From NCBI RefSeq assembly GCF_964204645.1, contig NC_134032.1, forward strand, positions 8,482,275 through 8,546,274: 64,000 nucleotides of DNA. The letters are read 5' to 3'. Shown piece after piece: positions 1 through 64,000 of this stretch (position 1 is its first letter; every line of letters begins with the position of its first letter). The stretch comes from Tubulanus polymorphus (lineage: Eukaryota; Animalia; Nemertea). A program made the position numbers and the translations under genes. Below the pieces are notes generated by a model that saw only the letters and a list, made by a program, of their open reading frames with translations, was not told the origin of the DNA and searched no databases.

Positions 1-1
1 G

Positions 2-3000
2 GATTACGGCGAGGATGCATCGGAATGCGGTCAGGACCTCGTCGACGGGTGTTTTAATTTCGCGTCGATGTCCGGGAGGAAGTTGTCGTCGATCGACGAG
101 TTGGAGGTCACGTACATGCAGCTACACGATCGTGACAATCTAATGAAAGATAAATTTCGCAATGTCGCTGCGTCTTCGTCGAACTCGTTTGGGAGTCATT
201 TGGACTCTGGCAGTCGTATAGACTCCGGATTTCACAGCGCGATATCCGAGCTGGACGACACCGGCGCCTCGTTGCCCCCGACCTCGAGTCGCGTACGAAA
301 AGACTCCCTGTGCAGTCCTGCTTATAAGACACAGCGGTTGGAGCCGGCGACTCCTAAGTCGACCCGAAAGACTCAGGCAGAAGTGTCGGTTCGCCTTTCG
401 TTCGATGATATTTGCTTGAAGTCGAATGATTCGGTGGTGTTGGCTGTGAAGAGCCCTGAGTCGATAGGAGAATGCTGTACAAAAAAGACCGTTCGCCGGT
501 CGGAGAAGACTCCAGCCGATGTGTCAGTTAGATTGTCATTCGATGAAGTCCCTCTCAGAAATGACTCGAACTATAAGTCGGGGGAGTCGACTATGAGCAG
601 CGGGGAAAAGTGCGGTCATAATATGGAACGAATTCCGATCGATGGTTGTTCTGATTCGAAAACATCGGAGCCATCGAAGTCGACTTCGTCAGTCAGCGCT
701 GTGAAAAAATGTTATCTGCGATACGCTTCTAAGTGCGGCGTATCGTTGGAGTCGACTTCGAAAGGTCGTCATCAGTTTGCGAAGACTCCCGGCGATGTAT
801 CGACGTGCAATTCATCGAACAGTTGTCATCCAAAGACTCCGGCCGATGTGGCGGTGCGTCTGTCGTTCGAGGACGTGTTGCGTATGCATTCCCCGCGCGA
901 CCCAGCGAATTTGATCGGACGCAAGATGGGCGTCGATCGGGTGGACGTGGTCGCCGAGCTCGACGTTCGCAACGTCGTCGGCTGCCTGCGCGCGATACTG
1001 GCTGGTCTCGACGGCGCCGATCTGTGTCGGATGGCGGCGGTCAGTCGTACGTGGCGGCGAGTTTGTCTGAACGATTCGACGGCGAATAAACGCCGCGTCG
1101 ATCATCTGAACGAGCTCAACGCGAAACACGCCGAACTCGGGAAGGTTAGCGTTTAATTCGAATGCATCGAAGTCGCGGGGCGAAACGCGGCGGACGAAAC
1201 AACGTCGAAATTTTGTTTCGCCCGATCAGGGTCCCCTGCGTTTCCTTTGCAAACTCCTAAAGGGATGATTCATTTATTACGTACGCATGAAATTTGAATT
1301 TTTCAACCCCCCTCTGAACGCAAAATCGGCCATTTAATCATATACATTAAGCATTACAGTACGCAATTGCACTGACCCCCTCCCCTAATCTGTACGTAAT
1401 AAATGAATGACCCCAAACCGATTATGAAATCATTGAAAACTTAGATTTCTTCTCTCCGCAGGAAAATTACGGCTCGTCGATGAAGAAAAAGCTGAATCGA
1501 TCTCCGTCTAAAACGGTGAAGGATTCGTTGAATCGTAAAGCGCTGGCGTATCGGATCATACAACCGACGGTCGATCCTTCAATGCCGGCCGGGATCGCCG
1601 GTTTACAGTCACCCACTAAAACATGCAGTCGTTATCAGTTATATATGCAGGTTAGTACCCTGTGGTCTTATAGTAAAGACTCCGCCTTACTACGGAGAGA
1701 GGAGCCTAGGAAGGCCTATCGATTTAAATTTTTTGGTTTACCTTTGTCAGCAGTATGAGGTTGGCATTGAGCCAATACATGTAAAATCGCGGTACGTTTT
1801 TTTATGTGAGCATATTTAGCCCACTTGGGACTTTAGTCCCAGCGGGCTATTGCGTTCACTTTTCGGCCGTCCGTAGACGGAATCCAGTTATTTTGGGAAG
1901 TTTTGAAGACGCTTCAAGGTAATGTCTTGATATTTGGTTTACACATGTATCTACCCTAGACACATCTTCAGCCCAAAAACTGGCCATGTCAGATTCAAGA
2001 TGGCCGACTGGCAGCCATTGTTGTTTGCCGAAATCAGCACTTTTTACACGTTTTTGAACTTTTTGAGGGAAATTTTGAAGATGCTTTGATCAATTACCTC
2101 GATCTTCTGTATATATTTGAATCCCCCCAGGGCCCACAAGCATTACAAAAATTGGGTCGGTCGCACTCAAGTAGGCCGTCCTATGACCTTTTTAGTGCCC
2201 AAAAATGTCAATTTTGGCCCGAATTCTGAGTACTGGTTCCTACTGGTTTGCCATTTCTCATTGAAATTGCTGATGGGTATTCTTTGGAAAGGGATATTTT
2301 ATACCTGAGACAGGTATTTTTGATCAGCCATTTGTGACGCAATTGGGGGTCATCTTGGTGTTTTCAGTACTCATTCACCGGTGGGAAAAAGATTTTCGAC
2401 ATTTTATTGATACCTAAGCATATTTTGTCACCACGATGAATTATGAAGTTGTAGCTTAACGTGTTCTATGATTGTGGTTAGCTTCAAGGTCATTGGTTTT
2501 GTATATGGCCACCAGGGGGCGTTGAATAATACTGTATCTTAGTATTTCTATATTATATTTGTACCCATGCATATTTAGTTGCCACAATCAATTGCAGTTG
2601 TAGCTCATGACATCGTCTATGATTGTGGTGAGGTTTAAGGACATTAGTTATTCTATATGGTCACCAGGGGGGTGTTGAATAGTAGAATAACTTAGTATTT
2701 CCTTATTATATTGGTACCTAGGCATATTTTGTTACCATGGTCAATTGCAAAGTTGTAATTCATGACATGTTCTATGATTGTGGTGAGTTTCAAGGTCATT
2801 GGGTTAACCACGTTTAGGAATTTAACGTTTAATTTCTTTTCACGTCTTGTAGGAGGCAAGTAAATTAAAAGTCGACGAAACATTGAAGAAATGTCCGCGG
2901 TGTTTGTGTCCGTCGTTGATGAAGCCGGCCGAAGAGCGCGGCTGCTGCACGCGTGACAGCTGTCGCTATGACTACTGCGTGCGTTGTTTGTGCACATACC

Positions 3001-3122
3001 ACGGAGCCGAACCGTGTCGACTATCGTCGGTGGTAACGGCGGCGAAGACGCCGACGAAGTCGACCGGCGGCACGCGAGCGGTCGGCACGAAGAAGAGCAA
3101 GAAGAACTTGCGAAGACTTTGA
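2..3122 (+). CDS. FBXO43: Emi1/Emi2 (FBXO5/FBXO43, Rca1)-family F-box APC/C inhibitor, 5'-partial; exons <2-1144, 1462-1650, 2853-3122
   Basis: The frame is open from base 2. Motifs: DSGFHS beta-TrCP-type degron (221-238); LIGRKMG..VD lead-in and F-box (LRAILAGLDGADLCRMAAVSRTWRRV); C-terminal zinc-binding region (CPRC..C..C.YDYC.RC.C.YH...C); terminal KKNLRRL* RL-tail. GT/AG junctions at 1145/1461 and 1651/2852 are both phase 0 and in frame. It is probably co-orthologous to both FBXO5 and FBXO43. Confidence 0.92.
1261..1414. mobile_element. MITE (PIF/Harbinger-like termini)
   Basis: Terminal inverted repeat ATTCATTTATTACGTAC / GTACGTAATAAATGAAT with GGG/CCCC ends. Confidence 0.6.
1815..2810 (+). 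mobile_element. HINE/DINE-type (Helentron-associated) element, 3'-truncated copy in the Emi-like gene intron
   Basis: Closely similar to 51893-52920: 5' TTTAGCCCACTTGGGAC, short GTCC tract and ~154-bp internal repeats. The 3' subterminal repeat is missing. Confidence 0.8.
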
Positions 3123-3628
3123 TCGTCGTTGTGACTTAGAACCTCGGGTGTCTAGACTTTTCACTGGTAAAACCGGTCAATAAGTACGAGAGCTTTCTGA
3201 CCAACCGCTTTCACGAGACACCTTACTCAGTGGTACAGTCGAATCTGCTTAAACCTCAGTGATCGGGTCCATTTCACTGGCCCTGGGAGGAAATGATCCG
3301 TATTCTGCGTGCAGCTGAAGAGAAAGAGTTGTCGTTAGCATTTATATCCAGTACGTACAACCAATTTCTCGTCCTCGCTTGATTGACTTCGAAGTCAAAT
3401 TTTATCACAGGGTCCCTACAATTCGTTGATTCCTTAAAAGGCTCCTTCTAAACAGAAAATGTTTAAAAAGGCCCTAGAAGCTCCTTTGCAAAATGCCCAA
3501 GACTCCTTTGATTTTGAGAAATGGGCAATTATATATGTCAGTTGTATGTACAGAAAGCTTTTGGACCACGATTTTATTAACGAAAATAGAAATTAGTTAC
3601 CGGGTTAGTGTAAAGGATAAACCGACTG

Positions 3629-3738
3629 GGCCCAGTTTTATAGTCAGGTATTTACTTTAAACTAGGGGCTTACTTAATTCATTTTCAATTGAGTTAGCCC
3701 CTGGGTTAAAGTTATTTCCAGTCTATAAAAACTGGGCC
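3629..3738. mobile_element. Harbinger-like MITE with CTG target-site duplication
   Basis: TIR GGCCCAGTTTT(T)ATAG; CTG at 3626-3628 and 3739-3741. Relatives at ~29917-30028, ~35815-35922 and 43047-43165 (CAG TSD). Confidence 0.7.
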
Positions 3739-4390
3739 CTGAATTACCAGTTTGCCGAGATAAACAGTACCGATTTAAGAAGAGTCTTTTGGGATATGAA
3801 AGTAATGTGGGCACTTCCTTGAAATTTTCTCCTTGAAAACTCCTTACGTCCGAGAATGACCGTTCCGTGGGGACCCTGTATCCGTTTAGATCCATGCGTG
3901 TGTACGGGTTTATATTTTCGCACGCTCGATCGTTACGATTTCTGACCAATTTTAAGGAATTTGTCATTTGTTGTCAATTCGAATAACGGTCGGCTCAGTT
4001 TTTAATGCGTTCGTTTTGCCACGCTGTTCTGCGCGTGTGTGTTTCATATCGTATTCAAGCTGTGTTTCTGCCTTTAGATTTTAAGATTTTTCAGTTTTAA
4101 AAGGATTTAATCGTTCGAAAGTTTTGAGAGATAATGTAATTTCGGTTCTCACAAAATGTAGTCGTTATATGTAGAAAGTTTCCGTTATTTAGATGTTCAC
4201 TGGAGGGATAGGACATGGGTCGTGTATTCGATTACAGCCCAGGCTAATTAGGGAACCAACAGGAAGGGGTTAACGTTTCTATCACATTGATAGATTTTAA
4301 ACTGTACAAATTTAAGTTAAGATACGCATTTATTATTATTACTATTAGATAAATATTAATATTACCGATGATTATTATAATTCTTTACAT

Positions 4391-4439
4391 ATTTTTATAT
4401 TGTTCATGATTTTTGAGTAGTATATATGAGAAAAATAAA
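4391..4439 (+). promoter_or_regulatory. Putative poly(A) signal with upstream CPE-like element of the Emi-like gene
   Basis: TTTTTAT at 4392-4398 and AATAAA at 4434-4439, followed by a T/GT-rich tract. Confidence 0.5.
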
Positions 4440-5863
4440 GTTTTCTATTCTTAAAATTAGAGTTTTGTTTTTCGTATTCTTTTTTAAGAAAGTGAGGACC
4501 GTTCTGGAATACTGATTACTCGTCTAACAATGTCCACCCGGCAATCGTCTGATGCCATAACAGGGATCATAGTCTCCGTGACATTTGAGGACCTTTTTGG
4601 GCCTGATTCAAATTGTCTATCAATCAGGCCTTGGGAGACATGTCCTAGACTAAACTAGATAGACCGCTTAAAACGACCCTCGTTCTCCACATATCATTCT
4701 TACCAGGCTAGTGTACTGGGCCAAATACTACAATGCCAATGACCAGATCTGATGTAATGTAGGCCTCGGCAACAGATTATATGCAACCAAAGCTTTAAAA
4801 TGTATTGTGGCAAGGCAGATGCCATCGCCATGAACAGGATTCTAGAGGCCATTCCATGACTCAAAACCTTGAGTTGACCCATTCGCTTTCAAGGACTGTT
4901 ATGGACCCTCAGGGGCGCCAGAACCACTCCCACCCAAATTTGGGCAAAGATTTATTGATGTTTTGAAAACATTTTTGGATCTTGTGTGCATGACTTAAGT
5001 ATCGCGACAAGTGAGTGGATCACCGAATCTAAAAGCTGTCTGATTGGTCAGAGGCCCCAGCTTGAAAATCTATCCGTGGTAGGTCCAATGCTTGCATTGT
5101 TCCTGCACCCATTACCCTGCCATAAGTGATTTTGTTATTGTAACTGTTTGACAACTCATCTCTATCAGGGCAATTCTTTAAGGCGTGCTACTTTTTCAGC
5201 ACCAATAGTGCCGTATAATGCTACAGACAACCCATAGTCACGGAGTCTCCTCAAAAATGCTCTACCACTGAAATTAGTTGAATTGAATGTAAGTTTGACG
5301 ATATTGAGGCTGTAAGTGGATCGCAGAAGAATCGTGGAAAAATTCACTTCAAAACAAGCATTCAGGCAAAAAGAAATATCAGGGGATCCTGGGGATTTAT
5401 TTTTCCCGCAGTGAATTCTAACTTCTTTCGTGGGTGAAAATCCTTGTCCTTGCTGGTGATGAGTCATACCAGCAAGTTTTAGAAAAAGAACTGGCTCCCA
5501 CAATGGATATCTCATGAGATGATCGGGGAATTTGCGGATTCCCTAATCTACGAGCACCCTCGGCTCATTGACTGGATGAATTAAGTTGGTCGATTAGTCA
5601 TGGCTTAGACTTAAGACCAGTCTAAGACCAACTTAGTTATATAGCCACTCACAACTTACAACCAGTCTTAAGATTTTAGACCTCTCTTGGACTTATGTCA
5701 GGACTGTACAACTGAAAGTTAATACCGGTCTATAAAACATGCCCCACAAACACATCTGCATAAAACTCATTCTCCTGAATTGACCTGAGTTAAAACACAG
5801 ATATAGTAAAACAAAAATTCAGCTCAACAATTTACGTATTTTATTTGTAACTATAAAACAGTT

Positions 5864-8800
5864 TTATTCGACACTCATCGCGGCGGTTGAAGGTTGCGTG
5901 GAGACGTCGTCGCGACACTTCGATTTAACGAGTTCTCGTCTGATCTCGGGAGTGATTTGCTCGTGCGTGTGCGCGCGTAGTACCTCCAGTAACATGTCCT
6001 TCTGTTCGCTCGACACGTCCGTTTTATAACGCTGCACGAACGTCAGAAAACTCTGATGCCATAAAACGGGCAGTTCTCGTTTATCGTGAAGAAATCTGCG
6101 AAATAAAGAAGAAAAATAAAATTCAGCGACGAAACATTAGAATCAAAGACGCCTATTTAGAGGAGATTGCTTGAATCCCCCTATGACATCATCAAATAAC
6201 TGCTTATAGACACTTTCATGAAGGATGACTGCATCCATATGATGAGAGCTGCCAACTGTTTTTCTTGACGAGAAATACTGATTTGATTTGTTCGATGCAT
6301 ACGGAAATGATGTTGCCGAGGGTCTAACTGTTGATTACTGATTAATTGGACACATTTTCTTTCATGTTTCAATGAAATGTTACTGAAAAAATTCAATTTG
6401 TTACTGATAGCACTTTTCAGAGGTAGGCAGCCTTGTATGATTGGTAACATCATCCAATTACCCTTACACAGAACAAATTACTTCCCTGGTAATCTCCCAA
6501 TGACATCATCAAATTACCACCGGATACTTTAATCTCTGCCTGCCAATAAACCTTTTTGGCATTATCAAATTACATGTACTCCGGCAGACCCTTCGTTCCA
6601 GAAAAGATGGCTACCTCGGTCAAAACAAATGAAGGTATTCTGGATAAGTGCTCTGCAACGTCATCAGACCATCAATGGTTTACAAAAAATGGCTTTTATC
6701 TAGATGTTTAACGGAGATGAGGGGAGGAGAGGGTAGAGAGTAGGGGACGACGATGAGGGGGCGAACTTACTTGTAGAAGTGGTAAACGACGGCGTCGACC
6801 ACACGGAACGGTAACGCGTATTTTTTATCGAGCAGTACTCTCAGGAATATACTGTTTGCGCCGTTGTAGTCCATCTCGGCTACTTTCAAGATGGCCGCCG
6901 CTGAGTGCAACATCGGTATCGAACACTTGCCGAGCACGCTCGACAGAATAACCGCCTCTCGCAGCGTACACGTACCCGACTGAAATATACGAAATATTTG
7001 ACCGTTAAATCCGCTTATGACATATCGAGAATTGCTCCAAAAATATGGCTGGGAGTCCAGAAATGATCATACTACAGATACTTCAAGCAAAGATGGCGGG
7101 AACATGATAGAATTGATAAATAGATGGTGATTATCGAATTAACTCAACGTATATTTCCAGAAAGATGGCTCCCTCAATAAATTCCCTCTATGACATCATC
7201 TAACTAACACGATATATTCTAGGAAAGATGGCTGCATCCTTAAATCTCCCCCCCCCCCCCCCCCCGATGACATCATTGACACTTCATACACCTACCTCAC
7301 AGATCGGCAAGAGAATTCCTTTGAAAAATGCGGCAGGTTTGAAAAGCGCTTTCTTCAAGGCCTAAAAATAGCAATAACACATTGAGAAAATATTTTTGAT
7401 GTGCTTTATATTAGGTTCAGATTTGAGTGGAGTTTTATTCAGACTCCGTGGAGTCCGCCTAACAGTAGTAAATAGAAGCACCTATTGACTCTGCGAAGTC
7501 TTGGCCGCCGTACATACCATGTATAAATGAAAGTTGAGTCGCTTATATTCGACTATGTCGTCTCTGATTCGCGGTAGTAAAACCAGATTAAAAAACCGTT
7601 GCGCCATTTTGGCGTTGAGGTTTGATGTGAATATTCTGGTCGCCTGGTAGACCGCGGCGGCTGACCACGTGTCTGGTTCCGTAAGGTATAATATCTAAAA
7701 TAGAGAGGAATTTGTTTAGTAAGCGGCAGCCTGAAATCGGCACACCCTTCAGACATTCAGCACTGAAGTGCGAACAAACTGTTTTTGATAAGTAGTACAT
7801 TTTCTATCAATGGTGAATTCCTGAACACAAAAGTGACATGCGCGCGTTCAGTTTTTGAAAGTGTGCTGATAAAATGTCTAATGCCTGGTGTTTGTAGTTC
7901 ATTTCCGATTAGAAATTTCCTGGTATTTGTAGATCTGAACACCTGAGGTGAATGGTCAATTATTAGTTGAAATTGTCCCGACGAGAAATGCCTGCCTGGT
8001 GTTCGTAGTTCATTTTCAATTGAAGGAGACTCAGTTTAAGCGCTATTATACACATGTTAAGTCTGGATGATCACTATGAAAGAGTGCCGATTAAATGTCC
8101 GATGTTTGTAGTTCATTTTTAATTGAAAATGTCTGTATTGTCGGTATATTATTAATTTCGATTAAAAGATCATCGTGTTTACGTTGAAATGCTGGAAGTT
8201 AATTCAATCTTGAAAATTTAATTTGAGTCTTAACCCTTTCAGTGCGTCTACAGCGCAGTGCGGTGTACAAATCAGTGATGGATTTTGCTAGTACACTGCA
8301 CTGCGGTGTATCGATTTAATTAGTAATTACTAATTAGTTCTCTTGAAAGATGGCAGCACCTGTCAAACATAGTGAAATATTAATAACTAACGATACACCG
8401 CGCCAGGGTGTAGACGCTCTGAAGTGGTGTTATTCAACACACTAGGGTGGAATTTTTCAGAATTTTCAAATTATCTTCAGCACTATAGGGTATTAATTAG
8501 TCAGCACTGAAAGGGTTAATAACACTTCGTGAAACCAGCCATGCACCCGCCGTCAATGTAGTTCGTACCTGTTCCCAGTTGCGTAGGGCCGGTATTATTT
8601 TGAACGCTTTCGGTAGTTTTCCGCTGCGATATTTCTGTAATATCTGTTTGATGCTGCGGTAGATATTGACGACGCGGTCGTCCAACTGTTGCATTTGTAA
8701 ACTGTCCTGATCTAGAAATAAGAATTGAAATTCGATTAATCAAGGAGATATAGGAAATGAGATTCCTTAAATAGTAGAAAATGTGTTTTGTAAAAATACG

Positions 8801-11086
8801 ACTTTATCTAGGGTGGATCTAGGATTCTTCGAATGAAGTGGACCTGTGAATTGGGGCACTCAATTTGAAAAGGGCAGATTTGGTAGACTGCAAGCGAAAC
8901 ATCCGTCGTGGTTTTTGTTGGCCCTCCCACAGAAGATACAGGACAAAAAGGGACTTTTTCTGGTCCTTAACGGAGCATATATGAATTTATTTTTTGTCTT
9001 TTTAAGATTTTCTTTGCAAAAAATTTTTCTAAGATTTTTTTAAGAGCCCATTCCAATTTTGAAACGGTTGGACTAGTCGACCTGGTCTAAAATTTGCCCT
9101 TGCTACTCTTGGCAGTTGGTTTGCGTTCGACGCTTCGTACCTGTCATGACGGTTTGAATTTCCGTCTGTTTTTCAGTGATTTTTTCCATGATAATATCGG
9201 CGAGCGTTCGGCCCTGCGGAGCTTCTTTAGACATAAACATCTCCATCGCGCGTTCGTCGTCCTCGTCGATTTCCTACAAACATTTTTTTTGCAAGACATT
9301 TACAAATTTGATTTAGCGAAATCTTTCCTTTTTTGAACAAAATCTCACGCTAATGTTTGTTTTTGTTTAAGGCAAAATTTCAATTGTTGATTTTTCACAT
9401 ATAATTCTAAATACTATCAGGATCTGTCTTTATTCAATATGAAAGTGCCCCTTTCAAGGTCAAACATGCCATTTTTTCTTGAAATGGAACTGTCCCTCAA
9501 AAAGTTCCGAACATTCCTCAATAGTAGAATTAAACTAAATTTGGCTGTCTCAAAAAAATAAATTTTATGAATTAACTAAACATTATGAATAATTAAGGAC
9601 ACATAGGAACCCTGATAGAACTGAAAATAGTTGAAGTTATGAATTTTCGAACTCACGATCGCCTCATACTCATACTGCTCCTCATTTTCTGACAGATCAT
9701 CATCGTCGTCATCAGAATCTCTTCGCGTACTTCCGGTCGTGCCGCCTAGTGTCACCGTCTTCTGCTGCTTAGGTTTCTGTTTACTGCCGCTATGAAATCC
9801 ATAATGAAAACAGTTTACATTTCTAGAAATTGTGACCCCGAGCTGGAGGGCTGCACACAGTGTAATAAGCAATAGTTTTTATCCATTGATTTCAATTAGG
9901 ATCTGACTAATGATTAGAATTCGGTTCCAAGAGTTTCCTTTATAGAATTTCGAGGTTTAATTAGTGTGCTAATTTTGAACCTGTACATAAAGTTTACCAA
10001 TACGGCATATTTTAGTTAAAACTATATCGCCCATCTCTGGATCGAAAACGATTAGGCTTAGAAAATAGGGTCCTGTGAGATTTTAGTTTATATAGGTTTG
10101 GATTAGGGAAACAGCTGGGTTGGGAAAAGAATTAGATCGCGGGCTTTAATTCATTATAACTCTCAAGTTCAAGCTAGACCCGATGGTCTAGATTAATATC
10201 AGCATGGGTTCGAATCGTTCCTCCGAGGATGCTGACCTCTTGTCGATGCCATATTCCTCTTCTAGTTGTTGCTGTTGTTTTCGAGCTTGTTCCAGAATTC
10301 GCTTCGATAATTTATCGTCGACAAACTGAAATGAAACAACAATTCACCACTGAACAGAAAATTCACCTCTTGTTCAAACTGCAGCAATACAGAATGGTTT
10401 AGGGTCCATATTGTAAAGGGCAGCGAATTTTAGGGGTCTTAAGCCTGGGTGTAGTGTCAGTAACCTGTCTGTGGTTTAGAATCAAAATCGGGTATTTCTG
10501 CTGACTAGGTCTTAACTAGTTAGTAACCTATTCGTTGGTGGGAAGCTTTTTATGATCGGATGGGCTTATACCAACGTGAAAACATCCGATCTTGAATCTT
10601 AACCACAGACAGGTTACTGACTAGAGATTTAAACAAGGTCGAGTCCCAAATTTCGTGGTTATTATAGCGCTATTGCACTTTCGTACCCCCCTCCCAAAAA
10701 TTTTTATTTCTGCATATTATTTATCAGGGAGGTCTAGACAATCAAAATAAATTACTTTTCATGTCGAAATTCCAAATCTTTTTGGGACCGATTTTGAGGG
10801 CCAGATTTTTTAAAACCCTGGCCTGCCTCGAATGAACATTTTTGGGAGGGGGTACGAAAGTGCAATAGACCCGTTATTATTCTAATCTCGGTCATAATCA
10901 ATCCTTTTAATTAATTACCTGATCATCCGTATCAGTTTTTCTGACTCGATCCGTTTTCGCTCGACCCCCGGGAGTTCTCACTGATTTATCCTCCAACATC
11001 TGCTCTGATAGCGGCACACTACTATTATTCCCCGTAGTAGTTTCGACCCCTCCTCCTCCTCGGCGAGATTTCTTCGTTTTTCCCAT
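5864..11086 (-). CDS. BYSL: Bystin (Enp1); 9 exons: 11086-10919, 10325-10237, 9789-9657, 9273-9141, 8711-8569, 7694-7518, 7361-7296, 6979-6771, 6095-5864
   Basis: The spliced translation contains [102 protein letters not shown] and LPVLWHQ. All introns are GT-AG with consistent phases. A minus-strand AATAAA lies at ~5845-5840. Confidence 0.96.
6170..6670. repeat. Degenerate array of the dispersed CTATGACATCATCAAAT / AAGATGGCTGC repeat family
   Basis: Recurrent core motifs; the same family occurs at ~7090-7280, 21440-21940, 27545-28270, 31540-31770, 39140-39720 and 42570-43010. Confidence 0.7.
8234..8515 (+). mobile_element. piggyBac-type MITE
   Basis: TTAA|CCCTTTCAGTGC ... GCACTGAAAGGG|TTAA. 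Confidence 0.88.
10456..10621. mobile_element. MITE with 21-bp TIR
   Basis: GTCAGTAACCTGTCTGTGGTT ... AACCACAGACAGGTTACTGAC; partial copies at ~11572-11680 and ~18380-18499. Confidence 0.75.
10670..10868. mobile_element. MITE with ~30-bp TIR
   Basis: CTATTGCACTTTCGTACCCCCCTCCCAAAAA and its reverse complement at the ends. Confidence 0.75.
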
Positions 11087-12837
11087 CGTTTCAAGTCAGA
11101 AAATGTGTTTTTGACGGCGAAATTGCGTGAAAATTAAAAACACGACTTTCTGATAATCGACCGGTGCACCACCTATGATCGGGATTACTCGCTTGCCGCT
11201 TGACTAAGGAGCAACTAAAACGAGGACCCGGCTAATTTTAAAACGAACCCCACTGCAACCGGTGGCGGCTTGGTCGCGACCAAAGTTGCCGATCCCAGTT
11301 TCAGTTTTTGACGTAATTAGATTAATGCTGATGATCATGCTGAAGTTTGCATGAAAACTAGTATCATCTTGCCTTGAATTTTGTCCCAATGTAAGGAGAT
11401 TTGTCGTTCCCGGCTCTCCACACCAGAGTGTCCAACGCATCTCGGTGCCTCCTAGTGGTTTTAAACCACTTCAGAAGTATATTCAAAAAGTGGACTCCCA
11501 GATCTCCTACAAGATCTTCGCACCTTGGGCATTCGCAGGTACATCCTCCGAAGCAGAAGTGACTGGACCGTAGTCAGTAACCTGTCTGTGGTTTAGTTTC
11601 ACGATCGGATATTTTCACAAACCACGTTGGTAAAAGCCCATACGATTATAAAAAGCTTACCACCAACGATTCGGGTAACTAACTAAACGGACCAATGTGT
11701 TCTTCCAAAGGGTTCGTATATGAGGGTATTAATAAAACTATAATCCTGTGTCTTTGATATGTGGTAGACATATCACTAACAGATTATCGTTTTTACAGCA
11801 ACTTTGATGCCACATGTGAGTTTGGTCAAAAACGGATTGATCGGGCATTGAGAAATTCGCCATGAACTACTGGAATCCGGTTAATTTGGGACATACAAAA
11901 TTCACCCGGTTTACGGGAAATCCGGCTAAAAGTCATTTTCTTGTATGAACAAAATGGACTGGTTAGGCTAAAAAAAATTTATACCTTGTTTCTCCGCTCT
12001 GCTGAGCTTAAATGTTGACCCGGCCGGCCGCCTATCTACCCTATACATTACTTTTTTTTAAATCGTGATCAATTTTACCATAACAGACCCGGCCGCTATA
12101 GAAATGAACTGTTTATAAATTTTATCATATTTTACAAAAATGACCCGGCCGCTGCGGAGAAACAAGGTATCATTTTTGTTTAGCCTTAATACTGGTCGAA
12201 TTAAACCAAAATCCGGATTATGCTGATACGGATTAAGCGGGTTTGACTGTATCTGCATTCAATTTGATTTCATCTCCGTTCATTGAAACTGTCCAGCCGT
12301 GAATTCCACCATCAGTATTAAAGTTATTTTTGAGTTGTTAGGGAGAATAAGAAATCTTTTACGTTAGGCCTATGCTAATAGCACAGTTGCGGATCTCCCC
12401 TTTTTCGAAAATCCCAATTTCACACTCTGATCCGGAGTGTGACCTTGGAATTTTCTCCCGGAGGCATTTCGTTTAGAAAATGGTAATTGTGCGCATATAT
12501 CATTCCCAAGGGCAGATCCAGGGGCAGAATTTGACAGCCGTCTTTAATTGAAAAGGGCAACACTTGACGATCCATGTCGTCAAACCAGCGTCGAAGAAGG
12601 GGGCCGTTGGTCCTCTTCCAATACAATTTGAAAAATTGAAGCGTTGAGATGCAGATCTGAGAGGTCCAGAGCTATTTATGCTAAAAAAAAATTAGAATTA
12701 TTTTCAGTTCTATTCTTCAACATAAAATACAACAAATTCCCACAACATATACAGTAATACTTATGAAAATTGTTGCCGTTTAGTAAAATATAAGTCGCAC
12801 AATCACGAAATCGAAAAACGTTTAATATATCATACAA

Positions 12838-13965
12838 TCTATACTATAAGCGGCAAGGCGTCTTAACTTTGTAACGCGTAATCTCCGTTCGTGTGGCTCC
12901 GATTACCCGTTGAGTGGTATGGATTGAAAGAGGATGGTCTGATCTGTGTTTTAGAATCGATTTCGTGCCGATACGATAAAGTTTAGGTAGACTTTTGTAT
13001 CATTTAAGTTTGGACGCTCCGCGTGACGTCACTGCGCGCGCTGATCAAAACAAACATTTGAGCGTCGGTTTTTGTAAAGTGTGCTTGACTACAGAGACGC
13101 GGGTGACCTCAATTCTGGGGATCTAATACATGTAGTGGAGATTACTGCGATGCGGTGAGCATCAGCTGTTGCTTGGCTTTTGACTACCGAGACGCCGGTG
13201 ACCTCCTCTCTCTGCCTGGAATCTAGTAGTGGAGACTGTATGTATTCGAGCTCACCACAGCGCCACTTCCCAAAGAAATGCATGCCAATCCATTCTTCTA
13301 AGAATCACCGAGATTTAATAGCCTGATCTATTATTGTTTTCGGATTGAAAGGTATGAAAGAGTAATTCCAGATACGTCCCTGTTTTGCCATTACATTTCC
13401 TCTTCTTCGATATTTTTTCTAATTCCAGACTTATAGTGTATATTTCATATCGATAAATAAATATATATATATATATATGATATTATATTACATATTATTA
13501 TATATTTTATTATTTTTATCCGCACCTTAGTGATTTATTATAATCCGTCCGCCAGGACGGGTAGTTTGCTAGTCTATCCTATTATATTACATACTATTAT
13601 ATATTATATTATTTTTATCCGCACCTTAGTGATTTATTATAATCCGTCCGCCAGGACGGGTAGTTTGCTAGTCTATCCTATTGTATTACATATTATCATA
13701 TATTATATTATTTTTATCCGCACCTTAGTGATTTATTATAATCCGTCCGCCAGGACGGGTAGTTTGCTAGTCTATCCTATTGTATTACATATTATCATAT
13801 ATTATATTATTTTTATCCGCACCTTAGTGATTTATTATAATCCGTCCGCCAGGACGGGTAGTTTGCTAGTCTATACTATTTATATTATATATTTTATTAT
13901 TTTTATCCGCACCTTAGTGATTCATTATAATAATCTACCCGTCCGCCAGACGGGTGGTTTGCTAG
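12838..13965 (+). mobile_element. Non-autonomous Helitron with a tandem array of terminal ~99-bp units
   Basis: 5' A|TCTATACTATA; 3' hairpin ACCCGTC-CGCCA-GACGGGT, then CTAG|T. Further hairpin+CTAG ends finish at 13572, 13671, 13770 and 13869. Confidence 0.8.
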
Positions 13966-14418
13966 TAAATATATAAGCTTTAATGCGAATATAATATAGT
14001 ATTATAAAATATGTCAGAGTCGAAACAATTGGTGAAGCGCAAAGCCGAAAAATCCCATTTTCGCCAAGATTCAAGTAAACGAATTGATAATATATGGCTG
14101 CGTGAGTGTCCCTTCAACCCGACGATTTAATTTTAGACGTACAAGATACATATATATCCGTTGTTAGTTTCCTCTAACATGTGAATTACGATGTTGTAAT
14201 CCTTCGATGAAAAATAAATACTTCATTCGATCCCCTTTCATAATTCGTGAGAATTTTTATCTAGTCTTCTGATTTTGATAATGAAAAATGGTTATTCTTT
14301 ATCCGTAGATCGCGTCGTTTAGTTTCTAATGATCCGATTTTCCTTAAGATGGCGAATGGGTGTAAAGACACATTTTACCGCAATGATTTTGTGGATGCCC
14401 GACATTTCGCCGCATAAA

Positions 14419-14760
14419 CATCCTCGCCGGCAGGGATTCGAACCTGATGGCATTGAGGCTCGCCGCGGTACGAAACCCTGCCACACTAGACCCAGCGCGC
14501 AGTTACACGCGCAACTTAGATAATGAGATTTGGGTCATTTATTAGCCAATAAGAGATCCCATTTTATTTTAGCTCTGGTTTTTCCAAATTATCCGTGAAA
14601 TTTGCCTCAGCGATTATGCAACGAGCCTGATTGTGGTGCGAATAGTTTTCGCGCGGCAAACCTGCGCGTGTTCCTGCGCACCCTGTCTAGTGTGGCAGGG
14701 GTTCGTCCCGTGTCGAGCCTAGCGATGCCAGCAGGTTCGAATCCCTGCCGAGGGAGAATG
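14419..14760. mobile_element. Palindromic interspersed element with inverted tRNA-like arms (copy 1)
   Basis: B-box GGTTCGAATCC at 14734-14744 (+) and 14434-14444 (-). A-box-like TAGTGTGGCAGG in both arms. Confidence 0.7.
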
Positions 14761-14852
14761 CTATCAACTGAATTTATGACGGTATCAAATCGACCCAAGA
14801 GTTAACAGGGTCTTAAGACCCACGAATCGGTGTTTTCTCGTCTTTAAGTTCT

Positions 14853-15749
14853 TCAGGCGTTTCTGGCCAGTAAGACGTTTTCCAGTGTCGCAGGCAACAT
14901 CGGGAACCCATAACTATATACGACATGTTTACGGATGATATCCTGAATTTGTGCGCGCGACTTTTCCAGTAAAGTATCTATGTCTCGACCTGCGATGAAC
15001 GTCACTATCGCGTCGCCCATCTTACGAATGGCTGCGTCATGTGCGCTGATGCACGATCGGGCTGGTTGCAGAGCTAGGTGCATCATAAGTGCGCCCTCGT
15101 CGATAGAGCGCGAAACCGCCGTCATCTTAGCAGCTTTCGTGCGTAGGAGTTCATCTAGGTCAACTAGGTTTTGGGGCATGAATGGACCGTCGCCGGCAAG
15201 GGCTCGTAGTCCTCGTAGTACGTTCCAAAACGCCGTGTTGTTCGTTGCAGTCACGAACACTCGCCCACGCGCGTTAGCTAACTTGTAGAGCGAGACTTCC
15301 AAAACATCCCCCGGATCGTCGAAGTAATAGAGCACGTGCGAGAAAACGATCAAATCGTAGAAGTCGTTCGGTAAGAAAGAAGGCGCCGCCTCGCTAGAGA
15401 ACTCACGTTTATAGACCTCGGATTCGAAGTTGTACTTGCTGGCGAGTGTATTCATTCGAGTCTCCAGCTCCCGTGCCATAGCGTCGTTTGGTTCAATACA
15501 GTCCATGCGTTCGAAACTCACTTCATCGCCGAGTTCGGTCACCACGTCTTCCAACAAATATCCGTGAGCCGAACCGACTGATAGCAGCCTCAAACCTCTC
15601 CGCCTGTCGTTGTCTGTTGTCTCCAGTACGTCGCTAGCAGTCTGACGGACGGCACGAACGGCTTCACATAATCTCTTCTCCGCGAAAGTAGCTTCGCTGT
15701 GATGCAAACGGAGTGACCGGAAAGCGTCGCTGTATTTTAGACCATTCAT
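14853..15749 (-). CDS. Histamine N-methyltransferase-like class I SAM-dependent methyltransferase (no internal introns)
   Basis: The ORF has KYSDAFRSL, motif I LRLLSVGSAHG, DCIEPN and YDLIVFSHVLYYFDDP, in the same order as in HNMT. The first ATG is at 15749, but the frame stays open upstream past a possible acceptor (~15778), so a short upstream exon is possible. Confidence 0.75.
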   Translation of the reverse strand: MNGLKYSDAFRSLRLHHSEATFAEKRLCEAVRAVRQTASDVLETTDNDRRRGLRLLSVGSAHGYLLEDVVTELGDEVSFERMDCIEPNDAMARELETRMNTLASKYNFESEVYKREFSSEAAPSFLPNDFYDLIVFSHVLYYFDDPGDVLEVSLYKLANARGRVFVTATNNTAFWNVLRGLRALAGDGPFMPQNLVDLDELLRTKAAKMTAVSRSIDEGALMMHLALQPARSCISAHDAAIRKMGDAIVTFIAGRDIDTLLEKSRAQIQDIIRKHVVYSYGFPMLPATLENVLLARNA

Positions 15750-16493
15750 CTCGTGCAACGAGATAGAATTAACAGTTCTACAATAGTATATGAATTGCGG
15801 GCGCGGTGCGCTTTCTTAGACTGGTTTTGCTCTAACACGTATCCGGATTACGTATATAGCATCTCAGACCGACTCGGAGTTTCTCGGTTTGTAACGAAAC
15901 GAGTACCAATTTTCTGTCCTTAAGTACTGAAAAAAATTATATAACTTTTCAGCTTAAATTCAGACCTGGTCAACTGCGCCACAAACTACTTAATTTACGC
16001 GTTGTGTGGCCTATAGAGCGCCATATACGCCTGTGATCTCGACTTTTACGTAAGCTACATGTATTCGTGCACAAAACGTGGTAGGCGCACAATAGAAATT
16101 ACTTGATCAAGCATATGACAGACGATATACAGACATTAAGAGAGAAAAAAAAACAAATAAACAGCAATTCTTCAGCCGTAGTCATCTTATGATGATTTAA
16201 TAAATTTTTAATTACTACGTATGTGTAATTTCGGTATCGCCGACGAACGGCGGACCAAGATTTTGCAAAGGTCAAACGGCAAAAAACTTCGTGGCAATTA
16301 TTCGGAAAGCCGATCAATATCAATTCTAGTCGAACTTTACCTCGATATTCAGCCTGATTACTCCAAGTTTGAACTAATGATGGTGATCATGACGCGTTGC
16401 TGTCTGCAAGTTGTGCGGACGCCAACACAGCTGCACACACATTTCGCAATATGCGACACATGTTAGTGGCATATTCATAGAAAACTCTACCCC

Positions 16494-16633
16494 AGAAAAT
16501 TCTAGATTAAACCCGATCCAATGAATTTACATAAATAACGAATAAATAATCGATAAAAATCTCTACAAATCGAATAATTTCTCGAAGGTTCGCAGTATAT
16601 AGATATTTAAAATGCACCGGGTGTCCAGTCAGT
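16494..16633 (+). promoter_or_regulatory. Heat-shock promoter: two HSEs, TATA-like box, Inr-like motif
   Basis: Perfect three-unit HSE tTTCtcGAAggTTCg at 16578-16592; second HSE aGAAaaTTCtaGAtt at 16494-16508; TATATA/TATTTAAA at 16596-16612; TCAGT at ~16629. All lie directly upstream of an sHSP ORF. Confidence 0.8.
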
Positions 16634-16702
16634 GATTTGAAGACGATTGTTTGGAGCGACAGACGTTTTAAAGCGATTGTTGGATTTAGTGAATAGCAGA
16701 CG

Positions 16703-17581
16703 ATGTTTCCACGTTTCCCCGTTTATGAATTTGAAGAAGGGGGCGCATCGGCGATGCCCCCCATATTCGACTCGATGATGCGCGAATCTTGGAATAACTG
16801 GGACGACATGATGGCAGAAATGCAGCAACATTTCGGGCCAGAAAATCATTGCCAGTGGCAGCGCCGTCGCCCAAGAGACGAGCGAGGCTCACCGAGACAT
16901 CCCAGGGGTAACAGGAGAGGCAATTATGAAGGATGTCAAAGGGGACGGTACAACGCGCCTCCTAGCGGCGATCCGTCTGAGCAAACGACATCGGCGATGT
17001 GGTCGATGAAGATTCGCTTGCCCGGGTTTCGGGCGGCGGATATTGAAGTGAGAATCGCAACCGAAGATCCGCGCAGATTAGTGATCAGAGCGGCGCGCAG
17101 ATTCTCCGACCAAGACGACCGCGAAGTGATCAGGCGAATTCAAATACCGGACGATGTCAATAAAGAAACGATTAGAACCGTTTTCAACGTGGGCGAGGCG
17201 ATTTTGAGGATAATCGGCGTTCGAACGACGGTCTCGGCACCGCCGCGAGGTGCCGAGCAGAAAGCTGGTCCCGAACCTGAGTCGAGGATGCGAAACCGAT
17301 CTGAGCGGAGGCGTGAGCAAAGATCTTCAGGAGAACCTGTTATTATCCCAATTACACGCGGCCCGAGCGCTCCACCGTTTGACACAGACACCCAGACGCG
17401 CGAAGAATCGGCGCCTGGTTTCCCCGCTAGTGATGGCGATGATGGTAACTCTACAACCACACTCGCCACAGTGGCCATTGATGACGGCTTCAATCCTGAC
17501 GACATCAAAATCGACGTCATGAACGGTACGCTGTCACTGCACGGTCGACACGACGATAGACAGGGGGTTCTCCTCATATGA
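16703..17581 (+). CDS. Small heat-shock protein (HSP20/alpha-crystallin family; two-domain p40-like), second domain truncated
   Basis: First ACD: WSMKIRLPGFRAADIEVRI...LVIRA...REVIRRIQIPDDVNKETIRTVF..GEAILRIIG. A second ACD begins at VAIDDGFNPDDIKIDVMNGTLSLHGRHDDRQ, then runs into repeat sequence and a stop. The ORF is intronless and has an HSE promoter. Confidence 0.8.
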   Translation: MFPRFPVYEFEEGGASAMPPIFDSMMRESWNNWDDMMAEMQQHFGPENHCQWQRRRPRDERGSPRHPRGNRRGNYEGCQRGRYNAPPSGDPSEQTTSAMWSMKIRLPGFRAADIEVRIATEDPRRLVIRAARRFSDQDDREVIRRIQIPDDVNKETIRTVFNVGEAILRIIGVRTTVSAPPRGAEQKAGPEPESRMRNRSERRREQRSSGEPVIIPITRGPSAPPFDTDTQTREESAPGFPASDGDDGNSTTTLATVAIDDGFNPDDIKIDVMNGTLSLHGRHDDRQGVLLI

Positions 17582-20500
17582 CAAGGGCACTTTATTGCTC
17601 GTTGAAAGCATCCCGGCGAGCGCCGGAGGCGCGATGCTCATGCAGGGGGTCCTCCAGAAAATTCTGAAAAATAAGGCACACTTCTATGCAATTTTAGTGC
17701 ATATTACTGCTTTAAGAAGTAATGTGGACTTTCGTCATAGATGAATGTCGGGTGGAATTTTTCATGTGATTTTCAAAAGGGCATTTGGTCACAAAAGGGG
17801 GCTCGGAACGCCCCCAACTCCTCTGGATACGCCCCTCCGGTGCCTGCGCGATTCTTCATCCGGCTAAATTTGGCTTTATCGTTAAATGCCAATTAGCAGG
17901 TACGAAGCCATGCCCCGAAGTTCGGATTATAGGTATCATAATGCTTGCTTGCAGTCTCATGCGTCAATATTTTCATGCTTCCAGCGTCGTGTTACAGACA
18001 GTTAATCGGGAAATTAAAAATGAACCTTTGAATTGTCACTACGTCAACTATGCACTGAGCGACTGCCCCCTAGACTCCACTAGAGTTAACTCTTTGTAAC
18101 GATTAACTATCTTTAACCTAACTCACGACTGTAAAACTGGATCCAGGATTTCACTCGGTCTTCTACTATTCATTTATACACATGCTTCACTCATGATGAC
18201 GTCGTATGATGCTAGATTTATAGGCGGCATAAGTGCGAATCAGTGGCACTGAAAAAAACGACCGCTAGACAGACGACCAGCGAGGACTCGTTTCACCAGC
18301 TATCCCGCGAGCATATCAATTGAGAGATTCATTTTGAATGAATTTTCATCTAGATTTATAGCTTCCCACTTAAAAATAGTTTCCTGGTCGTTTGTGGCAA
18401 GCTTTTGTACATCATGGGATGGGCTTACACTAATGTGGTTAATGAAAATATCCGATCGTGAAACAAAAAACCACATACCGGGTACAGGTTACTGACTAGC
18501 TTTCCCATACGCGAGATTAGGCAAATCATGTCTCTTTGTAATCAGATTGGTCTTCAGGGTTCAATGTGTATTCATCGAATTCGTAGAATCTCGGAAATCA
18601 TGAATAGATTTTAATCGAATCTGAGAAGATTCTGGCAGTCCGAATGCACACTAGCAAACATGAGTGATGGATCTTCACTTTTGCCACAAGTGAAAACCTC
18701 GATTGCCACAGTTGAACGAGTCCTCATAAGAATCCGACAGACAAGAACACAGATTATCGATTTCTTTTTTATACAGCGTTAAACAATTTTAATTTTTAAC
18801 AAAAACCAAAAAATATGGCAACATTTTTTTTTCAAATATTGAATCATTTTAAACACATATTAAGAGACACATTCTTAAACGAATAGAATAAATAAATGTT
18901 CTAGGAATGAAGCGAGGATGAAATGAGAATATATCAACTTATTCTAGAATGGCCCTCCACCCCGCCCAACGGAGCCCCATTTTGCGTGATTAAAGCTTAA
19001 AACGAAGGTTTAATCATTTCCATGGTTTGTAGCAGTAAGTAAGGCTGAAGCAAAAGTGGGGAACTTTTCAGCGCATTTGATGCCAAAAAAGTAGCACGTT
19101 GATTTTCGTTGAATCGCACCCCAATGCTGTACATCCTCTGCGCATCATGATTTGTCGAACTACAACAAAACGCTTTGCACAAAACCTTTACTTACTACAT
19201 GTAAAAAGAAATGATACCTTGTTTCTACTTGAATTGGCAGGTTTGGTAAACTGCGATCAAGTTCATAATCATTTCTTTAGCTGCTGGGTCACAGCTAGCT
19301 TGATCATGATTTTAAAGAAGTTATAGAGCACTGGGTGGTGCGGCTGTCAACCTGCTGTCCGTGCCCAACCCCCTCAGACCATCACCTTACCAATGGCGAA
19401 GTCCGGACGAACACTTTTTTCACAAATGGTGAATGACTGCCTAAAATCGATGGTTAACCCATGACACCTCGATTCATTTTGAAAGAAAAATGTCGGGGTA
19501 CTGCCAGCCACAGGGCGTGGCAACGCTTTGACAAGCATTTTGGAAGAAAATGGCAAATGTCAGCGGGTGTGTGTGTACAGACAATAGGTTGATAGCTGCA
19601 TTAGACAGGCGGCAGGCCGGGTCACCAGTGATTTTGGTCATTGGTGATTTTTCAATTTTCCCAAATCGAAAATGAGGCCTTCATAAAAACGAACAGATAC
19701 GATCATGCTGAAGTCAACATTTCAATGGTAACTTGTTGATGAAGGTGATTCTCAAGGGAAATCGCTAAAGAAAGTTGCCCCTATCAAATGCAATTCGAGA
19801 AATGTAGATGAATTTCCCAAATATTTCCCCAAAGATTTGACGAAAATTTCTCCTATTCCCAAATATTTCCAAACTGGCAATTATTATTTCAAAATTTCCA
19901 AGTTTTTCCTTATTTCCCTGTTCTGTGGGAGCCATGTTAAATTTTCGAAAAAGTAAAATAAGGGCATTGAAAATTTCTTGAAAAGTGGACTCTCTACGAA
20001 CCATGTCAATGAATGAGAAAACCAGGGTATCATTTTCTCTGAGTAAACCAGGTAGGGTCGACCAAATTGAGAAAATCTAGACAATCGCAATGTTGAAAAT
20101 TTCAGATTTAAAAAATTCGCCCGACATACTGGTAACGGATACTAAGGGTTCGTAAACTTTTTCAAAATTAACTACTTTTACGTAAATTACATACGTTGTA
20201 AATGTACCCAATTTTCCGAAATCGAGGACTGCCATCGAAAAAAGTACACGCAAAATCCTACACCCCAAACACACTCATTTTGATGATCGTTAAATCACAG
20301 GGTCCCTACAGATCAGTCATTCTTGGATATAAGGAGTATTAAGGTGAAAATTTCAAGTTTCAAGTTTCGAAAAAGTGTCCCCAACACCCAATCAATCACT
20401 GTAGACTCCTTCCAAATCGGTACCATTTATCACAGTGAACCATTAATTCACTGGTTTTGTAAGAAAATGTCTATCGTTAAGACTACCTAAACTCGTTTTG

Positions 20501-20640
20501 TAATTTGGTAACCGCCTGATTCGGTAAAAACAAATCCCAACTGTCCCGATTTAGGTGTAGGCTAGTCTACTGAACAACTACAAACTAGAAGTCATCTAAA
20601 TGCCTTTTTTAAAAATTGAAGGAGTCTTAAATGAGTTTAA

Positions 20641-20928
20641 CCCTTTCAGTGCTGGCTAATTAATACCCTATAGTGCTGAAGATTATTTCATAATTCTGAA
20701 AAATTCCACCCTAGTGTGTTGAATAACGGGAATACAGCTATAGTGCGTCTACACCGCGGCGCGGTGTATCATTGGTTACTAGTATTTCACTATGTTTGAC
20801 AGGTGCTGCCATCTTTCAAGGGAGATAATTAGTAATTACTAATAAAATCAATACACCGCAGTGCGGTGTTCTAGCAATATCCATCACTGATTCGTACACC
20901 GCACTGCGGTGTAGACGCACTGAAAGGG
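20641..20928 (-). mobile_element. piggyBac-type MITE
   Basis: TTAA-flanked CCCTTTCAGTGC TIRs; reverse-orientation copy of 8234-8515. Confidence 0.88.
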
Positions 20929-22427
20929 TTAAGGCATTTCGCTCAAATTAACAGAGTTTAGAGCACCATTAAAAATATTTACCATTTAGAAGGAGTTTTT
21001 AAGGAATCAAGGAGTCGACAGGGGGCTCCGCTATTTGCGGGAGGTGAAGGGGCTTTTCACCGGATGATCGACACAATCTATACAAGCGCGTTTGAGTATA
21101 TATCGACTGGCAGTGATATGAGAACAGGGTTTACATAATATATACTAAGTGACCCTTCCAGAAAATATGGCGTTTCCCCCGAAAATCCCAGTGTTCAAAA
21201 TCAGCCACCCCTCATGAAATAACTGCTGCCCCTACCAGAGAGTGGATGTCAATATTCTATCAATGCCGATGATTGCTTTGAAATATATTGAGCGAATATG
21301 AAAAATAGAATCTAATTACAACCAAATTTAGCTAAATTTCTATTTCCAGAGGTATCGAAAGCCTTGATACTTCAGCGATGTCGAACTCGTAACAATGAAT
21401 GCAGTCCTTCTCTAATTCCAGCAAATGGAAAACACTGAATCCCCCTGTGACATCATCACACGGTATATCTGAGGAAGCCAGATAAATAGACATTACACAA
21501 TGATATGTCATAGGAAGCAGCCATTTTCAGGAAAATTCTGTTGATTTTAGAGAAGTGATCGCCTCCATAAATCCCCCTATGACAGCCGTAATTGATAATG
21601 TCATAGGAGGATTTATGGAGTCATAGGAGGATTTATGGCGGCAGCACTCTTTGGGGAAAGGACTGTAATTGAAGAAAGTATATTGATGATACGATGTATA
21701 GGGGATTTATGCAGCATCCACTTTTTCTGAGAACAGCCAAAAGGGCAATTTGATGATGTCATAAGGGGATTTTTGGAGGCAGCCACCTTTTACAAAATGA
21801 ATATCGGACCGTTTAATGACGTAATAATGGGCTAATGAAGGCAGCTATGTTACCGTAATGATAAGAGTTGTAATCATATGATGATGTCATAGGGAGATTT
21901 ATGGAATCGAGCCATCTTTACTGGAAGTGTCTATGGGATCGTCCATTGATTACGGAAGCGATTTACGCACCTGATGCGCGTACTACACGTAATAAATCGA
22001 CGAGCCCTGTAACAACACAGAGGTTTGAAACATTCAACACCACAAAACACACACTTCAAATATCAAACCAATATAAATAATCTTTGGTCAGTTAGAAAAA
22101 AAAAATAAAGAATGGGCCAAGAAAATACAGCTAATTTGATGATTCGAAATATTCAGAAGTTCCCCTCCCCCGCCATAACGACCCGTCTAATCATAACACT
22201 TACTTTCATCTCAATTTTTAGTACGAATAAAACTTTTTCTAAAACTTTTCTAACAACACATTCAATGACACTACGATGATATTTATAATAGGTTCGTAAC
22301 GCGGTCTCCGGTCCGGTTTCGAAAAACTGATTACCGATCATTTATACCGGCGCAGCATGTCAGCCGGCACGACCCGAAGAAGTCCGTCGTCCGAAATCAT
22401 TTCAATTTCAATTTTCAACCTTAGAAC

Positions 22428-22708
22428 CATCTTCCCCGACAGAGATTCGAACCCGATGGCATCAAAGCAGTACGACACCCTACCCGATGTGATTGTAGTC
22501 AATCGGAAATCCCGTTTTATTTTGGCCCGCGTTTTTCCATTTATAGTTTATTCGCAAAATTCGCCTCAGCGATTACACAACGGTCAATCAGATTGGCGCC
22601 ACAAGTTTTCTTGCGGCGCATCTGCACACTCGGTCTAGCGTAGCAGGAGTTCGCGATGTAGCCGAGTGTAATGACGCCATCAGGTTCGAATCCCTGCCGG
22701 GGAGGATA
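22428..22708. mobile_element. Palindromic tRNA-arm element (copy 2)
   Basis: Left arm CATCTTCCCCG..GATTCGAACCC; right arm GGTTCGAATCCCTGCCGGGGAGGAT. The spacer is homologous to copy 1 (GCCTCAGCGATTA). Confidence 0.65.
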
Positions 22709-23430
22709 CCTCCGAACTATTTTTAAACAACCAAATAGAAATGTTATGAAACGAGCCTTGAAAAAAGATATACGGTAGAATACGCTTAGGTTCGATACAC
22801 CTAACTCTCGGTTCGTACCGGCCCATTTGGGAATAAGAAAATACTTAGGGCCTAAACATATACGGAAGTACATAAGTCGGATTTCATTTGTTGCGCTCGG
22901 ATAAAATCGCTTGGTCCAATTGAGAAAGCCAAGCGCATTTTGTTGCATGTCAGTGTTCTCCACAACAGGTTTCAGAGGGGTGGCCACCCTTCATTTTTAC
23001 ATCCACTGAGAATCTGCCACCCCTTATAAAATATCCGCTACCCCTACCAGAGCGGATGTCAATATTCCATCGTTGTTGATTTAAACGCTTTGAAATATAT
23101 CGCGCTCGTGTGAACAATAGACGATTACACCAAAATTAAGCATGGATTTTCAGTATTTTTTTGGGGGGGAATTGAAAGCCTCGCTACTCGGCCGCGATGT
23201 CATAATGAAGCCCGTTTAAAATTCCCGCATATGGAGAACACCGCATGTCTAACTCAAATGAAAATTTGAAGTAAAGCTACGACCCCGAGGTGCCCCGTCA
23301 ATCTGTTGAAAATTAGGTAATTGAAAATCATTCAGGCCTGAAATGAGGTCATCAAAATTCTTCTGTCACTAAACCGGCCTTTAGCCCGACGCGCATTACG
23401 AGTCTAAGTAGTAATGTTCAACGTTTGTCA

Positions 23431-24312
23431 CTAGATAGCAGCGCTCATCGCTGTTTGATCGTTGACGTTCAGATCGCGCAGGTGATCACTCATCGTCTCG
23501 ATCTCCTGTCGTTCTTGACGATCGGTCAACTGCAACTTCGCGACGTCCAAATCGTCCATCGACTTCGACCGATGAAACAGCGCGGTCAGCCCGCCGGGTT
23601 TCGACACGGCGGGCGACACCACCTGTGCGACGGACGACGCGGCAGCGCCACCGTTCAACGTCGTCTGCTCCTCGACCGATCGACTCAAACGCCCTCTAGG
23701 AAGTTCGTACGGTTTCTTTTTAGTCCACGACGAACGCTTGGCGCGACTGGAACGCGCCGCGCGCTGGCACCGGCGCCGGGGCGTGACCGTCACCCGCAAA
23801 TGCGGCGGCGACATCACCTGCATCGGTTTCGAGCTGTCGTCCATTTCGACGACGACGTCGCTGCGCGAATATTCCTGAGCCTTCGGATCCGGTACGACGG
23901 GGGTAAACCCGCAATCGGCGATGAACGATAATCTACCGAGTTCGCGATTCGAACCCGGCGGCGGCACAGGACTCGATGGAAATCGCACGTCGGTCGATAC
24001 CCCGATAACGTACTTCGGGTCCATTTGAACTATTTGAACGCCGGCGTCGACATCGTAAGACACCCCCGGCGAGTGAGGTAGAGCAGCAGATAAACCGGTC
24101 GCGGTGGTACTATTCATACGTATTTCTTTATCGGACTCGCTTTTGGCGCGGGCTCGGTCGGCGCGCTCGCGCAGGTATTGCCGTCGACTTTCCGTCACCG
24201 TGCTCAGCATGCCGAGTTCGTGTAACGCGTTGTCCAAATCGACGCCACCTGCTGGCGGCGACGCGCAACAATAACAGTTGTTTCGTCGGGATATCTCCAT
24301 CGCCGGGAACAT
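23431..24312 (-). CDS. MACIR: MACIR / C5orf30 (UNC119-binding protein) homologue, single coding exon
   Basis: Three collinear blocks match the recalled human protein: GVQIVQMDPKYVIGVST ~ GYQILHMDSNYLVGFTT; ARSSR-x10-PYELP ~ ARSSR-x10-PYEIP; RSKSMDDLDVAKL...EIETMSDHLRDLNV ~ HSKSLDYLNLDKM...DTEVLQYQLQHLTL. A splice acceptor (ctatttcag) at ~24337 implies a non-coding first exon. Confidence 0.8.
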   Translation of the reverse strand: MFPAMEISRRNNCYCCASPPAGGVDLDNALHELGMLSTVTESRRQYLRERADRARAKSESDKEIRMNSTTATGLSAALPHSPGVSYDVDAGVQIVQMDPKYVIGVSTDVRFPSSPVPPPGSNRELGRLSFIADCGFTPVVPDPKAQEYSRSDVVVEMDDSSKPMQVMSPPHLRVTVTPRRRCQRAARSSRAKRSSWTKKKPYELPRGRLSRSVEEQTTLNGGAAASSVAQVVSPAVSKPGGLTALFHRSKSMDDLDVAKLQLTDRQERQEIETMSDHLRDLNVNDQTAMSAAI

Positions 24313-24769
24313 CGCGCGACCTGATCAACATGAACTCTGAAATAGAAAATTGCAGAAGATCAGCATAAATATTAGATTTTTGGGAAAATTGGAAATTCCA
24401 TTAAATTCACCGGACTCCCCGTCATTACAATGCCCAAGACAATGCAGAAGATTTCTTGGGTGGACAGGTTGCCGCCGAGCGGTCACCTGTCTTTGTATTA
24501 AGCCAATCAGCTCAGCAGCAACCGGTCCGCCCTAGAGATTTTGGGCAATGCCATCGGCCAATGAAGGATTTGTGGCCAGGGTTTGTGTTCCTGTGAGCTT
24601 CGGTGGGAGGCACTCAAACAGTGGCAAGCGAGGATGGGCCTAGGGTGGCCTGTACTTGCTATAATAAACGTCCACAGTTGGGCTTGTGTTTGAAGTTTGG
24701 GGATGAATAGTAAATCAGATCATCCTGTATGTAACTGGGACATTGGATGATTTGAGGCTACTATTCATT

Positions 24770-25064
24770 CATCATCGCTTGCCAGGGTTTGATTGCCTCT
24801 CCCCGGAGCACATGTCAACACAAACCCTGGCTGCAGACCATTCATTGGTTTATTACAATGCCCAAGATTTCTTGGGCGGACAGGATGTCCACGAACGGCA
24901 ACCGTTCTACGTATTAAGCAAATCGGATGCACCGAATTTCACCAACAGATTTTCTCTATCGATATCACGCATGTGATTGGCTAATACTGGTGGCTACTGA
25001 GCAGACGGCACCCTGTTCACTCTTGCGTTGGCTTGAGCAATCAAACCCTGGCAAAGCTAGGATG
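24770..25064. mobile_element. MITE in the MACIR 5' intron; related partial copy at ~24424-24635
   Basis: TIR TTGCCAGGGTTTGATTGC / GCAATCAAACCCTGGCAA; internal TTACAATGCCCAAGA shared with the second copy. Confidence 0.55.
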
Positions 25065-25439
25065 CCATTCACCTCAACAGACTTCAAACACGAGTAGGCC
25101 TACCGGTTGTGTGTGCCGCAGCCAACGCTACAACAGCGGTGAGGTTGTCCAATGAATAGGCCTAACGGTATGGTTAGTTTTTATCCTAAAAGCTTAATTA
25201 ACTAATATTTGGAAATTCCTTATGAAGACATAGCCATAAATAGTCGAGATGCAAATATACGGTACACATAAAGACGAACGAAATACGAACAGACTAACTC
25301 GATAACACGCAAAATACGAGCTAAAAAGCTTCGAAAAACGGCGACGATCCGAGAAAATCAGGTCGAAATATCGATGAAAAAGTCGATAATTACTATCTTT
25401 TACTGGTGAAGTGGTCAAATATTCGCGTCGAGCTTCTGA

Positions 25440-25740
25440 TCGCCGTAAAACGCTACATTTCATCGGTAACACAATCAGAGAAAACAGCCATCAAAACAAA
25501 CTGGGAAATCTCGCGAGATTAAGGCTACCCGAAAACGTAAACAAACCCTTTTCGGGGCGATTTTAACGAATCGAAGCCCGGATACGAGTAGAATATGCGC
25601 ACAGCGGTATTCTCTGCGATTCAGGAATGGTTTCTAGGGTTTAAACGGGTCGTTATCGTATGAATAATGGATTTAGACGACGGGTCGGAACTGGCCATTC
25701 TCGCGAGATGTCGGGTATCGACAAACACAGTAATGGCGGC
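25440..25740. promoter_or_regulatory. Putative bidirectional promoter, MACIR (-) / TUBGCP5 (+)
   Basis: CpG-rich; TCTCGCGAGA palindromes at 25509-25518 and 25699-25708; YY1-like AATGGCGG overlapping the TUBGCP5 ATG (25733). Confidence 0.6.
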
Positions 25741-27193
25741 GCTTCGGCCAGAATTCGAACGAAGTGTAAAGAAATTAATCAGAAATATCACCGGATTCCG
25801 GGTAAGACAGGCTTTAGTTACTTCCCCGATGAGTGAACTTATTAATTAGAACATATATAGACTTTTGTACGTTATTGAAATGTTTTGAATCGCTAAAAGT
25901 AACAAATAAAACGCTGGATTCGCCGAAATTTTCCTACAGCGCCATCTATCTGTCATAAGTGAAACTACTGTACCCCGAAGTCATGAATTAGAAGATATTT
26001 ACACAAATTTCTGTTTGTTAATGTTAGATTGAATAGAGAAATATGAATTTCTAAGATTGTTTGCTCTGGGTGTGCGGAAAAATGTTCCCGGAAAATGTCA
26101 TTCTTGCGTTGACTATTTTAGACCAGGTCCAGATTCAATGAATGATTTAAGATTGGTGATTGTTTATTTTGTAGGACCGCGACGAGAATTTTCAAATATG
26201 TCTGAATTTCGTGCTGTCGAATTTTAAATACCACAGATTTTTGGAAGTGGATTCGCATAAGGTGCGACGAAATCTTGATGGGTAAGTTGATGATTGTTCA
26301 CAGACTAGGATACACTGAACACTAACGACCCTCCCAACCTCAATTACTGGCTGGTAGGTCTGCAGTGGGCCTAAAAATACCTGAAACGGCATGCTGACTA
26401 AGAAAAATTTTGCCCAGCCTTATTTGAGTTGCCAAAAACATACAGGATGAAAGTGGTTTTTCGTAGTTAGGCCTAGTCCCATCGTGCTTCCGGAGAAAGT
26501 TCGGATTTTACTTTCCGGTGTCAGGCCTGAGGATGATCTAATGACCATGCGTAAAGTAAGAATTCTGCTAAAGTAAGAATTGTATGTTTAAGACTTCATC
26601 TGTCACAGATGAAGCAAAAAACCCTAATGAAATTAGTCATGATATAATTCCTTAGAGAAAATATTAAGTGTTGAATTAGTTATAGGCCTAGAATTATACA
26701 TAGTTTTTCCATTTGTATTGGTACATAGGCCTATACGTATTTTGTAACATAATTAATTGCAAAGTGGCAGCAAAACATTTCTTATGATTGTGGTCAGTTT
26801 TCAGGTCACAGCTTTCTGTATACATCCACTAGGGGGCGTTGTATTGTGTAATGATCAGGTATTTCCATATATAGGCCTAGAAATACCTAGGTATATTTCA
26901 CAGGGGCGGATATAAGGAGGGGAAGCAAATTTCCAGGGGCCCTAAAAATTTTTTTCTATTTCAGTAAAATTTTTCTTAAAACTAAACCATCCGTAATTGG
27001 GTGTTTCAAAAATATAGTTGTTGTTTTCTGGTGACTTACATGGGTGGGGCCTAGACCACTCACAGGATTTGCAAAGACTCCCAGGTACCACCAGAAAAGC
27101 CCAGATAGCTTTAAAATTGCATCAAATTTAGAAATGGGGTGCGAAGTGTGCGTATTGATTATTGAAATTGTTGAGCATTTGCCCAAGTGGGCA

Positions 27194-27230
<37 letters not shown>

Positions 27231-28757
27231 GCATCATCATCATCAGTATCACGGATGGATGTAGGCCTGGTAGAGGATGTAGGCCTGGTAGGTAGAGGCC
27301 TATTAGTGTCCGGCTCGTTTGGTGATTGATATCGGTTTAGGTTTCCTTGCGTCCTTGGACCCCTAGTTTGAAAAAAATCTGTTATCCCGGCAATTAGAAA
27401 TAAAAGGCCTTTAACGCTTGTTTTTCAGGGTGCATGAGAAATTTCAAATTTACTCCCAACACGAGAAAGCCTTTGAGTATAAACGCTTAGTTCAACTATT
27501 TCTGTCGACCCCGGCCTTCGCTGAAAATAAACCACAGGTAAGGTGATGGCTGCCTTCATCAAATCTCGGTATGGCATCATCAATTAACCTCCTTTTAAAA
27601 AGATCCAGAAATGATGGCTGCCGTGATCCTTTGACATCATCAAATTACGCCCCTTCATAGACACTTCTAGAAAAGATGACTGCTCCATAGATCCTCCTAT
27701 GACATCATCATTAATTATCCCCTTATATTGACACTTCCTTAAAAGGTGGCTGCCTCCATATATCCGTTTATGACATCATCAAATAACGTACCGGGTTGCT
27801 CCATGAATCCTCCTATGACATCATCAAACTACCTCCTTATATAGACGCTACTCGAAAGATGACTGCTCCACAAATCTTCCTATGACATCATCGGAATACC
27901 TTATAGACACTTCTAGAAATGATGAATGCCTCCATATATCCCCTTATGACATCATCAAATAATGGTACCGGGTTGCTCTATGAATCCTCCTATGACATCA
28001 CCGGTGGCTGCCACCATATAACCGTTTATGACATCATCAAACTACCTCCTTTATAGATCTTCCTATGAATCCCCTTATGACATCATCAAATAACTGCACT
28101 GGGTTGCTCCATAAATCCTCCTATGACATCATCAAATAACTGTACTGGGTTGCTCAATGAATCCTCCTATGATATCATCAAATAACTGTACTGAGTTGCT
28201 CCATGAATTCTCCTATGACATCATCAAACTACCTCTGTATAGACAGTTCCAGTAAAGATGGCTGCCATGGATGATATCATTATCGTTTGTATTTTCAGAC
28301 TGATACACACTATGCGTTGTTGCAGATTCTATTGAGTTTAGCGGAGACACCGACTCTAGTCGACTACCATCCACCAATCGTCGACAAACCATTAGGTATG
28401 TATAATGTTTCATGAGCTCAGACCACTATTCCGAAATCTTGTATATCCTACAGTAAAAAATCAGAAATTCAAGCATTAAGTATATATATAAGCTTGTAAA
28501 CTCAAGGGAAGTCCAGTCTATGGCTGCTAGGCCAGCACAATTTAGCTACGCATTGAAGTGGTTTTCGCCCCACATACCCAACCAAATTTTGATATAATCA
28601 AACCCTTTAGAAAGGAGGGTATCCGAGTACAGGTACACCAGAAAATCCGAACCGAATATTGAAGGGAATCCCCACCGTTTTTCGTACCCTTATTCCAGAC
28701 AAAAACAAACCAGGGAATTCCCTACTTCATCATCAATCTGTCTCTCAGGACCCACGG

Positions 28758-28826
<69 letters not shown>

Positions 28827-31800
28827 CCATATCCTATTTGTAGAAATATGGCAACATTTATGGGGGGACCTATTTTTCATTCTAGCTACTATATCTGGGT
28901 CCTACCCTACGTATCTGGAAGTTACTCGCCTAATGATTGTCGTCTTATGCTGTATATTTTTCACCTTAAAAAATGTACGTCATCATGATGAAAGTGAAAG
29001 GTTTTGCCAGCCAAAAATTTGTGAACAGCTAACGGCAAGTTACACGGATGAATAACCCTTTCGGGTCTTGCGCGAGAAGGTCGCTTTTTTTTTTCATCGA
29101 TTCGTTTGTAAATCTGTTTCGCAGATGAAGTTGACGAGTTCGATTGGAAGGCTTATCTACTGGAAGGTGAAGATACAACGCGTCTGATCTACCCCGATAC
29201 ATCTTCTGTAAGTTTCAGGGTTCGCACAGATCTAGGGAAAATCAGCAAACTCAGTGTCATTTTTTCCTGCAGGGAAAATCAGGGAAGATAATGACCAAAA
29301 AAGTCAGTGCAAACTGAATTTCAAGATGACTGTAAAATTAAAAGCACCGTCCCTATTATATTCCATTAACCCTTTCAGTGCGTCTACACCGCAGTGGGGT
29401 GTAAGAATCAGTGATGGATTTTGCTAGTACACCGCACTGCGGTGTATTGATTTAATTAGTAATAACTAATTATCTCTCTTGAAAGATGGCAGCACCTGTC
29501 AAACATAGTGAAATATCAGTAACTAACGATATACCGTGCCAGGTTGTAGACGCACTATAGTGCTATTCCCGTTATTCAACACACTAGGGTGGAATTTTTC
29601 AGAATTTTCAAATTATCTTCAGCACTATAGGGTATTAATTAGCCAGCGCTGAAAGGGTTAAAAGTATATAATTTCTGATGCTCATCACTTAATGCCCAAT
29701 GCACTCAATGCAGGGAAACGCAAAATCACGGAAACAAACATGTTTGACTATGTTTCTCATAAATGTGCACAATGCAGTGAAAAATGCTCAGAAACGTGTT
29801 TTTCTATTGCCTGATTCCGTGTTTACCCTTGTGTGCGGTTGTCTTAACAAACGCCACGTGCATGATATCTGTAGTGCACATTGGATTCTTGACCCTCGTA
29901 TCTGGTAAAGAATCAGGGCTCGGTTTTTTAGGCTGGTTTTAACTTTAACGCAGGGGCTAACTCAATTTACGTATTCAATTGAGTTAACCCCCGCGTTAAA
30001 GATAATACCAGCCTATAAGACCAGCCCCGTATGTCGTCGGTAATGTAATCCTTGAGGTCGATGTTATGGAAACATGTCCTCGGTGGTGCTTGATGTTTGA
30101 TAGCTGCATCAGTCAAGAATGTTTGACAGATTTAAGAATTTCTCTCGAGAATGATTTTATTTACGCTCTCAGGACGAGGAAGATTGGAGGCTCGATGACG
30201 ACGACAACGATGACGCTGCGGCCGTGGTATCCACGGCGATTCCGTTCGACTCGGGAGTTCGAGTCGAAACCGATCGCGACGATGATGACGATGATGAGGA
30301 AGAGGAGATGACGTTAACGGGGGCGGAGTTTACGACTAAATCGCATTACGATTGGCTCACGAGAAACGTCGTCGTTCAATACTGGAAATCGGACAATGCG
30401 CTTTCGATTTCGAGTCCTCGTGTTAACGGAATTTCCGATATCTGGTAAAAAAAAAGTGTTGATACCTTTCAGCTACCTAAGCCTGCTTTCTTACAAATTT
30501 TTTGGCATGAATTTCAATTTAAACCTCGGTTTCTTAGAAATTAAATGTTCATGAATTCGATGGCAAAAGTTTACGCGAAAATCGTTCTTGAATTAGAAAA
30601 TTTGAATTGATAATTTCAAGTAAAAACTAATCTAAATTGAAAATAAATTGAAATTAAAGTCGACCTTTTTTCGAAATTTTGACGTTTTTGTCTTCAAATT
30701 TTTAGGGAGAAATATTTGTTTGATTCGAATCCGCTTTACGTCCTCGCAAAGCGCCACCTACTGACAGAGACGCAAATTATACGCGAAACGCTCTGGTAAG
30801 CGCATAGCTACTCTCATTCCAGTGCTAATGTATGGGCATTTTCATATCGTCCAATAAAATTTGAATTTTATCTTCTTTTTGCTTCTTGAGCTTCCATTAG
30901 ACTTGTATTGTTGTACTCCCTCTCCCTCTCCCTCTCCCTCTCCCTCTCCCTCTCCCTCTCCCTCTCCCTCTCCCTCTCCCTCTCCCTCTCCCTCTCCCTC
31001 TCCCTCTCGTTATTTCATGTACCCTTCAAGATAACGTCAGGAGTAGGGCGAAAATTCAGAAAGTTGTCTCAAAAAAATATTTTAGCTATTGGCCTTAGAT
31101 CCAAAATTCAATTGGAACTAAAACCTTGTAACTTCGGAGTTTGAGCCTGAGCCAAAGAAATGTTGTTGCCTTATTGACTTATTGTTTCTGCATTTCTTGA
31201 AAACAAATATCTTTTAGGATGTTATTTGGTGCCGGTGATAGAGGTCTGTTCGTTTATGATTTTACGGACAGCGGCAATGAATTAGGGGGTAGATTCACAG
31301 TATCCGACGAACTGAAAGTGTCGCATCTCACCACGGTAAATATACCCGCGCTCTGTAGAAAACTTTTCGATTGGTAAGGTTTGATGATCCTGAAATACCT
31401 GGCTCCGGTATGCTAAATATCTTCTGTTTCAAGTCGGACTTAAATGCAACCCGTATGTTCACTTTAACTGCCAAATATTGAATGTATACACCCTTCAAGA
31501 AAAGCTGTCTCGCCCTTCCAGAAGATATGTCTTGTGTCCAAAAATTTCACGATGACGCCATCAAATTCCTCCTTATTGAGATCTTTCCCGAAAACATGGC
31601 TACATCCTTAAATTCGTGTGACATCGATCAAATTATGCCTAAAGCCTCACAGAAAAGATGGCTGGAAACGCAAATCGCTCGATACCATTCATCAAATTGC
31701 TCTTTATTGAGAGACCCTTATGGAAAAGATGGTTTCATGTATAAATCCTCTATGACATCATCTAATGGTCCCTTTGAACTCTTCCATAAAAAAGTAATCC

Positions 31801-34800
31801 CCTTTAGTGGACTTCATCATAGTCTGTATTACATTGTAGCAAGCTCTGGTCAGTGTATTGGAATCGTTTTGTCACTACGGCAACATCGTACACAAATTGG
31901 AAACATTTGTCACGGTGACGACTGAATTGAGCGTGTCGTCTGCCGGTGGAACGTGTCAGACGTATCAGGCATTCGCGAAGTCAATCGCAAGGTTTCTGAA
32001 CAGATTTAAAAGCGAACTCGTTAAACTTGAGGAAGAAACTATCGAACAAGGTAAGCCACGAGATTCACCTGTGGCAAGCCAGGATCCACTTAGTGTGATA
32101 GTGCACAGTAGAACATCAACCTAAGGCGGGTCTAGGATTCTTTAGAGTGTACCTGAAAATTGGAATGAGCACTCAATTTGAAAAGGGCCTATTTGACAAT
32201 GTGAGGGCAGCAAGGGTGAAATATAGGTCGTGGTTCTGGTGGCCCTCGCACAGAAAATTTAGGCGTTGTTACGTAACAGACTTGCTGCTAAGTAGTGTAT
32301 TGATATATTCACTACTGCTAGCTACGTACATTTATATGAAAAACGTCCCGTGCGTGTGGCCAAGTTTAAATTTTCCAAGAAACTGCAAACGATTCTAGCA
32401 ACTGCCGCGCCGCCGTGGTAAATACTAACAGCAAGCGCATGTATTCTAAATCTTCTAAATAATGAGTAGGCCTATAATGAAATCTTTTTGAATTATAAAG
32501 GCTTGAACTCTAGCAGGGGCCTTAAGGTCCATTCAATGAACAGCTTCAAAACAATTGTATTGACATCTGGATGCAAAGCTTGTGCACCCATAGACTGCAT
32601 CATGGTCACCTTAATTGGCCTATATATCTATGTCATGGGCTTTTGGCGATTAGCCGATAGCAGACTGTATCCAGTGGTTTGATTTTTGAATTTCGTTTCT
32701 TGTTCCTATCTACAGTGATTTCAATCGCCAAACCAAGAAATTGCGAAGTTTCATATTTAGCGCATTCCTATCTGATCCCTCAAAAGTTCTTCTTAAAATT
32801 GACTTCCATCCCTATCAGCACAATGACCAGGTTGGCAGCCCTGAGTTACTCGGAATTGATTTTTGATTCGTGTTTAAATTTGAATTGATATAATTTCATC
32901 GCTAACAAGCGATGAATAGGCCTAGCTGTTTTCATTGAACAAACTTTATTAGTATTGATGTGTGTTTTATAGTACATGTATTCGTGTGAATAGACGACAT
33001 TTGGTCCGAACACGCAGAATCGAATCAATCATGAATTCTACTCCGATGCGGATCGCGAGACCTTACAACAGCTACGTCGCTCTATTGTCGGTGCAAAACA
33101 AGTTTGGTATCTACCGTACCGTGTCATTGGTTGTTTTGCCGACCTTTTTCCTGTTAGGAGCCTTCGGAAATTCGGCGACTACCCTCGTGATGATAAGTCG
33201 CAGATTTCGCGGTTTATCGTATGCGAACTATCTTATCGTTTTGTCGATGAGCGACTTCGCGGCGGTCGTCGCGTTCAGTCTGATGCCCGTTTTACAGTTT
33301 CTTCACGGGCATCTCGGCGCCGGCGCGAGCAGGCTCTTGGTGAATTCACCGATCGGTTGTCGAGTCTACGAATTCGTTATGTCGTCTATGATAGCTTGCA
33401 GCTCCTGGTTGATAGTAGCGATATCTTTAGAACGCGCGGCAGTCGTTCTCTTCCCGTTAACGTCTCGTCTGATATGTACACCGAGTTTCGCCCGATCCGT
33501 GATTCTCGTGATTATCATAATGAACGTATCGGTAGTCGGTATTCCCCTAGCCGTATTGATGCAGTTTTCGCATGGAATAACCGGATGCTACTTAAGATTA
33601 TCAGACCGAGCAGCGCTTTTTATAACGTTTGTCATTCATGTTTTTTTTGCGCCGTTAACAGTGATTATCATATCTAATTCGATTATAATAGTTCAGTTAT
33701 TCAGAGGTTCAGAAATGGTTTCGTCCGATCAGAAAACGACAAAAGTGAAACGCACGACAATAATGCTCGTCACTGTTTCACTCGCGTTTGCGATGTTTAC
33801 GCTTCCGACCTCTATTACGGCGTTCCTACCGATTCGCGTAGAACAGAAACAATTATTGTACGATATAGGTATCAAGATCCAAGTTTGTAACTATGTCGTT
33901 AATTTCTATATATATCTTTTGATGGGACGCGAAATTCGTGATTATTTCTGTACGAATTTCTGCTGTGGAAATTCATCGAAATGATCATGACCGGCTAGTT
34001 TGATTTTCACTGCTATGACTTATTTCTATTTCTGAGAATGTTGTTAGGATGATGCGTCCGAGTCGGCCAACAAGTCGATCCGTGCCGTCGAGTATCTTCC
34101 CTGCCAGGTCACGGCAATTGGACCAATCGTAACAAGCAGGTCAACCCTTCAACAGCAGCTATTGGCCTCTGTGTTTCAATGCTTAATTCAAGAAGAAAAA
34201 TGTTTAAAAAAATTACATGCATCTTACAATCATCATACAAACATAACAAGACATAAAAATACATGTTGGCGACCGGATTGAACACCGGATTAGCGTCCGT
34301 ATTACGACATTGACCAATCGCGAGATAGTATAAAAACTGGCAGCGACAGTTGCGTCGTAGATTGGCTCAGTAATGCAAGCTTTTTGGCCAACTGCATTTT
34401 CATGACTTATTCAATGCAGTAGGCCTATGCCAGGCATACGTATAAAAGGTGTCTAAAAGCCATGTGGTGAAAAAATACCTGCCTTTGGGCATTATGAGAT
34501 TTCATTATTGCAGAATATTGCGTAGTGGTGAAAACCATGCGGGTCTGGAACTATGCCTATCCACTGATGTTGTCCTCTTTAGGCATCTAAAACCTGCAAA
34601 TTTGAATCCTCTCGTAAATTGTGCATTCTCGTACGTATTTGTTCAGGCATTTCGAACACCAAGTGGAAACCCCACAAGTTGCGGCCTTGGGCGTGGCCAC
34701 TTCATCCAAGATCCATCCTCTCTTTTCTTTTTGATTCCAATTTCCCAAGATCGTCCTCTGCGTTGATAGAGGTTGATAAAATCAGTACGGTATTCTAATT

Positions 34801-37800
34801 GATCGAATCTAGAATTCCCCAGGAAGCATGTCTATGTGTAATTGAGCTAATAATAGCCTCTGGTTGTAATTGTTCGTGGTGGCTCCCATTTTAAAAGTTT
34901 GAATGGTCCAATAAACTAACGCCTAATTGACTCAATCAGATTCATGAAAGGTTTTGAATTCAATCTATAACTGCTCGAAGTAAAGAAACAAACTAATTTG
35001 AAATGCGATTCGAATTTGTTTGTGATATTCATAACGCATTGATTTTTGATTAAAGAACCAAACTTTGCGTAGAGAATATAGATCTGTGACTTCTGGAAAA
35101 TTTGTTTCGAAATGAGGTGCCGGCACTGGTACTGTGGCAAGGCATGTGAGTATTCTGCGAGGACCTGCCAGGTGTCACTTTTGGCTACCTCTGATTTTCA
35201 ACCCCATAAAAAACCATTACAATAACGTTTTGATAACTACAACGTATGCATTATGTATAAGGGGGGTAGTGTGTACCGGTATTTATTGGCAAAGTTATAA
35301 ACTTTTATGACAAAAATTCATATACAAGCATATATGGCGGGAAACAATATAACATAGAACAAAAATTGATATGTAGATTTAGGCCTATATTAAGAAGATT
35401 CGTAGAGTAGCCGTGTTAACTGGGTTTTTGATTGATTGATTTTATTTTCATAGAACATAGTTTAGTATAATAATTTATCTTACAAAATACCAGTATGAAC
35501 TATGAAGGACTCGTCCAGGTTTAGAATAAATAGCGAGACGAGTAGTACTATATAATAGGTTAACCATTTATTTGATGCACGAGCTTTCACTACCAGTGTA
35601 AATAAGTAGCGAAAGCTCGTGCGTAAAATAAGTAGTTAACCTATATATAACTCATCTTGTTATTTACATATTATGTTAAGGTTGCTTGAATATATAAACT
35701 TTCTTAAGAAATTTTGAAAAGTTTGAAAGATCGTTGTTATTACGTGGAAAAATCGAGAATTTCACTGTAATGATATTTCAATGATACATAGGTCTATTTG
35801 AATTTGCACCCCAGGACCCAGTTCCACAGTTGTGAGTTAGAGTTAACTCTGAGTTAAAATTAGTTCATTTTGAATGATTTAACTCAGGGTCAAATTTTAA
35901 CTCCGAACTGTGGAACTGGACCCTGAACTTTAAAAATTGAAAAATTTAAAATTCGAAAAAATGGACTAATTTTGGCTAACGTTGTAGGGATTGTCCGTCA
36001 CTCCATCTGGTGGTGAGAATTTAAAACACAAGTCCGTCTGCTTTTTCAGAAGGAACGCTGACGATCGCGACGATGTTGAGTCGTCTGTCCGCGTCATTCG
36101 ATCAGTTAGCCCTGATCGGCGAAATCTACGACGAATGTTTAACGGATCGTCTTCACGACGGCTGTCATTCCGAGGCGGACGGAATGCGTTCGAAGGCGTA
36201 TCGTCTGATATCGAGGCTCTACGCGGTTCTGATGACCGTCAGTTTGTACTCGACCGAAAATATGAAAAAGGTTGGTGAAGATTGTAACTTTTTCGGGGTC
36301 GGACCTGGTCCAAATCTAAAATAATGTGAAAAATCGAACAAATCTGTGAATATAATGTGAATAATCTTGAAAATGTTCAGAAAGCATCGGTTCATTTTGG
36401 TTCCCTTATTGCGCCGTATACTGTGCAGGTGAGAATTTGTGCACTGTAAGCTGTGTTATAAAGTTAAGGAAGTTTTCAATATGAAAATGATTTGAACATA
36501 TTTCGAGGCCAGGTAGGAATTCCAGAAAATGGGTACTCGAATATGGGGATAGGGTATTTGGAGAGATCGCTAGTATGAAATTGGATGCATGTATACGGAC
36601 AAAATAACGAAATGGGATGCATGCGTACGGTCAATGTAACCAAAAGTGACCATCACAAGTCTTTGCTCATTTTGGTCGTCAACTAACTTCGAACGTTGTA
36701 GTCGTTTTCGATTTCAGTTTCGATTGTTGATGCTGATTTGGTTGGATACGATTCGGCCGTATTTGAATATAATCGGCGAGTGGTTGACAAGCGGTCGCCT
36801 GAATGATGTTTATGGAGAATTCGTCATACGCAGGTACGAAAATTCGGCGCAAGATCTTCGGTCGTAGTCTGGAGTTCGATTTGACGCGAAACTTGAAACA
36901 TCGTAGATGGAAAAGAATGGCCACTAAGAAATGTGAAATAAGTCTGGGAAGGTTGATCCTTAAGATAAGGCCGGGCTTAGTTCAATTAGGGCCAGTTACG
37001 CAGTTTAGACTAAACCTGTTTCTTAACATTAGTGATCAAAATTTCCCAGCTTTTCCAATCTTCCAAACTTTTCAAATTTTCTCTAGCGATATATGTTGAC
37101 AAACTGTCAGCGGTGAAATAGGGTTAACGAGACGGCCATTCTAAGCCTCGAAATGATTTTTAAAAAACCTAAAAATGTACGAAACTTCAGAAATCCTTTT
37201 TAACTTAAGACGTCTTAAAATATCAAATTTTATTACCCGTTTGAAATTTTGTTTATGTTGCAGAAACGAAAGCGTAAAAAATGATGACGCGGATTTCTGG
37301 CGAAAATCGTTTGTTCTGCACTGCGAGGAGCCGCAGGACGAGCAGACGCACTTCTTCGATGAAGACCGTCGATTGCCGTCGTTTCTTCAACCGGTTTTAC
37401 GCGAACTATTGCTCTGCGGCAAATCGATGGAAGTGCTCAATTCGCTCGGCAAATTGCAGAAAGTTATACCGGGAAGAGGTTCGTCGAAAAAGATTTTTGA
37501 TTTCTTTTCTTTCATGAAAGCGGGTGCCTGCGACCGAGCAAAACTTTTCAACTTCGAAAGTTTGAAAGTTTTGAAAATGTGAAATAACAAATGGCAACGA
37601 ATCCAAATACATTTTTCCTCATTGCGTTAGAAAGTAACGAGAAGTGACAAATAGGAGCTGAACCAGAGTTAAAAGGTTTTAATTTTATTGTGAAAACATG
37701 AATTAGTCAATGACATATAAACCAAATTAGTAGGGTACCGGCGGCACACACCAGATGGCACAACAATACACTGAGTTATTAATAGTGAAAATTAGTTCAT

Positions 37801-40800
37801 TTACTATGAAGCTTGAACTAGATTTGTAGGCTTCTGAATCCGAATATTATCAAACAAGTCATCGGATAGATACCAGATTCACTTAACCTAGTTTATTCTA
37901 TAGGTTTTACTGAAAATTGGTTTTGCGATTGGAAAAGTTGATTCAAATTTAATCGAAATGTTATTAGAAATTGAAAGCGAATCCTGCAGATCTTCACCGA
38001 AGCCTTGGTTGCCAAATTAGTGATGCTGGTTACCGGTGGTACCCCATCGCATACTTAAGGTTTACTTTTAAGACCAGTTGGAGATCATCTTTCATAGCTG
38101 ATCCAACGACTTGGGACCAGTTAAGATAACTCTTTCGGTGCTGACTAATTGATACCGTAAAGTGCTGGAGATAATTTGATAATTTTTGAAAAAAATTCCA
38201 GCCCAATGCATCATAACATAGGCATCAGCTATAATGTATCTACACCGCCGCGCGGTGTGTCGTTAATAATATCTGTGTTTGACAGGTGCCATCTTTCATT
38301 AGAGATAAAAACGTTAACGAATTGCATCAATATAACACAGTGCGGTGTACTAGCAAAGTCCATTGCCGATTATACACCGCACTGCGGTGTAGACATACTG
38401 AAAGTGTTAAGGCCAAGATTGAAAAAATCACAACACTGCATCTGGCTCTGGGTCGTGGAAGATCGAATACAAGTCACCGATTGCGACATCAAACGTTTCG
38501 CAAATTCGAATTTATTATGAATTTTCTATTTCGTAGAGCATCGGTTCAAATTGTACGAAAAATTCATCGAAAACTTGCTAAAACTGTCGGAACAGCAGAC
38601 GGTGAATAAGACGGCTGTCGTTGATCATAACCGCGGTAATCGATCGATCATCACCCGCAGCGATCACCAATATGACGCCTTGTTGGGAATCAATTTCGGG
38701 GACATTTTCAACGGCGAAAGATTTCTAGTCGATGACTACAACGAAGAAGAGCAACGACTTCAGGGGTAGGTACTGGGTCCGAGCTAAGGAATAAAAGCCA
38801 TTTGCCCGCGGGGCAAGCATATCTGAAATTTCATTCGACCCCCTTAAAAATCAACTTGCCCTTCGCTAGCAGTCCAAACGGTGACACAATCATCTGTTGT
38901 AATGAGTGAGAAAAAAGCTTTGAGACATAAATTGCTCTAGCCCTGAGGACAAGTGATAATGGTAACCTACTCCTAATAAAATATACTTCTTGGCCCGGGT
39001 GATCGAACAACTGCTTAGATCGGGGCCCTGTGAGTATTTCGAATGTATCAATTCAATGATGTTATGAGAGGAGAAATGGAGGCTTCTTTTCGGGAAAGGT
39101 CTATAGAAGGTTTTAAAATTTAACCAATTTTAAAATCATGTCATTGAGGGATTTACGTATGAATGCAGCAATCTATGCTCTATTCAGTGGGGAAAAACGA
39201 ATGATGTCATAGGGAAATTCCTGAATACTGCCATCTTTTCTTGAATGATCCGTAGGGCTGAATTAATAATGATAATAATTGATAATTGATTGCCATAATT
39301 CCATATAAAATATGCTCTTTGGCTTACATATGAGATGCATGATTTTAAAATTGGTAAAACAACAAATATAAGGGAATAGTTAAGAATAAGCTATGGTAAA
39401 AAGGTGAGTCTTCATTCGAGAAGCATCTAAGGATGGACTAAAATGTCATTGATGGTGTCCTAAAATTTTTCCAATGTACTGATGATGTCATAGGGTGATT
39501 TATGGAGGCAATCTATTTGGGACGGGTTTATACAGAGGTAATTGGATGGTTCCATTACAGATTTGTTCCGGGAGGGATAATTTGACAATTCTCAAATGAT
39601 TTAAAAATGTATTGACAATGCCGTAGGGTGTGTTATGCAGGCAGCCATCTTTTTGGGAAGTGTCTATGGAAGTAATCTAATGAGTTCATAGGGGGATTCA
39701 TGAAGGCAACCATCTTTTCCATGATAGCTGTAATGCATGGATTTTCTGTTACGTTTGTTTGTAGTAAGATTGACGGTTTGACGTCTGCCAACAGTCGACG
39801 GCCATTTTATCGTCTGATGAGTCAATGTTTATATCCGTTCATACGAGACAGATATCGTCTGATCAGCGAGCAATTTCTTTCCATCCTGAAAAACGAATAT
39901 AACCTCAAACAACACCTATCGACGATGAAGGTAAAGAATTTGACGAATATGTCGATTTTTAAAATGAAATTTAACATTCTTAATAACCTTTTTTCGGACA
40001 AATTTTTGTGCAAAAACGTTAAATTCAAAATAATTGTCGAAGAGTTTGTTTTCATAGCGAAATGAAATTTGTGCAAATTTTGTGGTTTTACTGAATTTAA
40101 GAGCAATTATATTTTCGAGCAATTACTTGCAGGCGTTTTATCTAATGGAGGCCGGAGACACGATGTACGACTTTTACACCGCATTATTTGATAAGGTAAA
40201 TTTCCCGAATTCCTAATTCGAAAGATCTAATGTCTGTCAGTGCGTCTACACCCCAATGCCGTGTATAAATCCAGTGATTTACTGCAAGTTCACTGCATCG
40301 AGTTGTAGTAATGCAATGTAGTAATTAGTTTTAATCTCGATTGAAAGATTGCAGCACATGCCAAACATAGTCAAATATTAGTAACTAACGATACACCGTG
40401 CTACAGAGAAAGGCACCAAAATGGTCGCCGCGCGTGGCTCTAGCTTCCGACTTTTTCATACTATGGTTTTCGTTACGTTTTCAGTTGCGTCACGGCGAAG
40501 ATTGCAAGGACTCTCCGTTGCTGAATGGATTGTTGGAGGATGCCCTCTACGCACGATTTCCCGAACACAAGTCGAGAATGTTCGTCGAAGTCGTCGACGT
40601 TCCAGCGACGACAAAAACTCAACAACCGATCAATGCTTTAAACTGCCTGAAGTTGCATTATAAAGTACGTAGGTTTGAAAATGTTTAGATTTTGCATATT
40701 TTAGTCTTGCTATGGAGCTGCATCGACTGTATCTAGAAAAATTCGAATTCAGGCTCCAATTCCACTGCTCCAAACCAAGTTCCACACTTCTGGACCCAGT

Positions 40801-43800
40801 AACTTAGCTCTGAACCCGGTAACCCTGTTTTGTCTCAGTTCCACAGCTCTGTCCCTAGTTCCACTGTTCTGGGCTCGGTTGCACAGTTTCGAACCTAGAA
40901 ATACATTTATGGACTCGGTTCCGCAGATGCTTTGAATCTAGTTTTCCTGGTCTGATCACAGTTCTGGGCCAGTAAAACAGGTTATTGTCCACAATTATGA
41001 GCCCAGTTCCTAGTTCTGATCCCAGTTGCACTGCTCTGGGCCCAGTAACATACACCTCTACCCACAAAGGTGAGCCCAGTTCCATCCACAGTTCAGGACC
41101 CGGTTTCACTGTTGTGAGTTAAGATTAGAAATGTTAGACTCAAGGGTTAAAGCAACAGAAACTTACTCGGGATCTGTTTCCATGAGTTCATTTCCAGTTT
41201 TTTAACCCTAGTGTCATTTAAAAATGCCAGCTTAAGAACTGCAGCAAGATGCCCAATTTTATGAAACAAGCTCTTCCAACTACTGGTACTCAGTTCCTCT
41301 TAAGTTATTTGTTTAGATTTCACTAAAAACTGGTAGTTGAAATTGATTTATTGCTGATAATTTACCTTGACCTGTGAGTTGGATATAAACTCAGATTTTC
41401 CTCTCTGTTATCATCATGTTATCATCTCTGTTTCTAGTTGCCATGGGCGATAAGTCTAGTCGTCAACACGGACGCGCAAGAAATATACGGTCAAATATTA
41501 ACGGAACTTCTTCAAATCAAACGAGCGAAATTCTCCCTCGATTCGCTTCATCATTCCGGTACGTGTGACCTTCGATATGCGTCTGCTCGCTGTATTTACC
41601 ATCGGGGGAAATAGGGAAATTTTGTTAGGCTAATATTTGGGGAAAAGTTGGGGATATTTGATGAGATTGCTAGATCGTGCGTTTAATCAATCCATATATG
41701 TCTTATGTATTTGACTGTGTTAATCGATTGGATTCTTAGCAGATCAAGTCAGGGAAAACAACGTGCATGTCAGGGAAAGAGCCAGTCCAATAAAAGTGAT
41801 CGCCCTGTTTAACTCCTTACTCTCATGCAACTCATTGCTATGTTTTTCGTCGTCTCGATTTAATGGTTAAATTCTTGTCTCGTGTTTTATTTGGCGCAGA
41901 TTTATCGCGAGATTCTGACGAGGAGAAGCAGACGGCGGTCGACGAAACGTTTCTCAGTTTATACCAGACGGAGGATGCGTATCGCTTCAGCGTTAAACAT
42001 CGTATGCTGTTACTGCGTCAAAAACTACTGCATTTCGTCAACAGTTTTCATAACTACATCATGACGCGGGTAAGAATCCGATGGAAAATTGTCGGTAAAA
42101 GATTTGATGTCAAGGGCTAAGGGCTATTCCTTACGAATGTCTAGTTTAGTTTTGTTTTCATCGGCATGATGCAATAGTTTTTTGCTACCTTCTTGTAGCT
42201 AGGGCCTTAGTTTTCATTATCTGCCGACAATTTTTTTTCAGATTTTACATAGTTCTGGTTTAGAATTCGAGGCCGAGTTTGTGAAATGCGGCGATTTCGA
42301 TCAAGTAATCGAAGCTCACAGTAAATACATTGTTAAACTACAAGAGCAGTGTTTACTGACTAAACCATTAGCTGTACTGAAAGAGGCTGTCAATAGGGTA
42401 AGTATTGCCCCCGCTCTTTAAAACAGCCCCCACAACACCCCCTCCTACTTCTTTTAACATTGCCCCCTCGAAGCATATGCCCCTCTCACGATAGAGGGCT
42501 GCCCCATAAATCCTGATTCATCGTTAAATTTAGCATCTGCCTGAATTTAGATATCTGCCTACAAAAACTATATGACATCATCAATGACCCCTGCAGACAC
42601 TTCCAGAAAAGATGGCTGCCTGCATTAATCTCCTTATGACATCATCAAATAGAGACTTCTAAAAAAGGAGTCTGTCTGTATAATAATCTTGTGACTTCAT
42701 CAAAATGCTCTTCAAAGTAAAATATTCACCTTCATGATTTCACCTATCATCAATGTCCGTATGTCGATAGACTCTGCATCCTCTGATGGCTGTCTCCATG
42801 AATATCTCTATGATGTCATCGAATTACCCCTGAAGACACTTCTAGAAAGGATGTCTGCTTACACATAAATTACCCTAAGACATCGTCCAAAGTGCTTCAA
42901 AAGGATGGTCGCGTTCTTTCGTGGTTCCCCCTATGACATCATTATCATCATTATCCATATGCCAATAGACTCTGCCTCTTTTGATGACGGTCCCTCCATG
43001 AGTCTCCCCATGAAATGATCAAGTTATACAGCGTATCCCGACACAGGGCCCAGTTTTACAAGAAGGTTTTAACTCTTAAATCGATTTAATTTCCTCTTAA
43101 TTTCTTCATTAATTCAGTTTATCTTAAATCGATTTAGGCCTTAATCCTTTTTGTGAAACTAGGCCCAGATCCTAATATAAATCTGAAACTTAAAAGAACT
43201 TGTAGAAAATCAGTTGAATGACTGAATATTTAATGTTTTTGTTGGCTAAAAACGAAATCAATCTTTTCGTTCGAATATTTTTTAGGTGTTTAATTTAGCG
43301 TTGCGGTTCGCGGCGATGTGGGACGAGGGGCACGTGGCGACCTCTATGAGCGATTTGATCGTTATCGAAACGGATTTATCGCGATGCATCAACTTCCTGT
43401 CGGTGTTTCTCAACAACATCATCAAACGAGGCTCGACTCCTCATCGTAAGTTTTCCATCGTATCGGCTTTCCCTTCCCCGGAACTGGCCCCTCGGTCATT
43501 CGTCACTTGGTGAATTGAGAAATTTTCATCGCGGGCTTCCTTACGAAACCATTGTTTTCATGCCTGTGTGTCTGTCTTCCAGCTGCTTAGCTTCGTTAAT
43601 AGTGGTCGATCTTGATGAAACTTGGGTACGATGTTAGTAACGGGGTCTAGTTGGGGAGTGCTAAAAATGGGCCCAGTGCACCACCTAGCACCAGTTACTA
43701 GACACTAAAAACTCTGTTTTTCAGCGACATGACCTCGAAGATGACCTCATGATTGAGGAAATTCAAAAAGGTTCTTGACAAAATTTAGCTACTGACCCTA

Positions 43801-43979
43801 GATACAACATATCCAAAATAAAATGGGAACTAATGCATGGGATTTTTGGAGTTCGATTCTAAGCCGGAGAACCATTGTCGCCTGCAGTGGCTTGTTTTTT
43901 TGAAAAATGATTTTCTTGAATTTCAGTCGAAACTCTCGCATTTTATTTGAGTACAGCTGAAAATCTGAAGCCACAGTGA
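25733..43979 (+). CDS. TUBGCP5: Gamma-tubulin complex component 5; 21 exons: 25733-25801, 26175-26281, 27429-27537, 28299-28395, 29125-29207, 30173-30444, 30706-30795, 31218-31335, 31840-32050, 36050-36270, 36718-36833, 37264-37478, 38537-38765, 39765-39930, 40133-40195, 40485-40664, 41438-41558, 41900-42069, 42242-42397, 43286-43445, 43927-43979
   Basis: The spliced product has the GCP5 N-terminus (DENFQICLNFVLSNFKYHRFLEVDSHKV, TDTHYALL, FDWKAYLLEGE), plus TETQIIRETLWML, CQTYQAFA, LLCGKSMEVL, FYLMEAGDTMYDFY, LLHFVNSFHNYIMTRILHS and the C-terminal KRGSTPHLETLA. Junctions are GT-AG. AATAAA lies at ~44452. Confidence 0.95.
26690..27369 (+). mobile_element. Degenerate, interrupted HINE copy
   Basis: Remnant of the 154-bp repeat (CCACTAGGGGGCGTTG at ~26826), 3' subTIR CCCAAGTGGGC (27182-27192) and terminus GGACCCCTAGTTT (~27357-27369). 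Interrupted by other sequence and a (CAT)n tract. Confidence 0.55.
27195..27245. repeat. (CAT)n microsatellite
   Basis: Direct observation. Confidence 0.95.
27545..28270. repeat. Best-preserved array of the CTATGACATCATCAAA repeat family
   Basis: More than 10 copies of the core at ~40-60-bp spacing in TUBGCP5 intron 3. Confidence 0.85.
28763..28824. repeat. (TA)n microsatellite
   Basis: Direct observation. Confidence 0.95.
29370..29657 (+). mobile_element. piggyBac-type MITE
   Basis: TTAA|CCCTTTCAG...CTGAAAGGG|TTAA. Degenerate copies at ~38127-38410, ~40237-40400 and ~55321-55566. Confidence 0.88.
30916..31008. repeat. (CTCCCT)n hexamer microsatellite
   Basis: Direct observation, about 15 copies. 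Confidence 0.95.
33031..33984 (+). CDS. Intronless class A (rhodopsin-like) GPCR, peptide-receptor/chemoreceptor-like, nested in TUBGCP5 intron 9
   Basis: Seven hydrophobic segments; TM1 GAFGN, TM2 LSMSD, Cys at the top of TM3, SLERA (E/DRY variant), TM6 FTLP, TM7 NYVVNFYIY and C-terminal FCC. First ATG at 33031; possible UTR acceptor at 32972. Confidence 0.88.
   Translation: MNSTPMRIARPYNSYVALLSVQNKFGIYRTVSLVVLPTFFLLGAFGNSATTLVMISRRFRGLSYANYLIVLSMSDFAAVVAFSLMPVLQFLHGHLGAGASRLLVNSPIGCRVYEFVMSSMIACSSWLIVAISLERAAVVLFPLTSRLICTPSFARSVILVIIIMNVSVVGIPLAVLMQFSHGITGCYLRLSDRAALFITFVIHVFFAPLTVIIISNSIIIVQLFRGSEMVSSDQKTTKVKRTTIMLVTVSLAFAMFTLPTSITAFLPIRVEQKQLLYDIGIKIQVCNYVVNFYIYLLMGREIRDYFCTNFCCGNSSK
40760..41125. 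repeat. Degenerate ~19-20-bp minisatellite (CCCAGTTCCACAGTTCTGG)
   Basis: The unit matches the end of the MITE at ~35815. Confidence 0.6.
43522..43900 (+). mobile_element. Probable second HINE-like family member
   Basis: T-rich ends, short TGTC tract near the 5' end and a GC-rich hairpin-like 3' end before TTGTTTT. Only one copy is present in the window. Confidence 0.3.
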
Positions 43980-46900
43980 CAGAATGGAGACTGATGTTAC
44001 TACAGGGATGTCTAATAACCGTATTTATTTGAAAGCTGTGTTAAAACAGTCTAGGAGCCGTTCATACCGTCTTGGATCTGTCTAAACCCATTTTAGAGCT
44101 TTCTAATGTCGTTAGAGATGTCAAGTGCTGTCTGAACCTTACGAGCACTGTCTAAACTGTTCAGAAACTGTTTAAAACTGTGTAAGAACTGTTTTCAATT
44201 GTATAAAGAGAGTAAAAACTGTACATGTCTAAACTGTCTTGAGAGCTTATCGAAACTGTCTTAAAATGTGTAAGAGCTGTCCAAAATTCTGTAAGGGCTG
44301 TCTAAGACTCACTGTCTTGAATGCTGTCTGACTAAAATGTCTATAGTCCTTTTTGGTTGTTAAGAATTTAGATTTGTGTCACTTTTTGGCTGGGACAAAA
44401 AGTCATTCTAAAACTGAATTTTTTATTCAAATATTTGAAACATATTTTTCTAATAAAAACAATTGAAATTTTGAACAAAAAATATTTTCATCAATGTCTT
44501 CGTGTTTCTTGATTTTTTGGTCGACTGGCAGGGTCTAAAGTTTCTTCAAAGGGGATTGGAATGGATAAGTATATGGCATCCAACTTTTTAACTGAATCAT
44601 TTTCCACTAAGATCTTTCGGAAAAATCGAACTGTTTGGTAATGTAATTTACAGAGAATAACGAGGTTTATGTAATAATTCAATGTCAGGTGAAGACCGTC
44701 ATGACGACTTTCTGGCCCATGCCGAGAGGGGTTTGAAGAATCTCTCAAATTTTAATTGGATAATCCGAAGGTGAATAACGATTGATGACAAATTTAATTT
44801 CGACCCTTTTTTCCTTCAACTAGGCCCAGTGATGATTAAAAGATTGAAAGCAGACATGCATGTGTCCCCGGACAGGATTCGAGCCCGCCTCGTTAATTCG
44901 AATTTTGTACCGTACCGTGCTGCCATCTCTCGGTAACAATCCTCTAATTGATGTCAATTAAGTTTATGTGTATTACGTCACTGGTAACGGGTTGCTGGTG
45001 TGGGCGCGTACCCGTATATTGTGGATTAATTAAAAACGGCGTTTAATTAAAAACCGGGTGAGTGTTTTACTGTTAAATCACAGATGTGGCATTGGTGTCA
45101 AAATTCTGTGATAGAATTTGGGAGTTTTTGGGGCCGGTGACGCGTCTTTTAAGCCTTAAAACCGCGTCAAAATCAGCTTTTGAGAATTTATTTCCGGGTC
45201 AAGTCAAATTTAAATTAAGAACAACGGAATGGTTATTTGAATTTTTGTATGGGATGTACGCTGGTGTGTGGCTGTCTGATGCTGGTGAGTTTGGATAATT
45301 TCATATAATGCAAAGTCATGAGTCTCGAGTAACTAAAGTATATTTGTTTTCGTTGCGGATTAATTTTGTTGGGGTATTTTCCACTTAATCTTGTGAAAAT
45401 GGCCAACCTCCTCAGCTGAATTGGTCTTAATACGACCACTTAAACTGAGCAACCATGCCTACGGTTAGATATCATTTTCAAATCATCAAAAATCATGGTT
45501 TGTTGGCTAGGAATCATCGGAAAAATATTGTTGTAATATCAAAAAATGACTGACATTTTCTCTTCAACACGATAAAAAGACGTATTTTTAGCAATCGTTC
45601 ATTTCAGTTTAAAATGGATATAAATGGATTTCAGACTGCTCAGTTTCACTGGACGTATTGACATCAAATTGTTCAAAGGAATCTAGGCAAAATATCCCCA
45701 AAAATCTATCCCATACAAAAAAATAAATAGACTTTGTTTTGCGGATGCCTGGCCATAGAGAATACATAAAATTTAGAGGAGGACCACTGACCTCTATTGG
45801 AGAGTAAACGAAGAAACAGAAGTGAATACTTCTTTTATGTATAGAATCTATTTTATCAATTAGGAATTGATTTGCAGATCTTTACAAAGCCTACGAAAGT
45901 ATAGCAAAAAATCTCAAACAAAATAGGACCTTAGCTGGAACGGGCTTAATTTTGTTATACTGCTGCGCCCACCGCAATGCCAGTTTCATATCTACTCAAT
46001 TACAATCCCAACTGACCCCCTAAGTAGGTGCAGTGCAGATTAGTCTTCGACACATCATTAAATACTTTAGATTCGATTCAACTTTATGATGCCGGGGTTA
46101 AGGAGTTGAGGTATCCGCTGTTAATCTCTGAAGCGTGAGGACTATTTTATAGATCTGCTGAAATTAGTCCCAGGAAACAGGATCCAGACGTGTCGAACAG
46201 TTTACAGAAATGTGTGGAAGTATATAGGAGTATGTGGAACTCCGTCCTGAGAACTATCTGGGTCCAGAAATGTGGAACTTGGTCGAGAAGTGTGGCGCTG
46301 CATTGCGCTAGAGAAATGTTGATCTCTGTGTAGAATAGTAGTTGCGGAATAAATGACTCAGATGTTTTTTTTTCTGAGGAATAAAAAATCTTTTCATTCA
46401 GCAGCATTCGATAGACATAAAGATATGATATGATAACTGATATATATTGTTCTCCTCTCTCTCTCTCTCTCTCTCTCTGCTATCGGTATGACTCATTCAC
46501 GTAGAAAATTTGTTTCTTCAATCATCGGAGTCGGCGTTCCTGTTTCCTCTACCCCTCTTATCATCCATCCGTGAATTGCTGATTTCTTCGTGCTACATGA
46601 ATTGCTCATTCTTCTTGCTATATGTATGAACGTTCGCGAGCTATTTGTCTGGCCGTTGGAATTCCCACTCGACTCCGTACCTCAGATACTCACTTAACGG
46701 TAAAGTAATTAGACTAATCCTCCCCGTGAACTTGTTTCAGCGGATATATTCGATAATTCCATAATTGTCAGTCCTTTTTTTTTCGATTCAGCCATTTTCG
46801 AGCTAAACAATCGTATTTGTCATCACTCGTTCACAGTTTGTATCAATACTAAATATCGTCCAGACCGAGTTTCGTAGATAGCTAAAATCAGTTGCGCTCG

Positions 46901-48906
46901 AAGAAGAAAGTTACGCAGCAGTATCGTGGGTTCACTTGTTGATTCATTGTAGCATGAAGCCACGTTTTAAGTGAAACTGATAAGCGTTTGAAAATCGCCA
47001 CTGATTTCGTATGGATGAAAATAATCTTCGGACTGAGTTCATTGTAGATTGTTATAATCGGTTGCACTTGAAGAACGAAGTTTAACTCGAGTGTCATCGG
47101 TCCGAGCGTTGAATATCAATCATAGCATGAAACCATGTTTAAAGTGAAATAACAGTGTCACTTAGTCACAGTTTGCATCCCTGTTTTTCGGACCAAGTTC
47201 GTAGTGATATCTGTGAAAATCAGTTTCTAAAAGTTACACGGAAACATCTGTATTCAATTGTTTTCAACATGAATCGTAGAGTGGGGATGTTGATATAAAC
47301 ATTTGGCCTTTATAGGTTCAGGCCTTTTGTTGTTTTGACTTCAAATAATCAAAAATGAACGAGTTGACTCTAATAAAAGTCAGGAGTCAGGAATGTGGTT
47401 CGAATAATAGTATGGTTTAATGCGAGCAGCTGTCTCCTGGCTGACTACCCCCACAGCCTATTTAGGTAATTTATAATAGAGATAGAAGAAGTTATCGATT
47501 AGGCCTACGTAACGTCCCCTATACGTGTCTGTTGTATGCATACATATACTGAACTCAGTGAAACAATTAATAATTATGGTCTCATTAATACGTGAGTAAT
47601 TATGAATAATGATATTAGGTCAGCGCTCTGTTTATCTCTTACTACTCACGGTTTGCTCAATAGTCATGGTAGTAATTATGGATTTCTGGTATTGAGCTTA
47701 AAATATATATATTGTCCATTCGGTCATATAGGCCTATAGGCCTAGCTAGGTCAGAGACGAGTACCCGAATCCACAGTTGGGCTGGTTATAGGTTAAGTAA
47801 GCTTACCCAAATACTTAATTAGGCAGATTTTGGGTAAAGTACCCAGATATCCAGGAAGATTTTAGGTTAAGTACCCAATTTCAAAGTTGAGTTGAATTTA
47901 GGCAAAAAATTCGGACCAGTTCCGCCGATGGGTTGGTTTTAGATAAGCACCTCCAGTTCACGGTTAGGCTAGTTCCATCGTTTCGTTGGACCAAATAATA
48001 CATAGGCCTTCATATAGGCCTAGGACCAATGTTGGGCAGATTTTGCTCTACTTGCATAGGATATAAGACTTATTTAGTACTATTGATTTGAAGTGAATTT
48101 TACCTTAAAACGAATCTTTCATTCATTTCGAGGCCATCGCTTAATTAGCTGACTGAACGATTACCTTCGCCGGAATTGTATTTGAAGCTTGAAACAAATT
48201 GGTTCGAATCGTAAAGAACGTGTTGGAAAATATATTCCGTTTTTTTTCTTTTTTGGTTTAGGCCTACTTAATAAGACGAAGTTTACAAAGATTGGCTCCG
48301 AAGCCCGAAATACACGTATCTAAAAGAATCTAGCGGAATTTACGTGCTTTTATTTCGTTCAATTAATGTTTTTCGTTATTGGGATATCATCGGATGCCGG
48401 CCTGTAGCGTCTGTTTCGCCGACTGGCCTAAAAACAGTTAAGGATTCCGCGTATTCAGTCCTTTGTTCGGAGAGCGTCCTGATTGTAGTTTAAAGTGTCT
48501 GCCGGCGAAACTCTAGACTTATGTTACACCTGTTTAAAGCGGGCTAAGCAGATATACCTGTCACTCTCCTACCCGTTCTGTCTACCCCCTTGCGTTCTCC
48601 TCTCCCCTCAATTTGTTACGATTTAGCCGATGAACTACGTTAAATTTTTTTTGAGTGAGGTACTTTACTTAATGAAACCCGCGTAAACCATCTATATTCA
48701 AATACTTTTGGTTACCTTGATAGTTGTAGAAAATCCAACAGCCCAATTAGGCTAGCTAAATTCATCGAAATAGCCATACACAACCCTCCAATACGCAACG
48801 TAGTTAAAAGTTGGATTAAAATGGTGTGCGCTTCGTTAATGACTTAGAACTTACAACATTTTATTAAGGAAAGTTTTTATTTTCTGTTGTTTCATGAATA
48901 TTTGTA

Positions 48907-49094
48907 CAGCGGAACCTCGTTACAACGAACTCGGATACAACCAATCATCAGATATAACGAATATATGGAATTTTTTTCCGGCGTGAGATAATTTGATTAA
49001 TTTCATACCGGATAATAACGAACTATCGGTTAGGCCTATAACGAACTGATTATCTGGTCCCGTGAAGTCGCTGTAACGACTGAGGTTCAAACTA
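48907..49094. mobile_element. Tc1/pogo (Tigger-like) MITE remnant
   Basis: TA|CAGCGGAACCTCGTTACAACGAAC at the left end; degenerate GTAACG..GAGGTTC..CTATA at the right end; internal ATAACGAA repeats. Confidence 0.55.
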
Positions 49095-51619
49095 TATTTT
49101 ATGGTCTCCCTCCATACACTACGGAAAGGTTGGAGTTTAAATGAATTCCTAATCCTAATGTCCTATCTCTTCTCTTTTCTCCTCTGTTCGATCTGGCCCT
49201 TATTTTTTCCTTCTTCTCCCTCACCGGCCGTGTCCTAGTAAGGCCAATTATTATCGGTTATTGAATAATGACTCAGCTGTGAATGTACACACACACACAA
49301 GCGCGCACACGCCCCTCGACCTGAAGCGTACACACAGAAGATAATAATACGCATATACTGTTGCATTATGGGAGACGTCTGCTCTCTCTCTGGTGACAGA
49401 CGGACGAGCGTATAGTGTGTAATGGCCGCCGACGCTGTCACCGATAACAACACAACAGACTGTGCACATTTCACCTACGTTCGAATTGTCAACGGATTAA
49501 CGATTGTCCCGATGATATCTTTAATAATCGTACTGAATATTCGATAAAGCTACGTTTGAACATCGCGGTCGGGATTTATAGAGATCGGCGGTTATTAAAC
49601 ATTTATATCGGAGTGTACTAAGATAGATAGATAGATATGTTTGTTTTTTCTTAGTTTGATTCTGGTGAGTGCTTTATTTTATGTGATTGTCCGGAGGTTG
49701 TGAAAATGTTGTCTTGGCAAAAAATGGGGGGGGGGGTGGTGGACTGCTTAAATGCCAGGTTGGATGCGCTCCTGGAAAGAGAACTGATTCTAACTCCCCA
49801 CGATAACTTGAATCTCGGTGCTTGTACATAGGGTGGCCACTTACCTGCAAATCAGGGCATTTATGCGAAGGTCAGGGAAAATTCCTTTACAAAAGTCGGG
49901 GAATTTTGTTTGAAAAAAAGAGGTTAAACTCAGGGAAAGTCGTGGAAATTTGTTAAGATCGCTAGACTGTGCGTAAAATAAAACAGTTTCTTTCTATGTC
50001 ACATGTATTTGAATGTGTTAATTGATCGGATTCTTAGCAGATCCAGTCAGGGATAACAACTGGGGGGGGGGCATGTTGGGTATGTCGGGGGGGGGGGCGG
50101 CAGGTCAAAAAAGGTGACCATCCTGTAAACTTTCACGTATTTGAAATCTTCACTTTTTATAGACAATGAAGGCGTTTTAATTCTTTGTTTCCCATTCCCA
50201 GCCATCTAACCGAACCTACGTATTATCAATATCGCCGAAAATCTGAATTTTTTTCGTTATCGTGTTTCGAGCAAATAGAACGCGCAAATAAAATTCCTAG
50301 CCAGCCAGCATATATAATCAAAGCATATGAACTAAAGTAAATACGCGAATACGGGACAGATAAAGATTACATGAATTGACTTTCGTGAAATGGCTTTTTT
50401 GTGGTCGGACTTTGATGCGGAAAAAAGCCGTGTTTAGAGGACGGGACGATGTTTGCCTATAACGTATGTGAAAGCAACATTGAACACCGTGAAACACGCT
50501 GAACCTAGACAGGAAATAACTGACATTCCGAAGCGTCTACATACGATATTATTGCTATCCGTGTCGATAATATCCTGAATGGTTTGCCGTATGTTTCGAT
50601 AATATAGTTTTATATATCCGAGTATACTAGCGTTTTTTTTTTTTTTAACGGAGGAAAAAATTATTCGACTGTATAGATCTGGGCAGAGACAGGGGCAGTA
50701 GACTAAGGCGTGTGGTCAGTGTTCTACGTATGTTGGAACGGCAGCATTCATTGTGTTATACCGGTAATGTATGACATCGTAGCTTCTGAAGTATCAAGGC
50801 TTTCGATCCCCCCAAAAATACAGAACCAAAAATACAGAAATTTAAGCTTAATTTTGGCGTTTTTGTATCTTTTATATCTGATATTTTATAGGTACATTTT
50901 AGGTAATTTTTTAGGGGTGGCTGTAATATAAGGAGAATCCCAAAGATAACAAAAAAATGTCATTCCAAAAATGTTTCCTCTTTAGCTAGTATATAGTCTA
51001 TTTGACATTTCAACTATATTGTTATTCTAATAGTCATCTTCAACAATACTGAGTTACAACAGTGATTATGAAATATGAATAAAAGCGGTGGCTGATTTTC
51101 GGAGGGGTTGATACTGCAATTTGCGCCCGGAGTGATATCCGTGCGTCGATGATGTACATTAGACTCTGCTCGAGTCGAGTCTTTTTAGAATTATTGGAAA
51201 TGTGTGCGATTTTAAAGTGGTGTCTGTGGGTTGGGTGATACAATAAGTCAAATTTATCTGAGTAGAGACGTGATATCTGAGTTGGATGGTACTGCGCGGG
51301 TAGATCCGAATTGGATCGTACAGTAGGGCCTAATAGACTCTCTGAAATCAGATCTGGACGGTACACTTATAGACAACTCCCAACTTGGATCTTTTGACCT
51401 AAGGTATCGCGATGATTGATATGGTGTGTAGATGGTACAACAGACTCAATGCTGATCTTTTGACTTCGAATTGATATCTGAGTTGGGTTTGGTTGTAGAG
51501 TATGTACTTCCCCGAAATTTAAGGTCTTATCTTTTGTATATTCAAATCTATAGCCGAACTCATGTTCCTGACATCAGTTGCGACTGTATTTCTGGGCTAG
51601 ACAACATTATGCCTGATTC

Positions 51620-53335
51620 TCGCGAATTAAAAGTGAACCTGGTTCGAAATTTTGCCTGATTCATGTGAGTTAAAGGTGAGCCCATTTTTTTGCCTGATTC
51701 ATGTGAGTTAAAGGTGAGCCCATTTTTTTGCCTGATTGGTGTGAGTTAAAGGTGAACCCAGTTAGAAATTTTGCCTGATTCATGCGAGTTAAAGGTGAAC
51801 CCAGTAAGAAATTTTGCCTGATTCATGCGAGTTAAAGGTGAACCCAGTTAGTAATTTTGCCTGATTCACGCGATGTTTAAGATGAACCCAGTTTTTAGCC
51901 CACTTGGGACTTAAGTCCCAGCGGGCTATTGCGTTCACTTTTCGTCCGTCGTCCGTCCGTTCGTACGTCCGTCCGTCCGTCCGTCCGTAGACGGAATCCA
52001 GTTATTTTGGGAAGTTTTGAAGATGCTTCAAGGTAACGTCTTGATATTTGGGTTACACATGTATCTACCCTAGACACATCTTCAGCCCAAAAACTGGCCC
52101 TGTCAGAATCAAGATGGCCGACTGGCAGCCATTGTTGTTCGCCAAAATCAGCACTTTTTACACATTTTTGAAGTTTTTGAGGGAAATTTTGAAGACGCTT
52201 TGATCAATTACCTTGATCTTTCGGATATATGTGAATCCCCCAGGGCCCATCAACATAACAAAAATTGGGTCGGTCGGACTCAAGATGGCCGTCCTATGAC
52301 CTTTTTAGTGCCCAAAAATGTTAATTTTGGCCCGAATTCTGAGTCCTGTAGCTTCCTACTGGTTTGCCATTTCTCATTACAATTTGTGATGGGTGTTCTT
52401 TGGAAAGGGATATTTTATACCTGAGACAGGTATTTTTCATCAGCCAATTATGACGCAATTGGCGGCCATCTTGGTGTCACCAGTACTCATTCGTAAGTGG
52501 GAAAAAGTTTTTCCACATTATATTGATACCTAAGCGTATTTTGCTACCACAATCAATTAGAAAGTTGTAGCTCATAACGTGTTCTATGATTGTGGTGAGT
52601 TTCAAGGTAATTGGAATTCGTATATGGCCACCAGGGGGCGTTGAATAATACAATATCTTAGCATTTCTTTATTATATTCGTACCTATGAATATTTTGTAA
52701 CCACAATCAATTGGAAAGTTGTAGCTCATGACATCATATATGATTGTTGCGAGTTTTAAGGACATAAGTTTTTCTATATGGTCACCAGGGGGCGTTGAAT
52801 AGTAGAATAACTTAGTATTTCCTTATTATATTGGTACCTAGGCATATTTTGTTACCATGATCAATTGCAAAGTTGTGGTTCATGACATGTTCTATGATTG
52901 TGGTGAGTTTCGAGGTCATTGGGTTTTGAATATGGTCACCAGGGGGCGTTGAATAGTAGAATGACTTAGTATTTCCATATTAAATTGGTAACGAGGCATA
53001 TTTTGTTATCACAATCAATTACAAAATCGTAGCTGCTGACATGTTCTATGATTGTGGTGAGTTTTAAGGTCATTGGTTTTTGTAAATGGTCACCAGGGGG
53101 CTTTGAATATTGAAATTGTTAGATTGTTGAGCATTTGAAACCACTTCCCAAGTGGGCATGGTGTCCCTGGACCCCTAGTTTGTCTGATTCGTGCGAGTTA
53201 AAGGTGAACCCAGTAAGAAATTTTGCCTGATTCACGCGAGTTAAAGGTGAACCCGGTTCAAAATTTTCCCAGATTCACGCGATGTTAAAGGTGAACCCAG
53301 TTTTGAAATTCTGCTTGATTCATACGAGTTAAAAA
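51620..53335. repeat. ~40-46-bp minisatellite (GCCTGATTCATGCGAGTTAAAGGTGAACCCAG..) split by a HINE insertion
   Basis: About 6 units at 51620-51892 and about 4 units at 53181-53335. Confidence 0.85.
51893..53181 (+). mobile_element. Full-length HINE/DINE-type (Helentron-associated) non-autonomous element
   Basis: 5' subTIR GCCCACTTGGGA with adjacent hairpin; (GTCC)n at ~51944-51987; four 154-bp repeats; 3' subTIR TCCCAAGTGGGC (53146-53157); short hairpin and CTAGTTT end. Inserted in a T-run with no TSD. Confidence 0.85.
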
Positions 53336-56300
53336 ATGAACGCGGTCGCCACTCGAGGCGTCTGTCTCACTTCCTTCGTCGTACGGGCGTGTGTGTGTGT
53401 GTGTTCAAACATACGTAGAACCACTATTCAATACGGTTTAAATAGGAATTGTATTCGGCAGAAATTTTCTAGGTTTGCCTATAAAATATTCATAACCGGT
53501 CTGCTCGGTACTGTATGCTCTCCTAGTCTGATGATATATAAACCTGTCTGAAAATACTTATTCGGAAGAAAAAAAATCTACATGCTTTAACTATCAGTGA
53601 ATTCATTGAGCGCTTATGTTCTTCTCGGAGAAAAAACAAAGTCTTTTTTACTGAAATTTCAGAAGTCAGTTTGATTTTATGATGAGGCAAATACTGCTCC
53701 TGAAATTTAACATTTCGGCGTGAATGCTTTATTGATGTTGCAAAAGCCGTTACAATAATGTTTATATGCATTGATACCTAGAAGTATTTAAGGGGTTCTG
53801 CATTGGAGTCCATGTGCACTACCTCATCAATATTGGCGTTTCGAAAATAATAATTACGAATTTCGGCATTTATTTTGTTATTAAACATACTTCATGACTC
53901 TAAATTTCATTTGGATAAATTTTGATAATTAGTTTTTGAGGGGAATGTGTACTACATCATCAATATATCGGGGCTAGACTGGTTGCTAGTAAATTCAATT
54001 CAATAATCGATATATTCAAATCCAAATTAAATTTATTGATCCGAGATGGTTCATATATCGTGAATCGAGCCTCTTCCATCTCTGCTGCAGAGATAAGCCT
54101 GTTGATCATCCAGCATCATCCATGGCTGCAGCTGTACATATAGCCTGTCATCATGTCATCATCTCCCCGGCGAGAATTGATGCCTGACGGGGCGATTTAT
54201 AGCTTCTGCTCGCTAGTTATCGTCAGGGTCAAGGTCGCTGGGACATTCACCACTGTTTTTACGTAGTTTATGTATGTATAGCATCGAGAGTTTTGGCCGT
54301 CAGTTTTTACGGGCTGTGTGGCTGCGGTAATTACCAATGTTGTTGCTTGGCAACGTGTTAATTGTGCTTGATGTCGGTAGGGTTGACTTAAATATATATA
54401 TATTTACGCGGTTTCAACGCTTGGGTGTCGTATGTGAATTTCGAATGAACCGGGTCTTTTTAAAAAGAGAAAGCTAAGGCGAAAATTAATTGATAAACGT
54501 TTTGCCAAACATTAAGCGATAAGGATAAGCCTCCTAATCGGCCGGGTCACTTTTGTAAACTGCGATCAAATTTGTTTATCTGTTTATTTCTATAACTGCC
54601 AGGTCTGTTATTGTTAGCTTGATCATGATCTTTTGATTTATAAGAAGTAATGCACAGTGTAGAGTTGATTTTTGAGCTCAACAGAAATGATAAACGAGGC
54701 ATCAATTTTTAGCCTAGCTTTGGAATTTTTTTTGACGGTGTGATAGATAGGATATTTCTGAAAACCTAGAGAAAAAATCGGGGAAAAACTCACGGAGTTT
54801 GACAAATTTTGCAAAAAGAAAAACCCTGAAAACCACATGGAATTAAGATATGTGTTCATAAAAAATGAATGAATTCTAACATTTCGACCTAGATCGTTCT
54901 CTGATTCATGGAATTTTTTGTCTTATATAACATATGTAGAAATCAGGGAAAACTCAGGGAGTTTGTAAATCGGCGTAAAGTTGCCAGCAGCCACCCTGTG
55001 ATATAGCACGGGTATGATATGGTATTAATATTCGCTTTGCTACGGTTATTTTGAATTTGAATATACATGTAAATCGGCAATTCAATTGAATTAACTGGCA
55101 ATGCACCTAGCCCCTACATCGACGAAGCATAGGACATGTTCACTCAGGGAATATGCTAATTGCCATTGAAATTCATTATTAAAAACCGATGAAAATTCAT
55201 GGAATAGAAAATACGAGTCATGAATTTTATTTAATTACGAAATAATCGCTGATGTAACACAAAATTGATGACGAAACAGTGTACATCGACTAACACGGTA
55301 CCCCTTTGAATTATGACATTAACCCTTTTAGTGCGGCGTATAAATCGATGATGGACATTGCTAATACACCGCATCACGGTGTATTGATATAATCAATTAG
55401 TTTTCACAGTGAAATATTTGTAACTTACTATACACCGTACAGTGGTGTAGATGCACCAAAGGGTTACGTGCCAGTTAGCCAACGCATTGCGTTGGAATTT
55501 TAGAGAAAAAAAAAATTCAAATTATCTCCAGCACTTCGGTTATCGATTAGCGCTGTAAAGGGTTAAGTTATCTGTATATGAAGTACTGATTTATACTAAA
55601 AACAATCCTCAGATTCATCCTATCATTCTTTTATTATAGATGTGCTAATATTTGTCTTCATTATATTTTTCAGTGTGGATTATTTGTCAATTACGAGGGA
55701 TATAGAATCAAATAGGATTCAGTAATAAAAAGAGGTAAGACATAGATATTTGTTTGTTGTGATAGATTGATCCGGGGCCCATCCAGTGGCCAATTTTAAA
55801 GGACTTGTCACAGCATAAAAGGGCCGATGTCCGAAGAAGCAATGTTGTATGTGTACTCCACACTGAGGGGCATTCTTGAATTGAAATGTGCTAGTTGTCT
55901 TCGTTCAAAAAATGAAAAAGGGCACCCAAAAACATTAGAAGGACCTGTACAAGTCTCACAATTGCCCTGGATGCTGAAGTCTCCCGGCCTTGCACCTTAA
56001 GAACACACTCATGGCCCGAGTCCGGACCCAGTACCAACCATCACCACGGCCAGAGTTCGAAGTCTGAAAATGTTTTATTAAATAAGATTTCGATCTTGTG
56101 GGCTCAATAGCTCTATTCATCCTGCAGTTTGTTATAAACACAGGGGGCAGGGGGCTGAAAGCAGCTCAGCTAACCTGCCCGTTTCTGCGTTGTTGCTGAA
56201 ATTGCGGTTTGATACCAGTTGTGCACGCGTGTGTGTATGTGTGTGTAACCTGTTGACACACTTCACAATGAAAAAGTCAACCAAAACGCAATAAGAGTTG

Positions 56301-56436
56301 TGAAATAATGGTCGCTCGTTAGGTTGTTGTTTGTGACCTCACCCGTATATGTTCTGGGTTTAATGTCGGGTGCGTTTAACTTGTCACTGGTTAATCGATC
56401 ATCGCCTGAAATTGTACGTCTATGCGGAAAAAAGAC

Positions 56437-57633
56437 TCTCTCGGTATCGGTTTCTCTATGTAACTATGAATGTCGCCTCACTCTACCTCTCCCTCAACAT
56501 ATCCCCCCTCACTATCGCGCTCCCCTCACTCTCTCGGTATCGGTTTCTCTATGTAGCTGTATGTGAATGTCGCCTCACTCTACCTCTCCCTCCCCTCACC
56601 ATACCTCCCTCACTATTTCGTTCCCCTCACTCTCTCGGTATCAGTTTCTCTATGTAGCTGTATATGAATGTCGCCTCACTCTACCTCTCCCTCCCCTCAC
56701 TGTATCTCCCCTCACTCTCTCGGTATCGGTTTCCCTATGTAACTATATGAATGTCGCCTCACTCTACGTCTCCCTCCCCTCACCATATCCCCCCTCACTA
56801 TTTCGTTCCCCTCACTCTCTCGGTATCAGTTTCTCTATGTAGCTGTATATGAATGTCGCCTCACTCTACCTCTCCCTCCACTCACCATATCTCCCCCCGC
56901 TATTGCGTTCCCCTCACTCTCGGTATCGGTTTCTCTACGTAACTGTATATGAATGTCGCCTCACTCTACCTCTCCCTCCCCTCACTGTATCTCCCCTCAC
57001 TCTCTCGGTATCGGTTTCCCTATGTAACTATATGAATGTCGCCTCACTCTACGTCTCCCTCCCCTCACCATATCCCCCCTCACTATTGCGTTCCCATCAC
57101 TCTCTCGGTATCAGTTTCTCTATGTAGCTGTATGTGTCGCCTCACTCTACGTCTCTCCCCTCACCATATCCCCCTCACTATTGCGTTCCCCTCACTCTCT
57201 CGGTATCAGTTTCTCTATGTAGCTGTAGGCTATGTGAATGTCGCCTCACTCTTCCTCTCCCTCCCCTCACCATATCTCCCCTCACTATTGCATTCCCCTC
57301 ACTCTCTCGGTATCAGTTTCTCTATGTAGCTGTATGTGTCGCCTCACTCTACCTCTCCCTCCCCTCACCATATCTCCCCTCACTATTGCGTTCCCCTCAC
57401 TCTCTCGGTATCGGTTTCTCTATGTAGCTGTATATGAATGTCGCCTCACTCTACCTCTCCCTACCCTCACTCTGATGTTCCCCTTAATCTCTCCGAATCA
57501 GTTTCTCTATGTAGCTGTATATGAATATCGCCTCACTCTACCTCTCCCTCCCCTCACCGTATCTCCCCTCACTATTGCGTTCCCCGCACTTTCTCGGTAT
57601 CGGTTTCTCTATGTAGCTGTATATGAATGTCGC
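56437..57633. repeat. C-rich minisatellite, ~83-103-bp unit, ~12 copies
   Basis: Recurrent TGTCGCCTCACTCTACCTCTCCCTCCCCTCAC...CTCTCGGTATC(G/A)GTTTCTCTATGTA. Confidence 0.92.
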
Positions 57634-60439
57634 CCGTTGATCTGAATAATTAATGGTTTTACTGATTGTATATAAACCTGCTCGGAATACGAGAGATGAC
57701 CATTTTCTGTGCAGGTAAAATTCCCGCCGGGTTTTCACCTCAGATTTGATATAGACGTACGTATATATAAATATATGAGCTACATTTTCATCGGATCGGG
57801 TCCTGCTTTCTCTCAGATTAGTTGATATCAATGGCAATACCGGTCTTAAGCCAATTTTAGTCGAGTTCCACAGGCGAGACCTAGGATATGACCAGGCTTA
57901 GATCATTTGCAGTGTTTTCCATATGCTGATATTTTTCAAGGGGCTGCAATCATTGTTAAACGTATGACATCGTCGCTGCTGAAGAAGCAAGGCTTTCGAT
58001 CCCCCCCCCCCAAAATACAGAAAATTAGGCTTTCTTTTTGGGTAATGTTCCATTTCTGGTAGGGACAGTATGTATTTTATAAGGAGTGGCTGATTCTGGG
58101 GAAGGTGGATATAGATATGAAAGGGTCGACCGCCCTTCTTAAACCTGTTGTGGAGCCGCTGGCTTCAGTCTCGTTAAGGTAGAGTTAGGATAAATACATG
58201 GAGCAGATCCGCTGTTAAGACCTAACTTTAAGACCAGCCTAAGGTGATTTTTCTGAAGTCGTGTCGTAGAAATATATAAGCTTTGATCTGTAACTAGTAC
58301 AGCCAATCTTACAATTCAATTAGATCAATGCAGGTACGAAAATCTTCCGACCATAGACGGATTTCCGACCTTTTCTTTCATTTTCTTCATTCTTGAGATC
58401 AATGTAAATCGCCTCAATCGCGCGCGTCATGTCGGAGCGCTCCGTAGTTAGGAGTGCTCCTTAAGGCGGTTCTCGGCGGTAAAACCAATATGGCATCTCA
58501 TTCGACAAGCGGCTCTAATTCAGGCCCAAACTATTAACATTTTGACGTAAGGAACGTATTCCCCAAAAAATTCTTTAAAAACAAAAACATTTTCCGACTT
58601 TTTCAATACATGGGCTGTTTTCATCCCTGTCAATGTACATATAAGCTCAATCCTGTGATAAATCTGGATATTTTAAGATCAGTCATTGATAAAACAAGTC
58701 TTTTTGACTTGTCACATACGGGTTGGGAGTCCTGTAGACTTCTCTTTATGCGGCGTATAATAGTTTATGGTCACGGTTTGATGGTTGTAAAGGATATGAC
58801 CTCGGATAATTGTCCTGTTTAGATCCCTTGTATTTTCGGGACTAGACTTGTTTTTTTTTCTGGTTGACAACCATTTTGATTACGGCCATTGAAAGGCATT
58901 CTACCGTTTTGTGCGATTAGAGGCTTCATACACATTCAGCGAATTTTGAAATTTAGGAAAAATATATCCCTATCGTTTTGGCAAAATCGAATATTTGTAG
59001 AAAAATTGGCCTGGTTGGGAAATTTTTCGAAAGAAAATGGTCCCAAAGTAGAATTTCAGAATTGATTGTGACGAAGAAATGGCGAATTTTTATTATTATC
59101 GAAGGACTGAAATATGCGAAAATTGTTGAGAATTTTCTTGTTTTGAAATATGTATTAGTGGATTTATACGGCGTTTAGCGTGGGTAGAAACGTGACAAAC
59201 GTTTGGAAAAGGAAACTTGAAATGTCGAAAGAAATGAAAAGGAAAGTATTTTTTTTCGGAATAACTAAATTCTTAGTTTCTATGTTCGCATTGCCCTACT
59301 CCGACCGTTTTTGCTGACATTCTTCGTATTCGTCTTTGTTAAAATCGTGTTAGCCTTTTCTTCCAACTTGAAACGAATATCTGACGAAAATAGAAAACTT
59401 CTCCGAGTGGGCTGCTATGTATAGGCCCTATATGCACAGTATATAGCTCGAAATATGTTTAGTGGACGAGTAATGAATGGGCCAGGTATTTCTTAATCGA
59501 ATCAGGCTTTTTTTTCCGACGGTCGGGAGTGTATTGTATTTTCGTTCGAAAAGGAAAACCGGTTTTCCAATCCCGTGAATGGAATTGTTTTCGTTTTTGT
59601 TCTTATCAGGTGTCGACTGTATTGAATATAGGAAAAGCATATTTTAGAAAAAATGTAAGAGACCTCGGTGTGCGAGGGCAAGAGTAGGGGTAGGGGCGTC
59701 GTGTCAAAAACCTTTGCGCATCGACGACGAAGTAATTCCAGACAGATGGGCGTAGGGCGACACGAATGACCGAGCTGACCAATTTAGAGGTCATCATTTC
59801 CTGACCACCTGAACTATTGGACCAACGTTTCACCCGAAGACCTGCTACCCCTATACCCTAGCTGGCGATGCTTGGCGTTGGTAGCTGTTTTATATCGAGG
59901 CGGTATCACGTTTGCGTTCGGTTTCTATTATTTGATTATTCTCAAGGGGGCTACGCGCACACATTCTGCGATACAAGAGGTTCTATACGGGCACTTGGTG
60001 TATTCACTACTGGCGCTGCTATGGGAATGTATGGAATCTTTGTACAGGCTATACAGATTTAGACCGCGTGTACGTGGTATAGTGTACATGTAGGAAGTTT
60101 CTGTTTGGGCAATGTATGCTATCGAGGCTCGATTTATGCTATTGATAGAGAATATCTTCTTCTAAATTGTCGATGTATCGAAGTTAGGTATCCCGGTTTG
60201 CTTTCGTTTCGAGGTTCCAATCGCCAGAAAAAAACGCAGAAACTTACGATGATTCTATGATTGTGAAATCGCGAATTGTTTGGTATCCAGTCGGGATAGT
60301 TTCGACAAATACACAGTTCCGTCATATACCGCGATACTGTCAAAATCTTCATCATTATTCGTCTAACAGATCCTTGACATCAAACCGCTCTACCGCCACC
60401 CTTTTAAATGCCAACGCTGCTCTTTTAACGCCCACATTT

Positions 60440-60607
60440 GAATTTCGGCGCTACACTCGGCCCCGGGACGAAACCCTGCCACACACTAGACCGGTTGCGC
60501 AGAGTTGCTGCAAGAAAACTGCGCACCCTGTCTAATGTGGCAGGGGTTCGTGCCGTGGCTGACTTAGAGAGATGCCATCAGGTTTTAATCCCTACCGCGG
60601 GAGGATG
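60440..60607. mobile_element. Palindromic tRNA-arm element (copy 3, spacer largely deleted)
   Basis: ACGAAACCCTGCCACAC..TAGAC, then GTCTAATGTGGCAGGGGTTCGT...CAGGTTTTAATCCCTACCGCGGGAGGATG. Confidence 0.65.
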
Positions 60608-60650
60608 GAAAAAATACAGCGTGTTTCGAAAGCCTATTTTCGTGACTAGC

Positions 60651-60803
60651 GTTAGGAGACTGAGATATATTGTTATTAGGAATTTGGGGTAAAAAGCTGA
60701 AACTTGGTACTACTTGGGTCATTTGATTATCATATAAATTTACACACCAAATTTCAGCTTTTTACCCCAAATTCCTAATAACAATATATCTCAGTCTCTT
60801 AAC
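60651..60803. mobile_element. Fold-back MITE with near-perfect ~57-bp inverted repeat
   Basis: GAGACTGAGATATATTGTTATTAGGAATTTGGGGTAAAAAGCTGAAA and its exact reverse complement. Confidence 0.8.
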
Positions 60804-61340
60804 ACTTGGTCGGCCCTGTGGCAGAATCTGCTATCATTTGACTATCATTTAATTTTTGTTTCAACTCGGATTTCATCGGGAATTATTGCCGCCCTGCTCG
60901 GCGATATTCTACACCCACCCTGGTTGGGTTTTATCTATCGACCGATCGGGGAGTTCGAGTATATTTATATAGGTTTCATACTAGTAGTAAATACGCTCGG
61001 TTCCAGGAAATATCCGCGGACAGCTGTGAGCATAAAACACAATATGGCAGGTCTTAATAATATACTGCGCTACTCAAATCCTCGAATGTACATGTATATG
61101 CATGTATTTAAAAAATCTAGCTTACTACAAGCGGAAATGATTGGGGTTCAAGAGTTTGAAGGGTTTGATAATTTGAATGTGTACCCATCTGCGACCCAGA
61201 TGCTGCGGTTGATGAAGTAGATGAAATTGGTTCTGATCAATTCATAAAAGAGACCCCTAAAAATCTAGAATCTTCCAAATTACTGACATTGAAGTTAAAG
61301 AGATCCGTTTTGGAATTCTGAACGCTACAACGGCCAGAGA

Positions 61341-61537
61341 CTGATAGTAAAATCCCACGATAAATGAAGAAATGTCTACAAAGTTAACCAAAATATTAGA
61401 AATATTTCGGGTGGTTACTACCACCGTTCTCGGACCCTTTAATGGACCATTTTAGACTGATGAATAATGGTGAAATATTTCAAATATTTTTGATAAACTT
61501 TTTAGACATTCATTTATTGTGGAATTTTATTATCATC
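61341..61537. repeat. Degenerate long inverted repeat (old MITE)
   Basis: TGATAGTAAAATCCCACGATAAATG..GTCTACAAAGTT versus AACTTTTTAGAC..CATTTATTGTGGAATTTTATTATCA. Confidence 0.55.
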
Positions 61538-63562
61538 ATCTCATCACGGACATTGTGAGCTACAGCTGATTCAGCCAGAGACTAGTTCGCACGGTAATTG
61601 CGTAAATTTTACGGCCGTCTTAGTCCCATATTCTATGACATTTAAGACCACGTTTGGACTTAATTCGTGAGTGCGCAATTGAGACCAAGGGCTGGCTCCA
61701 TAGTAAATTCATACTTAGTCCAAAACTGGTCTCAAATCTGATGACTGCATTGCGATAAGAAAGAGACAGCGAACTTTCACCTAACTGGCCTTAAAACTAA
61801 GATTCGTTTTATATCATTAAGACTGAAGCAATTAGATTGGCTATAGAACTAAGATGGTCTTAAACTGGTCTTAAGTCTTAAGCCATGACTATGGAACCGG
61901 CCCATGGTCGAAGCCTTATTTTTGTTCGATAGATTTTTGTGTGATAGCCTTTTCAAAAAAAAGTATGTTAAAAGAATGGGCACTTTGAAGTTCCGATTTG
62001 GCGGAAGTCTTTTACTGAAGACCCCCTGGATTGGTGCCCCCTCCTACCACGGATGTGTAACTGGGTCCCTCGTAATCGGAATTCTGACCGCGTGTTCTCA
62101 ACAGGAAACAATCAGTCGAGACGAATAATGACTTCGGCTCACGATTCGTGGAGTCTAAATCAAACAAACCGGAAATTCGCAGTCATAACGCATTTCGTTG
62201 AATGATAACTGATCAAATATTCAACAGCCGCCAACACACACTTACAGCCGATACACGGGTTGTACGAGAACCCAGGGCCGGATCTAGCCTAGGGTTTCGA
62301 GTACTGCTCAGCTGTGAGGCAGGCGCGTTGGAAGCAATGTTTTATTGCCGCGGCCAAATGCCGATTTTGGACTGATTCTTAATATTGCTGCGACGAATTG
62401 ACTAAGTAAAAAAAAACGTCGTTCAGTAAATTATTGCCGCTGCGGTCGCTGCACTTCCAACGCCGCTGTGAGGCATCTGTATCGTTGAAAATTTTGAATT
62501 TTCAGGGCTTTGAGATGCAGTCCGAGTTAATTCGGGGTATCAAATCGTTCTGTGCATCCTCAAAATATGACATTTTGACCCGTTAAAGAAAAAGTCATTT
62601 ATAAAAAAAGAAAGTTTAAAACCCATTTTTCGATTATTCAAATTGACCATTTTGATAACCTGAACTTGAAAAATAGATCTGGGCACTTCTACAATATCGT
62701 GAGTACTGTTCAAGTGGTTAGAAGCAAGGAGCAGTAGTAGCGGTAGGCTAGTATCGCAATGTAGACTCGGTTTTACAGGCCTGGTTTTAATCCGACTCGT
62801 ATAAATAACCTAGCCTGATAACATTATCTAAACATGTAAAACCTGCCCGATGATGTACTGCGTGAAACCCGATTTCATTATTTTGTCATAAGAGATAAAC
62901 GCTGCGTTTATGTATATAGGTTTATTATCTAATTATAAAACGTATATGTGCGCACATTCCCTTAACCTGGTTATCAATGAAAATAACTGTCGGAGGCCTC
63001 ACAGGGGCGACCGACGTGGGCAGGGCTTCGTAAGCCGCGCGAGCCACATTCGTCCCGTGCCTAATTAACGAGTGCGCTCACATGTGAACCACTCAGTCAA
63101 AATCAAACAACGCTCAAGTGAAGTGATGTGAATGACTTCCGGAACCGGTTGCAATTCAAACGCAACAATTTGACACATGCTAAAATTTGGCTCGGGCCTG
63201 GTCCGACGTTATTGGTCGGGTCAAACAGGCACGGGCCCATTTGGCACCCGTGGGAACAGTTGTTCCGAGCCTAATTTGGCATGGGGCAAAAATGCTTAAG
63301 CCTGGCGCACACGAGGCAATTTTTAGTCGCCTGTTGCTGCGACCGATTTGCAAGCAACCGTTGAGCAATCGATCGCTTGGTGTCGCCGGTGTGCTACCAC
63401 TGGAGACGGACAAGCGATTATCTTTCCTGGCAAACATCTGTATCATGTGACTTGTCAACATGGCCACGCTACAGCCTCCACTGGTGCCGTATTCGGTTGA
63501 ATCACATGATAATTGTTCTCCCTCTCATTGGCTAGTTGATGAGTCGCTTGGTGTCTAACTAC

Positions 63563-63768
63563 CGCACACGGGCAACTCCCGAGCGATCGCCGAGCAATTT
63601 CTCGGTGACGAGCAATTTTTCGTCACCCAATATCAAACATGTTTGATATTGGGCGACACGGAGCAATTCCTGTCGCCCCTTGCCGCAGACGAGCGATTTT
63701 TTTGTTCGACGCCGAGCAATTCGGGCGGTTGCTCGAGAATTGCTCGAAAACTGTCGCCCGTGTGCGCC
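63563..63768. mobile_element. MITE with CGCACACGGGC TIR; related copy at ~63303-63395
   Basis: CGCACACGGGCAAC ... GTCGCCCGTGTGCG; internal GAGCAATT repeats. Confidence 0.55.
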
Positions 63769-64000
63769 GGGCTTTATGTCACTGTGGTCGTGGCTATACG
63801 TTATTTCAGTGTCTGGACCTCTGCGTCCCCCTACTTAGATTGCCTAATACCTGGACTGATGACTCGCTATGCCAGGCTCGGATCGGTTTCTGAAAATACC
63901 TCGCCAGACGCACCGCTATCTTCAGTCGCCAGGGTTTGAGTGTCTCGCGCTGAAGCTCTCGCCTTGTGTTGCTGTGAGCTTCAACACATCGCGATCAAAC

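Follow-up and report, generated by a model that had tools for sequence, protein, structure and literature searches.

We found that a recently amplified transposable element carries, in each unit of an internal tandem array, a sequence that fits the core of a CTCF binding site. The element is a HINE, a non-autonomous Helentron with all the structural hallmarks of its class. One complete copy lies in the 64,000-nucleotide stretch of DNA analyzed here (the window), which comes from a 268-Mb assembly of 77 contigs, the large ones numbered at least to C12. An initial annotation had proposed that the array is a mobile, amplifiable insulator or loop-anchor cassette. If the arrays worked in that way, host CTCF would bind them, chromatin domains would be shaped by them, and host selection would act on them at many sites. 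Our results favor a different reading. It is probable, though far from certain, that this HINE spreads potential CTCF sites passively and that most of its copies are passengers and not insulators maintained by the host.

The boundaries of the focal copy are sharp (Table 1). A genome search yielded 29 further copies whose alignment was confined to 51892-53181, at 94-98% identity, and none extended beyond these positions. Whole-genome read depth rose from ~6x in the unique flanks to ~10,000x exactly at 51892 and 53180/53181. In addition, thousands of non-consensus loose read ends at both boundaries ran into unrelated AT-rich sequence. The flanks of the 29 copies were also AT-rich and unrelated, and 27 of the 29 copies ended in CTAGTT. 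At the other end, most of the 26 copies with a visible 5' end began with a T-run ahead of AGCCCAC. The insertion point of the focal copy is a T-run inside a 43-bp minisatellite. No ORF of at least 150 aa was found to overlap the element, and Rfam families gave no meaningful match within it.

Table 1. Features of the focal HINE copy, its insertion site and its relatives in the window (positions are those of the window).
Feature	Position	Strand	Basis
Complete HINE copy (non-autonomous Helentron), ~1,290 bp	51892..53181	+	Copy alignments and read-depth steps
T-run at 51892-51896, then 5' subterminal inverted repeat GCCCACTTGGGA(C), spacer, adjacent inverted repeat GTCCCAGCGGGC	51898..51926	+	Sequence inspection; kept in other copies; HINE layout of PMC4067079, PMC7492417
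(CGTC/GTCC)n microsatellite, left module	51943..51988	+	Tandem Repeats Finder (TRF); length differs among copies
Left-module body with three YY1-like words CAAGATGGCCG	51989..52505	+	Shared with copy at 1864-2456, 88-92% identity
Central tandem repeat, 3.9 units of 154 bp	52506..53109	+	TRF, 82% matches
CTCF-type motif, unit 1, TGGCCACCAGGGGGC then GTTG	52625..52639	+	Pattern search
CTCF-type motif, unit 2, TGGTCACCAGGGGGC	52779..52793	+	Pattern search
CTCF-type motif, unit 3, TGGTCACCAGGGGGC	52933..52947	+	Pattern search
CTCF-type motif, unit 4; next G mutated to T at 53102	53087..53101	+	Pattern search, reads
Right module, 72 bp: palindrome CCACTT-CCC-AAGTGG (53141-53155), 3' subterminal inverted repeat TCCCAAGTGGGC (53146-53157), terminus CTAG+TT(T)	53110..53181	+	Sequence, copy comparison, folding
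Left half of low-copy 43-bp minisatellite interrupted by the element	51606..51891	.	TRF; read depth ~6-15x
Right half of interrupted 43-bp minisatellite, unit resuming at 53182	53182..53333	.	TRF, self-comparison
Second, older family copy, 3'-truncated inside third unit; motifs at 2506, 2658	1815..2805	+	Pattern search, nhmmer
Old diverged relative: single repeat unit with CCACTAGGGGGCGTTG and right-module remnant (~27160-27195)	26736..27195	+	nhmmer

The element had been annotated as Helentron-type, and its structure bears this out. It has subterminal inverted repeats and a further inverted repeat at the 5' end, a GTCC-type microsatellite, a central array, a 3' palindrome, and insertion at a T-run. 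HINEs are recognized by subterminal inverted repeats of ~11-13 bp, one a few bases in from the 5' end and the other 38-60 bp in from the 3' end (PMC4067079, PMC7492417). In the focal copy, GCCCACTTGGGA (51898-51909) and TCCCAAGTGGGC (53146-53157) are exact reverse complements of each other over 12 bp, and both are conserved among other copies. In DNA folding, the 5' inverted repeat gave a hairpin of -9.9 kcal/mol (z -3.4). The 3' palindrome has a 6-bp stem and a 3-nt loop and lies 26 bp from the element end; its fold alone is no better than that of shuffled sequences.

We compared the element to the HINE or DINE-1-like non-autonomous Helentrons (Thomas et al. 2014, PMC4067079) and to the oyster Cg_HINEs with Cg170-type satellite-like repeats (Vojvoda Zeljko et al. 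2020, PMC7492417). It shares with them the 12-bp subterminal repeats, the 5'-adjacent inverted repeat, the GTCC-type microsatellite (GTCY/GTCC in oyster), and a short central array, variable in length, of 150-180-bp units. Also shared are the palindrome ~25 bp from the 3' end, T-rich or TT insertion without duplication, and the presence of thousands of copies. In contrast, the repeat unit itself is unrelated to Cg170 apart from a possible common GGCCAC..GGGGG box, as judged by short-word counts rather than by alignment. The 154-bp period had been taken for near-nucleosomal spacing. We do not read it as a design. Central repeats of the oyster HINEs have a period of 165-181 bp (PMC7492417), so a period of 154 bp is ordinary for a HINE and a nucleosomal explanation is unnecessary. 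A period this generic counts against the arrays being built as insulators.

There were 58 matches to Helitron_like_N (Helitron-type Rep) in the genome, some of them in ORFs as long as 2,009 aa. One that we read through has RGLSHAH, which fits neither clean signature. As a test for an autonomous partner, the subterminal repeats of the element were sought at four Rep loci, and they were absent from all four. Relatives in other species were sought by scanning metagenome contigs with the second conserved block of the repeat unit (described below). None of the 60 loci obtained had the repeat unit by nhmmer, and we regard them as chance matches. Among the sequencing runs listed, one from a second organism contained ~9% of the words of the element, and none of the runs with the sequence was recorded as RNA.

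The description of the element as amplifiable is supported. The right-module 24-mer GGCATGGTGTCCCTGGACCCCTAG occurred 2,299 times in the genome with at most 2 mismatches, compared to 0 for the control. A first-look search gave 2,712 candidate copies, and the read depth corresponds to ~1,700 copies at ≥90% identity. Many copies are 98-99% identical. The family is very young and its ~2,300 insertions represent a recent burst of amplification. The modal array has 4 units, as determined from 40 independently anchored copies. Arrays of 1-5 units exist, and array-less copies account for ~1% of reads. The window also contains two older members of the family (Table 1). The unit of the more diverged one was placed at 26736-26870 by nhmmer; nothing in the genome is closely related to it, the best matches being 70-77% identical.

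Copies of the element crowd the chromosome center. On the 32-Mb contig C1, none of the copies listed was in the first 6.3 Mb and they were dense at 9-19 Mb, as would be expected of tolerated transposons. The orientation of the element is balanced (1,107 vs 1,192). Neither the location nor the unbiased orientation is what we would expect if the arrays served as working insulators.

The motif TGG(C/T)CACCAGGGGGC is found at 52625, 52779, 52933 and 53087, always on the + strand and at intervals of exactly 154 bp, as had been noted. It recurs in the other copies as well: there is an exact match at 2506, a match with one mismatch at 2658, and CCACTAGGGGGCG at 26826 in the old diverged unit. The pattern TGGYCACCAGGGGGC had 6 matches in the window compared to 0.05 expected from dinucleotide-preserving shuffles, and 0 of 100 shuffles reached 6. 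Unit 1 (CCACCAGGGGGCG) is a full match to the CTCF consensus CCASYAGRKGGCR, and in units 2-4 the first C of the canonical core is replaced by T. The fit to the vertebrate CTCF position matrix is presumed rather than computed in a scan. In the focal copy, the unit 4 site has a private G>T at 53102 (GGGGGCTTTG); ~83% of family reads have G there. All four unit-type consensuses carry the motif, and the four unit types of the central array differ from each other by ~18%. The YY1-like motifs reported in the 5' module are also present; CAAGATGGCCG occurs three times, at 52110 (+), 52281 (+) and 52463 (-).

Sequences of this kind are abundant in the genome. We counted 1,269 occurrences of CCACCAGGGGGCG (2 for the control) and 3,262 of TCACCAGGGGGCG (0 for the control). 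Intact cores, scored as 13-mers, numbered 4,531 in ~2,300 elements. Across this compact 268-Mb genome, the intact HINE cores outnumber the strictly canonical sites outside the element, taken as the count of the 14-mer CCASYAGRKGGCRS, ~3- to 4-fold.

The host has a clear CTCF orthologue that is colinear with zinc fingers 1-10 of human CTCF, so the objection that would apply to a genome with no CTCF gene does not apply here. A degenerate pattern for what we take to be the helices of two CTCF fingers had one match in the genome, on contig C3, and this served as a lead only. The gene is at ~3.4294-3.4317 Mb of that contig (G000:C3, locus L033). One ORF has 110 aa colinear with residues 267-376 of human CTCF (164.8 bits). 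In the next exon, 143 aa are colinear with human residues 376-520 (141 bits), and at E≤1e-55 nothing else in PDB matched. Fingers 4-6 have recognition helices that agree fully or almost fully with those of human CTCF, and the helices of fingers 3 and 7 are somewhat different. Because the DNA-reading fingers match those of the human protein, the HINE cores are probably bindable by host CTCF. The conservation of these fingers fits the proposal of a working insulator, and it also speaks against a purely coincidental likeness of the repeat to a CTCF site (see below).

CTCF-type motifs outside the element were 20- to 90-fold enriched over a reversed-pattern control. There were 1,245 non-element occurrences of CCASYAGRKGGCRS compared to 16 for the control; this pattern leaves out the HINE sites because the HINE continues with T. 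The T-first motif TCASYAGRKGGCRS occurred 837 times outside the element compared to 41 times for the control (20-fold enriched), and the version with K=T, which cannot derive from the HINE, occurred 1,081 times compared to 12. Many of the non-element motifs are singletons with an extended GGCGCTA(G) tail and others are in at least three further repeated sequences. They are distributed along the chromosome arms, in contrast to the copies of the HINE. In an annelid, a CTCF motif ranks first among the motifs of open chromatin (PMC7854359). Judging from these counts, the host genome is one that uses this class of motif, and both the enrichment and the annelid data are in keeping with arrays that work as insulators. 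Two non-element CTCF-type sites lie inside the window, one of them ~60 bp within the 5' end of an ORF.

We asked how the motif has fared relative to the rest of the repeat unit, and the answer depended on the time scale. Across unit types and subfamilies, the motif stands out as the best-conserved stretch of the unit. In contrast, after insertion it decays at close to the rate of its flanks. In a comparison of 56 unit clusters (92% threshold), the least diverged 15-column windows were all in CACCAGGGGGCGTTGAATA, with conservation of 0.93 compared to 0.80 overall (rank 1). Part of this sample had been chosen by BLAST seeds that possibly lie in conserved blocks. For this reason, another 40 elements, all from contig C1, were sampled with the right module as their only anchor. 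The motif window ranked second of 95 among the least diverged windows in these 40 elements. Shared (subfamily) variants were fourfold rarer in the motif (0.6%) than outside it (2.4%). The longest invariant run across the four unit-type consensuses was 18 columns, which is borderline (permutation p=0.05). The retention of this block between unit types and between subfamilies points to conservation of the motif in the few lineages that propagate. Working insulators, too, might be expected to have the motif block as the most conserved part of the unit.

It is also possible that the likeness to a CTCF site is coincidental, that CTCF does not bind in vivo, and that CACCAGGGGGCGTTGAATA and a second conserved block serve the element or its array, as a site for the Helentron machinery, a hot spot of unequal exchange through which the repeat is homogenized, or a site for some other DNA-binding protein. 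The best-conserved window reaches 3' into GTTGAATA, beyond the informative CTCF core, and the 5' TGG-Y part is less conserved. The second block, TTCTATGATTGTGGTGAG, is not CTCF-like and is close behind in conservation (0.91 in the 56 clusters). Oyster HINE units likewise carry two conserved boxes (PMC7492417), and one of these reads GGCCACAATGGGGG, a poor CTCF site. Conservation between lineages and not after insertion is what would be expected of a function of the element itself. In addition, there are many transposon families per genome, and a chance match of one consensus is non-negligible at the background rates given by the reversed-pattern controls. However, 12-13 consecutive core positions are matched in all four diverged unit types. 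The sole change in the CCACTAGGGGGCG retained by the old relative is C>T, at a position where the CTCF motif is degenerate. Moreover, central repeats are wholly different between HINE families (PMC7492417), and this makes a general role in transposition less likely. On balance we consider a coincidental likeness unlikely.

The fate of the motif at single insertions bears on whether host selection maintains it. Among 134 units from 40 copies picked regardless of repeat, private mutations affected 3.5% of positions in the 15-mer motif and 4.1% outside it (ratio 0.86, p=0.25). That is, the motif decayed as its flanks did, contrary to what is expected of insulators kept by the host, with a confidence interval that leaves room for a reduction of up to about one-third. 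The second conserved block had the same private-mutation ratio as the motif. When these copies were pooled with the 29 best-scoring copies, the ratio was 0.78 (p=0.03-0.06), and it was 0.73 for a 19-mer (p=0.004). These values would suit selection on working insulators. Most of the copies in our samples as a whole are from one chromosome or are among the best-scoring. The lower pooled rate would allow for purifying selection on the motif in a subset of copies, and such selection would be at most weak.

Other changes in the motif also argue against protection by the host. The CpG was lost in 23% of sites with an intact 11-mer (5,885 vs 4,531). This is about the rate of clean comparator CpGs and suggests germline methylation rather than protection of the site. 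One-base deletions in the G-run were present in 2.7-6.2% of reads, the read-derived variants being the 40 best-supported differences.

Two apparent signs of selection on the CpG were set aside. One was a strand asymmetry: there were 17 changes of CG>CA compared to 1 of CG>TG in the 40 anchored copies, an excess that would fit the tolerance of CTCF for R at that position. However, a genome-wide listing gave ~8 CA to 6 TG in an element-rich zone. The ratio in the pooled sample was 33:10, which is within the range explicable by sequence context. The other was a seemingly slower decay of the CpG in the motif. This was due to three comparator columns in which the differences are ancestral ones between subfamilies, and clean comparators decay equally.

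Based on these results, we favor the following account of passive spread. Each 154-bp unit, as part of the family consensus, has a match to the bilaterian CTCF core, YCACCAGGGGGCG. With the core in the consensus, every transposition would deposit 3-5 potential CTCF sites in the same orientation. The motif would be retained in the propagating lineages and not at single insertions, which seem to decay at a near-neutral rate as they accumulate in the central parts of chromosomes. It is this near-neutral decay, together with the central accumulation, that leads us to view most copies as passengers and not as insulators maintained by the host. Retention of the block in propagating lineages may reflect binding of CTCF to source copies, a role in replication of the element or homogenization of its array, or chance. 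We are cautious about the cause because the block exceeds the CTCF core, the unit has a second box, and the oyster units also have two boxes. It is conceivable, though less likely than not, that host CTCF binds the arrays and that lineages of the element retain the motif because it benefits them, for instance by leaving source copies unmethylated and accessible. The proposal of working insulator or loop-anchor cassettes is attractive in that the core is perfect or near-perfect in every unit and the 3-5 sites of an array all point the same way, but given the decay, location and orientation of the copies it seems to us quite improbable.

What is new here is the combination of HINEs that have satellite-like repeats with CTCF motifs borne by a transposon, both of which are of known kinds. 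We found no report of CTCF motifs in Helentron- or Helitron-type elements in the literature searched. If host CTCF does bind these sites and the element does benefit, this would be the first known wave of transposon-spread CTCF sites outside mammals, the first carried by a rolling-circle element, and the first in which the sites arrive as preassembled oriented clusters. The case bears on whether CTCF-based folding and its remodeling by transposons arose before vertebrates, a question on which data from spiralians and other marine invertebrates are scarce (PMC10658182, PMC10658181). The genome offers a natural experiment, with ~2,300 young insertions of 3-5 oriented cores each, arrays of variable length, native CTCF-type motifs, and an intact CTCF gene. 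If the sites prove to be unbound, the case would show that a match to a consensus in a repeat is no evidence of function.

In our comparison with known systems, the closest analogue of this spread of motifs is the rodent SINE B2. In mammals, SINE B2 and other retrotransposons have spread waves of CTCF motifs (Schmidt et al. 2012, PMC3368268; PMC9067402; PMC12487818). Most of these transposon-borne sites are masked or unused and a subset is bound (PMC3368268, PMC9067402, PMC12487818). Like SINE B2, the HINE has a CTCF-type motif within the family consensus that has been copied to thousands of places. Unlike SINE B2, the carrier is a rolling-circle DNA element and not a retrotransposon, and the host is a marine invertebrate. 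In addition, SINE B2 brings one site per copy, whereas the HINE brings a same-oriented tandem array of 3-5 candidate sites. A second parallel is with the Helitron minisatellites of C. elegans, which have been proposed to act as chromatin barriers or insulators, possibly to the benefit of the element (bioRxiv 10.64898/2026.08.08.743475). In both cases, internal tandem repeats of a Helitron-type element have been given a proposed role in insulation. The proposal for C. elegans, a species without CTCF, invokes the mechanics of DNA with a 10-bp periodicity. In contrast, the HINE, as read from its DNA, would act through a protein-binding motif.

The length of the array of 154-bp units in the HINE (a non-autonomous Helentron) family is polymorphic. 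Between positions 52754 and 52908 of the window, 817 reads link 52908 back to 52754, indicating copies with one extra 154-bp unit. Approximately 100 reads skip 52422-53114, indicative of HINE copies that lack the array. The insertion of the HINE split a low-copy 43-bp minisatellite of ~10 units (window 51606-51891 and 53182-53333), and a (GT)n run (~53385-53400) comes after the minisatellite. Just downstream is another moderately repeated element; read depth was ~130-450x over 53684-53851 and 53936-54000, compared to ~6x on neighbouring unique sequence.

We found Helitron-type Rep domains at 58 places in the host genome assembly, some of them in long open frames of up to 2,009 amino acids. The one frame that was read through contains the motif IEWQKRGLSHAH. 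Rep domains in such frames suggest that the genome has recently active autonomous rolling-circle elements.

The host also has a gene for CTCF. Its ORF encodes a long acidic, Q-rich N-terminal part and zinc fingers 1-5, and the next exon encodes fingers 6-10. The host protein differs from human CTCF in finger 3 (TIASLTNH) and finger 7 (QSNSLKAH).

CTCF-type cores are also found outside of the HINE. Genome-wide, these non-HINE cores were enriched 20- to 90-fold relative to a control, the reversed pattern, and were frequently located towards contig ends. Occasionally they form small same-strand clusters with a spacing of 60-170 bp. Clusters of motifs in one orientation thus also exist elsewhere than in the HINE. 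A CTCF-type core is contained in at least three other sequences that occur repeatedly (ATATCCACCAGATGGCGAGTGT, TATCCCACCAGATGGCGTG.. and ATGACCACTAGATGGCGCTTAA), found at many places on contigs C1 and C2. These may represent additional repeat families, or promoters that carry the motif and are present in multiple copies. The variant TCACCAGGGGGCGC occurs repeatedly at spacings of 1,127 and 2,079 bp. In the window, one of the two cores outside the element (CCAGCAGGTGGCG) lies within an ORF (23431-24312, minus strand), ~60 bp from its 5' end; this is the only ORF in the window with an exact protein match in a public collection.

Locations of features in the window and in contigs (C) of the host genome assembly
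Feature	Location	Strand	Detail
Non-element CTCF-type core	window 24243-24255	-	CCAGCAGGTGGCG
Non-element CTCF-type core	window 30752-30764	-	TCAGTAGGTGGCG
Non-HINE CTCF-type cores, example	C9:446924-447295
Non-HINE CTCF-type cores, example	C9:1366793-1367046
Non-HINE CTCF-type cores, example	C10:1926517-1926886
Non-HINE CTCF-type cores, example	C1:31231836-31232214
Host CTCF gene (locus L033)	C3:3424000-3433999		ORF 5414-6787; exon ~7272-7700
Helitron-type Rep domain, example (locus L105)	C4:18788439-18791978

In oyster, the sequence GGCCACAATGGGGG(G)n occurs ~1,270 times in Cg170-type HINE units (word count, supplement file, PMC7492417). Based on comparison of short words, it is similar to the conserved block that contains the CTCF-type core in the 154-bp unit, namely to the 5' half of this block and its G run. 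Unlike that block, the oyster sequence does not have the AG that is invariant in the CTCF core. It is possible that the oyster units and the HINE described here share, by common origin, a conserved HINE box.
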